64,000 nucleotides of DNA from the NCBI GenBank assembly GCA_036785375.1, contig JAWMAR010000053.1:4526001-4590000 (forward strand), in the 5' to 3' direction. Under the pieces are notes generated by a model. It worked only from the letters and a program-made list of their open reading frames with translations. It searched no databases and had not been told where the DNA came from. This document shows positions 1 through 64,000 of this stretch, piece after piece (the stretch's first letter is position 1; each line of letters begins with the position of its first letter). A program made the translations under genes and the position numbers. The stretch comes from Leucoraja ocellata. Taxonomy: Eukaryota.

Positions 1-390
1 ATATTTGGTACTTTAATGCATGTGGCTTCCTCTTAATATGTGGAAAATGCAATGTTTTGGACTATACACAATTGTTACTATTCAAGATTACTCGGTAATA
101 TCTGAATCCATGATTGCAAATCTATTCAAGCTGAAATTATAATGAATGTGTGTGATTCAAATCTTGCCATCTGAAATCATTATCGCATGATGGAATGCAT
201 AGACTTTGAAGGGTGAGCTTGGTCCCATGTTAGCTAGTCAATTTCATTGCTCAGCTTACATCGTCATTGAATTTATCAACTGAAAGTGACACATTGCATC
301 CAAATGTTAGGTTCAAATAAAATCCACTTCATAAGCATGCAAAAAAACCCAATAAAATCCATTATATTTATATTCAACTCTGAATTTTAG

Positions 391-786
391 CGAGAAAGAC
401 ACCATCACCTGGAGACGGAGACAAGAAGCCACTTAAACCAGGTGGAGGGAGGCCACCTTCAGAGGAACCGCCATTTGCAGGGTTCCAACTTAAAGCAGTC
501 CCGCTGAAATTTGTCAAAGAGTTACAAGATATAGTGCTGGACGAAGCGGAGTCAGTAGGCGCCTCTGCTCTATTCGAATGCCTGATTTCACCATCAACAG
601 CATTAACAACTTGGATGAAGGATGGGAGCACTATAAGAGAAGGTCCAAAACACAAATTCACCTCTGATGGCAAGGATAGAAAGTTGAATATCATTGATGT
701 TCAGCTTTCAGATATGGGTGAATATACCTGCGTAGGCCACCTCGGCAAGCAAGAAAAGACGTCCACAGCAAAGCTAATTGTCAAAG
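391..786 (+). CDS. TTN: TTN exon 1 in window: PEVK C-terminus + Ig I84
   Basis: tttag|CG..RKTPSPGDG..QLKAVPLKFVKELQDIV..TAKLIVK G|gtattt. Confidence 0.95.
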
Positions 787-3700
787 GTATTTTTCATTCC
801 TGCATGACACAAGCCAAAAACAAGACTGTTCATTATGTTATAAAAGTTGCAGTTTAAGAATCCTGCTGGAATTGTTATTAAGCAAATCTTGTTACATACT
901 TTTCCTCATTGTTTCATTCATTAGTAAGTCTATGCAGTCAAAATTATTAAGCTTGAAGGATTAGTCATTACAAAAGGCTTTTGAAGACATTGCACATTTT
1001 TTGATATTTTTCTATTTTCCTAACTATTTTAGAATCACCAGTGGCCTTCTTTAAAACATTGGAAGAAGAAACCACTATCTTCAAAGGACAGCCCCTATAT
1101 ATGACCTGTGAGCTGACTAAAGACAAACCTGTGGTTTGGAAGAAGGATGGTGTACCAATTGATGACACACAGACCAGATATGCAATTAGTGTCATCGGGC
1201 TACAGCGCTCCATTACTGTCACAAGTTCTGACTTTGAAGATGCTGGAGTGTACTCAGTTGAGACTGCAAACATAAGTTGTGCAGAAAAAGTTAATGTGCA
1301 AGGTTAGTAGAGTTGGATAAAACAAATGCAGAGCTGCTGGATAACTCAGCCAGATGGATGATTATAAGACCATAAAACATAGTAGCTGAATTAGGCCATT
1401 CAGCCCATTGAGTCTACTCCACCATTCAGACATAGCTGATCTATTTTTCCCTTTCAACCGAATTCTCGTGCCTTCTCCCTGTAACCTTTGACACCCTTAC
1501 CAATCAGAAATCTATCAATCTCTGCTTGAAAAACACCCAATGACTTGGCCTCTACTGCTGTCTGTGGCAATTAATCCCACAGATTCACCACCCTCTAGCT
1601 AAAGAAATTCCTCCTTTCATATAACTAAGCAATAGGAAATAAGCAATTTGAGAGCTAATTTCTATTTGTTTTTTTTTTAATCTTCCAGAGATTGTCAGGA
1701 AATGGTTTGTAAAACCTGTTCGGGATCAACGTGTCAAGCAAAAGGGAACTGCTGTTTTTGAATGTGAAATTGCTAAAGACACACCAAATATCAAATGGTT
1801 CAAAGGTGATCAGGAGATTCCAATGGAACCCAATGACAAAATTGAAATTAAGAAAGTGGGTAAAATTCTTACTCTCATTGTGAAGGATGCAGGTCCAGAT
1901 GATATTGGTGAATACACAGTGGAGGTGGAAGGACAAGCCTCTTCAGCTAATCTGATAGTTGATGGTAAGTCTTCTGTTACGTGCAGAAATATAAATATAA
2001 AAATATATTCGCTCTTCCATTACTGGTTTTATCCATGTTAATAATAATTGTAGGTTCCAAATATTTAATCCATTTTGCCATAGTTTTTGATCAATATTGT
2101 AAATCTCACTTGTTTTTACATGGTTGGTATAGTTAACATTAATTGAACATCTCTAACTACTTTTGAGAAGGTAGAAATGAACTACCAGCTTGAACCAGTG
2201 GATTATCACTTGTCAAAACAAGGAACAGGAGCTATGCCTATGTTTCATCTGATACAACGACATGCCCAGGGTTCCAAATTTAATTGTGAGACACCTAGAA
2301 TCAATCATTTCTAAATATATTCCATTGGTGGTGTGTTTCTCACATTGTTGTTGAATTAGAAATTTTGTTGGCAGCACAGTTTTCAACAAGAAACATTAAC
2401 AATAATGGCTATTGTTTCTATGGGTTTTAACTTCAATCTCTAATTCATTAATATTCCTTCATGATCCTTAGGTTCCTATTCAGAGAGGACACAGTGTCAT
2501 TCTCAGTAGCCCCTTCTGTGTTTAAAACAAGGTCAAGCACTTATACAATTTGCATAACTCTGTTGCTAGCATGTTACTTGTTGAGACATTGAAATTTATA
2601 GGTACAAGTATTGAGCCCTGTAATAGTCCATTGTTGAACATCTGGGATGAGCTGACTTTGTCACTTGGGTAAATACACAGTGGCCTTTCACTCATCATCA
2701 TCTATTGAAGTTGTGTTTGGAGACAGGCGATGATCCTTACGAGTTTCAGCATCAGGTCTCTATCCAGACTCTATCCTCACAGCTGATGACGAGGTCTAAA
2801 GGCTGCACTGGTCTTGTGCTGCTTCAGCTGTTTGAAATGAAACAAGTCCTACAGATCTGTCATGAGTCATTGGAGATGTACAGTGTAACAAATGCTACTG
2901 CTTCTGTAGCTGCGCCCCAGATGGAATTCAGCAGCAGAACCCAGTCTTATTGTGATGACCCTGCATCAGATCTGACCTGCAGTATGGGGATGAAGAGATT
3001 TTTATTTAATTTTTTTGCTTTAAACAATGAAATTTAATCAAATGTAAAATTGTTGAATTAATTTTTGTGTTTTGGGGGATGTCAAAGTTTCACTCCAGCA
3101 ATATCTCGGAGAGGCGTCTGCACAGCATTATCTGAAGCTTAGTTATGTTAAGACCGTGCAACATCTTTTACCATTTGCTTCAATCAAACATTAACACAGC
3201 TGTGGTTGCCACATATATTCAGACTCCACCTGCTCTGTACATTTAATCTCCTGCATTTAGTTATCTGTCCTGATATCCCCTAATACAGCTTGGTGATGAT
3301 TCTGTAAGTCGGGAACTCATGAAAATGTTTTACATTTTGTGGTCTGATATTAGCTTTCTACTTTAATGAAGAAAAAATATATTTTATGTACTTATAGAAC
3401 GAGAGATAGACATACTTACAGAACTACAAAGTGTGGAGGTGTATGAGAAAGAAACAGCGACCTTTGAAACAGAGATTTCTCAGGATGTTCCAGTTGAGTG
3501 GAAGCTGAAGGGAGAGATTCTGCGCCCATCACCTGTAAGCCTTTCTCCAAATCCTCAAACATTATTGTGAAAAATGTTAATTTGAGGGCATAGTCCGCTT
3601 ATCAAAACAATAAATTATGATCTTTATTTTACAGACTTGTGAAATGAAATCAGATGGTAATAAACGCTTTTTGATCCTTCATGAAGTCAAACTAGATCAA

Positions 3701-6700
3701 GCTGGTGAAGTTGTCTTCAAGGCACGCAATGCAACATCCATTGCTCATTTGAGAGTAAAAGGTAACCAACGATAGCTGTTGATCTCAAAGTTTTCTTTGT
3801 GATTGGACTGACCAGTTTGTTTTCCTTAATTTAACTTTAACTAATAATATGTTCACAGAAATAGAAGTTGACTTTGCGACACCATTGAAAGACGTGACTG
3901 TTCCAGAGAAACGTCAGGCAAGGTTTGAGTGTGTACTTAACAAGGAGGTTCCCAAAATTATGTGGATGAAAGGCAGTGACATACTTAAGAGTGGTGAAAA
4001 GTATGATTTAGTCACAGATGGAAAGAAGCAGATTCTTGTTATCAATAAATCAACATTTGATGATGAAGGAGATTATTCTGCTGAAATTGAAGGCAAGAAA
4101 TCAACTGCAAAACTGACTGTGACAGGTACATTTTGTCTTCTAACATAGTTATACTGTAACTCGATTGAATGTGCCTGTAACATCTAATTGAAATATTTCT
4201 ACATTTCCGTATGTTAAACCTGAATGACAAATGTTTGTGAAACCTAGTAGCTTTCACTGACTCAGGATTTCTTAAGGTGCATAGACAACAGGTGCAGGAG
4301 TAGGCCATTCGGCCCTTCGAGCCAGAACCGCCATTCATTTGATCATGTCTGATCATCCACAATCAGTACCCCATTCCTGCCTTCTCCCCATATTCCTTGA
4401 CTCTGCTATCTTTAAGAACTCTCTCGTGAAAGCATCCAGAGAATCGGCCTCCACTGCCTTCTGAGAGTTCCACAGATTCACAACTATCTGTGTGAAAAGG
4501 TTTTTCCTCATCTCCGTTCTAAATGGCCTACCCCTTATTCTTAAACTGTGGCCCCTGGTTCTGGATTCCCCCAACATCGGGAACATGTTTCCTGCCTCCA
4601 GCATGTACAATCCCTTAATAATCTTATATGTTTCAACAAGATCCCCTCTCTTCCTTCCAGTGTAAATAAATTCCAGTGTATACAAGCCCAGTCGCTCCAT
4701 TCTTTCAACAGATGACTATCCCTCCATCCTGGGAATTAACCTCGTGATGCTATGCTGCGCTCCCTCAATAGCAAGAATATCCTACCTCAAATTTGGAGAC
4801 CAAAACTGCACACAATACACCAGGTGTGGTCTCACCAGGGCCCTGTACAACTGCAGAAGGACCTCTTTGTTCCTAAGCTCAACTCCTCCTGTTATGAAGT
4901 TCCAACATGCCATTAGCTTTCTTCACTGCCTGTTGTACCTGCATGCTTACTTTCAGTGATTGAAATACTTTTTTTAAAGTAGAGTCATAGAAGTAACATA
5001 GAGAAAACACAATATTCCCATTAATTGTTATAAATTTATGACCATAAACTAAGTTAATGGTAATCAAGGAGAAAAATGTTGGCCATGAGACGAGGAAAAA
5101 ACTCCCTTACTCTCTTTCAACTCCATTTGAGGAGGCATATAGTCCTAAGTTTAAGAATATTCCCGAAAAAGCTGCAATCCCTCAATATTGCACTGAAGTG
5201 CTTGTTTCAGTTTTGTAGTGCTCAGAGGATAGAACAATGAACGTAAGCTGACAAGTAAAACTAGCAAAACAGACACAAATTGCTGAACAGGGAGTATCTC
5301 TGGAGAGAAGGAATGGGTGACATTTCGGTCGAGACCCTTCTTCTGTCCCGCTGAGTTACTCAAGCATTTTGTGTCTGCCTTTGGTGTAAACCAGCATCTG
5401 CAGTTCCATCATACACAACCTAGCAAAATATGTGGAAACATTGAGCCGCAGCTATGGAAAGAGAAACCAAATTAATGTTTAAGATGAAAAAATGTTTTTA
5501 AATAACTGGCATGGTTTTTTTTTAGGAGATAAGGAGTAATTTCTTTAGCAGAGAGTATGGTGAATCTGTGCAACTTATTTCCACTTATGGCTGTGGTGGC
5601 CAAGTCATTTTGTATTTTTAAAAGAGCGATTAGTAGATTCTTGATTAGTAAGGGTTCAATGGTTATGGAGAGAAGGCAGGAGAACGAGGCTGAGAGGGAA
5701 AGATAGATCAGCCATGATTAAATGATGGAGTAGACTAGAAGGGCTCAATGGCCTAATTATGCTCCTATGTCTTATGGTCTTATGGATAGTAAAGAAAACA
5801 AGTTTGTTTTCAGTTGCAGAGTCCTGGAACACAGTTATTATAGAGATAGGTTAAGGAGGAACATTGTGTCTCATTTTCCATGTAGGAATGTGTGGTTGGC
5901 TAGCTGCACTGTGGCTGAAAGGAAGGCACTACAGAGAGTTATTAAAACAGCACAGAGCATCACAAATGCTCAACTATCCTCCCTGGATGACATTTACAGG
6001 GACCGATGTTTACGCCGGGCCACAAACATCAAACAGGACATCCCACCCAGCCAACCACCTTTTCACTCTGCTGCCCTCTGGGAGGCGATACAGGTCTCTG
6101 AAGGCCCGCACTTGTAGATTAATTAACAGTCTCTACCCATGTGCCATAAAAGAACTAAACTCAGATAGACAACACGGCGGGCAACACAACATAATTCATG
6201 GTGCAATATAATGCGCAATTTAAAAAAATATATTTCTATTATCTATTTATTAATTTCATTTACTGATCTTGCCGGTATATTAGAGTCAATGATTGATTTT
6301 GTTTTTGTTCTTTTAATCTTTTATCCTGTGTCTTCTATGTATACCACTGAAGGAGATGCAATGAAATTTGTTGTCCAGTTGTTGTGCAATGACAATAAAC
6401 GTATTTGATTTGATTTGATGTAGGAATGTTGGAGCCTGGACTCAACATTGAATCCTAAACATATTTATTTCCTCAAACTCTGCTCTCCCATCACAATCCT
6501 AGCGGCATACAATCAGAGATATTCCCTTTCTCTTATTTATTTTCCCCCTATCTTTTCTGCAAAACAAAACTAGCTTGGTTTCTCTTTTGCCCGGTCCTGA
6601 CACAGAGTCTATGACCTAAGTATTAGCTCTGTTTGTTATTCCATGCATGCTGCCTTACCAGTTGGGTAGTTCCAACGTTTTCTGTTTTATATTTCAGATT

Positions 6701-9700
6701 TTCAGCATCTGCAGTTTTTGCCCCATCGGCAAATAATAGCAGTTCATGTACCTTTCAAGATTTTGATTTGAATTGAATAATTAATTATTTGATCTTAAAC
6801 TACTGTAATATAAATGCTCGTTATGACTTTATACTTCAGGTATGCGATTGAAGTTCATTACACCACTGAAAGATCAGACAGTCAAAGAAGGCAACTCGGC
6901 TCACTTTGAAATTGAACTCTCACATGAAAATCTCCCAGTGACTTGGTACAAGAATGAAATCAAGATTCATCCAAGCAGAATTAATTTGATTACCAGTGAT
7001 GGGAAGAAGCACACGTTAGAAATTAAAGAAGTAACTCGTGATGATACATGTCAGATACGGGCAGAGGTTGCCCAGCTCTCCACGAAATGTAATCTGAATG
7101 TCATAGGTGAGGATTGAATCAAGCGATTGTTTTGAATTCTGCTGTTAATTAATGTGTTCAGATCTTAGCATAATGGTGAGGATAAAATATTAAAAAATAT
7201 TTTAAAAATAAATATGTTGTTGATGGTCAATGGGAAGTCTTAACAATGTACATTCTATTAAAGAAACAATCTTTCTTCAGGCAAAATAGTAACTTTTTCT
7301 TTGATCCACAGATGCTGACCCATATTTCACTGTGAAACTACAAGATTATACTGCTGTAGAGAGAGATGACATCAGTCTTGAATGTGAACTCAGCAAAGAA
7401 GTGCCAGTTAAATGGCTAAAGGAGGGCAATGAAATCAAAGCATCAAAAACAATTTCAATGAAAGTTATTGGGAAACGCTGTATTTTGACAATCAAAAGAG
7501 TTGACAATAAGGACAAGGGTGAATATGAATGTGACTGTGGAACTGACAAGACAAAAGCTTCTGTCAACATTGAAGGTATATACTTTATGAATGAGTATGT
7601 ATAGATATCTCATTATCAGTTTTTTTCTAAATGTGCACCTTAAACAACAATTTTTATCACTAATGTGATTACAGCTCGTATCATCAAGGTGGTACGCCCA
7701 TTGCATGGTCTAGAAATCTTCGAAGATGAAACAGCCCGCTTTGAAGTGGAGATTTCAGAAACTGATGTGCATCTCCAGTGGAAGCTGAACGGAGAAACTT
7801 TGCTCATGTCACCTGTACGTTGTTTTCTTTATTTGGTTTGAACTTAATTGTTCCTTTCTCTTTCGGAATAATTCTGCGAGAATAATTTTTGCTCAGAATT
7901 GTGCTAGTTAATTTTAATTACATACATATATATATATATATATATATAATATAGATATGTATTTGAGGTGGAAATGATTGCACAATTTTTAATATAAAAT
8001 ATTGACATCCAAATATGCCTTTACTTTATTTACAGCAATGCGAGATTGTTGAGGATGGCAAAAAACACATTCTGACTCTTTACAATTGCAAACTAAGTGA
8101 TTCTGGAGAAATTTCTTTCCAGGCTGCAAATGCTAAATCTGCAGCAAATTTGAAAGTCAAAGGTAATTTGTAATTCACTTGAAAATGCTGCAAATATTTA
8201 TCTTTTGGTGTGTTTTAGCAAATGTAGTTTCAGCTTGTATATTCTTAGCAATGGCATGAATGATTTCAGCATTTAACATAAACGGTCTATTTTTTTCAAT
8301 TTCCTGCATTTCCCTCCAGAAATTCCACTCACCTTCATTGTACCACTTGATGATGTGAAAGTATACGAGAAAGATGAAGCAAAGTTTGAATGTGAAGTGT
8401 CCAGAGAGGCTAAGACTTTCCGTTGGTTAAAAGGAAGTGAGGAAATTAAACCTAATGATAAATTTGAAATGTTAGTAGAAGGGATGAAACATACGTTAGT
8501 AGTTAAAGAAGCTGCATTTGACGATGAAGGAAAATACATGTTCGAAGCAGAGGATAAGAGGACAAGTGGCAAACTAATTATCCAAGGCAAGTAAAAGGAC
8601 CAAAACTGTAATGTCTCCAGTTAAAGCTATTTTCTTATTAATGTAGAATTAAATTCAAATCATTAATTTTTCACAGGTATACGACTTGAATTCAACAAAC
8701 CGCTCGAAGACCAGACTGTAAAGGAACGTGAAACTGCAGAATTTGTAGCTGAGCTTTCGCATGAAAGCATTCAGGTTGCATGGTACAAAAATGACATCCG
8801 TCTACATCCAAGTCGATCAGTGACAATGAAAGATGAGCCTAAGATCCATTCCATCACATTCAAGGATGTGACCATTGATGATACTTCTCTCATCAAAATT
8901 GAAGCAATGGACAAATGTTCAGAGGCTAAACTTACAGTCCTTGGTAAATGATATGTATTTAAACACACAAGTTATTTGTTAATTAGGCTTTGAACTAAAA
9001 TGCTTTATTTAATCTTCACTGCTTCTAACTTGATTCACTTTTTGATTTTCACAGAGGGTGACCCATACTTTATCAGTAAACTACAAAATTACACAGCTGT
9101 AGAAAAAGATGAAGTTGTCTTCCAGTGTGAAGTCAGTAAATCTGCTGCTCCAGTTAAATGGTTTAAGGATGAAAAAGAACTGATTCTTTCAAAGAATATT
9201 CAGATAAAAACAGATGGTCGGAAACGAATATTGATCATGAAACGAGCTATGAAGAATGATCAGGGGCAATATTCTTGTGACTGTGGCTCTGATAACACAT
9301 CAGCCAATCTAAACATCGAAGGTAAAAATTGCTGCATACCATTGTAAAGCCTATTATTCAGTGTCTTTTGGAGTTGTTTACGGATAGCACTCAGAACCAT
9401 GAAGAAAATAAATAATGGTATTTTAAACACATGTGGGTGAAATGATTGATTTCATTTTATTGCGTTTCAGAGCGTGATATTAAGATATTGCGTCCACTGT
9501 ACAGTGTTGAAGTCACAGAAACAGAAATTGCACGTTTTGAGACTGAAATTTCTGAAGATGATGTACATGGCAATTGGAAGCTGAAGGAGGAGAAATTGCG
9601 TCCTACTCCTGTAAGTTTTAACATTAGCAATTGGTGAAGTTTTGCAGAGATGCAAGGGTTGCTGATGCTGGAAATTGTTTTTTATTGAAGTTTTACCTTT

Positions 9701-12700
9701 TTGTATTCCTTCCTTAACACTTTGACTTTGTTTAATTCCAATTCAGGACTGTGAAATTAAAAAGGAAAGCACAAAACATTTTCTTATACTCTACAACGTG
9801 CAAATGGATCAAGCGGGTGAAGTTGAATTCCAGGCTGCTAATGCCAAAACCAGTGCTCATTTGAGGGTCAAAGGTAGATATGTGATTAACGTTAATTCAT
9901 CATTACTGTTACTAGTCAAGAAAAACTGCACTTGATACTTACGATTTCCCAACATTATGTTTGCCTTTTACTAATGAATATTCATAGTGACCTGAACTTA
10001 ATGAACAGCTGCAAGCCTCCCACCTAAAACCAACCGATATTTTTGTGGTTAAAGTTGCAGGTTTGCATATGGACGTCACGTATATACTAGGCCTGCATTT
10101 TTGAAAATGGCAGTCAGAAGCTGGTCACAGTTATTTAATTATTTCTGGTGTTAATTTAGGCACTAGGCCTTAAAGTAACAATGATAATAACTCTGATGTG
10201 TACCAGGGGCGGAAGACCCGGGGGGTGGGGGGGGAAGAGGGGACACGTCCCCCCCATGTTTTGAGAGGTGGGGGACATCCCACCCAAGTTTTTGTCATCC
10301 GGATTTTAAAATCTCCGCTTTCTGCGAGACAGTGGAGTTGGGACCACTGAGGGCGCCGATTGGATGGGAGAGATGTCGATCAGCAGGCAATGGGGGTGGG
10401 ACATGATGATTCAGCGCGATCATTGGAGGAGGGAGGAGTGGAGGGGGGGGGGGGGGGGGTGGGACTGAGGATAGAGTGCGATGATTGGGGGAGGGAGACG
10501 TGGCACAGACCTGCACCTCATCTCCAGCCAGGATCGATCCCGGCCGGATCTCCGGCACTGTCCCGTCCCCACCCGAGTGCCCCCCCCCCCCACGGGTGGC
10601 CAGAGAGGTCGGGAGTGAGACGCGAGCTGTACCCCCAGGCCCACAGCCAGCGCAGAGAAGCAGCGCTAAACCCAGCTCAACTGTGCCTGTCCCACCAGGT
10701 TAACCTGCCTGGGCTTGTGGGAAATATGGCCAGCGTGGAGAAGCAGCGCTGGTATCCCGTCAGTCCAGTCAGGGCTTGTAGGTTAACCCGGCGAGACAGG
10801 CAGAGTTGAGCTGCATTTAGCGCTGGATTGAGCCTCCGAAGCCTCGCGCATGTGTGTGTGAGTGTGCTCATGCGCGCGCGGCCGCCAAAAATGGTGTCCC
10901 CCCGTCCCCTCCATATTTTGATAGCGGGTTCCGTGCCTGTGTGCTTCAGACTTGCTGCTGGTTGTGTTGTTTTGCAGGGTATGGAATGTGCACTATAGGG
11001 TTTAAATTCAGTTTGTTCATATAGATAATTAAAGGGTTGTAGTCTGCTGAAAACAAAATTAAAGGGACTGTTCATCTGAAGCTAAGAGATATAAAATGTC
11101 TTTTTCATCTAAAGCTCGAGAGATCAGCTTACTCCGGCCCCTCAAGGATGTGACTGTAACTGCTGGACATTCGGCATCTTTCGATTGTGAACTATCCTAT
11201 GAAGGAATTGAAGTCCAATGGTTCTTGAAGAACAAGTTACTTGAGCCCAGTGACAGAGTATGTTGATATATATTTTATATTGTCACTTTTGTGTTTGCAT
11301 AATCCATTGTAATATAATAAACCAAGTTCCTCTCTGGTTATTTTGAATCACTTAAATACTTAAGTGCAGCAATTAAAATGTTATGTTGACTTTTTGACTC
11401 ATTGGAAAGTGTTTTGGAAAATTTTGGAAAATGGAATCAGTAAAATTTTATTCATCCTCTCATGCTTCCCCTAATCCAATAAGATCATATAATTCAGCGA
11501 CTAAGCCTTTTGAGATTGTGAACACTACTTCCAACCATCTGAACCAAGGGAATCATCATCTCTCCATCTACCAGTCAGGCCCAAAAAGACTTCTATACAT
11601 TTCAATAATGTTCTCTTATTCTTGTTTTGCACATAAAACCATGATGTCTATACCTCTAAAGATCATTTAATGTGAAAGGTAATAATTGAAAACCTCGTCA
11701 AAAAGCACTTGTCTCTTGTTGTCAACAGCTTATACAGTAATATACTTAAATTATTTTACAAAAATATAAAGGCACTGACATTTTTCTGCAAAACAAGGTC
11801 CTTCCATCAAATAGAATTAAACATATTTTACCACTTAATTCCATAGTTTCTGTTTAAATGAATTCACATCCACAGAAAATAAAAGAAGGAAATCTGTTAT
11901 ACAATACTAAAACAAAATTACTTCATGATCTAACTCTATTTTTGTTTATCTTAGTGATGGTGTTTATGGTTTACAGAAACATTACCAGAGCCATCATTTT
12001 GAGATTAAATGTACTTATGTAATTTGCTATCTTTATATAAATGATTTAATATATACCACTTCAATCTACAAATTTTGTTCAGAGTTAGGTGCCCTGTAAA
12101 ACTATATTTGTACTGATCTGAAATTTGACAGCATTGAAATATAAATGTAGCATGGAAACAAACGAGCGTTTGACTGCACTGGGCCTATATTCGCTGGAGT
12201 TTAGAAGAATGAGGGGGGAACTCGTTGAAACGTACGGAATAGTGAAAGGCTTGGATAGATTGGATGTGGAGAGGATGTTTCCACTAGTGGGAGAGTGTAG
12301 GTCTGGAGGTCAAAGCATCAGAATTAAATAACCTTTTTTTAGGAAGGAGATGAGGAGGATGACTGACCTTTGGTGTCTTTCCTCAGTGGGAAACTTTGAT
12401 TCCGCTGTGTGGGGATGTTTATGTTAAAGTCTAACATGTGCAGTGTTCTTTTTTATTTGTATGACTATAATGTAACCCAAACTTCACTGTACCAATTGAT
12501 GCATGTGACAATAAATGTCTCTTGAACTCTCTTGAACACTTGAGGAGGAATTTCTTTAGACAGAGGGTGGCGAATCTGTGGAATTATTTGCCACATGCAA
12601 ACTCAGTGGATATATTTAAGGCAGAGATAGATAGATTCTCGATTAGTACGGGTGTCAGAGGTTATGGGGAGAAGGCAGGAGAATGGGGATAGGAAGGAGA

Positions 12701-15700
12701 GATAGATCAGCCATGATTGAATGGCGGAGTGGATTTCATTGGTCGAATGGCCTAATTCTACTCCAATCACTTATGACCTTATGATCTTATGAGGAGCAAG
12801 AGATTAATTTTTGAAACACCTGAAGTGCAGGGTATAGACAGTTTGACAACAAATAGCATTCACATACATATACCACTAGGGCAAAGACATTACTGTTTGT
12901 TGTTCAAATCGTAATAATCTTAATGAAACCTCAGAATAGCATTTAAGCAAGGATCATTAAAATCAGTACTGTCCAATTTTACCGTAGTGTAGTGTCATTT
13001 TATAAAAATTAAAACTGTATACATGGTTGGCTGCTATGAAAAATAGATCCTTTGTTATCTTTTAGACTACTTAAGATAATGGACTATTAATTCTGGAGTA
13101 TTAAAATCAGATTGAAAAATAGAATAACAAAAAAATATATAATTGTTATTCAGCTTTTAATTATATACATTTGTTATCCAGAAAAATATTAGCATATAAT
13201 AAAGAGAAGGCTAAAGATAGTTCAAACATTTATGAAACTAAAATGTATGGAACTTAAATGCAATTTTTAATGTTTTGTAGCTATTAAATTTGTTAATGAC
13301 TTCAATAAATACCTCAGAGTTTAGAGAATTATAAAAGATTATTAGGATTAAAAACCAGTGGTCATTTGAACTAGATACTTTGTCTTGCCAGTAGTTAATT
13401 ACCTAGTTATTTTTCATATGACAAATACTCATATTCTCAGTTTGCTAACAGTTTCAATCTTTTATTTCGAATTAGGTTGTTACTCGCGCTGAAGGCAGAA
13501 GGCACACTTTCACTCTAAGAGACGTCCAGCTTGATGAAGCTGGTGAAGTTAAACTTACTGCTAAGGACTTTACAACATCTGCCAAGCTTATTGTTCTAGG
13601 TAAGTAATGCAACAATTCAATTAAATATCAAAATATTGTCCTTCCACAACAGTACATTTGGCATTACTTTACTTTCATTGAAATATTTCACAGAACCACC
13701 AGCTGAATTTACAAAACCTTTGGAGGACCTAACAGTTGAAGAAGAAACCTCAGCCACACTGGAGTGTGAGGTGTCCAGAGAGAATGCCGAGGTTATTTGG
13801 TTAAAGGATGGAAAGGAAATTCATAAAACCAAAAAGCATGACTTAATTGCTGATGGAAGAGTGCGAAGGCTTATTATTCATGACTGCAAACCTGAAGATT
13901 CCAAAACATATACTTGCGATGCAAAAGGCTTCAAGACTTCCTGTTTTCTCACTGTGGAACGTAAGTCTATAGTATACCATGTTCAGAGTAGAGAATTTGG
14001 TTAGATGAGCATTTAATATAGAGGGAAATGAAGGTAGTCACTTGCCTCCAGTTTCAATAGTGGTTCATGTGCTTTTTAAGGAGTAAATATGTTTTAAAAT
14101 GTACCTGCCATTTCAGTGCTTAATCAAATTAGTGTGTAAAGAAAGCAAACTGACCTAAAATAAGTAGTACACAGGAAGCAATGGCTGAGTAGATCATGTC
14201 TCTGAACTGCAGAATGTGGGAATTTGTGGACAGCAATTTCATGTCATCTGGATGTCTCTGACAGTTCAAAAACATTGAGCTGTACTGTGAGTTGGAAACT
14301 CTCAAATATAAATGGAAGAGGAATGAATAAGTAAGAGGCCCTTTTTGGAGTATTCTAAAAGGTAAATTAGGGAACAGGATTGGGGATATTTTATTAGAAT
14401 TGTTATCGGAGTCCCAAATAAATTGGCATAGGGTAAGCAGATTAAGACATTAAACTTGTGTTTGAAGGAGCATTGTGGGGAAGAGAGTTCTTTCACAGGG
14501 CACTGAGAATGTAAAGAAATGTATCACTGGGAGTGCGCTTAAATTGTACTGGAATTAGGGATATAGTATAAAGATAGATCATAAGTAAAGGGAAAGACTT
14601 GGGGAAAGAGGTAGTAATCATTTTAAAACAAGCAAGAAGCCAGAGAGTTCTTAAATTATTAAAAAATTATCCCTCAACTATCATAGTAAAAGCTAAGTGC
14701 TGTGTTTGAGGGTTAGTGTTGAGGCATTGACTCAAGAGGTTTCAGCGAATGGGAAGAACAAAATGTGACATCAAGTTAAGGACTTGTTTAAGTGACTTCC
14801 TTCTTTCATCAAAGTGCAGTAAGAATGGCAGTTAGAGCATTGGTATGCTGCACTTGCAGGCTGTGGAAAGTCAGGGAATCTTCCAGTATCTTCTGGACTC
14901 CATCTGTGAGAATTGCGCCCAGCTGCAGCTTCTGACTGACCGTGAGGAAAACGCAGTTGAAGTTCGATGAACTCAGGATTTTCTGCGAAATGAGATACAG
15001 TGAGGTGATCACACCTTAGATGCAGGCAGAAAATAAATAGGTGACCACCAGGAAGGATAAAAGGAATAGGATGGAGTGCAGGAATCTCCTGTGCCCATTC
15101 CCCTTGAAAGCACATATGCCTTTTTGGATACAAAATCTATTTATTATAGAGGGAAATGAAGGTAGTCACTTGCCTCCAGTTTAAATAGTGGTTCATGTGC
15201 TTTTTAAGGAGTAAATATGTTTTAAAATGTACCTGCCATTTCAGTGCTTAATCAAATTAGTGTGTAAAGAAAGCAAACTGACCTAAAATAAGTAGTACAC
15301 AGGAAGCAATGGCTGAGTAGATCATGTCTCTGAACTGCAGAATGTGGGAATTTGTGGACAGCAATTTCATGTCATCTGGATGTCTCTGACAGTTCAAAAA
15401 CATTGAGCTGTACTGTGAGTTGGAAACTCTCAAATTAATGACATTATAAATTGTAATGTGACTGCCAATAAGAAAGTCTGTTTCTTTCATAGCTCCTCAT
15501 GTTGAATTTACAAAGCCACTCACTGATCTTGAGGTGAAAGAAAAGGAGGTTGCGAAATTTGTATGTGAAGTTTCCCGTGAAAGTGCAAAGGTTTGTCTTT
15601 ATTTAAATCATCATATCTGTTTGTGTTTTTAAATGATGTTAATAAGTCAGTAACTTATATTTAAGCAAGTTATATTCAAGTTCTACTCAATACCGCAAGA

Positions 15701-18700
15701 TAGCATTGCACAGAAATTCATCTCTGGTCTGAAGCATCTGAAATTCTGATCCATTAAGTTGGAACAAAATTATGTACAGAAAATGCAATATATTGCTGCT
15801 GTCATATAACACATTTAGTACAATCAAATGGAGATAAATTTGAGGAAAATGCAGGGGGCAAATTTAATGCATCGATTGGAAGTCTGGCCGTGGATTTCAG
15901 CCATGGGAACGGACCCACCGGTTCCAGCCGAGCCGGAGTTCCAGAGCCCTGGCCGCAGGGAGCAAGTTGTGACCCGCCAATCAGGTGGAGAAGTCCCAAT
16001 GAGGATGAGATCGATTACCTCAACCTACCTAAGCGCCACATTTTCGAATGGACTTTCGGTGGGGATTTCAAGTGTGTTTTCATAATTCTGTCCGGATTTA
16101 AGGAGGTGTCAGCCCACCAGTTACCAGAAAATCGGTGGTACTCCTGTACTACTTTTTTCCCTATGGATATATACAGGGACTGCTTGGAATAAATCGATAA
16201 GATCATGTAGCTTTGAATAGATATTCTCAATTTTTTTTAGGTTAACTTATTGATATACCACACAAAGTAATGATGTAACTCTGGTATAAGATAGCGAGCT
16301 GGACTATATTCCTTTGATTTCTCTTAAGGCAAACAGTATTAAACTAGTCGTGTTTCCTTTATTCCATTAACTGGCTCCATTTAATTTTCGTAACTTTTTA
16401 CAATTATTTGAATATTTCATAGCATCCTTTTAATAGTGTTATAGTACTCAGAAACTTTGCATTATCTCTACTTCACTACCCAACAGGACTATGGAAGTTT
16501 AGCCACTGACAAAAGGGATAAATATGTCTTAGATAAACTAAATATTCTTTGCTCCCTTACATGTTTTATCTAAACACTGTTGATTTTGCTTTCCAATTGC
16601 TATTGTACATTCCTGCTCCACAAAAGCCTTCTTTCCATTTCCAGCAGCTCCCCAGGGTATGAATGACCTGACTTACAGAAAACCAAACTTACAAAAATGT
16701 TCCCAAACTTTTTTCAAGCCAGTAATCATAAAATGTTTCATGATAGTCATTAATTACTAGATCCAGTATATGTTCCATTAGTTTAATTATTAGTGTTAAG
16801 TAATTTGTTTATTGTCGTGCGTACCAAGGTACTGTGAAAAGCTTTTGTTGCGTGCTAACCAGACAGCGGAAAGACTATACATGATTACAATTGAGCAATC
16901 CACAGTGTACAGATACATGATAAAGCGAATATCATGAATAACGTTTAGTGCAAGTTAAAGTCAGAAAAGTCCAATCAGCCTATAGTCTGAGGGTCTCCAA
17001 TGAAGTAGAAAGTAGTTTCAGGGCTGTAACTCGTCCTAGATTATGCTGGTGGCCTTGCCAAGGCAGTGTGAGGCGTAAATGGAGTCAATGGAAGGGAGGT
17101 TGGTTTGTGTGGTAATCTGGAGTGCGTCCACAATACACTGCAATTTCTTGCGGTGTTGAGTAGAACTGTTCCCAAACCAGGCTGTGATGCATCCCGAAAA
17201 AATGCTTTTTACGGTGCATCTGCAGAACTTAGTGCGAGTTGTTGTGGACATGCCAGAGGAGAAAGCAGGAGAATGGGGTTAGGAGGGAGAGATAGATCTG
17301 CCATGATTGAATGGCGGAGTAGATTTCCTAAGCCTTCTAAGGAAGTGGATTCATTGTTGTGTTTTCCTGGCCATTGCTTTAATGTAGTTGGTCCAGGACA
17401 ATTTGTTGGTGATATTTACTCCTAGGAATTTGAAGCTTTCAATGATAAGATTATGTGATAGGAGCCGAATTATACCATTCAGCTCATCAAGTCTACTCCG
17501 CCATTCAATCATGGCAGATCTATCTCTCACTCCTAACCCCATTCTCCTGCTTTCTCCTCTGACACCTATACTAATCAAGAATTTATTTCTGCCTTAAATA
17601 TATCTATTGACTTTGCCTGGCAAAGAATTCCACAGATTCACCACCCTCTGACTAAAGAAATTCCTCCTCATCTCATTCCTAAAAGAAGGCCCTTTAATTC
17701 TGAGGCGGTGGCCTCTAGTCCTAGACTCTCATCTTTACTTTGGTGGCATCAATGCAAACCAGAGTAGGTGTATCGCTTCGCTTCCTAAAGTCGATCACTA
17801 TTTCCTTTGTCTTGCTGACATTGAGGGAAAAGTTGTTGTCTCGACACCAGGTCATGAGGTTTTCAATCTCCTCCCTGTACTCTCATCATTATTTGATATC
17901 CAGCCCACAATGATGGTGCCGCCTGCGAATTTGTAAATTGAATTGGATTTGTACATGGCTGCACAGTGGTGGGCAAAGAAGTAATGAAGCGGTTAAGGAG
18001 TTAAGGTGCTTATTCAATGAAATACAAAAATTATAACGAGTTTGTACAGGTAGCAATGGAAAACAGATGTTTCTGACATGGATAAATTGGCTTATGGACA
18101 TTTCTCAGGAAATGAACCCTCACATAACCAGCAAATTGCCTGTGCTGACATTCACAAGAATATCTAAAATTCCTCAGCATTTCCCTATCATTTGGTTATT
18201 ACTAAATTTATTATGTTTTTCTCCTTTCTCAAGGGAAAAAAACATGTATATAAATGTGCACAATTATTATCTCTTATGAACACTACTTTTTTTCTGGTGC
18301 TGAAGTATTATGTAAAGATTTCTTATTAATAGTTTAAAAGCCTGAAGCTTGAAATAGAGACCTGGCGAATCAATTCCTGAGCTTCCATTTAAACTCTATT
18401 TTGTGGCTTAAGTTTGTGTTCTTTCAACAATTATGATTCAACATATTTTTTAACACTAACATTACCTGCTGCATATATATATCTGTTGAAGATTACAGTG
18501 GACAGGGTAGCCATTGTAATATCAATTAAAAAATTGATCTAGAAAGATAAACCACTTCTATAAGGTAGATGCCGCATCATTGTTTCTCCTGGCTGATGTG
18601 TGAAAGACCGGAATGAATGAATGATACTTTATTATCACATGTGAAATGTCACAGTGAGATTCTTTGTTTTTCATACCCAAGGTATGCAAAGAGTTGCCAC

Positions 18701-21700
18701 AAAAAGGGCGCTGACAAAGTTGCAAAGTATACCATTGCAACACAAAGTATTCCATTTGTGATCCCCTTAGTGCCCGTGGTCCCCCCACACTGGGTCCCCC
18801 TTTAGTCTTCCTCTCGGCGGTCCCCCCACGCCAGGTCCTCCTTCTGTTCTCCCTCTCGGTGTGACCTGGGATCACAATCTCAAAATAAAGGGTTGCCATT
18901 CAGATCAGATAAGAGAAGAAATGTCATAATCCGAGGAGTGATTTATTACCCAACAGAGCTGTGGAAGTTTAATCACTGAATATATTCAAGGCACAGATCA
19001 TTAAATGTTAACAAAATTATGGGATTCCTGCAGAAAACTGGTAATCTGCTGGAAGATCAGCCATGAATTTATTGAATGACAGAGTGGGCACAAGAGGTGA
19101 AATGGCCTAATTCTACCATTTTCTAATTTTTTATGTTCTTGCCTTCAAAGTGAGAAAATCCTTCATCAAATACAATTGCCATGTTTAGTAGTACCAGTTG
19201 GAACTGAGATTGTAAGCTATCAAAAACAGGAGAATTCAAATCCCATCAACATCTGCACCATCCCCACCCCTAACTACCCCTTCCCCTCCTGAATATGCAT
19301 TGTCAAACACAGAGAGAGTGAGAGAGCTCTAGATTTGTATTCAAAATAAGTGATTGATCTAGTGCTGTTACACCAAAAACCTATATTAATGTTAAACAGC
19401 ATTGGTGTGGACTACAAACTATGCTGATTATTGTCTTCCCATACTTAAGGATGAAGTAAATCAGTCACTTTTTGTATCAATCAATGCTCAGTTGCAATGT
19501 TCCACAAGAATCACCAGAAACATTGGGTGGTTCTTAATGACTGGTCAAATTAATCCGTGTAAATATCAAATATGTACTCATCCAATTAATAATGTTATAT
19601 TTATTATTTTTTAAGAAATTGCTAAGGATATAGACATTTGTTTCCTTTTAAAAATAAGTTTCTTAGTGTTATCAAGATGCTTGGCACCAAATATTAAAAT
19701 TAATCACTGATAGATTTCTACAACTCAATAAAGGAATCTATACTTGTATGTTTAGAGAATAATGCCGTTGATTTTATAACCTTTTTATACTGTATTCTGA
19801 AAGTATGAAATTATTCTGAACGTCACTCTATGAATTTATTTCAAATTTCAGGTGCGTTGGTTTAAAGATGGTGTTGAAGTAAGAAAAGGCAAGAAGTGTG
19901 ACATTGTTGCTAAAGGCAAGGAGAGAATGTTAATTATCCACAAAAGCAGCTTTGACGATGAAGCTGAATATGAATGTGATGCAAGGACTGCTAAGACGTC
20001 TGGATTGCTTACAGTTTTAGGTAATCAATCAAATCAAAGCTATGCATTATTTTAACTTTCAGAAACCAGTTTAGATTTTCCTAATGATTTCCACTTGCCA
20101 TGTTTTGCAGAAGAGGAAGCTACCTTTACAAAGAACCTCACAAATGCTGAAGTTACTGAAACAGCGACAATTAAACTGGTTTGTGAAGTTTCCAAACCAA
20201 ATGCTGATGTAACTTGGTACAAGGGAGATACAGAATTGCCTGAAGTTGGCAGATATGAACAACGTATAGATGGCAGAAAACGAATTTTAGTAATTCAGAA
20301 TACTAATCCAGGAGATGATGGTGAATATAACTGCAGGCTGTCAAATGGTGCTCGGACATCTTGTCAACTAAGAGTTAATGGTATGTACTGTTCTAATATG
20401 AGTTTACTTTTCTAATATGAATTAATATTGCCTAGTATAATTTTCTTGGTTCTTCTTATTATAGAACTGGCTGCAGAGTTTATTTCCAAACCGCAGAATC
20501 TGGAAGTTCTAGAAGGAGACAAGGCAAATTTTGTCTGCTCCGTATCAAAAGACAGTTACGAAGTGAAATGGTTTAAAGGGGATGAAGAACTTAAAACTGA
20601 TGATAAATATGAGATTGTGTCTGATGGCAAAAAACGAATGCTCATTATCAAGAACTCCATCCCAAAAGATGAAGGAACTTATGCTGTTATGATTGGTTCC
20701 TCGAGAGCAACAGCAGAACTCGCAGTTATTGGTAAGTCGTGTAACCTATGTGGCAATTTGCAGGAATGTAAGCATTGCATTCACATTTAGTTATCTTATT
20801 AAAGACAAATATATTAAGCAAATATTTTAACACTCTCCATTTGACGAATATCCAAACAGAAGCGGATCAAATGTACAAATTTAATATTTTGATCTAGTGC
20901 TGCCACCATGCTCTTGTTTTCTATTTTGCAATAGAAAATTATTTTCAGTTTCTCTATGTTAAATCTTCTGCAGCCTAGGTAACCACTTGAGGCAGATTAC
21001 ATCAGTTAAATTATTGGCAGATTCCACCACTAACATTGATACTAGCTCCAAATTGGTTTCAATGTGCTAAAACAAGATTATTTTACTTGTTTTTAATCAA
21101 CGTTTGTTTCTTTTCCCAGAAAATCTTCGGATAATAACTCCCATCAAGGACCAGGTAGCTCGAGAAGGACAAGAAATTGTATTTAATTGTGAAGTTAACA
21201 CTGAAGGTGCCAGACCTAAATGGTTAAAAAATGAAGAAACTATCTTTGATAGCCCAAAATATGTCATGATCCACAAAGAGTTAGTCTTTACTCTCAGAAT
21301 CAGGGATTCACAAATGGAGGATCAAGGAACGTTTACAGTAGCATTGACAAATAATAGAGGAGAACATGCACAATGTTCAGCATCATTACAAGTACACGGT
21401 AAATAACTATAGCACATGAAACATTCTTGCTCATTTCAAATAAAATTGCTTGCATTTCATATGACCTCTTTTAATTTATGCAGAGGAGGATCTGAAAATC
21501 ATTGAACCTCTTGATGATTGTGAAACAATGGAAAAGAAATCTGTCACCTTCAGCTGCAAAGTGAACCGTGAAAATGTCACTCTACAGTGGATGAAAAATG
21601 GAGAGGAAGTTACATTTGACAAACAAATTCTGTATAAAATTGATAAGAAAAAGCACTCTCTTATAATAAGGGGATGTGCATTCAAAGATGAAGGAGAATA

Positions 21701-24700
21701 TACTGTAATTGCTGGACAAGACAAATCAGTTGCTGAACTTATCATCACAGAGGCACCAACAGATTTCATAGAGCATATTCAAGATCAAACTGTCATTGAG
21801 TTTGAAGATGCAATCTTTACCTGTCAATTGTCCAAAGAGAAAGCAACTGTGAAATGGTATAGGAATGGCAGAGAACTCAGAGAAAATAAAAAGTATGTTT
21901 TAATTCATTTGTTTGGGGGAAATAATTGACCAATTATTGCTATTTCACAAATAATATATGTTATCATCTGTATTTTTGTGTCTTTTGCTAGGTATCAATT
22001 TGAAAAAGATGGTAGTTTACACAGACTTATTGTAAGGGAATGTAGACCAGATGATGAATATGAATACTCCTGTGGTGTAGAAGATAGACGTTCAAGGGCT
22101 AGACTCTTTGTTGAAGGCAAGTATGATATAAGAAAAACAAGTTACTGAAACAATTAAGAAAATTGAGAATATGCAAGTTTACATTATTCTTCTTCTTTCA
22201 GAAATCCCAGTTGAAATCATCAGACCTCCACGGGATATTTTTGAAGCTCCGGGCTCAGATGTTATTTTTGAAGCTGAACTGAATAAAGATAAAGTTGAAG
22301 TCAAGTGGCTGAGAAATAATATGATAATCGTGCAGGGTGATAAACATCAAATGATGAGTGAAGGAAAGGTTCACCGATTGCAGGTCTGTGACATAAGACC
22401 ACGCGATCAGGGAGAATATAGGTTTATCGCCAAGGATAAAGATGCAAGAGCTAAGCTGGAACTTGCAGGTAAGTTAGTTTGAATCTTAGGAATATTAATG
22501 ATAACTATTACCTTTCCTATGGCTGGATACAGTGAATTGATATATTTCTAACTGATGAATATTTGCATTACAGCGATACCAAAAATCAAGACGTCTGATT
22601 TAAATCTTGAGACTGATGCTGGAAAACCTTTCACAATGACACTTCCATATGATGCTTATCCACGTGCTGAAGCTGAGTGGTTCAAGGAAGACAGTACTAC
22701 ATCCGAGTATGTCAGCCTGCCCGATCAAAACATTGACACAACTGCAGATAAGACTTCTTATCGGCTTTTTGACCCAAGGAGATATGACAAGGGAAGATAC
22801 AAGGTTGTGATTCAGAATAAGCATGGAAAGGGTGAAGGATATATAAATCTGAATGTAATTGGTAGGTATTTTTTTGTTATTCTTCTGTCTATAGATGGGT
22901 CTAAAAACTGTTCTAGAAATATAATTTTTCTTTTTTTTGTCAATTTACAGATGTGCCTGGCCCAATACAGAATTTGAAAGTTATGGAAACTGCTGATGGT
23001 GAAGTCAGCCTTGCTTGGAATGAGCCTGAAAGTGATGGAGGTAGCAAAATCCTTGGATATGTTGTAGAACGACGTGATGTGAAGCGTAAAACCTGGACTT
23101 TAGCTACAGATAGAGCTGATAATACTGAATTTACAGTGACTGGTCTCCAAAAAGAATTGGAGTATCTATTCCGTGTTAGTGCAAGAAACAGAGTTGGTAC
23201 AGGTGAACCTGTGGAGACTGTTGAACCAGTTCAAGCTAAAAATAAGTTTGGTAAGTGTCGGGGACAATTCAATAACTCATTTTAATTATTCTCCAAATGA
23301 TTTCTACATATTAAAATGATCACATATTAATTGTGTTATCTTTTCTGTCAGATGTACCTGATGCACCACTTAATGTACAAGTGAAAGATGTGAACAAATT
23401 TGGTGCCACCATTACTTGGGAACCACCAACATACGATGGCGGAGCCAAAATCACAAACTATGTTGTTGAGTTACGTGACCGAACCTCGCTTAAATGGGAG
23501 CCAACTATGATTACTGATGCACATGAACTCTCTGCTCAGATAAATGATGTGGTCGAAAACAGAGAATATATATTCCGTGTCAGAGCAGAAAACAGAGCTG
23601 GTAGAGGAAAACCTAGTGCAGCTTCACAACCTGTAAAAATTATGGACCCAATTTGTAAGTATCTGATTAGAAAAATGTGTAATTGAAATAAATGCTTTGT
23701 ATTCTTAATTTGATCTTCCATTAATTAATTTGATTTCCCTGTTTTTAGTTAAACCAAGCCCACCTATTGAGTTTGCTGCTTCAAATCAGACAAAAGATTC
23801 AGTGCAATTGAATTGGGAACCTCCACTCAAGGATGGAGGAAGCCCAATTCTGGGCTATTTTATTGAACGATGTGAAGAAGGTACAGATAAATGGATCCCC
23901 TGCAATATCAGACTTATTCCTGAAGCAAAATTCAAGGTATTATTTTTTATTTGTTTATTTGTTAAAACATGCTGATTTAGGAGGATTTAAAAGCGATTGC
24001 TCGCCCATTTCTAATATTAAGTGAGCTATTCACCTGCCCAATCTCTCATCTAGTCAGAGACAAATTGTAAGCTGATAACTAATATTGACGTACATAGGGA
24101 CTGAATTCCCGTGTACATCAGATCAGATAAGATTCAGTGTTTCTCAGGTGCGAGGGGTGTAAGAAGTACTATTTGAAGAGAATTTTGAAATTATTTTGCT
24201 CAGGAGCTGAAGTTCAATGGAATGGTGAGTTTGAAGGACTTTGCAAAAGATGGGTTGTAGACTACAATATTTTGTATGTGTTGAAATCTGTCTTGTATAA
24301 GAGAATGGAGCGGCTGGGCATGTATACTCTGGAATTTAGAGGGATGAGAGGGTATCTTATTGAAACGCATAAGATTATTAAGAGTTTGGACACGCTAGAC
24401 GCAGGAAACATGTTCCCGATGTTGGTGGAGTCCAGAACCAGGGGCCACAGTTTAAGAATAAGGGGTAAGCCATTTAGAACGGAGACGAGGAAACACTTTC
24501 TCACAGAGTTGTGGGCCTGGGTAATTCTCTGCCTCAGAGGGCAGTGGAGGACGGTTCTCTGGATACTTTCAAGAGAGAGCTAGATAGGGCTCTTAAAGAT
24601 AGCGGAGTCAGGGGATATGGGGAGAAGGCAGGAACGGGGTACTGATTGTGGATGATCAGCCATGATCACATTGAATGGCGGTGCTGGCTCGAAGGACCAA

Positions 24701-27700
24701 ATGGCCTACTCCTGCATCTATTGTCTATTGTCTGGAATTTATTTTAGGCATCTGTGAAACAAAAATGGAGAAATTAATCCCTGAATATTAATAACTTTTG
24801 GGGATAGGATAGGATTCAGGAAATACTGCAATAATTTGTGTAAAGTCAAGTATAGATTTTAAGTTCACACATGGATAGATATTATTTTGTCCATATTTCA
24901 GATATATCTCTAACTGACTGCTTTTTTTAAATATTCGTAAGTGCTTTTTATTATTTGTTCCTACAGATAACTGGTTTGGAACAAGGAAAGAAATATTATT
25001 ACAGAGTATCTGCGGAAAATGCTGCAGGTTTATCAGATCCAGCTGATGCTCTTGGCCCACTAACAGCTGATGATCCCCACGGTAATGCATATACCTTGTG
25101 AATAAAAGTATATGATGGGTAATAAAAGTGAGGGGGGGTTGGTCTTCAGTAGCTTATACTGTATATCAATTGAAACCTGATTATGTATTATCTTCTAGTG
25201 GCTCCTTCTATGGACCTGAGAGAGTTCAAAGATGGTCTTGAGGTTATTGTTCCAGAACCACTCAAGATTCGTGTTCCTATCAGTGGCTACCCTATACCTT
25301 TGGCAACATGGACTGTGGGTGAAAAACCTCTTGAAAGTAATGATCGTGTGAAAATGGAAACTACTGCAAAATATACACAACTGATTATTTCTCCCAGTGA
25401 GCGTCCAGATAAGGGATTATATAAATTGACACTGGAAAATGACGTGTCATCTGTCACAGGGGAAATTGACGTGAACGTAATTGGTAAGAATCTGAATATA
25501 GAATTTGAAATTGCATTTTTATTTAACCTTTTGAAGATAACTTAGATTAACTAAACCTATTTACCAATGAAAGCTGCAAAGATGATTTCTGAAGAGTGGA
25601 GGGAAATTGATTAATTAAAGAAACAAGTGCAGAGTTTACAAAATGAAAAATGGAAGTAACTGAAAACATAATTGAAGAAATGGGTTTTGGGAAGATTTTA
25701 TAAAAATAGAGAATAAAACTGAGTGTCAAAGAAAATGAAAGAATGCATTCCAAAAAGTGGGCTAAACCACCAGAAGGTGTTGATGGTGTAGAAAAAGGAA
25801 AATCCCAAAGGCTGAGAATAAGTGGTAAATAGATACATAGACGGTAGATGCAGGAGTAGGCCATTTGGCCCTTCGAGCCAGCACCACCATTCAATGGCTG
25901 ATCATCCACAATCAGTATCCCTTTCCTGCCTTCACCCTATATCCCTTGACTCCTCTAGCCCTAAGAACGGTATCTAACTCTTTTGAATGCATCCAGTGAA
26001 TCGGCCTTCACTGCCATCTGAGGCAGAGAATTCCACAAATTCACAACTCTCTGTGTGAAAAGGTTTTTCCTCAACTCAGTTCTAAATTACTTTCCCCCTA
26101 TTCTTCAACTGTGGCCCTTGGTTCTGGGCTCCCCTAACATCGGGAACATGTTTCCTGCGTCTAGCGTGTCCAATTCCATAATAATTTTAGACTGCTGAGA
26201 AATGTGCTGTAAGCCTAGTAGCGGTTGCGGTTACATGAGCTAAGCTATGGAGGAATTTTATGAAAGGAATTGTTATTTACAATTCAATGTAGGTTGTGGA
26301 CAATTGAATGGTGGAGTATTTGACCATCAGAGTTTATATGGACTGACAACTGACCAAAGAGGAATAACAAAACGAGAGAGAGTGTAGATCTGGCAACAAA
26401 ATTATGCCGGTAGCAAGCTTGGCATGAAGGTGAACCATATTGAGCAGTTCATGATCATGCAGTTTGAGGCTCAGCTCCTGATCAGACGAGACACAATGAC
26501 TTTGCTTAACCTTAGTGAATAACTGGGAGGTGGAAGAAATCGGTGACAAGGAAAATAATAAATAGCATGAAAAATTGTTGAATTTTATATTTCTTGATTC
26601 TTTTAACTTCTCAGCACGGCCAAGTGCACCAAAAGACGTCAAAGTTTCAGAAATTACTAGGAATACAGTACATTTGATATGGGATCAGCCTGAAAATGAT
26701 GGTGGAAGTCCATTGACTGGGTATCTTATTGAAAAACGTGAAGTTAATCGAAAGACTTGGGTCAAGGTAAGTAATAAACCATAGTAATCTTAAATTAATT
26801 TCTTCAGTTATTTACAAACTGATGATTTAAGGTTGACACCTTTGATCATTAAAGTTACCTAATTAGACGTGTAACTAAATAAATCACTGCTTACGAGAGC
26901 AAGTACTTTTTGTAAGTTATCCACAGACTGTAATATTGAAGGAAACAAATAAAAATATAAATATACTGATGTCAATCTAGCTCCATAATTTGGAAAGCAA
27001 CAAAACTCACATGCTGAAAATTTGCAACAAAACGGGAAATGGCAGATATATGTATCAGGTCAGGTTTGTCAGATTTTCTTCAAATTGCTTATGAAACACA
27101 GAGCACTATAGAAAGGAAAATACAGCGTCTGTGTTAAATCTTTGTCCTTTAATCTTGTCTTGGGATTTTAGGGGTTCCTCGAACACACCTAATGCTGTAA
27201 GCAGGACTAGTTTAGCCAGTTTTATTTTCCAGTTCACTTTTCTTTTTATGAGAGTTGAAGTTGCCTGAAAAAGCTAGCATAGAGCTTCCCACTCTATGGT
27301 TTATATATTTAAATGGTTTGTTGGGATCAGATAGCAAACCAAATAAGGTTAAAAAATCCTTTCTTGCCTCTTGGTGAATACTTAGCCTAAACATCATGTG
27401 GTGATTATTCACCATTGTTCTCTGCTGTGCTGGGATTTATCTCTGTTTAAAAGGAGAGGCTGCAATCTATTTGTGAGTGATTTCAAGTCATAGGTAGATA
27501 AAAATGCTGGAGAAACTCAACGGGTGAGGCAGCATCTATGGCGCGAAGGAATAGGCGACATTTCGGGTCGAGACCCTTCTTCAGGCTGATGTGGGGGGGG
27601 GGGGGAAGAAAGGGAAGAGGCGGAGACAGTAGGCTGTGAGGGTAGGGGAAGGAGGGAGAAAGCAAGGACTACCTGAAATTGGATTAGTCAATGGTCATAC

Positions 27701-29294
27701 CGCTGGGGTGTAAACTCCAGTTATATCATTGTCATCTTCTGTGATTTCCAGGTTATTGAGAGGGTGCAAGACTTGGAATTTACTGTCATTGACCTTTTAC
27801 AAGGCCGAGACTATCTGTTCAAAATTTCTGCCTGTAACAAATGTGGCCCAGGTGAACCTGCATTTAACGATGAACCCGTCAATATATCTGCTCCTGCAAG
27901 TGAGTATTTAACTTTCATTCAGATTTATTACATTGTAAGATGTTAGGTTTAAAATACAATCAAATAGATTTGCTCTGACTTTTATTTAGTGCAAGTTGCA
28001 CAGTTCTTTTAAATATATTTAATAATATTCCACCATTCAAGAACATTGTGGTGAAAAATAAATAGGGAAACAAAACGGGATTGCAAGGTCTTTTTCTAGA
28101 CTGGTTTAGCAGGCTTTTCATTGATGAGATTAGAGCATTGGGAATTGCAAGCTCAAGATGTTTCTCAAATCACTCTTGTAATGTATGCCTCTTGTTAAAT
28201 TACACTGACACATCAAATTTTGAACATTCAATATATTTACACAACAAATAAATGTCAAGAGACAAGAGAGTTTTATTGTCGTATTTCCCGAATAGCTCAA
28301 AGACAAACACACTGAACCTAAATCCATGTAGTTTGGTGTTCATTTGGAGGTTGTAGTGTTTAATAGCCTAATGGGCCTGTCCCACTTAGGCGACTCTTTA
28401 GGCGACAAGTTTTAATGGAATTCACCTACGACAGCACCTAAGACAACCTGTGACGATACCTATGACAACCTACGACAGCAAAAATTGACGCCTGGATGTT
28501 ACAATTTCCAGGCTCCTACAACTTCTTCCCAATGGCAGGAATGAAATAGAATGTGGCCAGGGTGGTATGGGTCTCAGATGAAACTGGCTGCCTTTTTGAG
28601 GCAGTAACTCCTGTAAATCCCTTTGATGTTGGGGAGGTCAGTACCCGTGATGGACTGGGCAATGTGCACCATTTTTTACAATCTTCTTCGTTCGTGGGTA
28701 TGATGCAACCAGTCAATATGCTCTCTACTCTGCACCAGTAGAAGGTCAAGAGAGTATTTATCGACATACCAAATCCCCTCAACCTTCTAAAGAATTAGAG
28801 GCATTGATGGGCTTTCTTTATTATTGCATCAATATGCTGGATCTTCAGAGATATGCACGCCCAGGAACACAAATGTACATTTAGCATTGGACGATTGGAC
28901 ATTCATATCTTACATATTTGAAAACACTTCTTTATGATTACAAAGAACAGATGTCATTGCTAAAGATAAGTGGAAGGAGAAAGAAATGGAGCAATGTCTG
29001 TCCATTGTATCATCTGGAGTGTATCATCTATTGATCAAAATTAAAGGGGGAAAGCATTTTGGGGTAATTTTGTGACCTATAAGTAAATCAGGAGGCAAAT
29101 TGACAACACATTTAAGAAACATTACTAAGATTCCAGATTTCTGATCATAGAGATCTTTTTGCACCTTTAATATAAGTGGAAACTTTCACCATACTGAGAA
29201 TTTGGAAATTAGCTAGAGATATGAGAATGGTAGTGAATTGATGGTGTTGATGCCACCAGCCACTGGAGTTCTGACACAATTAAAATAATCCTGT

Positions 29295-29346
<52 letters not shown>

Positions 29347-32300
29347 CCCTGATTGTTATAGATCTGATAATGAAAAATAATTTTCATTATATAATATTCT
29401 TTGTGAAAGTTTTGTGAAAAAGTTTTTAATTTGATCCCATACATTTTTCAGCTGTTCCAGATCCACCAGAAAATGTCAGATGGAGAGATCCAAGCGCCAG
29501 TGGAATCTTCCTTACATGGGACCCACCAAAATATGATGGAGGTTCAAAAATTAAAGGCTACTTAATAGAGAAATGTCAACGTGGTGGTGAAAAGTGGGAG
29601 GGATGTGGAGATCCAGTTAATGAATTGAAGTAAGATTATATGTCTAATTTTCTTATGTTTACTATGTTTTAATTAATGCAAAATAAACACTAATGCTGCA
29701 TTTATGTTGAATAGGGCGGAAGTGACCCGCCTCACAGAAGGTCAATGGTACTCATACCGGGTTAAAGCTTTGAATAGACAAGGTGCCAGCAGACCTAGTA
29801 TACCTACAGATGATATACTAGCTATTGATCCAAAAGGTACATAGTTACTAACAAATATAAAACCAATGTTTCCAAATCACCGTTTTACTAAAGCCAGTCC
29901 TTTAATAATACATTCCAATCCTTTTAATAAATGTAGACAGATTTATATCATAAATGTTAACATTGTAATAAATTAAGTCACTATTGCAAGTTATTTTATT
30001 CATGAAGAAATATTTTGGTAAAGAATATAATTCAAGGTTACCTAAATTAGTGATGCTATATCTGAGTATTACTGATAATTTTTTGTTCGATGCAACAGTT
30101 ATGGGTTGTGTAATTAGCACACTTTACTGATGCTTCTAATTTGCAATTAATTGGTATTCATGATTCATATATTAATGTCAAATGTGTCTCCACAAATGGA
30201 GATGGCAAAACTAAACGACCTTCAGTTTTCTTTTTTTAAATGGATCAATTTTTACCAAATTAATAATGTCTTCTTTGTTTATTACAGTGAGTCCAGAGAT
30301 TCATCTTGACGTTAAGTTGCTTGCTGGCATTACTGTGAAGGCTGGCACAAAGATTGAGCTCCCAGCTGTTATCTCTGGTAAACCTGATCCTAGAATTACT
30401 TGGACAAAGGCTGAACACCTTCTGAAGCCTGACAACAGAATAGTTATTGACACCAAACCTGATCGTTCCATTGTAACAATCTCAGATACCATGAGATCTG
30501 ATAGTGGTACCTATATTATTGAAGCAGTAAACACTGGTGGCCGTGCCACTGCAGTTGTGGAAGTGAACATTCTAGGTAATTCAATTATTCAATCATTATT
30601 TACAATCAGATCTATAATTTGCCTATGGGAAAAATATCTACATATTTTAACATTTTGTTTTTACAGACAAGCCTGGTCAACCAGCTGCATTTGATATCAC
30701 TGATATTACAAACGAATCCTGTAACTTGACATGGAATCCACCCAGAGATGATGGTGGTTCACGCATTACAAATTACATTATGGAATATAAAGTTGGAACC
30801 AGTGAGCTATGGAACAAACTTTCTTCCACTATCAAAGAAACCAAATTCAAGGCAACAAATCTTAAACCACTAAAAGAATATACATTCAGAGTTTTGGCTG
30901 AAAACATGTATGGTATTGGAGAGCCAGCTCAGCATGCTCCAATAATAGCAAAGTATGCTTTTGGTAAGGAAAATACAGTACAATGATGTAAATTATAATT
31001 GAGACATTTGTTCTGTTTTTACATATTTCACACTTAAATGTTTTTAAAACCCATGGATATATGATTGTACATTAGATCCACCTGGTGCTCCAACAAATTT
31101 AAAAGGTTCAGATATTATTAAAGATTCACTGACGCTGTCGTGGTATGAACCTGAAGAAGATGGTGGTAGCCCAATCACTGGATACTTTATTGAAAAATAT
31201 GATGTCAACAATGATAAATGGCAAAGATGCAACAAGATACCTATCAAAGACACTAGCTTCAGGTATTTATGATGCATGAACCTAATTTTCAAAAACTCTG
31301 AAGCCGTGATAACATGACAGTTTTACTTATTCTTTGAGGACTAATTGATCTTCCAAAACTTACCTCTTGGCTCAACAAAACAAAGCTCTATTCCTTTTCT
31401 GTTTTTTGGGGCCATAAGAAACTAATTAAATTAATTTTGCTTACACGCCTATATGGCCTCTCTCCTGCCTGGCTCGATGGCAACACCATTGTTATATTCC
31501 CATTCGGGAGATCAACTAAAATTTGAGTCAGACTGCCTATATGAAGAAGAAGGCTGCTACCTCGTCCTTGTTTTGCTTTCCCTTGCTCAAAACAATAGGC
31601 TAACAGAAGGTACTAAGAATCCATCAATACAGTAGCAGGATCAAAATGTGGCTGTAAATGCGCTCATGTTAATTAATCCATTGTTGGGTTTTTATCTGCA
31701 AGTATCATGTAAACCTGACAGGAGTCTATTACTAAAATGAAAGAGCAATTGGAAAATAATACAGGCATTTCCCATATTACATAAGGGTTCAATTTCTGAG
31801 AACTGTCTGCAAATCTATTTTTTCATATGTCAGTAATGTTTGTTTGTTATAACTGTTCATTATTATTTTGCCCAACATGCACTTGCTATAATTCATCATT
31901 TAAACACATTTCTTCTATATTCATCCCCTTAATTAAACTCATGGAACATATTCAGTTTTTAATAAATACCACAAAACTTTCCTCTTAGACCTCTGTTAAA
32001 ACTCCTCCATCTCGCCTTAAACCTATGACTTGTTTTTAACAATCTGTAAATTATTCTATCTACCTTATCTAGGCCTTTGATTTGATCCCACGCAAAAATT
32101 GTTATAGAAATTTAAAGCATTTCAGATTGAGGATAATATACTTGCATGGCTGGAGGGTTGATTAAGCAACAAGAAAGCAATAGCAATAAATGTGTTACTT
32201 TCACTTCCTTCGGCTGTAACGAGCAGCATGTGGCAAAGAACATGTGGCTGGGATCATAGCTGTTCACCATCTGTATTACTAAATTCAGTAAGGGAATTAC

Positions 32301-35300
32301 ATGTAGTCTGTTAATGTAAGGCTGGGTGATTGTATGAGTTATGAGGAGGATGCAGAGTTTTCAAGGTTCATAGATAAGATAAGAAAATGAGTAAGACATG
32401 ATAGAAGGTCCTTTTCAGATTAGTAGTTTTGACTAGTTGGGTACTAATGCTTGGGCATTAACTATTCCCATACCCCATCAACAGTTAGTCTCGGGATCAA
32501 ATTGATTTGTGAGCTAATACAAAGATATAGCAGTAAGATGAACAGGAAACTATTGATGTTTGAAATGTCCCATGTGTATATATGGAGGTATTACATATTC
32601 TTATTTGTAGCTAAATATATGAATGGTGACTTCTGATTGCTTAGTTTTGTATGGGAGGAAAGAAAAAATACAAAATGGCAAAATAGAATGAATCAGTCTA
32701 TTTTTGTCCATGGTAGAATGTGATGGTTGATAGCTGCAAATAGTTAACTAGACATCACGTGCAAAAGTTGTTTCAGTTATTTCAGATGTAAAACAATAGC
32801 TAAATTAATTGCAAACAAATGATCATGTACCTAAACATATTTTTTCACCACAGATTAAAGGGGCTTACACCAAAGAAGAAGTACAAATTCCGTGTTCTGG
32901 CAGAGAATCTAGCTGGTCCTGGAAAACCTAGCTTAGAAACAGACCCAATCTTGGTGAAGGATCCTATTGGTATGTGTACAGTTATGCTAACCCAATGAAA
33001 TGTCATACCTTTTAATGTGCTATGCTGAAATATTGCTCGACTCTGCATGACGATAAGAATATTATATATAGTCAGCAACTATATTTAAAAAATCTAACAC
33101 TACAATTTTTGAAGCATATCTTGCTGTTTTCAAGGCAACATGTATGCTGCAGAATATATGATGGAATTAACTATATTATTGCATAGGATTTGCTCATTTA
33201 TTATCACAAATTAATTTATAGACCCACCATGGCCTCCTGGAAAGCCTAATATTAAAGATGTCATGAAGACATCCGCTTTCTTAAATTGGACTAAACCAGA
33301 GCATGATGGAGGGGCAAAGATTGAATCTTACATTGTTGAATTGCTGAAGAGTGGAACAGAAGACTGGGTCAGAGTAGCCGAAGGTATTGCCATGACTGAG
33401 TACTTCCTGAAAGGACTTATGGAGAAACAAGAATATTCATTCCGTATACGAGCTGTTAATAAAGCTGGCGAAAGTGACCCAAGTGAACCCAGCGATCCTG
33501 TGTTGTGCAAAGAGAGATTGAGTAAGTTACACTCATCTTATATACCATTTCTATGACAGTTAATATCAAAAGTCATGCAGTTTTAATGATAAGCAATGTC
33601 TTCTTCTCTACAGACCCTCCTTCACCTCCACGTTGGCTTGAAGTTGTTAACATCACTAAGAATACTGCTGATCTCAAATGGACACCGCCAGAAAAAGACG
33701 GTGGCTCTCCCATCACAAATTATATTGTGGAAAAAAGAGATGTAAGACGAAAAGGCTGGCAAACTGTTGATACAACAATAAAAGACATCAAATCCACAGT
33801 TACGCCTCTTTCGGAAGGTTCACTATATGTATTCCGGGTTGCTGCTGAAAATGCAGTTGGTCAGAGTGAATACTGCGAATTGGAAGACTCAGTTCTTGCA
33901 AAAGATACCTTCAGTAAGCTTGTTTGTAATGTTTCTAGTCCTTGTGAATAATTAATGACATCTTTTGATTAATTTATCTCACCATGTATTAATGTTTCTT
34001 TCTAGCAACACCTGGGCCGCCTTATGCCCTTACAGTCCTTGATGTAACCAAAAGACATGTTGAACTGAAATGGGAGGCTCCCAAAAATGATGGTGGAAGG
34101 CCAATCCTGAGGTTATTTTAGTTATTTTTCTATATGATACATCTTTTCACCAAGACAGTAAATGTTTCTTTTGCATTAATTGAGTCTCTTTCCTTCTGAA
34201 TATATTTACTACTTAAATGTTACTAAATCATTCCATAGGTACGTAATTGAAAAGAAAGAGAAATTAGGGACTCGCTGGGTTAAAGCTGGCAAGACTGCTG
34301 GACCAGAATGTAATTATAGAGTCACTGATGTAATTGAGGGCACTGAAGTGCAATTCCAAGTCCGTGCTGAAAATGAAGCTGGCTGTGGCCATCCAAGTGA
34401 ACCTACTGATTTGCTATCTATTGAAGATCCGACTAGTGAGTATAAATTGAAATGAAACGTGTCATTACAGAAATTTGCTTGAAATTTTGGACATAAGCAG
34501 ATAATATTGTAATGTTATTTGTGTCTAGGTCCACCATCTCCTCCTCTTGAGTTACACGTGACTGATGCAAACAGAGATCAAATTTCTATTGAATGGAAAC
34601 CTCCAGATAAAAATGGTGGCTGTCCTATTATTGGCTATCATGTTGAAATTTGTGAAGCAGGAACAGAGAAGTGGATGCGAATTAATTCTCGGCCAGTAAA
34701 AGAATTAAAATATAAAGCAGAAGAAGGCATAATTCCTGATAAAGAATATATCCTGAGAGTTAAGGCTGTTAATGCCATTGGAGCAAGTGATCCGTCAGAA
34801 ATTTCGGAAAATGTTACGGCTAAGGATTCAGACTGTAAGAACAATCTTTTGAAATATTTCCTATCCCATTCAAAAACTATCTTCTTATTCTGTTAAAAAC
34901 ATTATCTATTTTAAATGTTGTTTAAAAATTTGTTTTTTTATAGGTAATCCAAGTATTGAACTGCAGAGCAAAGACATAACTGTTGTGGAGGGTGAGAAGT
35001 TGAATATCCCTGTGCCGTTTAGAGCTGTGCCTATGCCAACTATTTCTTGGTTTAAGAATGGAAAGGAGCTGAAAATGGATGACAGAGTGACCAAGCAGAG
35101 TGATTATACACAGGCATCCATTGAAATTGCTAACTGTGTTCATGCTGACGCAGGTGTCTACACAATTACATTGGAAAATAAACTTGGTTCAACAACAGGC
35201 ACCATTAACGTTAAAGTCATAGGTAATAATTTGAAATGAAATGTAGCAAGATTTTCTTAATTATTTTCTTGCCTGAAACACCGTTTCTGAATAAATCAAA

Positions 35301-38300
35301 TGGTATCCTTTGACCATATAATCTTCTTTCTTTACATTAAGGATTGCCTGGTCTGTGTAAAGATATAAAAGCAAGTGACATCACCAAGAGTTCTTGCAAG
35401 ATAAGCTGGGATCCTCCAGACTTTGATGGTGGCAGTCCAATCTTACATTATGTTCTACAACGTCGGGAGGCTGGAAGAAGAACTTTCACACCAGTAATGT
35501 CAGGTGAAAATAAACTAACCTGGCAAGTAAAGGATCTTATTCCAAATTGTGAATACCACTTCCGTGTAAAAGCTGTGAATAAGATTGGTGGTGGTGAATT
35601 TACTGAGATTCGCAACCCAGTTATTGCAGAAGATCAAAAGCGTAAGTATTTCAGAAAATAATAATGGCTAATGATATTGCCTTCCAAGCTTTTAATTATC
35701 AGAACTTTTTAAGTTGTTAAAACTTATGTTTGTAAATTTCCTTCAGAACGTCCTGACCCACCAGTTGATCTTGAGGTGACTGATCCATCATCAAAATCAG
35801 TAACACTCACTTGGAAACCACCGCTTTTTGATGGTGGTTGTAAAATCATGGGGTATATCATAGAAAAGATTGCAAAAGGAAGTGACAAATGGGAGAGATG
35901 CAATGAGTATTTGGTTCCTGTTCTGTCCTATTCTGTAAAGAATCTTGAGGAGGGAAATGAATACCAGTTTCGTGCACGTGCTGAAAATATTGCTGGAATT
36001 AGTGATCCTTCAAGAACAACTCTACCAGTCAAAGCTTTGGACCCCATTGGTGAGTGACTTTTGCAAAACTCAGAAAAATCATTCATTCAAGTCATTTTGA
36101 TGCCTTCATATCTATAAATTTCTAAGTGATGAAACAAACAATTTGAAGGTAAAATTAGATAAAAAATAGTTTTATTAATAGTTATTCCTTTTTCTGTATA
36201 GACCCACCAAAGGTGAGCTTTGTCAGAAATATTTCATCTGGATTGAATGTAAGAAAAGGTGATGAGATCGATATCCTAGCTCGTATTTCCGGTGCTCCTT
36301 ATCCAACTATAACATGGCTTCGTAATGATGAAGTGATTAGACCTGAGGAAATCAAGAAAAGAGTGGCAAAATTAATTTTACCATCTAAGAAGAAGGAGGA
36401 GGTTGTAGAGGAAGAGCCTTTCTCTCTCAGTCTACCAGAACGGTTAACTCTTGACAACAGCCATGCAGGAGAGTCTGAAATCATGGTGCGGGATTCCATC
36501 AGAAAAGATCATGGAAAATTTACTATCAAAGTAGAAAATGATCATGGTGTTGCTCATGCAAGTTGTGAAGTGATTGTCTTAGGTGAGATGTTACCTAAAT
36601 TCTTTCATTGATATTCTGACATTTTGCGAAGAAATTGCTAAAGAAATGTAAATATTTAGAGCATAGTTTAAGCATTTTGTATTTGGCATTCCAGACACAC
36701 CTGGACCACCTATCAATTTCATATTTGAGGAAGTCAGAAATGATTCTGTCACCTGTAAATGGGATCCTCCGTTGGACAATGGCGGTAGTGAAATCCTTAA
36801 CTATATCTTGGAGAAGAAAGATAATTCCAAAGCTGGAATTGGCTGGATTACTATAACAACAACTCTTAGACATTGCAAATATCATGTGACAAAACTTATT
36901 GAAGGAAAAGAATATATTTTCCGTGTAACAGCAGAAAATAAATTTGGTCCTGGACCAGCATGTGTTTCAAAACCACTTGTTGCTAAAAATCCATTTGGTA
37001 AGCTTTCACTTCTGTTTCTCAAAACCATAATTTAAGAAAAATTGTATCCATTATTATATTGCAGAATATAATACAATGTAATACATTGTAATTACAACTC
37101 AGTAATACAATGTAATTTCTATTTTTTTCTTTTTCTTATTATTTGGCAATGGTTTATTGTTGTCAGTATTGCTATTTACTCATCCTCATTATTCCTTTTT
37201 TTTAGATCCTCCTGAAGCACCCGATAAACCAGAAGTGGAGGATACCACTAGTAATAGTATGGTTGTTACATGGAAGGAACCAAAGGACAATGGTAGCCCA
37301 ATCTTAGGCTACTGGATTGAAAGAAAAGAAATTAGCAGCACACACTGGACTCGAGTTAATAAAGACTTACTAAATGCCCTAAAGGTTACAGCTGAAGGTC
37401 TTATGGAGGGTTTAAATTACCTATTCAGAGTTTGTGCAGAAAATGCAGCTGGTCCTGGTAAATTCAGTCCACCGTCAGATCCCAAAAGAGCACAGGACCC
37501 AATTTGTAAGTATTAACTTAACAGTGGTTAACAAACTTGAAAATCATAAAAAAATATATATATATCAGGCTGTTATTCATTTATTTTCTTTCTTTCTTTC
37601 TTGTTTAAGTGCCACCTGGGCCACCAATACCAAGTATCGTGGATACATCAGCGACATCAATAGATATAAAGTGGGACCCCCCCATCTACAATGGTGGAGG
37701 GGATATTATTGGTTATCATGTTGACAAGCAACTTATGGGATCAAGGGAATGGTCTCGCTGCACGGATAGATCAGTTAAAGATCTCAAGTTCACAGTTTTG
37801 GGAGTTAGAGAAGATGCAGATTATATGATACGTGTGACAGCAGTCAATAATGCTGGAGAAGGAGCTCCGGGACAGACTGAAATTGTAACCGTAAAGGAGC
37901 CACAAGGTATTACGAATCTTGCAACTACTTAGATTTATGATTTTCAGTATTTTTACTGTTCCTATTTACAAAAGTACTTTTTTTGTTTTCCAGTACCTCC
38001 AACGATAGAATTTGATGTAAGTGTAAGAAATGGTGTTCTAAAACAGGCTGGAGAAGTCCTTAGACTTCCTGCAATCGTAACAGGTCGACCAACTCCAGAA
38101 ATTAAATGGAACAAGGAAGAAGGAGGACCATTTGATGAAAAACTTGCTGTGATTGAAACAGTTGGTACAACGACAGAATTAATTGTACATAATTCACAAA
38201 GAAGTGATTTTGGTAGATACATAGTTACTGCAACAAACAACAGTGGTAGCAAAGCTGCATGGACTCGAGTGGATATTGTTGGTAAGGCTCATAGTAAAGA

Positions 38301-41300
38301 GACAAAAGTAAAAAAATGTTGGTGTTTTATATTATAATCTTGTATCTCACTGGTTTGTGCTTCCTTTTCTTCCAGACGTTCCTGGGCCTATCTTGGATCT
38401 AAAACCTGTAGTTGTTACAAGAAAGATGGTATTACTTAACTGGTCGGAACCTATAGATGATGGTGGTAGTGCTATAATTGGCTATGTTGTTGAAAGAAAG
38501 GATGCTAAAATGCATTCCTGGAGGCAACCTATTGAAACTGAAAAATCCAAATGTGATATTGTCGGTCTTCTTGAAGGACAGGAATATATGTTCCGAATTT
38601 GTGCTAAAAATAAATATGGTTGTGGTCCCACTGACATACTTGGACCAATAGCTGCAGTTGATCCTCTAGGTGAGAGAAATAAAAAGAAAGACTATTAAAT
38701 AATTTCTGGACATTCTGTTACATGTTTGAATTAAACATACTCTTTAATTATAGGTCCACCAACATCACCTGAGACGTTTAGGTATGCTGATAGAACAAAG
38801 TCAACCGTTACACTCACCTGGAAACCTCCAAGAACTGATGGTGGTCGTCCTGTTTTAGGGTACTTTGTTGAAAAGAAAAGACATGATCAGCCTGAATTTG
38901 AGAAAGCTAACAAACAGATTTGTCGAGACACAACTTTTACGGTGGATGATCTTGAGGACTTAAACATGTATGACTTCCGTGTCAGAGCTGTTAATGAAAT
39001 TGGACCAAGTGAACCATCAATTACTCTCAATGTAATAGTGCAAGATGATGAAGGTAACTGCATTCAATTATTATTTTCAGTGCTATTAACCTATTTAAAA
39101 AATATCATGTCAAAAATCATTTTTTCAACTTTGATCAATATTTTTGTTCTTTCATTCATTTATTTTCCCAATAGTGCCTCCAATAGTAAGACTGCTATTA
39201 AGAATGAAGAAAGACGTAATAGCTGTTAAAGTTGGAGAATCAGTTGAAATTCCCGCTGAGGTGGAAGGTCTTCCTTTTCCCAAAATTGAATGGAGCAAAG
39301 GAGAGACTCTTGTGGAAAAATCAACTGACCGACAGAAGATAGATACTGAAGTAGTGTCAAGAACAAATGCATTAACGAAGTTTAGTATTCCTACAACCAT
39401 CAGAAAAGATACAGATACTTACACCATTACTGCTTCAAACCGCCTGGGAACAGCATCTCAAACTGTTAACATAAATATTCTAGGTGAGGAAACACAGCAC
39501 AAGAAAATGTATCAAAATTTATACAAAAATGTGTCCAAATTAATGATGGTGTTAAAGTGTTATTTTGTTTTCCTTTTTCTTAACCATAGATAAACCTTTA
39601 CCTCCAAGGAACCTTAAAGTCTCTGATATTAAAGCTGAATCCTGTTATCTAACTTGGGATGCACCTGAGGACAATGGTGGGAGTGAAATAACTAACTACA
39701 TTGTTGACAAGCGTGATGCTAGCACAAAGAAATCTGAATGGGAGGAGATCACAAAATACATTATTGAAAGACGATATGGGGTAATGTTCTTTTTCATATT
39801 ACTGTATTACAGTTATATATTTAACTACATCTAACAATAATCTAGCAAATGTTATGTATATATAATCAAAGTTTTATCTATTTTAGGTATGGAAACTGAT
39901 AACTGATGGAGAATATCAATTTAGAATCAGAGCAGAGAACAAATATGGAATTAGTGATGGCTGCATGTCTGAAAAAGTGACAATCAAGGATCCATATGGC
40001 CTCCCAGGACCACCAAGTAAACCAAATGTGTCTGATGTTACAAGGTCTTCTATGCTTGTATCTTGGAAATCGCCTCTAGACAATGGGGGTGCTCCAATCA
40101 CTGGTTATTATATAGAGAAGAGAGAAGTAGATGGTGTGTATTGGTCACGTGTCAATAGAGCTCCTCTGACACAGCCAGCTGTGAAAGGCCTGGATTTCAC
40201 TGTCCTCCGCTTATTAGAAGGCGTTGAATATCAGTTCCGAGTGATGGCTGTAAATGCTGCTGGAACTGGACCTCCAAGTGAACCTTCCGATCCAGTTTTG
40301 GCATCCGATCCTAAGTGTAAGTATTAATAAACCTATGTTTATCAGTTATGCATTTCTAATTCTGAGATTTAAAAAAAATAAAAATAAATAAATAACTAAT
40401 TATAAGAACTGAGTGGAGGGGGTAATGAGTGAACACATCCCTGTCCTCAATAATGTAGCTGCTCTAGAGATGGTCAACATCTTCGGGTTCCTAAGCATCC
40501 ATGTCACCAGCAAACTGACTAGGTCTTTTCACACTAATGTGGCGATGAGGAAAACACGTCAGCATATTTACATTCATAGGCATAAGGGTTCTCTTGAACT
40601 TCTACAGATGCACCATGGAAAGTATTCTGAGGGGGTGCAATCTATCCTGCTCTGGCAACTGCTCTGCTCTTGACCACTTGAACCTGCAGAGAATGGTGAA
40701 CACAGTCCAGTCCATCACATGTTCATTGTTTCCTTACATAATTAGTCCATCTTCAAAATCGTTGCATCAGGAAGGCTGGAAGTATTGTGAAGGATGCCTG
40801 CCACCCTGCCCATTTCCTTTTCACTCTACCTTCTGGGGGGAAATATATCAGCTTTAAAGCCTCGTCATCCAGACTTCAAAACAGTTTCTTCCCCGCTACT
40901 ATCAGGCAGCTGAACCAATCATCTCTCTCACTCACATTTCCAGGGGTGCTGCTTTGTACTCTTACATTTACTTCTACCTCATTCATTCTACTTTGGTACA
41001 TTATTCGGCTTGACTTCAGATCGCATTACAATCTTTCCATCATTCTCCTGCAATGCATTTTTTGTGGTATTTATTGTTGTCTCTATCATTATCCTTAGCT
41101 TCATGTGAACAAGGAATTTCATTACACCCTGATGTATAGGACAAAAAACTAATCCGAATCTGGAACTTTTCCTAAAATCAGAATTGCCTTAAATAATCCA
41201 CATACACTCATAAATTAAAGGCTGATATTTTAATTATCAAATAATATGTACCATAATGTAGATTATTTTATTTTATTGCTCTTATTTAAGCTATCAAATT

Positions 41301-44300
41301 GTTTTCATTCATACTACCAAAAAATGGACATTGGCATATGCATCACATGTTCTGTTTCTCCCCCAAAGATCCTCCAGGTGCTCCCTCCTGTCCTGAAGTC
41401 ACTGACAAAACTAAAAATACTATAAAGCTTGCATGGAAATCCCCAGAAAAGGATGGCCACAGCCCAATTCAAGGTTATATTGTCGAGATGCAGGAAGAAG
41501 GTTCACCTGATTGGAAAAGAGCATCAGAGCCAGATAAATTAATTCCTAAATGTGAATATGAAGTGCCCAATTTACAAACACTCAAGAAATACAGGTTCCG
41601 GATTAAAGCTGTTAATGCTGTAGGAGAATCTGAACCAAGTTTATCCACTTCAGAAATAATTATGAAGGAAACACTAGGTAAGCACTTTTAGATTCTTACG
41701 ACTGTTCAAATGTACATTTTGTTGGACATCCCAACATATTTTTCTTTGTGATTTGCAGAGGAACCCGATATCACATTGGATGTTGGTGCACAAGACTTCC
41801 TTAGTTGTCTTGCAGGACCGCCTTTGAGAATCCCAGCTATTGTAACAGGCCGTCCTTTTCCAAAGATCAGTTGGGAATTTGAAGGACCAACTAAAACAGT
41901 TATCAAGGTAAAAATATTTGAATTATATGTAAGTGCAATCATTTAGGTTTCCTGAATAGACTGGGAGCCATCTAATTTCTATATCCTTTGGATATATGAG
42001 GGATGTGCTCCAGGATATTATGATAGGGAAATAACAAAAGGTAATGTATTGCTCCAATTATTTAAATGTATCCAAAGGTTAATTTTCCTCCTTATGGAAT
42101 CTTCAGAATGTAACACATTCCCAAAACAAAAATAAATATCAATCTGATCACCCTGTATCATTTAATCCAAATATGTAATGGTAGGAATTGATTAGAAGTC
42201 AAAAGTAATTATATTAACATGTCTTCAACATATTAGATCAAATTTTTAAAGCTTAATTCTAGAATCAGTTACAGCCCAAAGCATGAATGTTGTTTTCTGT
42301 AGTTTGTACTACATAATCACCAATTGTTCAACATTTGGAAGACTAATTAATTAGGGCCCCCAGCTGGCATTCTGGTAGAAAGAAACCTCAAAAATGTTCA
42401 CTTGCCACAAATAGAACAATCCCAATTGGTTCTCTCACAATAAGATGCACACTCAGTAAAATCATCTTACTCTCAGCAGATCATTGTCTTCTGGGATTAA
42501 TGTCATGGTGGATTATTTAAGGATACTTTATCTGAGGGTGGGAAAAATATGAGTCTTAAATTAGCAATCTACCAATAAAAGTTGTATTTTAATGAAACTG
42601 TGACCTGTTTTCCCCCAAAGTATGTTAACAAAAGTGCTTCTGTTTAAACAGATTGGAAATGTTGACTTGCTAAGCAGCTCAGGTCAAATTTTGCTCGATT
42701 TTGTTAGGTCTGGATGCCAAACTAAATTCGACATTCGGCCTCATTGAAATAGATGAGGTGATTCTGTGCCATTGTGGTATTTTAATGCACCAGGCCTCTC
42801 ATGAAATCCAGATAGCGCCAATGATGAGTTAGCTCAAATAAATTGGTAAAGGGAGTGCAGGTGAACGTGTGTGGGAAAATCTGGATATGTGATAATCAGC
42901 AGTAATTATGTGAAGCACTTCACACAAAAATTAGAACTTAATATTTTCTGAGAAAGTTTTTTTTTTTTAATTGGCTCTGCACGGCCTTTATGGAACACTA
43001 TTTGGGCTATTCAGCACTTGATAAAGCTGAATGGTGCCAGAACCCAATCAGCAAAGTAAAGCAGGCTTTTTTCCTATTTTTGGAAGCCAGGGCATTGACT
43101 CATTTAGAATCCTACATGAATATAATATCACAAGATTCTTAGCTATCAGAATCACAGCTGATTGGCTCCCGTCCATTTCTACCTCATTGATACTCTGTTT
43201 TTCAGCACATAGCATTCAGTAATAAAATGCATTTTTCACTCATTGACCACAAAGAGAAATGTAGTTTGTTAAAGAGTTTCACAGCACAGGAACTGGTACT
43301 TTGGTTCACCACATCCGTGCTGACCTTTTTGCCTACATGCACTAATTTCATTTGTCCACATAAGGCTCATAATCCTTTTATGCCTTGGCTGTTTAAGTTC
43401 CTGTCTAAGTATCTCTTAAATTGTGATTGTATCTGAATCCACTGCAGTTGTAACTTCAGTAAGATTAGCATAACCTAGAACAAAATACTGAAAAGATAAT
43501 CTTCAGATGTCTTTTTTCTGGAGCATCGCATGGAGGTCCACATATATCACTTCTGGCAAAAGTTCTCTGCCAAAAGAGGATTGTAACCAAGTAATAGACC
43601 ATCCATTCTCAATGGTTATTTTCTAGGAATTTCTCTGGGTCCTTCATATTTAAACTTCTCATTAAAATAAAATTTACATTTTATGACAAGCCAGCATGAG
43701 AGCAAGCTGCCCCATTTTAGATGAGAAGTTTGAATTACATTGGTGCTAATAGAAACATAGAAACATAGAAATTAGGTGCAGGAGTAGGCCATTCGGCCCT
43801 TCGAGCCTGCACCGCCATTCAATATGATCATGGCTGATCATCCAACTCAGTATCCCGTACCTGCCTTCTCTCCATACCCCCTGATCCCCTTAGCCACAAG
43901 GGCCACATCTAACTCCCTCTTAAATATAGCCAATGAACTGGCCTCAACTACCCTCTGTGGCAGAGAGTTCCAGAGATTCACCACTCTCTGTGTGAAAAAA
44001 GTTCTTCTCATCTCGGTTTTAAAGGATTTCCCCCTTATCCTTAAGCTGTGACCCCTTGTCCTGGACTTCCCTAACATCGGGAACAATCTTCCTGCATCTA
44101 GCCTGTCGAACCCCTTAAGAATTTTGTAAGTTTCTATAAGATCCCCTCTCAATCTTCTAAATTCTAGAGAGTATAAACCAAGTCTATCCAGTCTTTCTTC
44201 ATAAGACAGTCCTGACATCCCAGGAATCAGTCTGGTGAACCGTCTCTGCACTCCCTCTATGGCAATAATGTCCTTCCTCAGATTTGGAGACCAAAACTGT

Positions 44301-47300
44301 ACGCAATACTCCAGGTGTGGTCTCACCAAGACCCTGTACAACTGCAGTAGAACCTCCCTGCTCCTATACTCAAATCCTTTTGCAATGAAAGCTAACATAC
44401 CATTCGCTTTCTTTACTGCCTGCTGCACCTGCATGCCTACCTTCAATGACTGGTGTACCATGACACCCAGGTCTCGCTGCATCTCCCCCTTTCCCAATCG
44501 GCCACCATTTAGATAATAGTCTGCTTTCCCGTTTTTGCCACCAAAATGGATAACCTCACATTTATCACATAATGTTTTGACAGATCTGTGCAGTTAACAC
44601 AACTGATTCATCTTCAATCAGTTAGGTTGTGTTATGTATGATGTTAGGTTTAGATCAGCATCAAGACAATATAAAATGATGCCACATACACCATGGGTAT
44701 AACAACATCCAGCATGACATAATGGCACAGGAATTCAGGGCAAGCGTAACGTGAAATCTTCATCTAAACAAATTTAGATTAAGCAAAACTTGTAACAATT
44801 GATATTTTACTCTTTATAGGATGAAGTGCATAGAGTACCAGCTGATGCTCAGGTAATAACATGATTTATGATATATGAAAGTCTCATATATGAAATTGCA
44901 AAAATGATATTTGCATTTTACTGGATTATAATTCTTCCCTTTGCCTTTTATAGGTTGAATGTGCAGATACTAAGACAGCTGTGATTATTCCAGCATGCAA
45001 TAGAACCCACTCTGGTCGATACAGTATTACTGCTAAGAACAAGGCTGGTCAAAAGACATTACATGTCAGAGTAAATGTTCTTGGTATGTAATTGTTTTCT
45101 TCAATTTATTTGAAATAGAATGAATTGCAGTAGTTTGATATGATTCTTAAATTTTCTTTTACATGTAATAGATATGCCAGGACCACCAAAAGATCTCAAA
45201 GTGACTGATATTACAAGGAGTTCCTGCAGACTTTCATGGAAGGCTCCAGACAATGATGGTGGAGACAGAATTAAATGTTACTTTATAGAGAAAAAGACTG
45301 TGGAAGGAAAGGCTTGGGTAAAAGTTAATACTTCCTGTTTAGGCACATCATATCTTGTGCCTGATCTTATTGATGGGCAGGAATATTTCTTCCGTGTCCG
45401 TGCAGAAAACCGATTTGGCGTAGGTCCACCCGTGGAAACTATTCAGAGGACTAGAGCGAGAGATCCAATTCGTAAGTTTCTGGTTTATAATATACACTAA
45501 TATATTTCAGATATCCGCACAACTTCAGTTAGCCATTTTTTAACTAATTTACTTTTATACTTCAGATCCTCCTGAGCCACCAACAAAACTCAAAGTTGCT
45601 TTGATTACCAAGAACACAGTTTCACTTACTTGGAGACCTCCAAAGAATGACGGTGGGTCTCCAGTAACACATTACATTATTGAAAGTCTTGCCGTGGATC
45701 CAACGGGACAAAAGAAGGAATCCTGGAAAAAGTGCAATAGACGTGATGTGGAAGAAACCAAGTTTACAGTAGAAGATCTCACTGAGGGTGGCGAGTATGA
45801 ATTCCGTGTAAAAGCAGTTAATGAGGCTGGCATCAGTAAACCATGTAACTCTGTTGGGCCTATAATTGTGAAAGACCAGACATGTAAGTATTTACATAAT
45901 TACATCATAACAGACCAATGTGAATATAGTGAATTCAAAATATAAATGTTTCTAAACCACAATTAATATTTTCACGTCTAGGTCCACCTGCAATTGAACT
46001 TAAAGAATTCTTAGAGGCAGAACAGCATACAGACATTAACATCATTGCCAAAGTGAAGGGCACACCATTCCCAACATTGACTTGGTACAAAGCACCTGTC
46101 AATAAACCAGAAGAAAAATCTAAAGTAGAATACGATCAGCATGTCAACAAAATTGTGACTGAGGATGGTTGCACTCTACTTATTCATCAGTCTCTTCGGA
46201 AGGACACTGGTCTTTATACTCTCACTGCCACAAACAGCTTGGGAACTGATTCTAAGGAAATGAGACTCAATGTTCTAGGTAATTTTTATATTATTTCCAT
46301 AAATTCTTCATTTTGTTTATGCATTCCTGTCATTTTACTATAAACTATAGTTTTTGTTTCTTATTGAATAGGACACCCTGGTCCTCCATTGGGTCCAATT
46401 AAATTTGAGGGAATTAGTGCTGAGAAAATGACTCTTTCATGGCTACCTCCAAAAGATGATGGCGGCTCCAAGATCACCAACTACGTTATTCAGAAAAGAG
46501 AAGCAAGTAGGAAGTCTTGGATTCAAGTTACCAGCGATGTTAAGGAGTGCATGTGCGAAGTCCCCAAGTTATTGGAAGGACACGAATATGTATTCCGCAT
46601 TATGGCTCAGAATAAATATGGTATTGGTGAACCACTTGACAGCGAACCGGAGACAGCAAGAAATTTGTTTAGTATGTATCAAAATAATTTTTCCTACAAT
46701 TTTTATACTTTGATCTTGCTAACATTATATGTATATCCAATATTATCCAATTTTATGGACGTAAAATTGTTTAGTGGTATTTTCTAAGTTCTCAGTTTAG
46801 TGGTATTTCTGTTCAAATTTTAACAAACAATTGCAGGGTGTCTAATTGTGATCACTCTAACAAATATAATCTGTTTTTTTATGCATATTTCCTAAAATAT
46901 CTTATAAAGTTAAATTTTCTAAATTTGACTTCAGGATTACTACCTTGTATATTAAAACATATATTTTTTAACAGCTGTACCTGGAGCTTGTGACAAGCCA
47001 ACTGTGGGTGGTGTGAAACGTGAAAGCATGATAGTCAATTGGGAAGAACCAGAATATGATGGTGGCTCTCCAGTAACTGGCTACTGGTTAGAGCGTAAAG
47101 ATACCTCTGGAAAGAGGTGGAACAGGGTAAATCGCGATCCAATTAGGATTATGCCACTTGGAGTATCCCATCAAGTAACTGACCTTATAGAAGGCTCATT
47201 TTATCAGTTCCGTGTGTTTGCCATCAATGCAGCAGGTGTTGGGCCTCCAAGCATACCTTCCGACCCAATAATGGCAAGAGATCCAATAGGTGAGCATTTT

Positions 47301-50300
47301 TATTTATGATTGGTATTTTGAAATTTTTATATACTGCATGCACAATTTCTTTTGGAGATTGAAACACATTTGCAACTGTTTAAACAATTCTATGGTAAAT
47401 GGAACCTAATTGTCTTTTGTAATGCTAGCAGCCCTTTAGAAATTCATGGCCATATTGCAAGCAGTGCTTTTTATGAATGTAAAGCAAACATAGCAATACA
47501 TTAATAAATATTGAATAGTAATGACTAAATGTCTTACGAATCCAGTTTTAAATCTTAAGTTTGCTGATGCGCATAACTTTTCTTTTTTTTAAAAACAGCA
47601 CCACCTGGTCCTCCGTTTCCTAAGGTGACAGACTGGACTAGGTCAACTGTAGATCTTGAATGGGCTCCACCGACAAAAGATGGTGGATCCAGAATCACTG
47701 GCTATTTTGTTGAATTTAAGGAGGAAGGAAAGGAAGAGTGGGAGAAGGTAAATTAAAATGAATGTATTACATTTTTTTAGACATGGATGTGATCTAATTT
47801 TCGCTTTCTCCGGCCCCACCACCACTTGCCCCATCCTTGTCCAGTTCTTAATTCTTCCTATGCCAGGCAGCTGTTGTGCATAACCATGACAGTCTGCCTT
47901 GGAGTGTCCTTGGAGTGTCTAAACATTGACAGCCAAATCATTAAAATGGTTCAGTCTCAATGCCAATGCAATTCTGCCCAATGACCTGGTCTTAAAACAA
48001 TGGTAAAAGCAAACATGCAGCCTGAGCCGCTCACGCCTGCAATAAAAGTTTTGCCTTTAGAATGAGAACATCAGCTTTAAATTCAATCTTCTGAAAGGCC
48101 TTTGAAACAAAAAAAAACTTTTTACCATGTTTTGGGCCATCTTATACCTTTTGCTTCTGTTATCCCCTCCCATATCCAAAGGCACAGAATCGATGTCCAC
48201 TGATTATATCTCCACTTATCCCTGTAGATGGTTCTTTTTGAGGACAATGACTAAAATTAGCTTTAATGTGTATTGTAGACTTTAGTCTGCACCTTTTAAA
48301 CACTGCCCTCATTAAATCCTTCAAACAAAATCAGAAATGTCAAAGCAATGTGAAAAACTTTAAAAGGTTAGCCAGGTTTTTCTTTCCATCTGCCATTTAC
48401 CTATTATGGAAGAATGATGCTTGCCTGCTTTCATTTAAACTGAAACAATGTTTCACAATTTTGGCTTATGCATTATATCCTTTTCTCCTGGTTCTTTACA
48501 GGTTAAAGACAAGGAAATTAGAGGCACAAAGTTTGTTGTTCCAGGATTGAAAGAGGGAAGCTTGTACCGATTCAGGGTAAGGGCAGTAAATGCTGCTGGT
48601 GTTGGTGATCCAGGAGAGGTTTCTGATGCCATTGAAGTCAAGGATAGACAAGGTGAAAAAAATGAATTTTATATATTTAAATTAATTGTATTTCTTTTAT
48701 CTAAGTACCTCACTTTGGCAATATTAAATATCTGAAATTGTACTTTTGTATTCTAGTTCTTCCAGATATTAGCTTGGACGCCAGCATGAGAGACAAAATT
48801 GTGGTGCATGCAGGTGGTGTCATTCGTATGTTGGCATATGTATCAGGCAAACCAGCTCCAGAGATCACTTGGAGGAAGGATGATGATAAGCCAATCCCAG
48901 AAGAAGCTGCAATTGAAACCACGGTGATCAGTTCTGCTCTTGTTATAAAGAATTGTCAGCGCAAGCATCAAGGAGTATACAATCTTATTGCTAAGAATGC
49001 AGGAGGCGAAAGAAGAAAAACCATTATTGTTGAAGTTTTGGGTAAATATTGTTCACTGATTTTGCACAATGCAATCTTTTGTTTTTCCAAGAACATGAAA
49101 AAACATTTTAATTTTAATTTTAATTACAGATGTTCCTGGGCCAGTTGGTGAACCTTTCCGCTGTGAAAACCTGACAAGAGATTCTTGCAAATTAACATGG
49201 TTCTTTCCAGAAGATGATGGTGGTTCTGCTATCACCAATTATATCATCGAGAAGCGTGAAGTTGAACGTCGTGGCTGGTCACCTGTCTCATACACAGTCA
49301 CTAGACAGAATGCTGTTGTCCAGGGTCTGATAATGGGAAACGCTTATTTCTTTAGAATTGCAGCCGAAAATATGATCGGCATGGGCCCATGGGTGCCGAC
49401 AAAACAAGAAATTGTAGTTAAAGAGCCAATGTGTAAGTAACATTTTTAGTTTCAAGATTTCCCATTTTCAGATATCAAATAAATCTATTTTAGTCACTGA
49501 ATACACTAAATGTTCTATGTTTCTAACTTGTAGCTGTTCCTGAACGTCCTGAAGATCTTGAAGTGACAGCAGTTACAAAACAATCAGTTAGCTTGAAATG
49601 GAAGCCTCCAAAGTATGACGGTGGCTCAGACATTACAATGTACACTCTTGAGAGTCGTTTAATTGGTAAAGAGAAGTTCACCAAAGTTACTAAAGAGAAA
49701 TTATTAGATCGAATGTTCACGCATAGTGGCTTAAAAGAAGGTGATACGTATGAGTATCGCGTCAGTGCAATAAATGCTGTTGGACAAGGCAAACCTTCAT
49801 TCTGTACAAAACCAATAGCTTGCAGGGATCAGCTTGGTAAGATTAATTCCAGATATGTTTTAAATTCAAAATTTACGTTATATTTTTCAACATGGCAATA
49901 ATAGTGTGTTATTATTTTTAGAACCACCAACACTTGAATTGGATTTCCGTGACAAGTTTATTGTGCGTGTCGGTGAATCTTTCTGCTTGACAGGAAAGTA
50001 TAAAGGGAAACCAACACCCAAAGTTTCTTGGTTTAAGGATAATGAACCAGTTGAAGAGACAAAATGCTTAAAAATTAATACAACTCCATCAAAGCTATGC
50101 CTCAAATTTCTGAAAGGTGTTCGTGCTGATTCGGGGAAATACTGTGTGGCTTTGGAGAATAGCACAGGGGCACGAAAGGGTCTGTGTCAACTGATTGTAG
50201 TTGGTAAGTTAACTATTTCTAACCTTTTTCAGATTGAATTATTGTAATATTGAACTATAATGCAGGATTAAACCAAATGTGACATTTTTCAGATCGCCCG

Positions 50301-53300
50301 CAACCTCCAGTTGGTCCGGTTGTTTTCAATGAAGTTCACAGAGATCACATGGATATTTCCTGGAATCCTCCACTTGATGATGGAGGCAGTGCAATCACTA
50401 ATTATATTGTTGAAAAGAGAGATACAAATCGAGAGATCTGGATGACTGTTACTTCATCAACCACAAAGACAACTTGCAAGGTTCCAAAATTAATTGAGGG
50501 GCGAGAGTATATTATTCGTATCTATGCAGAAAACATGTATGGAATCAGTGAGCCATTGCTTTCAGAAGAAGTTAAAGCTAAAGATCGTTACAGTAAGTAC
50601 TAGACATCATAATTTTCTAATAGATTAAACAGAAGACAAAAAAAAGCAAATACTGATCCAGAAGGTTAATATGCATGGGCTAGCCTACCCATCGAAAATA
50701 GAGGGTAGTAGTGAAAGGATGTTATTCTGGCTTGAAGTCCATAACCACTGGTGATCCCCAAGAAACCGTGCTGGGATCTTTGTTGTTTATAAAGGATTGA
50801 ACATAAATGTAGATAGGCTATTTATTAAATTTGCAGATGACACTAAAATGTGTGGAGTTGCGGACAATGAGGAAGGTTGTCAAATGATACAGAAGGATAT
50901 AGATCAATTACATAAATGGAAAAGGAAATGGTAAATGGAAATGGAAAATGGAAATGGTGAATGAATTACGCAAGCATGAGATATTGCACTTTGGGAGGTC
51001 GAATGGAATGGTGAAAGTATACAGTTAATGTCTAGTCCATTAGCATTGATGTACTAAGGGATCTTGGTGTCAAAGTCAGATATTTTGCTCTTTGCACTTG
51101 CTGTTATACTTGTGTATGACTTGATTGTACTCATGTTTAGTATGATTTGATTTGACTGAATAGCATGCAAACAAAAAAAATCACTGTATCCAGGTACAGG
51201 TGTTGATAATAAATCTATATCAATATCAATACCGAAGTCCATAACCCCCTGAAAGTGACAACATAAGTAGATAGAGTGATAGAAAAGGTATATGGTATGC
51301 TTGCCTTCATCAGTGAGGACATTAAGTGTAACAGTCAGAAGTCGAGTTACAGCTTTATAAAACTTTGATTAGGCTACATTTGGATCATTATGTGCAGATC
51401 TGGTCTTCCCATTATATGAAAGATGTGGAGGCTTTGGAAAGAATCCCGAGGAGGTTTATCAGAATGCTGCCTGATTTAGACTTTAGTGGTGGATGGCTGG
51501 AATGCACTGCCAGGGTTGGTGGTGGAATACAATACTAGGATTTAAGAAGCTTTTAAATAAGCACATGGATATGGAGGGTTAAGACTTTGCCTCCATCACA
51601 GTGAGGATGTGCTTGGTGAACTCACTGTGGTGGATGTTTAATTTGTGTTTATTGTATGTTTTGTTATTATTGATTCTGTGTATGACTGCAGGCAACATAA
51701 TTTCGTTCAGACCGAAAGGTCTGAATGACAATAAAGGATTTATCTATCTTATGGATCACATGTGGGCAGAGGGGATTATTTTAACTTGACATCGCTCGGC
51801 CCAGACATTGTGAGCTGAAGTGTCTGTTGCTGTGCTGCACTGTTCTATGTTCTAAGAAAAACAAATTAAAAGTCTGGTGTGTTTTTAACTTTTGTTACCT
51901 GGATTATGGCAATTTCTATTAAAATAAAATGTTATTTACGTGTGATAACAGCAAGTGTGTCTTGTCCCCTCTGTTATTAATGTGTGTAGCAGTAAGGAAT
52001 CCTGGTTATTAATTTAATTATTTTTTTTCTCTGCAGGGGTTCCAGAAGCACCAGAACAACCAGTTGTAAAAAATATTAAGAAAGATTCTGCTCTGGTGGT
52101 TTGGAATAGACCACGGGATGGTGGCAAGCCTATCATTAAATACATTGTAGAAAAGAAAGAAACTATGTCCCATCGATGGTTGAAAGTATCCAAAGAGCCA
52201 ATTTACCCAGATACTCAGTTCACTGTGACTGATCTCCTTGAAGGCTGTGAATACGAATTCCGTGTGTCAGCAGAAAATGAAATCGGAGTTGGTGATCCGA
52301 GCCCACCATCTAAACCCTTCTTTGCAAAAGATCCAATAGGTACATACAATTTATCGCCATGTCTTTCTTTTAAAAATAATCACTTGATGTATTTGCAAGA
52401 CATATTATGACCACTCTTTTACTCTTCATTCAGTTAAGCCAAGCCCACCTATTACTCCTCAAGCAGTAGATAAAACTAAATCTACCATCGATTTATCTTG
52501 GCAACCTCCTCGCCATAATGGTGGAGGCAAAATACTGGGATATTTAGTGGAATACCAGAAAGTTGGTGATGAAGAGTGGAAGAAAGCTAATCAAACACCA
52601 GATTCCTGTCCTGACACTAATTTTAAGGTGTCGGGTGTTACTGAAGGTGATATGTACAAATTCCGGATTCTAGCAGTCAATCAAGCTGGTGAATCAGATC
52701 CAGCTTATGTTCATGATCCTGTTCAAGCAAAAGACAGACTTGGTAAGTGATTTATATGATTGCCATGTGAATCATTCCACATTGAAAAGTTTTGCTATTA
52801 ATCCTAATGTGTGCTATTACTGTGTACACGTAAAACTTTCTTATTTCCTTTACAGAGGCTCCTGAATTATTTGTAGATGCCAACATGACTCGAGCTGTAA
52901 ACATAAAAGCAGGAACCATTTTAACCCTCAGTGCAACCATAAAAGGAATGCCGATTCCAAAGGTCGCATGGAAAAAGAACGACAAGGAAGTACCACTTAA
53001 AGCTGATATTGAACGTACCGCAGTCAGTAGCAAGCTTGAAATCCTTAATACCACCAGAGATGACAGTGGATGTTATTCATTAACTGTTGAAAATGAAGCT
53101 GGAAGCAAGACTGCTGCTTGTATTGTTACTATATTAGGTAAAATGAATGGAACATGAGATTTATTGGAACATTTTTAATCAACTTGTTTTGTCCAGTAAT
53201 TAAAATAATAGGAAACTGTTAATCTTTTTCAGATAAACCTGGTCCGCCACGTAACTTAAATATTAATGAAGTTAGAAGTGATTCCTGCTATCTGACATGG

Positions 53301-56300
53301 AAAGAACCAGAAGACAATGGTGGTGCTGTTATCTCTAACTATATAATTGAAAAACGAGACGTTGCAGCACCTCTATGGATCCCTATATCATCCACATCCA
53401 AAAAGCACAGCATTATGGCTAAGTACCTAATGGAAGGCACCCAGTATTTATTCCGTGTGGCGGCTGAAAATCAGTATGGTAGAAGCAGCTTTATTGAATC
53501 AACAAAGCCAATAAAGGCGATTGATCCAACATGTAAGTTGTCATTTGCTGAGACTTTTGTATGAAAGCTCATAATAATTATATCCACAGGGTTTAACTAA
53601 TCTGGTTATGTTATATTTATAGCTCCTCCTGGCCCACCTAAGAACTTACACCATGTTGATGTGGACAAGACTGAGGTTGGACTTGTTTGGAATTACCCAG
53701 ATCGTGATGGGGGTTCAGAAATCACAGGATTTTTAGTGGAATACCAGGAAGAAGGAGCAAAAGATTGGAATGTATTCAAAACTGTTACTATACCTGAATG
53801 TGTTGTAACTGGCTTAGAACAGGGAAAGACATACATCTTCCGTGTTAAAGCTCAAAATGCTGCCGGGCTCAGTCGTCCAGATACAACTGTGCCTGTACTG
53901 TGTCATGAGAAGTTAGGTTGGTTGGTTGTTTACTTTCTTTGTTCTTTCAATTATTTTTATTCTTTAATTCATTGGCACTCCCATCACATGTACTGATTCA
54001 CTTATGCTTTTGTATTACAGTGTCACCCTCGGTGGATGTTGATGTAAGTTTGATTGAAGGTCTTGTTGTGAAGGCTGGTAGCACAGTCAGACTTCCTGCT
54101 TTAATGAGAGGTATTCCTATTCCATCAGTGAAGTGGGTCACTGATAGTATTGAACTTAAATCTGAAGGCAATTACAAGATTGATACTGACGACCACTCTA
54201 CCGTCCTAACAATTAAGGATTGCACCAGAAAACATAGTGGTGAATATGTACTTACTGTGTCCAATCCAGCTGGGAGTAAGTCGGTGGCTCTACACTTGAT
54301 GGTCCTGGATATTCCAGGCCCTCCAGTTGGACCAACCAATATTCTTGAAGTAACACCGCAGCACATGATCATTTCTTGGCGTCCACCTAAGGATGATGGT
54401 GGAAGTCCTGTTATGAATTATATTGTTGAGAAACGAGAAACTAAGAAGGAAACATGGGGTATTGTTAGCTCTGGAGGTACAAGTACCCAAGCTAAAATTC
54501 CACGTCTCCAAAAAGGCTGTGAATATATTGTGCGTGTTCGAGCAGAAAACAGAATTGGTATTGGTGAACCATTAGAGTCTAAACCAACCGTAGCTAAGTA
54601 CATGTTTGATGTTCCAGGACCACCTACTAAGCCAGCTATGTATGATATCACAGAAAATGCAGTAACAGTTTCTTGGGGTATACCAAAGTATGATGGTGGA
54701 AGTCCAATTATTGGTTACATAATGGAGCGCAGAGAAAAAAATGGTAAATGGATCAGAGTGAATAAGACTCCAATTCTAGATATAAAATTGAGAACTGTTG
54801 GACTTTTTGAAGGTAATTCATATGAATTCAGAATATTTGCAGAAAATATTGCTGGTCTAAGCAAACCGTCACCGATCTCTGATTCAGTCTCGGCAATTCG
54901 TCCAATAAGGCCACCCGGACCACCAATCAATCCTAAACTGAAAGACAAATCAAGAGAAACTGCTGACTTAGTCTGGACAAAGCCCACCAATGATGGAGGA
55001 AGCCCAATCTTAGGATACATTGTTGAATGTCAGAAATCAGACACGACAAAATGGAATAGAATTAACAAAGACGATCTGATCGCACAGTGTGCTTTTAGAG
55101 TACCCGGCCTCATTGAAGGAAATGAATACAGATTCCGTATAAAGGCCGCCAATGTTATTGGTGAAGGTGAACCAAGAGAGCTGCCAGAATCTGTTATTGT
55201 AAAAGATATTCTTCATCCACCGGAGCTGGAACTTGATATTGTTTGTCGTGATCTAATCACATTTCGTGTTGGACAAACTATTGCGCTAAAAGGACGTGTC
55301 AAAGGCCGACCAGATCCAGAAATTACATGGTCAAAAGAAGGCAAGGTATTTGTTGCAGGCAAACGTGTAGAGATTCATAATGACTATCCTGTTATACAGC
55401 TCTTTATTAAAGAGGCAACCAGAGAAGATCATGGTAAATACCATATTGTTGCTAAAAATACTAGTGGACAAGTGCAAGCTGCTGTTACTGTCAATGTCCT
55501 TGATAGACCAGGCCCTTGTAAGAATATCAGGACAAGCTATGTCACCAAAGATTCCTGTATGCTTTCCTGGGACAATCCAGATGATAATGGAGGCTCAGAA
55601 ATTACTAACTACATAGCAGAATCCCGTCAACCCAGCCAGAGAGGATGGTCGTTGATCTCATCTGATTTGACGAAACGCGTAGTCAAGGTTCAACTTACAT
55701 CAAATCATGAGTACTTCTTCCGCATATGTGCTGAAAACAAAGTTGGATTAGGTCCAACAATTGAAACTAAAACGCCAATCTTAGCCATTGATCCCATTGA
55801 AAAACCTGGGGAACCAGAAAACTTTCATGTTGCTGATGTAGGAAAAACGTTTGTCCTACTTAAATGGAGGAAACCCGATTATGATGGTGGTAGCCCTAAC
55901 CTGTCGTATCATATTGAAAGGATGTTAAAGGACTCAAATCAATGGGAAAGAATGCACAAAGGAAGTATTAAAGAGACACATTTCATGGCTGACAAATGTA
56001 TTGAGAACCAGACTTACCAGTTTAGAGTTCAAGCCAAGAACGAAGGCGGTGAAAGCAATTGGGTGAAGACTGATTATATTATTGTCAAAGTAGAAATGCA
56101 AAAACCAGTCTTAGATCTAAAACTCTCTGGAATATTAATTGTGAAAGCAGGTGAAACTTTCAAAATTGAGGCTGCTCTGAGAGGCAAACCTCAACCAGAA
56201 GTTGTTTGGGTAAAAGACAAAGATGCAATTGATCTTAGCCGATCACCTCGCGTTAAGATCGAAACGACTGCTGATGCATGCAAACTAATCGTAATTAAAT

Positions 56301-59300
56301 CTAAGCGAGAGAACAGTGGAAAATATACAATCACTGCAACCAATCCAGCTGGTTCCTTTACAGCGTACGCTACTGTGAATGTTTTGGATGTACCAAGTGA
56401 AGTCAGAAATCTGAAAGTATCTGGCATTGCAAGTGACAGGTGTAAAGTCAGCTGGGACCCCCCAGAAGATGATGGTGGCTGTGAAATTCAAAACTATGTT
56501 ATAGAAAAATGTGAAAGCAAAAGAATGGTTTGGTCTATATTTTCAACTTCAATTATTAATGATTATGCAAATGTCACTCGTCTGATTGAAGGAAATGAAT
56601 ACCTCTTCAGAGTACGAGCAGAAAACAAAATAGGTACAGGTCCACCAGCAGAAACTAAGCCAATTGTAGCCAAGACACAGTTTAGTAGACCTGGTCCACC
56701 AGATGCACCAGAGGTCACTAAAGTCAGCAAGGATGAAATGACTGTCCATTGGAATCCACCAGAAGATGATGGTGGAAAATCAATTAGAGGATACATTTTG
56801 GAGAAGAAAGAAAAAAGATCTGTTAGATGGGTGCCTGTCACCAAGTCTCCAATCCCAGAAAGGCGAATGAAAGTTACAAATCTGGTTACTGGACATGAAT
56901 ACCAGTTCCGTGTCAAAGCTGAAAATGAAGTTGGATTAGGAGAACCAAGCCCACCTTCAAGACCAATATTAGCAAAGGATCCTATGGGTATGTATATATT
57001 TTTATCACTAATTTAATATTCTGAGCACAATTTGCCTTTTCTCATAAAACACTTGACATTCTCAATTTATTTTCTGTTTGTTCTGTACACAGAACCACCT
57101 GGTCCTCCAAGTGACCTTAAGGTAATCGATAGTACAAAGACCTCCATTACTCTTGGCTGGACAAAGCCTGTATATGATGGTGGTTCTCTTGTCACTGGGT
57201 ATGTTGTTGAAATGAGACCAAAGGGTGTCAAGAAGTCTCCTGAAGAAGGGTGGACAAGATGTAACGTTGCAGCTCAGCTGGTTGTAACTCAGTTTACTGC
57301 AAGCAGCCTTGATGAGAAACAAGAATACGAATTTAAGGTTTCTGCACAGAATCAAGTCGGAATTGGTCGCCCTGCTGAACTTAAAGAAGCAATATTTCCA
57401 AAGGAGATTTTAGGTATGCGTACTTTTGGCCTTTTTTTCCCATTGTAGTATAATGATATGTACATATGGAGATATGTTTAATATGATAACATTTCTTTCG
57501 CCAAGGAAATAATTTATTTCATAAAATCGATCTTTTTCAGAACCTCCAGAAATTGATTTGGATGCAAGCCTGAGAAAGGTTTTAACTGTCAGAGCAGGAT
57601 GTCCTATCAGATTGTTTGCCACCATCAGAGGCCGACCAGCACCTAAGGTTACCTGGAGGAGAATGGGAATCGACAACGTTGTTAGAAGGGGTCGAGTAGA
57701 CCTGCTGGACACAATGACTTTCCTTGTCATTCCTGATAGTACTCGTGATGATTCTGGAAAATATTCATTGATACTTGTAAATGCAGCAGGTGAAAAGGCT
57801 GCATTTGTGAATGTTAAAGTTCTGGGTGAGTACATTTTTTTTGTGTTCTATTTTCCAGATTCAATTTGATCATGGGGAAGATTTATTGATACGTTAAGGA
57901 TAAATGATTTGATTACTATATTTCTTGTCCCAAGAGGACGGATGCTTTGCTGGATCTAATCTTGGGTAATGAAATGGGAATACTGTATTGGGAGATGATC
58001 TCAAATATTGGTCATTGTAGTATAAGATTCGGGTTGTAATAGACATGGACAAGGAGCAACCTGACATGAGATGCTCCAGAAAACTGAGGTGAAAATGCCC
58101 AGGCAAATTGGAGTTTCATGTTGACAGGCCAAAATGTAATGGTGCAACTGTAAGTCTTTAATGTGGAGATTATTTAATAGCAGTTTGGGCAGATGATCAT
58201 AAAGGAATTGACAAAAATAACCAATGCTGAGATTACTGGTTAATGTATTTAGACAGTATGATGAAGTCGAAAAATGGGTCTGACGTGTCAGTTTTATATC
58301 AGGTTTAAATAGAAAATACTGGGGTCATATAAGAAGAAATAAGAAGGGTGAAAAGAAAGTACAACAATAGATTATAGTATAAAGAAACTGTAGATGCTGG
58401 TTTATACCAAAGAATGACACACAATGCTGGAGTAACTCAGCGGGTCAGGCAGCTTCTCTAAAGGAAATGGATAGGTATTGTTTTGGGTCAGGACCCTTCT
58501 TCAGACTCAAGAATAGATTGACAGCTAAGATAAAAGGGAATGAAAAATTGCTTTCGGGCACATTAACAATAAGTATCAGAGTATCAGCTGGGCTTGTACA
58601 CTCTGGAGTTTAGAAGGATGAGAGGATGAAACATATAAGATTGTTAAGGGCTTGGACACGCTAGGGGCAGGAAACGTGTTGTCGATGTTGGGGGAGTCCA
58701 GAACCAGGGGCCACAGTTTAATAATAAGGAGTAAGCCATTTAGAACGAAGACGAGGAAACACTTTTTCTCATAGAGAGTGGTGAGTATGTGGAATTCTCT
58801 GCCTCAGAGGGTGGTGGCAGGTTCTCTGGCTGCTTTCCAGGGCTTAGAAATAGTGGAGTCAGGGGATATGGGGAGAAGGCAGGAACGGGGTACTGATTGG
58901 GGAGGATCAGCCATGATCACATTGAATGGCGGTGCTGGCTCGAAGGGCAGAATGGCCTACTCCTACACCTATTGCCTATTGTCTATTGAAATCCTTGTAA
59001 AATCGTGTCCACGCTCTTTCCAGCACAATGGTATGTTTCCTATATGGTGGTTTTGGAAATTAACGGAAACCAATTACTGAAATTTATATAGCTTGACTAG
59101 ATTTTTTTCAATATTCATTGGGATGTGAATATTGCTGGCAAGGCTAGTACTTAATACCCATCCCTATGTGGCCTTGAAAGGGTGTGAATGAGCTACCTTT
59201 TTGAACAGCTGCAATTCTCAAGGATTGGATTTAGACCAAGTAATGATGAAGGATACATTCCCAAGTCAGGGTGATGTATGACTTGGAGAGGAACATACAG

Positions 59301-62300
59301 GTGGCAATGTTCCTGCGTGCCAACACTTGTGGTGATGGAAGTCAAACGTTTCTAAGGTTCTGTCAGATATGTTATTGCAGTACATTTTGTAAATATTCCA
59401 TATTTCAGTCACGTTCTAATGGTTCAACTAAGGCAGAGAAGATTGAGAAAGCTTAACTTTAGGAAAGATGCATGTAAAATAAAGAAAAACAATTGACAAC
59501 AGATAAATATTTGAAACCACAGACTAAAGGTGATTAACTAGAAAAAGGAACAAGAGAAAAACTATTTTTGTTATTCAAGTGATGAGGATTTGGAATGTGC
59601 TGCTTGATAGTGGAAACAGATTCAAAAGCAGCTTTCAAAGGAGAATTAGATGAGGCAGAAAAATATTTTAGCAAAATAGGAGACGAGTTGGGCAGTGAAT
59701 TGCTCCTACTTGACAGTATAGACTTGATCAGCATAATGGTGTCCTGCGTACTATTGTTTTGTTTTTAGCTTATGTCGATGTTTTTTTTTAATCACTTCCA
59801 GATACACCTGGGCCTGTCTCTGACTTTGATGCCTCCGATATTACAAAAACAGGATGCCAGTTGTCATGGTCACCGCCTGACAATGATGGTGGTAGTCCAG
59901 TAACTCACTATATTTTGGAAAAGCGTGAAGCAGACAGGAAATCCTGGGGCAGAGTGATACAAGATTTGAAGAAAACCAGTTTCAAAGTGATGGGTCTAGC
60001 ACCTGGTACTGAATACTATTTCAGAGTAATTGCTGTCAACCATTATGGTGCTGGGGTTCCAAAAGACATTCCTAAATCAATTATAGCACGAGACCCAATC
60101 AGTAAGTATAATAAGTTTGCACTTTCTCATTAACCTTAAGAAAAATGCCAATGGGGTTTGTTAAATATTTTAATCATGATTTTTGTAAATTATTTTATCA
60201 TCTGGTCTCAAAATAACTTATTTTGAATTTGGTTTTTAGGTGAACCAGATCCACCAAAGAAATTGGATGTCATTGATATAACAAAGAATAGTGCTACACT
60301 GGCATGGTTACCACCTATGCGGGATGGAGGTGCTAAGATTGATGGTTATATCGTTGAATATCAGAAAGAAGGTGAACCTGAGAAACAATGGACACAATAC
60401 TCCACAATCAAGGATCTGAATATTATTGTAACAGGCCTAAAGGAGGGAATTAAGTACAAATTCAGAGTTGCTGCTAGAAATATTGTAGGCACCAGCTTAC
60501 CCAGGGAAACCGAAGGAATTTTTGAAATTAAAGAACAACTGAGTAAGTAAACAGAAAATATTTATTTGTGAATAAGATATCAATATTGAAACAAACATTT
60601 GAAAACATAACATCATGAATGAACTTGAATCAAATTGCAATTATGAAACACATGCCACCTTGCAGTTAATGCCTCCTTTGTAGTGTTACCCAATTATGTG
60701 TACCTTTGCTGCTACTTTCTCACAATGATTTATCAACTGCTGCAATTTTTGGCTTCCTTGTTATTAAAGCCTTTCAAGGAGATCAGATTCCAGAATAACA
60801 AGTTAATGCAATGAGGTTTGGGAGAGGTCTTCTAACTTTTCTGGTGCCTTCTTTTGAGAGAAAACACTGCTGTTCCTTTTAAGGATCTCTGATTCTCACT
60901 AGCTAGTGTGTGCTTAATCAGTTCCTCTCTGAAATTTGTAATTGTGACCTCCAACGATTAATTGCACAAGTAAACATTCCACTCTCTGCTTTTAGCAGGG
61001 CGTTTAACTTCTATTTAATCCCATTCTGTTAGGGAAGTCCAGGACAAGGGGTCACAGCTTAAGGATAAGGGGGAAATCCTTTAAAACCGAGATGAGAAGA
61101 ACTTTTTTCACACAGAGAGTGGTGAATCTCTGGAACTCTCTGCCACAGAGGGTAGTTGAGGCCAGTTCATTGGCCATATTTAAGAGGGAGTTAGATGTGG
61201 CCCTTGTGGCTAAGGGGATCAGGGGGTATGGAGAGAAGGCAGGTACGGGATACTGAGTTGGATGATCAGCCATGATCATATTGAATGCAGGCTCGAAGGG
61301 CCGAATGGCCTACTCCTGCACCTAATTTCTATGTTTCTATGTTTCTATGTGAAAGTGCATTCAGACCGACAATGAAAAAGGTTCTCAACAGATATTTTAC
61401 TTCCCTTTTACCTTCAATCATACGTGAAATGAGAAGATGGTCATTGACATTCAACCCCTGTGATTCTATTATGACATTTTCAAATGTCAAAAGATTTGTG
61501 TTTTATGTGCAATGTAATAGCTCTTAGAAACTATTGAAGGTCCTTCATGTATATTGAGCAGTATTGTAGACCAACTTGTGCATTTTACCCTCAGCAAAAT
61601 CTCACCAGCAGCATACATTGAATCAAGTTTTGATTTGCATATTTAAAAACCGTGCAGCATGTGCTAAGAAAATTGTAACAGATATTTACTTTCCTGCATT
61701 GATAACATTAATGCCATGTTTTCTAATAGTGGCGCCGAAGATTATCATGCCAGAGTTCATAACTATCAAAGCTGGACAGAAGCTCAGAATAGAGGCTCAT
61801 GTCGCTGGCAAGCCTGCACCAATTTGCAAGTGGATGAAAAATGAGGAAGGCGTGATTCCATCCAGCCGGCTAGTTGTGCATAAGACAAAGAACACATCTG
61901 TAATCATCATCAAAGATGTTAGCAGGAAAGACAGTGGTTATTACAGTCTTTCTGCAGAAAATAGCTGTGGCATCGCCACCCAGAAAATCCGAGTAGTGAT
62001 AATGGGTTTGTAAATTTGCTTATATTAATGCATAATGCTTTGAATTTGCATGTGTTCTATTAATCTTTTTATACAAAAGATATGTAATTAATCTTTTTGG
62101 ATGGATTTTTTTGCAGATATTCCTGGACCTCCACAGCCTCCATTTGACATTTCAGAAATTGATGTTGATGCATGTAGTCTTAATTGGCATATACCATTCG
62201 AAGATGGAGGCAGCAACATAACAAACTATGTTGTTGAAAAATGTGATTTAAGCCGTGGGGACTGGGTTACAGCCATAGCTTCTGTAACTAAAACAAACTG

Positions 62301-64000
62301 TCGGATTGGTAAACTTATCTCTGGCAATGAATACATGTTGCGTGTTCGTGCAGAAAACAGATTCGGTGTTTCAGAGCCACTTACCTCTGCAAAAATGATT
62401 GCAAAATATCAATTTGGTAAGTTATGAAGTAACACATTTATCTTAAGATCTCAACATCTTGCTTGAGAGATGCCCATAATCAATATTTCTTTCATCCACA
62501 GATGTTCCAAGTGAACCAAGGAATGTACGTATCACAAAGGTGAACAAGGATTGCATGTTTGTTGCATGGGAGAGGCCGGAATCTGATGGTGGTAGTCCCA
62601 TCACTGGATATATTATTGAACGTAAAGAAAGGAATAGTCTTCTTTGGGTAAAAGGAAATGACACTTCTATCCGTACTACTGAGTATCCATGTTCGGGTCT
62701 AATTGAAGGACTAGAGTATACCTTCAGAGTCATTGCACTAAACAGAGCAGGACCCAGCAAACCAAGTAAAGCAACTGAATTTGAAACTGCCAGGACGCCT
62801 GTGGGTAAGTTTTCCAAAAAATTGAAAATAGTTATTAAATTATTTTATTTAAGGCAACTTAAATTCTATTGGCTTTGTATGTAACAAAACACGTATATTG
62901 TTATTCTGCAACAGATCCACCAGGCAAACCTGAAGCTGTTGATGTGACAAATAATTCTGTATCTCTTGTTTGGGCAAAACCAAAACACGATGGTGGAAGT
63001 AAATTGATCGGCTATTACGTTGAAGCCTGTAAATTGCCTGGTGATAAGTGGATACGGTGCAATACTAACTACCAAAATGTGCCTCGTGAGGAATTCACTG
63101 TTACCAGTCTTGAAGAAGGTGCACAGTATCAATTCAGGGCTATTGCAAAGACTGCAGTTAATATGAGCAAGCCATCCGAACCTTCAGACCCAATGACCAT
63201 CTTGACAGAGCATGGTAAAAAAATTATATCACTATCATTTTTTAATTTGATTCTAATTTTTGATTTTACAATACAAGACATTAAAATAAATTAGTGGATT
63301 AATGTAAACAAATATTCACAGTAATGCTTTCTTCAATTTGCAGTTGCACCAAAAATTGATTTGGGTGTGGTGATGAAATCGCTGATCACTGTAAAGGCTG
63401 GATCAAATGTTTGTCTAGACGCTAATGTCTTTGGAAAGCCTTTTCCAAAAATCACATGGAAGAAAGATGGCACGATAATAACATCCGGTGAAGGCGTTAA
63501 GATAACCAGAGTAAGGAATCTGTGCACACTTGAACTATTTAGTGTACAAAGAAAAGAAACTGGAGAGTACACAATTATTGCAGAAAACCAGAGTGGATCC
63601 AAATCAGCCCATGCAAAACTGAAAGTACTCGGTAAATAAATTATGCTACTTTATATACTGTATGTATGAATCTACTGTTAACTGTACAGGTGCTTTGTAA
63701 AATATGCAAATTTATCGATATTTAATAAATAACAAATATCTCTTGAGAAAGTCATGCATTAAAATAATATTTTTCCTTGAGAAGCTAATGACTAAAAGGG
63801 GGAAAAACAAAATGTTAAAATAAATTGACTTATTCCAAAGAAAAATATTTTTGTTAAACATTGATAGATCTTAATTTCTGGGGTTTTTTTTACAGATAAA
63901 CCTGGTCCGCCAGTTTCTATCAAGATTGGCAATGTATATTCAGATCGTGTTATATTGAGTTGGGAACCTCCTCTCGAAGATGGTGGTGCTGAGATTACAA
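391..64000 (+). CDS. TTN: Titin, internal part of a multi-exon gene (90 exons here; end of PEVK, I84-I118, A1-A51); incomplete at both ends
   Basis: Exon translations are tandem I-set Ig and Fn3 domains in the titin order (e.g. AVPLKFVKE, DGKKHIL..FQAANAKSAANLKVK, PPSPPRWLEV, DGGSPI.GY). AG/GT boundaries have compatible phases throughout. Confidence 0.99.
1033..1302 (+). CDS. TTN: TTN exon 2: Ig I85
   Basis: ag|AA SPVAFFKTLEEE..KGQPLYMTCEL..VNVQ G|gttag. Confidence 0.95.
1366..1615 (-). mobile_element. CR1-type LINE 3' end fragment
   Basis: Same 3' tail as other copies (ggccattc..ccattca..tgccttctcc..cacagattcaccaccctct). Confidence 0.85.
1689..1964 (+). CDS. TTN: TTN exon 3: Ig I86
   Basis: IVRKWFVKPVRDQ..AKDTPNIKWFKG..ANLIVD; cag/gtaagt. 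Confidence 0.95.
3398..3534 (+). CDS. TTN: TTN exon 4: Ig I87 first half
   Basis: REIDILTELQSVEVYEKE..WKLKGEILRPSP|gtaagc. Confidence 0.93.
3635..3761 (+). CDS. TTN: TTN exon 5: Ig I87 second half
   Basis: TCEMKSDGNKRFLILHEVKLDQAGEV..LRVK. Confidence 0.93.
3859..4125 (+). CDS. TTN: TTN exon 6: Ig I88
   Basis: IEVDFATPLKDVTVPEKRQARFEC..AKLTVT. Confidence 0.95.
4280..4962 (-). mobile_element. CR1-type LINE 3' fragment (ORF2 C-terminus + 3' UTR)
   Basis: Minus-strand peptides QVQQAVKKANGML, RLGLYTLE..RGDL.ETYKI, SRTRGHSL, FTQ.VVNLWNS. Confidence 0.92.
5270..5416. mobile_element. Short fold-back element made of two inverted Penelope-like terminal repeats
   Basis: agacacaaattgctg (5270) vs caagcattttgtgtct (5361) inverted; shares gtcgagacccttcttc with the 27497 copy. 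Confidence 0.65.
5524..5784 (+). mobile_element. CR1-type LINE 3' end
   Basis: tggtgaatctgtg..ggagagaaggcagg..gatcagccatgatt..tcttatggtcttatgg tail. Confidence 0.85.
5885..6418 (+). mobile_element. Rex1/Babar-type LINE 3' fragment
   Basis: WLASCTVAERKALQRVIKTAQ / HPANHLFTLLPSGRRYRSLKARTCRLINSLYP; ends aataaa..(tttga)n. Confidence 0.85.
6430..6720 (+). mobile_element. Old, decayed Penelope-like 3' end/terminal repeat
   Basis: gcctggactcaacattgaa (P.GLNIE-like), then a pyrimidine tract and tgctgcct..ttccaac..ttcagcatctgcag, as in younger copies. Confidence 0.5.
6840..7106 (+). CDS. TTN: TTN exon 7: Ig I89
   Basis: GMRLKFITPLKDQTVKEG..ELSHE..CNLNVI. Confidence 0.95.
7312..7575 (+). CDS. TTN: TTN exon 8: Ig I90
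   Basis: ADPYFTVKLQDYTAVE..EYECDCGTDKTKA. Confidence 0.95.
7675..7814 (+). CDS. TTN: TTN exon 9: Ig I91 (I27) first half
   Basis: RIIKVVRPLHGLEIFEDETARFEVEISETDVHLQWKLNGETLLMSP|gtacg. Confidence 0.93.
7926..7948. repeat. (TA)n microsatellite
   Basis: atatatatatatatatatatata. Confidence 0.9.
8036..8162 (+). CDS. TTN: TTN exon 10: Ig I91 (I27) second half
   Basis: QCEIVEDGKKHILTLYNCKLSDSGEISFQAANAKSAANLKVK. Confidence 0.95.
8320..8586 (+). CDS. TTN: TTN exon 11: Ig I92 (GC donor)
   Basis: IPLTFIVPLDDVKVYEKDEAKFECEVSRE..GKLIIQ G|gcaagt. Confidence 0.93.
8677..8943 (+). CDS. TTN: TTN exon 12: Ig I93
   Basis: GIRLEFNKPLEDQTVKERE..ELSHE..SEAKLTVL. Confidence 0.94.
9055..9321 (+). CDS. TTN: TTN exon 13: Ig I94
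   Basis: EGDPYFISKLQNYTAVEKDEV..YSCDCGSD. Confidence 0.95.
9471..9610 (+). CDS. TTN: TTN exon 14: Ig I95 first half
   Basis: RDIKILRPLYSVEVTETEIARFETEISEDD..LRPTP|gtaagt. Confidence 0.94.
9747..9873 (+). CDS. TTN: TTN exon 15: Ig I95 second half
   Basis: DCEIKKESTKHFLILYNVQMDQAGEVEFQAANAKTSAHLRVK. Confidence 0.94.
9960..11114 (+). promoter_or_regulatory. Candidate Cronos-type internal promoter and alternative start (ATG 11096-11098, in frame with I96)
   Basis: I95/I96 intron. In-frame ATG with A at -3 encodes MSFSSK-AREIS. Motifs: AACAGCTG E-box (10004-10011), CRE-like GACGTCA (10072-10078), M-CAT GGAATG (10983-10988), AGATAA (11023-11028). Confidence 0.5.
10204..10939. mobile_element. GC-rich non-autonomous DNA transposon (hAT-like MITE)
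   Basis: Imperfect TIRs CAGGGGCGGAAGACCCG ... GCGGGTTCCGTGCCTG; subterminal GGGGACA/TGTCCCC motifs; internal ~50-bp inverted repeat (10661-10714 vs 10771-10825); sharp GC step against the AT-rich intron; no clean TSD. Confidence 0.65.
11115..11257 (+). CDS. TTN: TTN exon 16: Ig I96 first half
   Basis: aaag|CT REISLLRPLKDVTVTAGHSASFDCELSYE..LEPSDR|gtatgt. Confidence 0.94.
12160..12792 (+). mobile_element. CR1-type LINE 3' fragment with nested insertion
   Basis: ERLTALGLYSLEFRRMRGELVETY..; tail cttatgaccttatgatcttatg. Confidence 0.88.
12360..12540 (+). mobile_element. Short SINE-like insert nested in CR1, 9-bp TSD TGAGGAGGA
   Basis: TGAGGAGGA at 12351-12359 and 12541-12549; ends tgacaataaa + (ctcttgaa)n. 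Confidence 0.75.
13476..13599 (+). CDS. TTN: TTN exon 17: Ig I96 second half
   Basis: VVTRAEGRRHTFTLRDVQLDEAGEVKLTAKDF. Confidence 0.94.
13694..13960 (+). CDS. TTN: TTN exon 18: Ig I97
   Basis: PPAEFTKPLEDLTVEEE..TYTCDAKGFKTSC. Confidence 0.95.
14011..15435 (+). repeat. 297-bp direct repeat (14011-14307 and 15139-15435) flanking an 831-bp spacer
   Basis: The two copies read identically except for 2 substitutions that I can see. Confidence 0.93.
14690..15130 (+). mobile_element. Degenerate CR1 ORF1 (zinc-finger-like) remnant
   Basis: Frameshifted CCTCRLWKV..ICENCAQLQLLTDR..FDELRI, resembling the CR1 ORF1 N-terminus. Confidence 0.55.
15493..15590 (+). CDS. TTN: TTN exon 19: Ig I98 first part
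   Basis: PHVEFTKPLTDLEVKEKEVAKFVCEVSRESAK|gtttgt. Confidence 0.93.
15868..16150. repeat. Unclassified GC/CpG-rich island, probably a transposon fragment
   Basis: Abrupt CpG-rich segment in an AT-rich intron; overlapping ORFs have no titin-like or recognisable domain. Confidence 0.4.
16800..17980 (-). mobile_element. Rex1/Babar-type LINE fragment interrupted by CR1 pieces
   Basis: Minus-strand FCRCTVKSIFSGCITAWFGNSS..RKKLQ; ESFKFLGVNITNKLSW. Confidence 0.82.
17447..17730 (-). mobile_element. CR1-type 3' end nested in the Rex fragment
   Basis: ctactccgccattcaatcatgg..cacagattcaccaccctctg. Confidence 0.85.
18610..18860 (-). mobile_element. SINE-like repeat with (TTCA)n tail and AATAAA-type end
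   Basis: gaatgaatgaatgatactttattatcacatgtg..; GC-rich body with repeated ggtcccccca. Confidence 0.55.
18865..19140 (+). mobile_element. Old CR1 3' fragment
   Basis: cacaatctcaaaataaagggttgccatt..gatcagccatgaa..aatggcctaattcta. Confidence 0.7.
19852..20020 (+). CDS. TTN: TTN exon 20: Ig I98 second part
   Basis: VRWFKDGVEVRKGKK..DDEAEYECDARTAKTSGLLTVL. Confidence 0.94.
20111..20380 (+). CDS. TTN: TTN exon 21: Ig I99
   Basis: EEATFTKNLTNAEVTETATIKLVCEVSKP..YNCRL. Confidence 0.95.
20465..20731 (+). CDS. TTN: TTN exon 22: Ig I100
   Basis: LAAEFISKPQNLEVLEG..AELAVI. Confidence 0.95.
21120..21398 (+). CDS. TTN: TTN exon 23: Ig I101
   Basis: NLRIITPIKD..FNCEVNTEGA..LTNNRGE. Confidence 0.95.
21484..21892 (+). 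CDS. TTN: TTN exon 24: Ig I102 + first half of I103
   Basis: EDLKIIEPL..MEKKSVTFSCKVNR..AGQDKSVAELII..KWYRNGRE. Confidence 0.95.
21992..22116 (+). CDS. TTN: TTN exon 25: Ig I103 second half (GC donor)
   Basis: YQFEKDGSLHRLIVRECRPDDEYEYSCGVEDRRSRARLFVE G|gcaagt. Confidence 0.92.
22202..22468 (+). CDS. TTN: TTN exon 26: Ig I104
   Basis: IPVEIIRPP..AELNKDKVEV.WLRNNM..RAKLELA. Confidence 0.96.
22574..22861 (+). CDS. TTN: TTN exon 27: Ig I105
   Basis: IPKIKTSD..PYDAYPRAEAEWFKE..QNKHGKGEG. Confidence 0.95.
22951..23250 (+). CDS. TTN: TTN exon 28: Fn3 I106 (first Fn3, I/A junction)
   Basis: VPGPIQNL..DGEVSLAW..DGGSKILGY..YLFRVSARN. Confidence 0.96.
23352..23654 (+). CDS. TTN: TTN exon 29: Fn3 I107
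   Basis: VPDAPLNVQVKDVNKFG..YIFRVRAEN. Confidence 0.95.
23749..23936 (+). CDS. TTN: TTN exon 30: Fn3 I108 first part
   Basis: KPSPPIEF..WEPPLKDGGSPILGY..AKFK|gtatt. Confidence 0.94.
24290..24733 (+). mobile_element. CR1-type LINE 3' fragment
   Basis: YKRMERLGMYTLEFRGMRG..SRTRGHSLRIRG; tail (tattgtc)n. Confidence 0.92.
24967..25081 (+). CDS. TTN: TTN exon 31: Fn3 I108 second part
   Basis: ITGLEQGKKYYYRVSAENAAGLSDP..LTADDPH. Confidence 0.93.
25199..25483 (+). CDS. TTN: TTN exon 32: Ig I109
   Basis: APSMDLREFKDGLEVIVP..GEIDVNVI. Confidence 0.95.
25830..26190 (-). mobile_element. CR1-type LINE 3' fragment
   Basis: gcaggagtaggccatt.ggcccttcgagccagcacc..aacatcgggaacatgtttcctgc. Confidence 0.9.
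26615..26766 (+). CDS. TTN: TTN exon 33: Fn3 I110 first part
   Basis: RPSAPKD..DGGSPLTGY..RKTWVK|gtaagt. Confidence 0.94.
27497..27718 (-). mobile_element. Penelope-like element 3' end plus terminal repeat
   Basis: Minus strand reads SLHPSGMTID*SNFR* (resembles the PLE GIY-YIG C-terminal motif L.P.G[LM]N), then a pyrimidine tract and a hammerhead-like core. Confidence 0.75.
27551..27590 (-). ncRNA. Putative minimal type I hammerhead ribozyme motif (PLE-associated)
   Basis: Minus strand: GC CUGAAGA A GGGUC-UC-GACCC GAAA UG UC GC; core, stem II and GUC triplet present; helices I and III very short. Confidence 0.55.
27752..27899 (+). CDS. TTN: TTN exon 34: Fn3 I110 second part
   Basis: VIERVQDLEFTV..YLFKISACNKCGPGEPA. 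Confidence 0.94.
28330..28870 (-). mobile_element. Rex1/Babar-type LINE fragment
   Basis: Minus-strand RGFGMSINTLLTFYWCRVESILTGCI. Confidence 0.8.
28373..28495. mobile_element. Truncated Harbinger-like MITE end nested in the Rex fragment
   Basis: Starts GGGCCTGTCCCACTTAGGCGAC; internal ~10-11-bp cctacgacaa-like tandem units; second TIR not seen. Confidence 0.5.
29301..29345. repeat. (AC)n microsatellite, ~22 units
   Basis: Pure acac run. Confidence 0.95.
29452..29629 (+). CDS. TTN: TTN exon 35: Fn3 I111 first part
   Basis: VPDPPENVRWRD..IFLTWDPPKYDGGSKIKGY. Confidence 0.94.
29715..29836 (+). CDS. TTN: TTN exon 36: Fn3 I111 second part
   Basis: AEVTRLTEGQWYSYRVKALNRQGASRPS. Confidence 0.94.
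30288..30575 (+). CDS. TTN: TTN exon 37: Ig I112
   Basis: SPEIHLDVKLLAGITVKAGTKIELPA..GRATAVVEVNIL. Confidence 0.96.
30667..30963 (+). CDS. TTN: TTN exon 38: Fn3 I113
   Basis: KPGQPAAFDITDITNESC.LTWNPPRDDGGS. Confidence 0.95.
31076..31262 (+). CDS. TTN: TTN exon 39: Fn3 I114 first part
   Basis: PPGAPTNL..EPEEDGGSPITGY..KWQRCNKIPIKD. Confidence 0.94.
32854..32969 (+). CDS. TTN: TTN exon 40: Fn3 I114 second part
   Basis: LKGLTPKKKYKFRVLAENLAGPGKPS..KDPI. Confidence 0.94.
33222..33521 (+). CDS. TTN: TTN exon 41: Fn3 I115
   Basis: PPWPPGKP..LNWTKPEHDGGAKIESY. Confidence 0.96.
33614..33913 (+). CDS. TTN: TTN exon 42: Fn3 I116
   Basis: PPSPPRWLEVVNITKNTADLKW..EDSVLAKDTF. Confidence 0.96.
34006..34111 (+). 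CDS. TTN: TTN exon 43: Fn3 I117 first part
   Basis: TPGPPYALTVLDVTKRHVELKWEAPKNDGGRPIL. Confidence 0.94.
34239..34435 (+). CDS. TTN: TTN exon 44: Fn3 I117 second part
   Basis: YVIEKKEKLGTRWVKAGKTAGP..SIEDPT. Confidence 0.95.
34529..34834 (+). CDS. TTN: TTN exon 45: Fn3 I118
   Basis: PPSPPLELHVTDA..GTEKWMRINSRP..SEISENV. Confidence 0.95.
34944..35222 (+). CDS. TTN: TTN exon 46: Ig A1 (start of D-zone)
   Basis: NPSIELQSKDITVVEGEKLNIPVPFRAVP..TITLENKLGS. Confidence 0.95.
35342..35641 (+). CDS. TTN: TTN exon 47: Fn3 A2
   Basis: LPGLCKDIKASDITKSSCK..LHYVLQRREAGRRT. Confidence 0.95.
35747..36049 (+). CDS. TTN: TTN exon 48: Fn3 A3
   Basis: RPDPPVDLEV..WKPPLFDGG..YQFRARAEN. Confidence 0.95.
36202..36582 (+). 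CDS. TTN: TTN exon 49: Ig A4 with charged insertion
   Basis: PPKVSFV..SGAPYPTITW..PEEIKKR..EEEPF..KVENDHG. Confidence 0.95.
36695..36997 (+). CDS. TTN: TTN exon 50: Fn3 A5
   Basis: TPGPPINFIFEEVR..SKPLVAKNPF. Confidence 0.95.
37206..37505 (+). CDS. TTN: TTN exon 51: Fn3 A6
   Basis: PPEAPDKPEVEDTTSNSM..KDNGSPILGYW. Confidence 0.95.
37610..37906 (+). CDS. TTN: TTN exon 52: Fn3 A7
   Basis: PPGPPIPSIVDTS..NGGGDIIGYHVDKQL. Confidence 0.95.
37994..38281 (+). CDS. TTN: TTN exon 53: Ig A8
   Basis: PPTIEFDVSVRNG..AIVTGRPTP..ATNNSGSK. Confidence 0.95.
38376..38669 (+). CDS. TTN: TTN exon 54: Fn3 A9
   Basis: VPGPILDLKPVVVTRKM..ERKDAKMHSWRQPIET. Confidence 0.95.
38754..39053 (+). CDS. TTN: TTN exon 55: Fn3 A10
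   Basis: PPTSPETFRYADRTKST..YDFRVRAVNEIG..VQDDE. Confidence 0.95.
39175..39483 (+). CDS. TTN: TTN exon 56: Ig A11
   Basis: PPIVRLLL..IPAEVEGLPFPKIEWSK..TASNRLG. Confidence 0.95.
39590..39780 (+). CDS. TTN: TTN exon 57: Fn3 A12 first part
   Basis: KPLPPRNLKVSDIKAESCYLTWDAP..ERRYG|gtaatg. Confidence 0.94.
39887..40316 (+). CDS. TTN: TTN exon 58: end of A12 + Fn3 A13
   Basis: VWKLITDGEYQFRIRAENKYG..LPGPPSKP..YWSRVNRAP. Confidence 0.95.
40405..41160 (+). mobile_element. Rex1/Babar-type LINE 3' fragment
   Basis: NFYRCTMESILRGC..LQRMV; KDACHPAHFLFTLPSGGKY..RLQNSFFPATIRQLN. Confidence 0.85.
41369..41677 (+). CDS. TTN: TTN exon 59: Fn3 A14
   Basis: PPGAPSCPEVTDKTK..EPDKLI..YRFRIKAVN. Confidence 0.95.
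41759..41907 (+). CDS. TTN: TTN exon 60: Ig A15 first part
   Basis: EPDITLDVGAQDFLSCLAG..IPAIVTGRPFPKISWEFEGPTKTVIK|gt. Confidence 0.93.
43750..44568 (-). mobile_element. Young CR1-type LINE 3' fragment, ORF2 C-terminus intact (216 aa)
   Basis: ORF 43847-44497: QRDLGV..AVKKANGML..LVRPHLEYCVQFWSP..FFTQRVVNLWNSLP; tail (tttctatg)n. Confidence 0.96.
44820..44852 (+). CDS. TTN: TTN exon 61: 33-nt microexon inside Ig A15 (DEVHRVPADAQ)
   Basis: tctttatag|GAT GAA GTG CAT AGA GTA CCA GCT GAT GCT CAG|gtaata; phase 0-0; resembles human DGVHDIPEDAQ as I recall it. Confidence 0.88.
44954..45083 (+). CDS. TTN: TTN exon 62: Ig A15 last part
   Basis: VECADTKTAVIIPACNRTHSGRYSITAKNKAGQKT. Confidence 0.94.
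45172..45471 (+). CDS. TTN: TTN exon 63: Fn3 A16
   Basis: MPGPPKDLKVTDITR..ETIQRTRARDPI. Confidence 0.95.
45566..45883 (+). CDS. TTN: TTN exon 64: Fn3 A17
   Basis: PPEPPTKLKVALITKNTV..DPTGQKKESW..KDQT. Confidence 0.95.
45982..46278 (+). CDS. TTN: TTN exon 65: Ig A18
   Basis: PPAIELKEFLE..KGTPFPTLTWYKAP..KEMRLNVL. Confidence 0.95.
46372..46671 (+). CDS. TTN: TTN exon 66: Fn3 A19
   Basis: HPGPPLGPIKFE..PLDSEPETARNLF. Confidence 0.95.
46975..47289 (+). CDS. TTN: TTN exon 67: Fn3 A20
   Basis: VPGACDKPTV..WEEPEYDGGSPVTGYW..ARDPI. Confidence 0.95.
47599..47747 (+). CDS. TTN: TTN exon 68: Fn3 A21 first part
   Basis: PPGPPFPKVTDWTRSTVDLEW..KEEGKEEWEK|gt. Confidence 0.94.
48502..48652 (+). CDS. 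TTN: TTN exon 69: Fn3 A21 second part
   Basis: VKDKEIRGTKFVVPGLKEG.LYRFRVRAVN. Confidence 0.94.
48757..49041 (+). CDS. TTN: TTN exon 70: Ig A22
   Basis: LPDISLDASMRDKIVVHAGGVIR..AKNAGGERRKTIIVEVL. Confidence 0.95.
49130..49432 (+). CDS. TTN: TTN exon 71: Fn3 A23
   Basis: VPGPVGEPF..YTVTRQNAVVQGL..FRIAAEN. Confidence 0.95.
49534..49836 (+). CDS. TTN: TTN exon 72: Fn3 A24
   Basis: VPERPEDLEV..LESRLIG..GQGKPSFCTKPI. Confidence 0.95.
49922..50203 (+). CDS. TTN: TTN exon 73: Ig A25
   Basis: PPTLELDFRDK..DSGKYCV.LENSTG. Confidence 0.95.
50293..50592 (+). CDS. TTN: TTN exon 74: Fn3 A26
   Basis: RPQPPVGPVVFNEV..KVPKLIEGREYI. Confidence 0.95.
50690..51855 (+). mobile_element. Older CR1-type RT fragment with nested inserts
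   Basis: IKFADDTK (aaatttgcagatgacactaaa), gtgcagatctggtct; tail tgttctatgttcta. Confidence 0.8.
51581..51748 (+). mobile_element. Structured SINE-like insert (two hairpins, GAAA tetraloop before AATAAA)
   Basis: tccatcacagtgag/ctcactgtggtgga stem; tcgttcagacc-GAAA-ggtctgaatga stem; then caataaa and (tatc)n. Confidence 0.65.
52037..52339 (+). CDS. TTN: TTN exon 75: Fn3 A27
   Basis: VPEAPEQP..DLLEGCEYEFRVSAENEIG. Confidence 0.95.
52434..52742 (+). CDS. TTN: TTN exon 76: Fn3 A28
   Basis: KPSPPITPQAVDKTKS..EYQKVGDEEW..KDRL. Confidence 0.95.
52856..53137 (+). CDS. TTN: TTN exon 77: Ig A29
   Basis: APELFVDANM..IKGMPIPKVAWKK..VENEAGSK. Confidence 0.95.
53233..53532 (+). CDS. TTN: TTN exon 78: Fn3 A30
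   Basis: KPGPPRNLNINEVRSDSCYLTWKEPEDNGG..YLFRVAAENQYG. Confidence 0.95.
53623..53916 (+). CDS. TTN: TTN exon 79: Fn3 A31
   Basis: PPGPPKNLHHVDVDKTEV..PDRDGGS..CHEKL. Confidence 0.95.
54021..56987 (+). CDS. TTN: TTN exon 80: 2967-nt exon, A32-A41 (Ig-Fn-Fn-Fn-Ig-Fn-Fn-Ig-Fn-Fn)
   Basis: Single open frame (ORF 53918-57016); ttacag|TG SPSVDVDV..LAKDPM G|gtatgt. Confidence 0.97.
57093..57413 (+). CDS. TTN: TTN exon 81: Fn3 A42 (end of D-zone)
   Basis: PPGPPSDLKVIDSTK..EMRPK..PAELKEAIFPKEIL. Confidence 0.95.
57541..57825 (+). CDS. TTN: TTN exon 82: Ig A43 (start of C-zone super-repeat 1)
   Basis: PPEIDLDASLRK..RAGCPIRLFATIRGRPAPKVTWR. Confidence 0.96.
58380..58507 (-). mobile_element. Penelope-like terminal repeat with decayed hammerhead core
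   Basis: gaaactgtagatgctgg..tgctggagtaactcagcgggtcaggcagc..gggtcaggacccttcttcagact. Confidence 0.7.
58587..58988 (+). mobile_element. CR1-type LINE 3' fragment
   Basis: gctgggcttgtacactctggagtttagaagg..RVVSMWNSLPQRVV..tattgcctattgtctattg. Confidence 0.92.
59802..60101 (+). CDS. TTN: TTN exon 83: Fn3 A44
   Basis: TPGPVSDF..DGGSPVTHYILEKREADRK. Confidence 0.95.
60240..60542 (+). CDS. TTN: TTN exon 84: Fn3 A45
   Basis: EPDPPKKLDV..LAWLPPMRDGGAKIDGY..KEQL. Confidence 0.95.
61028..61349 (+). mobile_element. Young CR1-type LINE 3' fragment, same subfamily as 43750 copy
   Basis: Near-identical reverse complement of 43750-44077; tail (tttctatg)3. Confidence 0.95.
61730..62005 (+). CDS. TTN: TTN exon 85: Ig A46
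   Basis: APKIIMPEFITIKAGQKLRIEAHV..KDSGYYSL. Confidence 0.95.
62117..62416 (+). CDS. TTN: TTN exon 86: Fn3 A47
   Basis: IPGPPQPPFDISEIDVDACSL.WHIP. Confidence 0.95.
62502..62804 (+). CDS. TTN: TTN exon 87: Fn3 A48
   Basis: VPSEPRNVRITKVNKDC..ERKERNSLLWVK. Confidence 0.95.
62915..63214 (+). CDS. TTN: TTN exon 88: Fn3 A49
   Basis: PPGKPEAVDVT..EACKLPGDKWIRCNT..FRAIAKTAVN. Confidence 0.95.
63344..63631 (+). CDS. TTN: TTN exon 89: Ig A50
   Basis: APKIDLGVVMKSLITVKAGSNVCLDA..GSKSAHAKLKVL. Confidence 0.95.
63896..64000 (+). CDS. TTN: TTN exon 90 (runs off window): Fn3 A51
   Basis: tacag|AT KPGPPVSIKIGNVYSDRVILSWEPPLEDGGAEIT. Confidence 0.93.

Follow-up and report, generated by a model that had tools for sequence, protein, structure and literature searches.

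Introduction

Cronos is a titin isoform that starts from a promoter inside the gene, and was described from zebrafish ttna (ttn.2), mouse Ttn and human TTN (Zou et al., 2015, PMC4720518). According to that paper, the zebrafish transcript starts 110 bp before exon e116, with its Met 7 codons upstream of the exon, and the mammalian one starts 256-257 bp before human e240 or mouse e223, with its Met 12 codons upstream. Human Cronos is given as 2.2 MDa in PMC11033294, and zebrafish Cronos is reported as high in embryos and at ~1:30 to 1:70 of full-length titin in adults. It has also been proposed that the isoform explains the greater harm done in dilated cardiomyopathy by titin truncations in the A-band, compared with N-terminal truncations (PMC4720518, PMC5068190). 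According to PMC12854356, descriptions of Cronos are limited to zebrafish ttn.2, mouse and human.

The closest described gene from a cartilaginous fish is the single titin of the elephant shark, which resembles mammalian titin in the layout of its distal Ig domains and A-band; the accessible text of that study covers N2BA, N2A and Novex exons, contains the word Cronos nowhere and examines no internal promoter (PMC12241362). Among papers on titin evolution, the available text of one likewise has no occurrence of Cronos, and that of another has it for human isoforms only. No report of Cronos in cartilaginous fish was found in the largely open-access literature searched, so that a prior mention elsewhere is possible.

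Here, we describe a candidate Cronos start in the titin gene of a skate, Leucoraja ocellata, the one cartilaginous-fish genome examined. With a probability of roughly 0.7, we read the ATG at 11096 as the elasmobranch orthologue of the Cronos start codon, in use from a predicted promoter in the intron. This reading builds on intron orthology, splice sites, an open frame and leader similarity, which are established. Like its bony-vertebrate counterparts, the candidate is an in-frame Met that lies in the orthologous intron, a few codons upstream of the exon; it differs from them in having a transposon-like element in the intron, and in being known from sequence alone.

The titin gene and the orthology of the intron

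The window analysed is a stretch of 64 kb (positions 4526001-4590000 of contig C53) in an assembly of 3.44 Gb, and the titin sequence on its + strand spans the end of the PEVK region and the distal I-band run of Ig domains and extends into the A-band. The exon at 7675 has its top PDB matches with titin I27, which we take to be I91, and counting onward from there identifies 9471-9873 as I95 and 11115-13599 as I96. The PDB holds no structure of I96 itself. The relevant exons and the intron between them are as follows.

9471-9610, + strand: titin exon that encodes the first half of I95 and is orthologous to e114 of zebrafish ttna (gRNA-e114 has its top match in the window at 9489, with 17/18 nt; exon joints in contigs)
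9747-9873, + strand: titin exon that encodes the second half of I95 and is orthologous to zebrafish e115, mouse e222 and human e239 (gRNA-e115 matches 16/18 nt at 9749; the e115 and e222/239 primers, translated, match best at 9843 and 9849)
9874-11114, + strand: intron orthologous to the Cronos promoter intron, with a GT donor and a rare AAG acceptor
11115-11257, + strand: titin exon that encodes the first half of I96 and is orthologous to zebrafish e116, mouse e223 and human e240 (the translation of gRNA-e116, CELSY, matches best at 11186; spliced in contigs; present once in the assembly)
13476-13599, + strand: next titin exon, second half of I96 (joint 11256-13475 in run X4)

Published Cronos primers and gRNAs for e114, e115, e222/239 and e116 thus find their best or joint-best window match in the three exons that flank the intron. 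By this mapping, the intron is the orthologue of the Cronos intron between zebrafish e115 and e116, and between human e239 and e240. Two further primers, dr_e116_nest and mm_e223/224_r, do not have the I96 exon among their top four window matches, and an ungapped search of the window placed neither of the two intronic Cronos primers. The original prediction, which had put the Cronos intron at the I95/I96 boundary, is borne out by the primers on both sides; that the Cronos start of bony vertebrates lies in this same intron follows from the primers and from the zebrafish, human and mouse exon numbers in PMC4720518.

An alpha-globin exon of the assembly, used as a marker of clade, scores 78.6 bits on PDB 1cg5_A (presumably stingray) and 59.8 on 1gcv_A (presumably houndshark), and at most 56.7 on the other single-domain chains listed, which makes the animal probably an elasmobranch, perhaps a ray. 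Other features of the assembly and the window were noted in passing. Esterase and globin matches often come as near-identical pairs (contigs C111, C247/C357, C156/C1001 and C48), unlike the single I96 exon of titin, which suggests retained haplotigs or duplications. Introns of the window, for example at 12090-12857 and 43850-44593, contain retroelement fragments of very high copy number as judged by contig depth, and a reverse-strand frame of 248 aa presumably corresponds to the end of a LINE reverse transcriptase.

Splicing of the intron

Assembled contigs from 4 of 16 sequencing runs were compared, of which X1, X2 and X4 are presumed to be RNA and X14 DNA. Contigs of all three presumed RNA runs join 9873 to 11115 across the GT..AAG intron, and the AAG acceptor at 11114 is therefore real; the joint is absent from X14, in which the I96 exon is uncovered. 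None of the contigs listed covers 10940-11110, where contigs, which drop rare forms, cannot reveal starts. Assemblies of adult tissue would easily miss Cronos at an adult level as low as that of zebrafish.

An AAG acceptor is found at just 4 of the 87 acceptors of the window (curated by score and domain start, one uncertain first exon excluded), yet it is common to the skate intron and a teleost titin locus, L002. The tetranucleotide AAAG terminates both the upstream exon (9870-9873) and the intron (11111-11114), so that full-length titin and the predicted Cronos would have the same Lys-Ala junction. A strong acceptor-like sequence, a long pyrimidine run followed by CAG, lies at 10951-10977, 137 nt upstream of the AAG acceptor in use; if used in full-length transcripts it would shift the frame, and it is absent among the contig joints listed.

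The start codon, the proximal intron and the mobile element

The end of the intron and its upstream neighbourhood contain four features.

10004-10078, + strand: E-box (10004) and CRE-like site (10071-10078), sequence motifs only, distal, beyond the transposon
10204-10939, strand not assigned: non-autonomous DNA-transposon-like element of 736 bp, GC 62% (repeat copies, terminal inverted repeats, 8-bp target duplications)
10940-11095, + strand: proximal unique intron DNA, putative core promoter and 5′ UTR (from the distances of Zou et al. and the positions of the ATG and motifs)
11096-11114, + strand: candidate start codon of Cronos and its leader of 6 codons, MSFSSK, in sequence that overlaps the polypyrimidine tract and the AAG acceptor (leader comparison, open frame)

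The original prediction described this start accurately. The ATG (11096-11098) has A at -3 and follows an in-frame TAA at 11060, and the nearest earlier ATG, at 10986, lies 107 nt upstream. The leader is open into the I96 exon, which it enters as MSFSSK/AR, and the polypyrimidine tract and the acceptor joined in contigs would double as coding sequence. In full, the frame reads MSFSSK followed by AREISLLRPLKD; unspliced, it meets a stop after 56 aa, in the next intron. Trypsin would leave only SFSSK of the predicted N-terminal peptide, so that the peptide suggested earlier for mass spectrometry, (M)SFSSKAR, requires another protease.

The muscle-type motifs that the original prediction listed are all present (the E-box, the CRE-like site, an M-CAT at 10983 and a GATA at 11023), but carry little weight as evidence for a promoter. 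Within 175 nt of the acceptor, an M-CAT core occurs at 8 of the 87 acceptors, GATA at 33 and both at 5, which are chance-like rates; none of the motifs recurs in the Cronos intron of a teleost, and the 736-bp element separates the E-box and CRE-like site from the ATG. We therefore set the cluster aside. The proximal part of the teleost intron of L002 has no M-CAT, E-box or MEF2 core, and alignment of the promoter DNA with that intron gave no convincing similarity (shuffle p 0.68, 0.81 and 0.85), a single match at p=0.04 being a T-rich stretch ~870 nt from the teleost acceptor. Promoter sequence and motifs common with the bony-vertebrate Cronos intron were thus not found, in a comparison that is a weak test, with one teleost-type intron at deep divergence, and that concerns no published defining feature of Cronos. 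A perfect 10-mer around the M-CAT (10981-10990), which resembles the TEAD consensus, is unique in the window and was singled out after being seen. A TATAAAA at 11090 was rejected as the TATA box of this start as it lies too near the ATG.

The element at 10204-10939, overlooked in the original prediction, is presumably hAT-like, going by the class rule for terminal inverted repeats and 8-bp target duplications, and its ends and target duplications were read by eye in 2 of 5 copies. Among the 40 candidates scored, of 5528 in the assembly, 39 are other full-length copies. This high-copy element of ~740 bp also contains internal palindromic segments. Its insertion raises the possibility that the ATG and leader descend from the ancestral Cronos as a genuine relic, the promoter of which is weakened or silent here, the transposon having cut off upstream enhancers or entered the 5′ UTR. 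The copies are 86-90% identical, and the element ends 156 nt before the ATG, inside the 256-nt distance of the mammalian Cronos start, so that a mammal-like start would fall within it; the E-box and CRE-like site now lie ~1 kb off, and two short out-of-frame upstream ORFs (10981 and 10986) precede the ATG. Against this, a start 110 nt before the exon, as in zebrafish, would be near 11005, downstream of the element and with no ATG in the 5′ UTR, and the ATG, the purine at -3 and the ATG-free 107 nt are intact despite an insertion that is ~10% diverged from its family. We consider such a silent remnant unlikely, and prefer a start codon that is in use.

The leader and its conservation

An in-frame ATG before an exon is unremarkable on its own, as the original prediction had cautioned: 13 of the 87 acceptors have one within 15 codons, and 10 have one at 5-9 codons. 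The leader is more distinctive. In translation, the zebrafish Cronos primers give the leader MSSPESK and an AAAG/C junction, and the skate has MSFSSK and the same junction; both leaders start with MS and end with SK, and they differ in length (6 codons in the skate versus 7 in zebrafish and 12 in mammals). Scored against the zebrafish-type leader MSSP[QE]SK, the skate leader reaches 10, the highest among the 13 in-frame ATG leaders of the window, the next being 5 and 4. In a null drawn from the per-position base frequencies of the gene's other phase-1 acceptors, which models base composition and not the conserved geometry around the branch point, this score was reached in 1.4e-4 of 200,000 draws, per intron. 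The likeness comprises six residues only, whose composition is partly dictated by splicing. By this comparison it is the leader match, at an intron fixed beforehand by orthology, that exceeds chance, and a resemblance of ATG and leader to the bony-vertebrate Cronos start beyond chance is supported.

The Met is also kept in homologues, the lineage labels of which are inferred. Of 44 homologous genomic ORFs (cluster representatives of matches to the I96 exon), 42 have it at a distance of exactly 7 codons upstream, and it lies at 5-12 codons in 34 of 38 representatives clustered at 50% identity, which have at least 27 of 48 residues identical and include one spliced protein and six sequences already among the 44. 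Three of these representatives have 12-codon leaders with endings like [FP][LS]SSRK, a length that equals the mammalian distance in Zou et al.; a mouse Cronos primer translates as RHFVSS, in line with leaders of this type. Since gene callers favour ORFs that have a start, we examined as a control the exon at 30288, which has a chance leader beginning with MSS. Its homologues have a Met at 5-12 codons in 8 of 34 cases, at scattered offsets, one of them being a near-identical copy of the query. Where the called start lies at least 16 codons upstream, and the Met was thus not picked by the caller, it is present in 8 of 11 homologues of the I96 exon versus 1 of 10 of the control (Fisher p=0.008, among relatives that are not independent).

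In each of two fish-type titin loci of one assembly, L002 and L003, a true ATG is found 22 nt upstream of the acceptor. L003 (93-114) belongs to a second sequence class, in which the exon starts with ARSI and which is probably, to judge by sequence, the ttn.1/ttnb duplicate; in the parts of the literature available, Cronos is known for ttn.2 only and none is described for ttn.1. Ten proteins of the ARSI class (P0176, P0189, P0195, P0196, P0198, P0204, P0206, P0207, P0210 and P0213) have a Met 5-11 codons upstream and a Ser-rich leader, and two (P0185 and P0197) are without an upstream Met. Neither the protein searches nor the search of 50%-identity representatives contained a recognisable copy of the Cronos intron from another cartilaginous fish. 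A metagenome scan for copies of the intron gave six loci, two of vertebrate titin and four weak and unrelated, a viral scan gave no match, and a pattern scan of prokaryote genomes gave two chance bacterial matches.

That the ATG between branch point and acceptor arose by chance, the likeness of its leader being a product of splicing-conserved sequence and Cronos an invention of bony vertebrates, is quite unlikely: the frequency of ATGs at 5-9 codons, the AAG acceptor and K-ending leader at 41369, the MSS leader at 30288 and the lack of promoter DNA conservation with the teleost intron are in its favour, but the intron was chosen by orthology and not for its ATG, the composition-matched null seldom yields an equally similar leader, and homologues of the control exon do not keep its ATG at a constant offset.

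Discussion

Under the preferred reading, that of a Cronos start codon in use, the final ~150 nt of the intron would contain a muscle promoter, and transcripts from it would continue into the I96 exon unspliced. The 19 nt that precede this exon would have a dual use: in full-length titin pre-mRNA they would serve as polypyrimidine tract and AAG acceptor, with a branch-point candidate upstream of them at 11082-11085, and in Cronos mRNA as start codon and leader. In the window, L002 and L003 alike, the ATG lies just past a branch-point-like YTRA, and the leader codons coincide with the polypyrimidine tract. Such dual use would explain why vertebrate leaders are short and rich in Ser, Phe and Pro, and why the last residue of most is K, Q or E, whose codons are compatible with an AAG acceptor. 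As splicing downstream would be common to both forms, the predicted product would begin at I96 and extend to the M-line, lacking the Z-disc and spring regions of titin. To judge by zebrafish, the predicted skate Cronos is likely to be most abundant in embryonic muscle, and to aid sarcomere assembly.

The original prediction further held that Cronos may predate the split between cartilaginous and bony fish. Intron orthology, the leader match and the Met kept in homologues speak for this proposal; the support from motifs falls away, and promoter DNA similarity to the teleost intron was not seen. On the sequence comparisons made here, Cronos is likely to be as old as jawed vertebrates. We also lean towards the fuller view that it is ancestral to jawed-vertebrate titin, its start and leader having persisted within a functional 3′ splice site from a time before the divergence of sharks and bony fish, with both teleost titin duplicates, and not only ttn.2, retaining the start.

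The finding would extend a known mechanism rather than reveal a new one. If the start is conserved in cartilaginous fish, the isoform would have been under selection since the base of the jawed vertebrates, which argues for a real developmental role, and the skate, if its start is true, would provide a distant outgroup for locating the promoter elements of Cronos.
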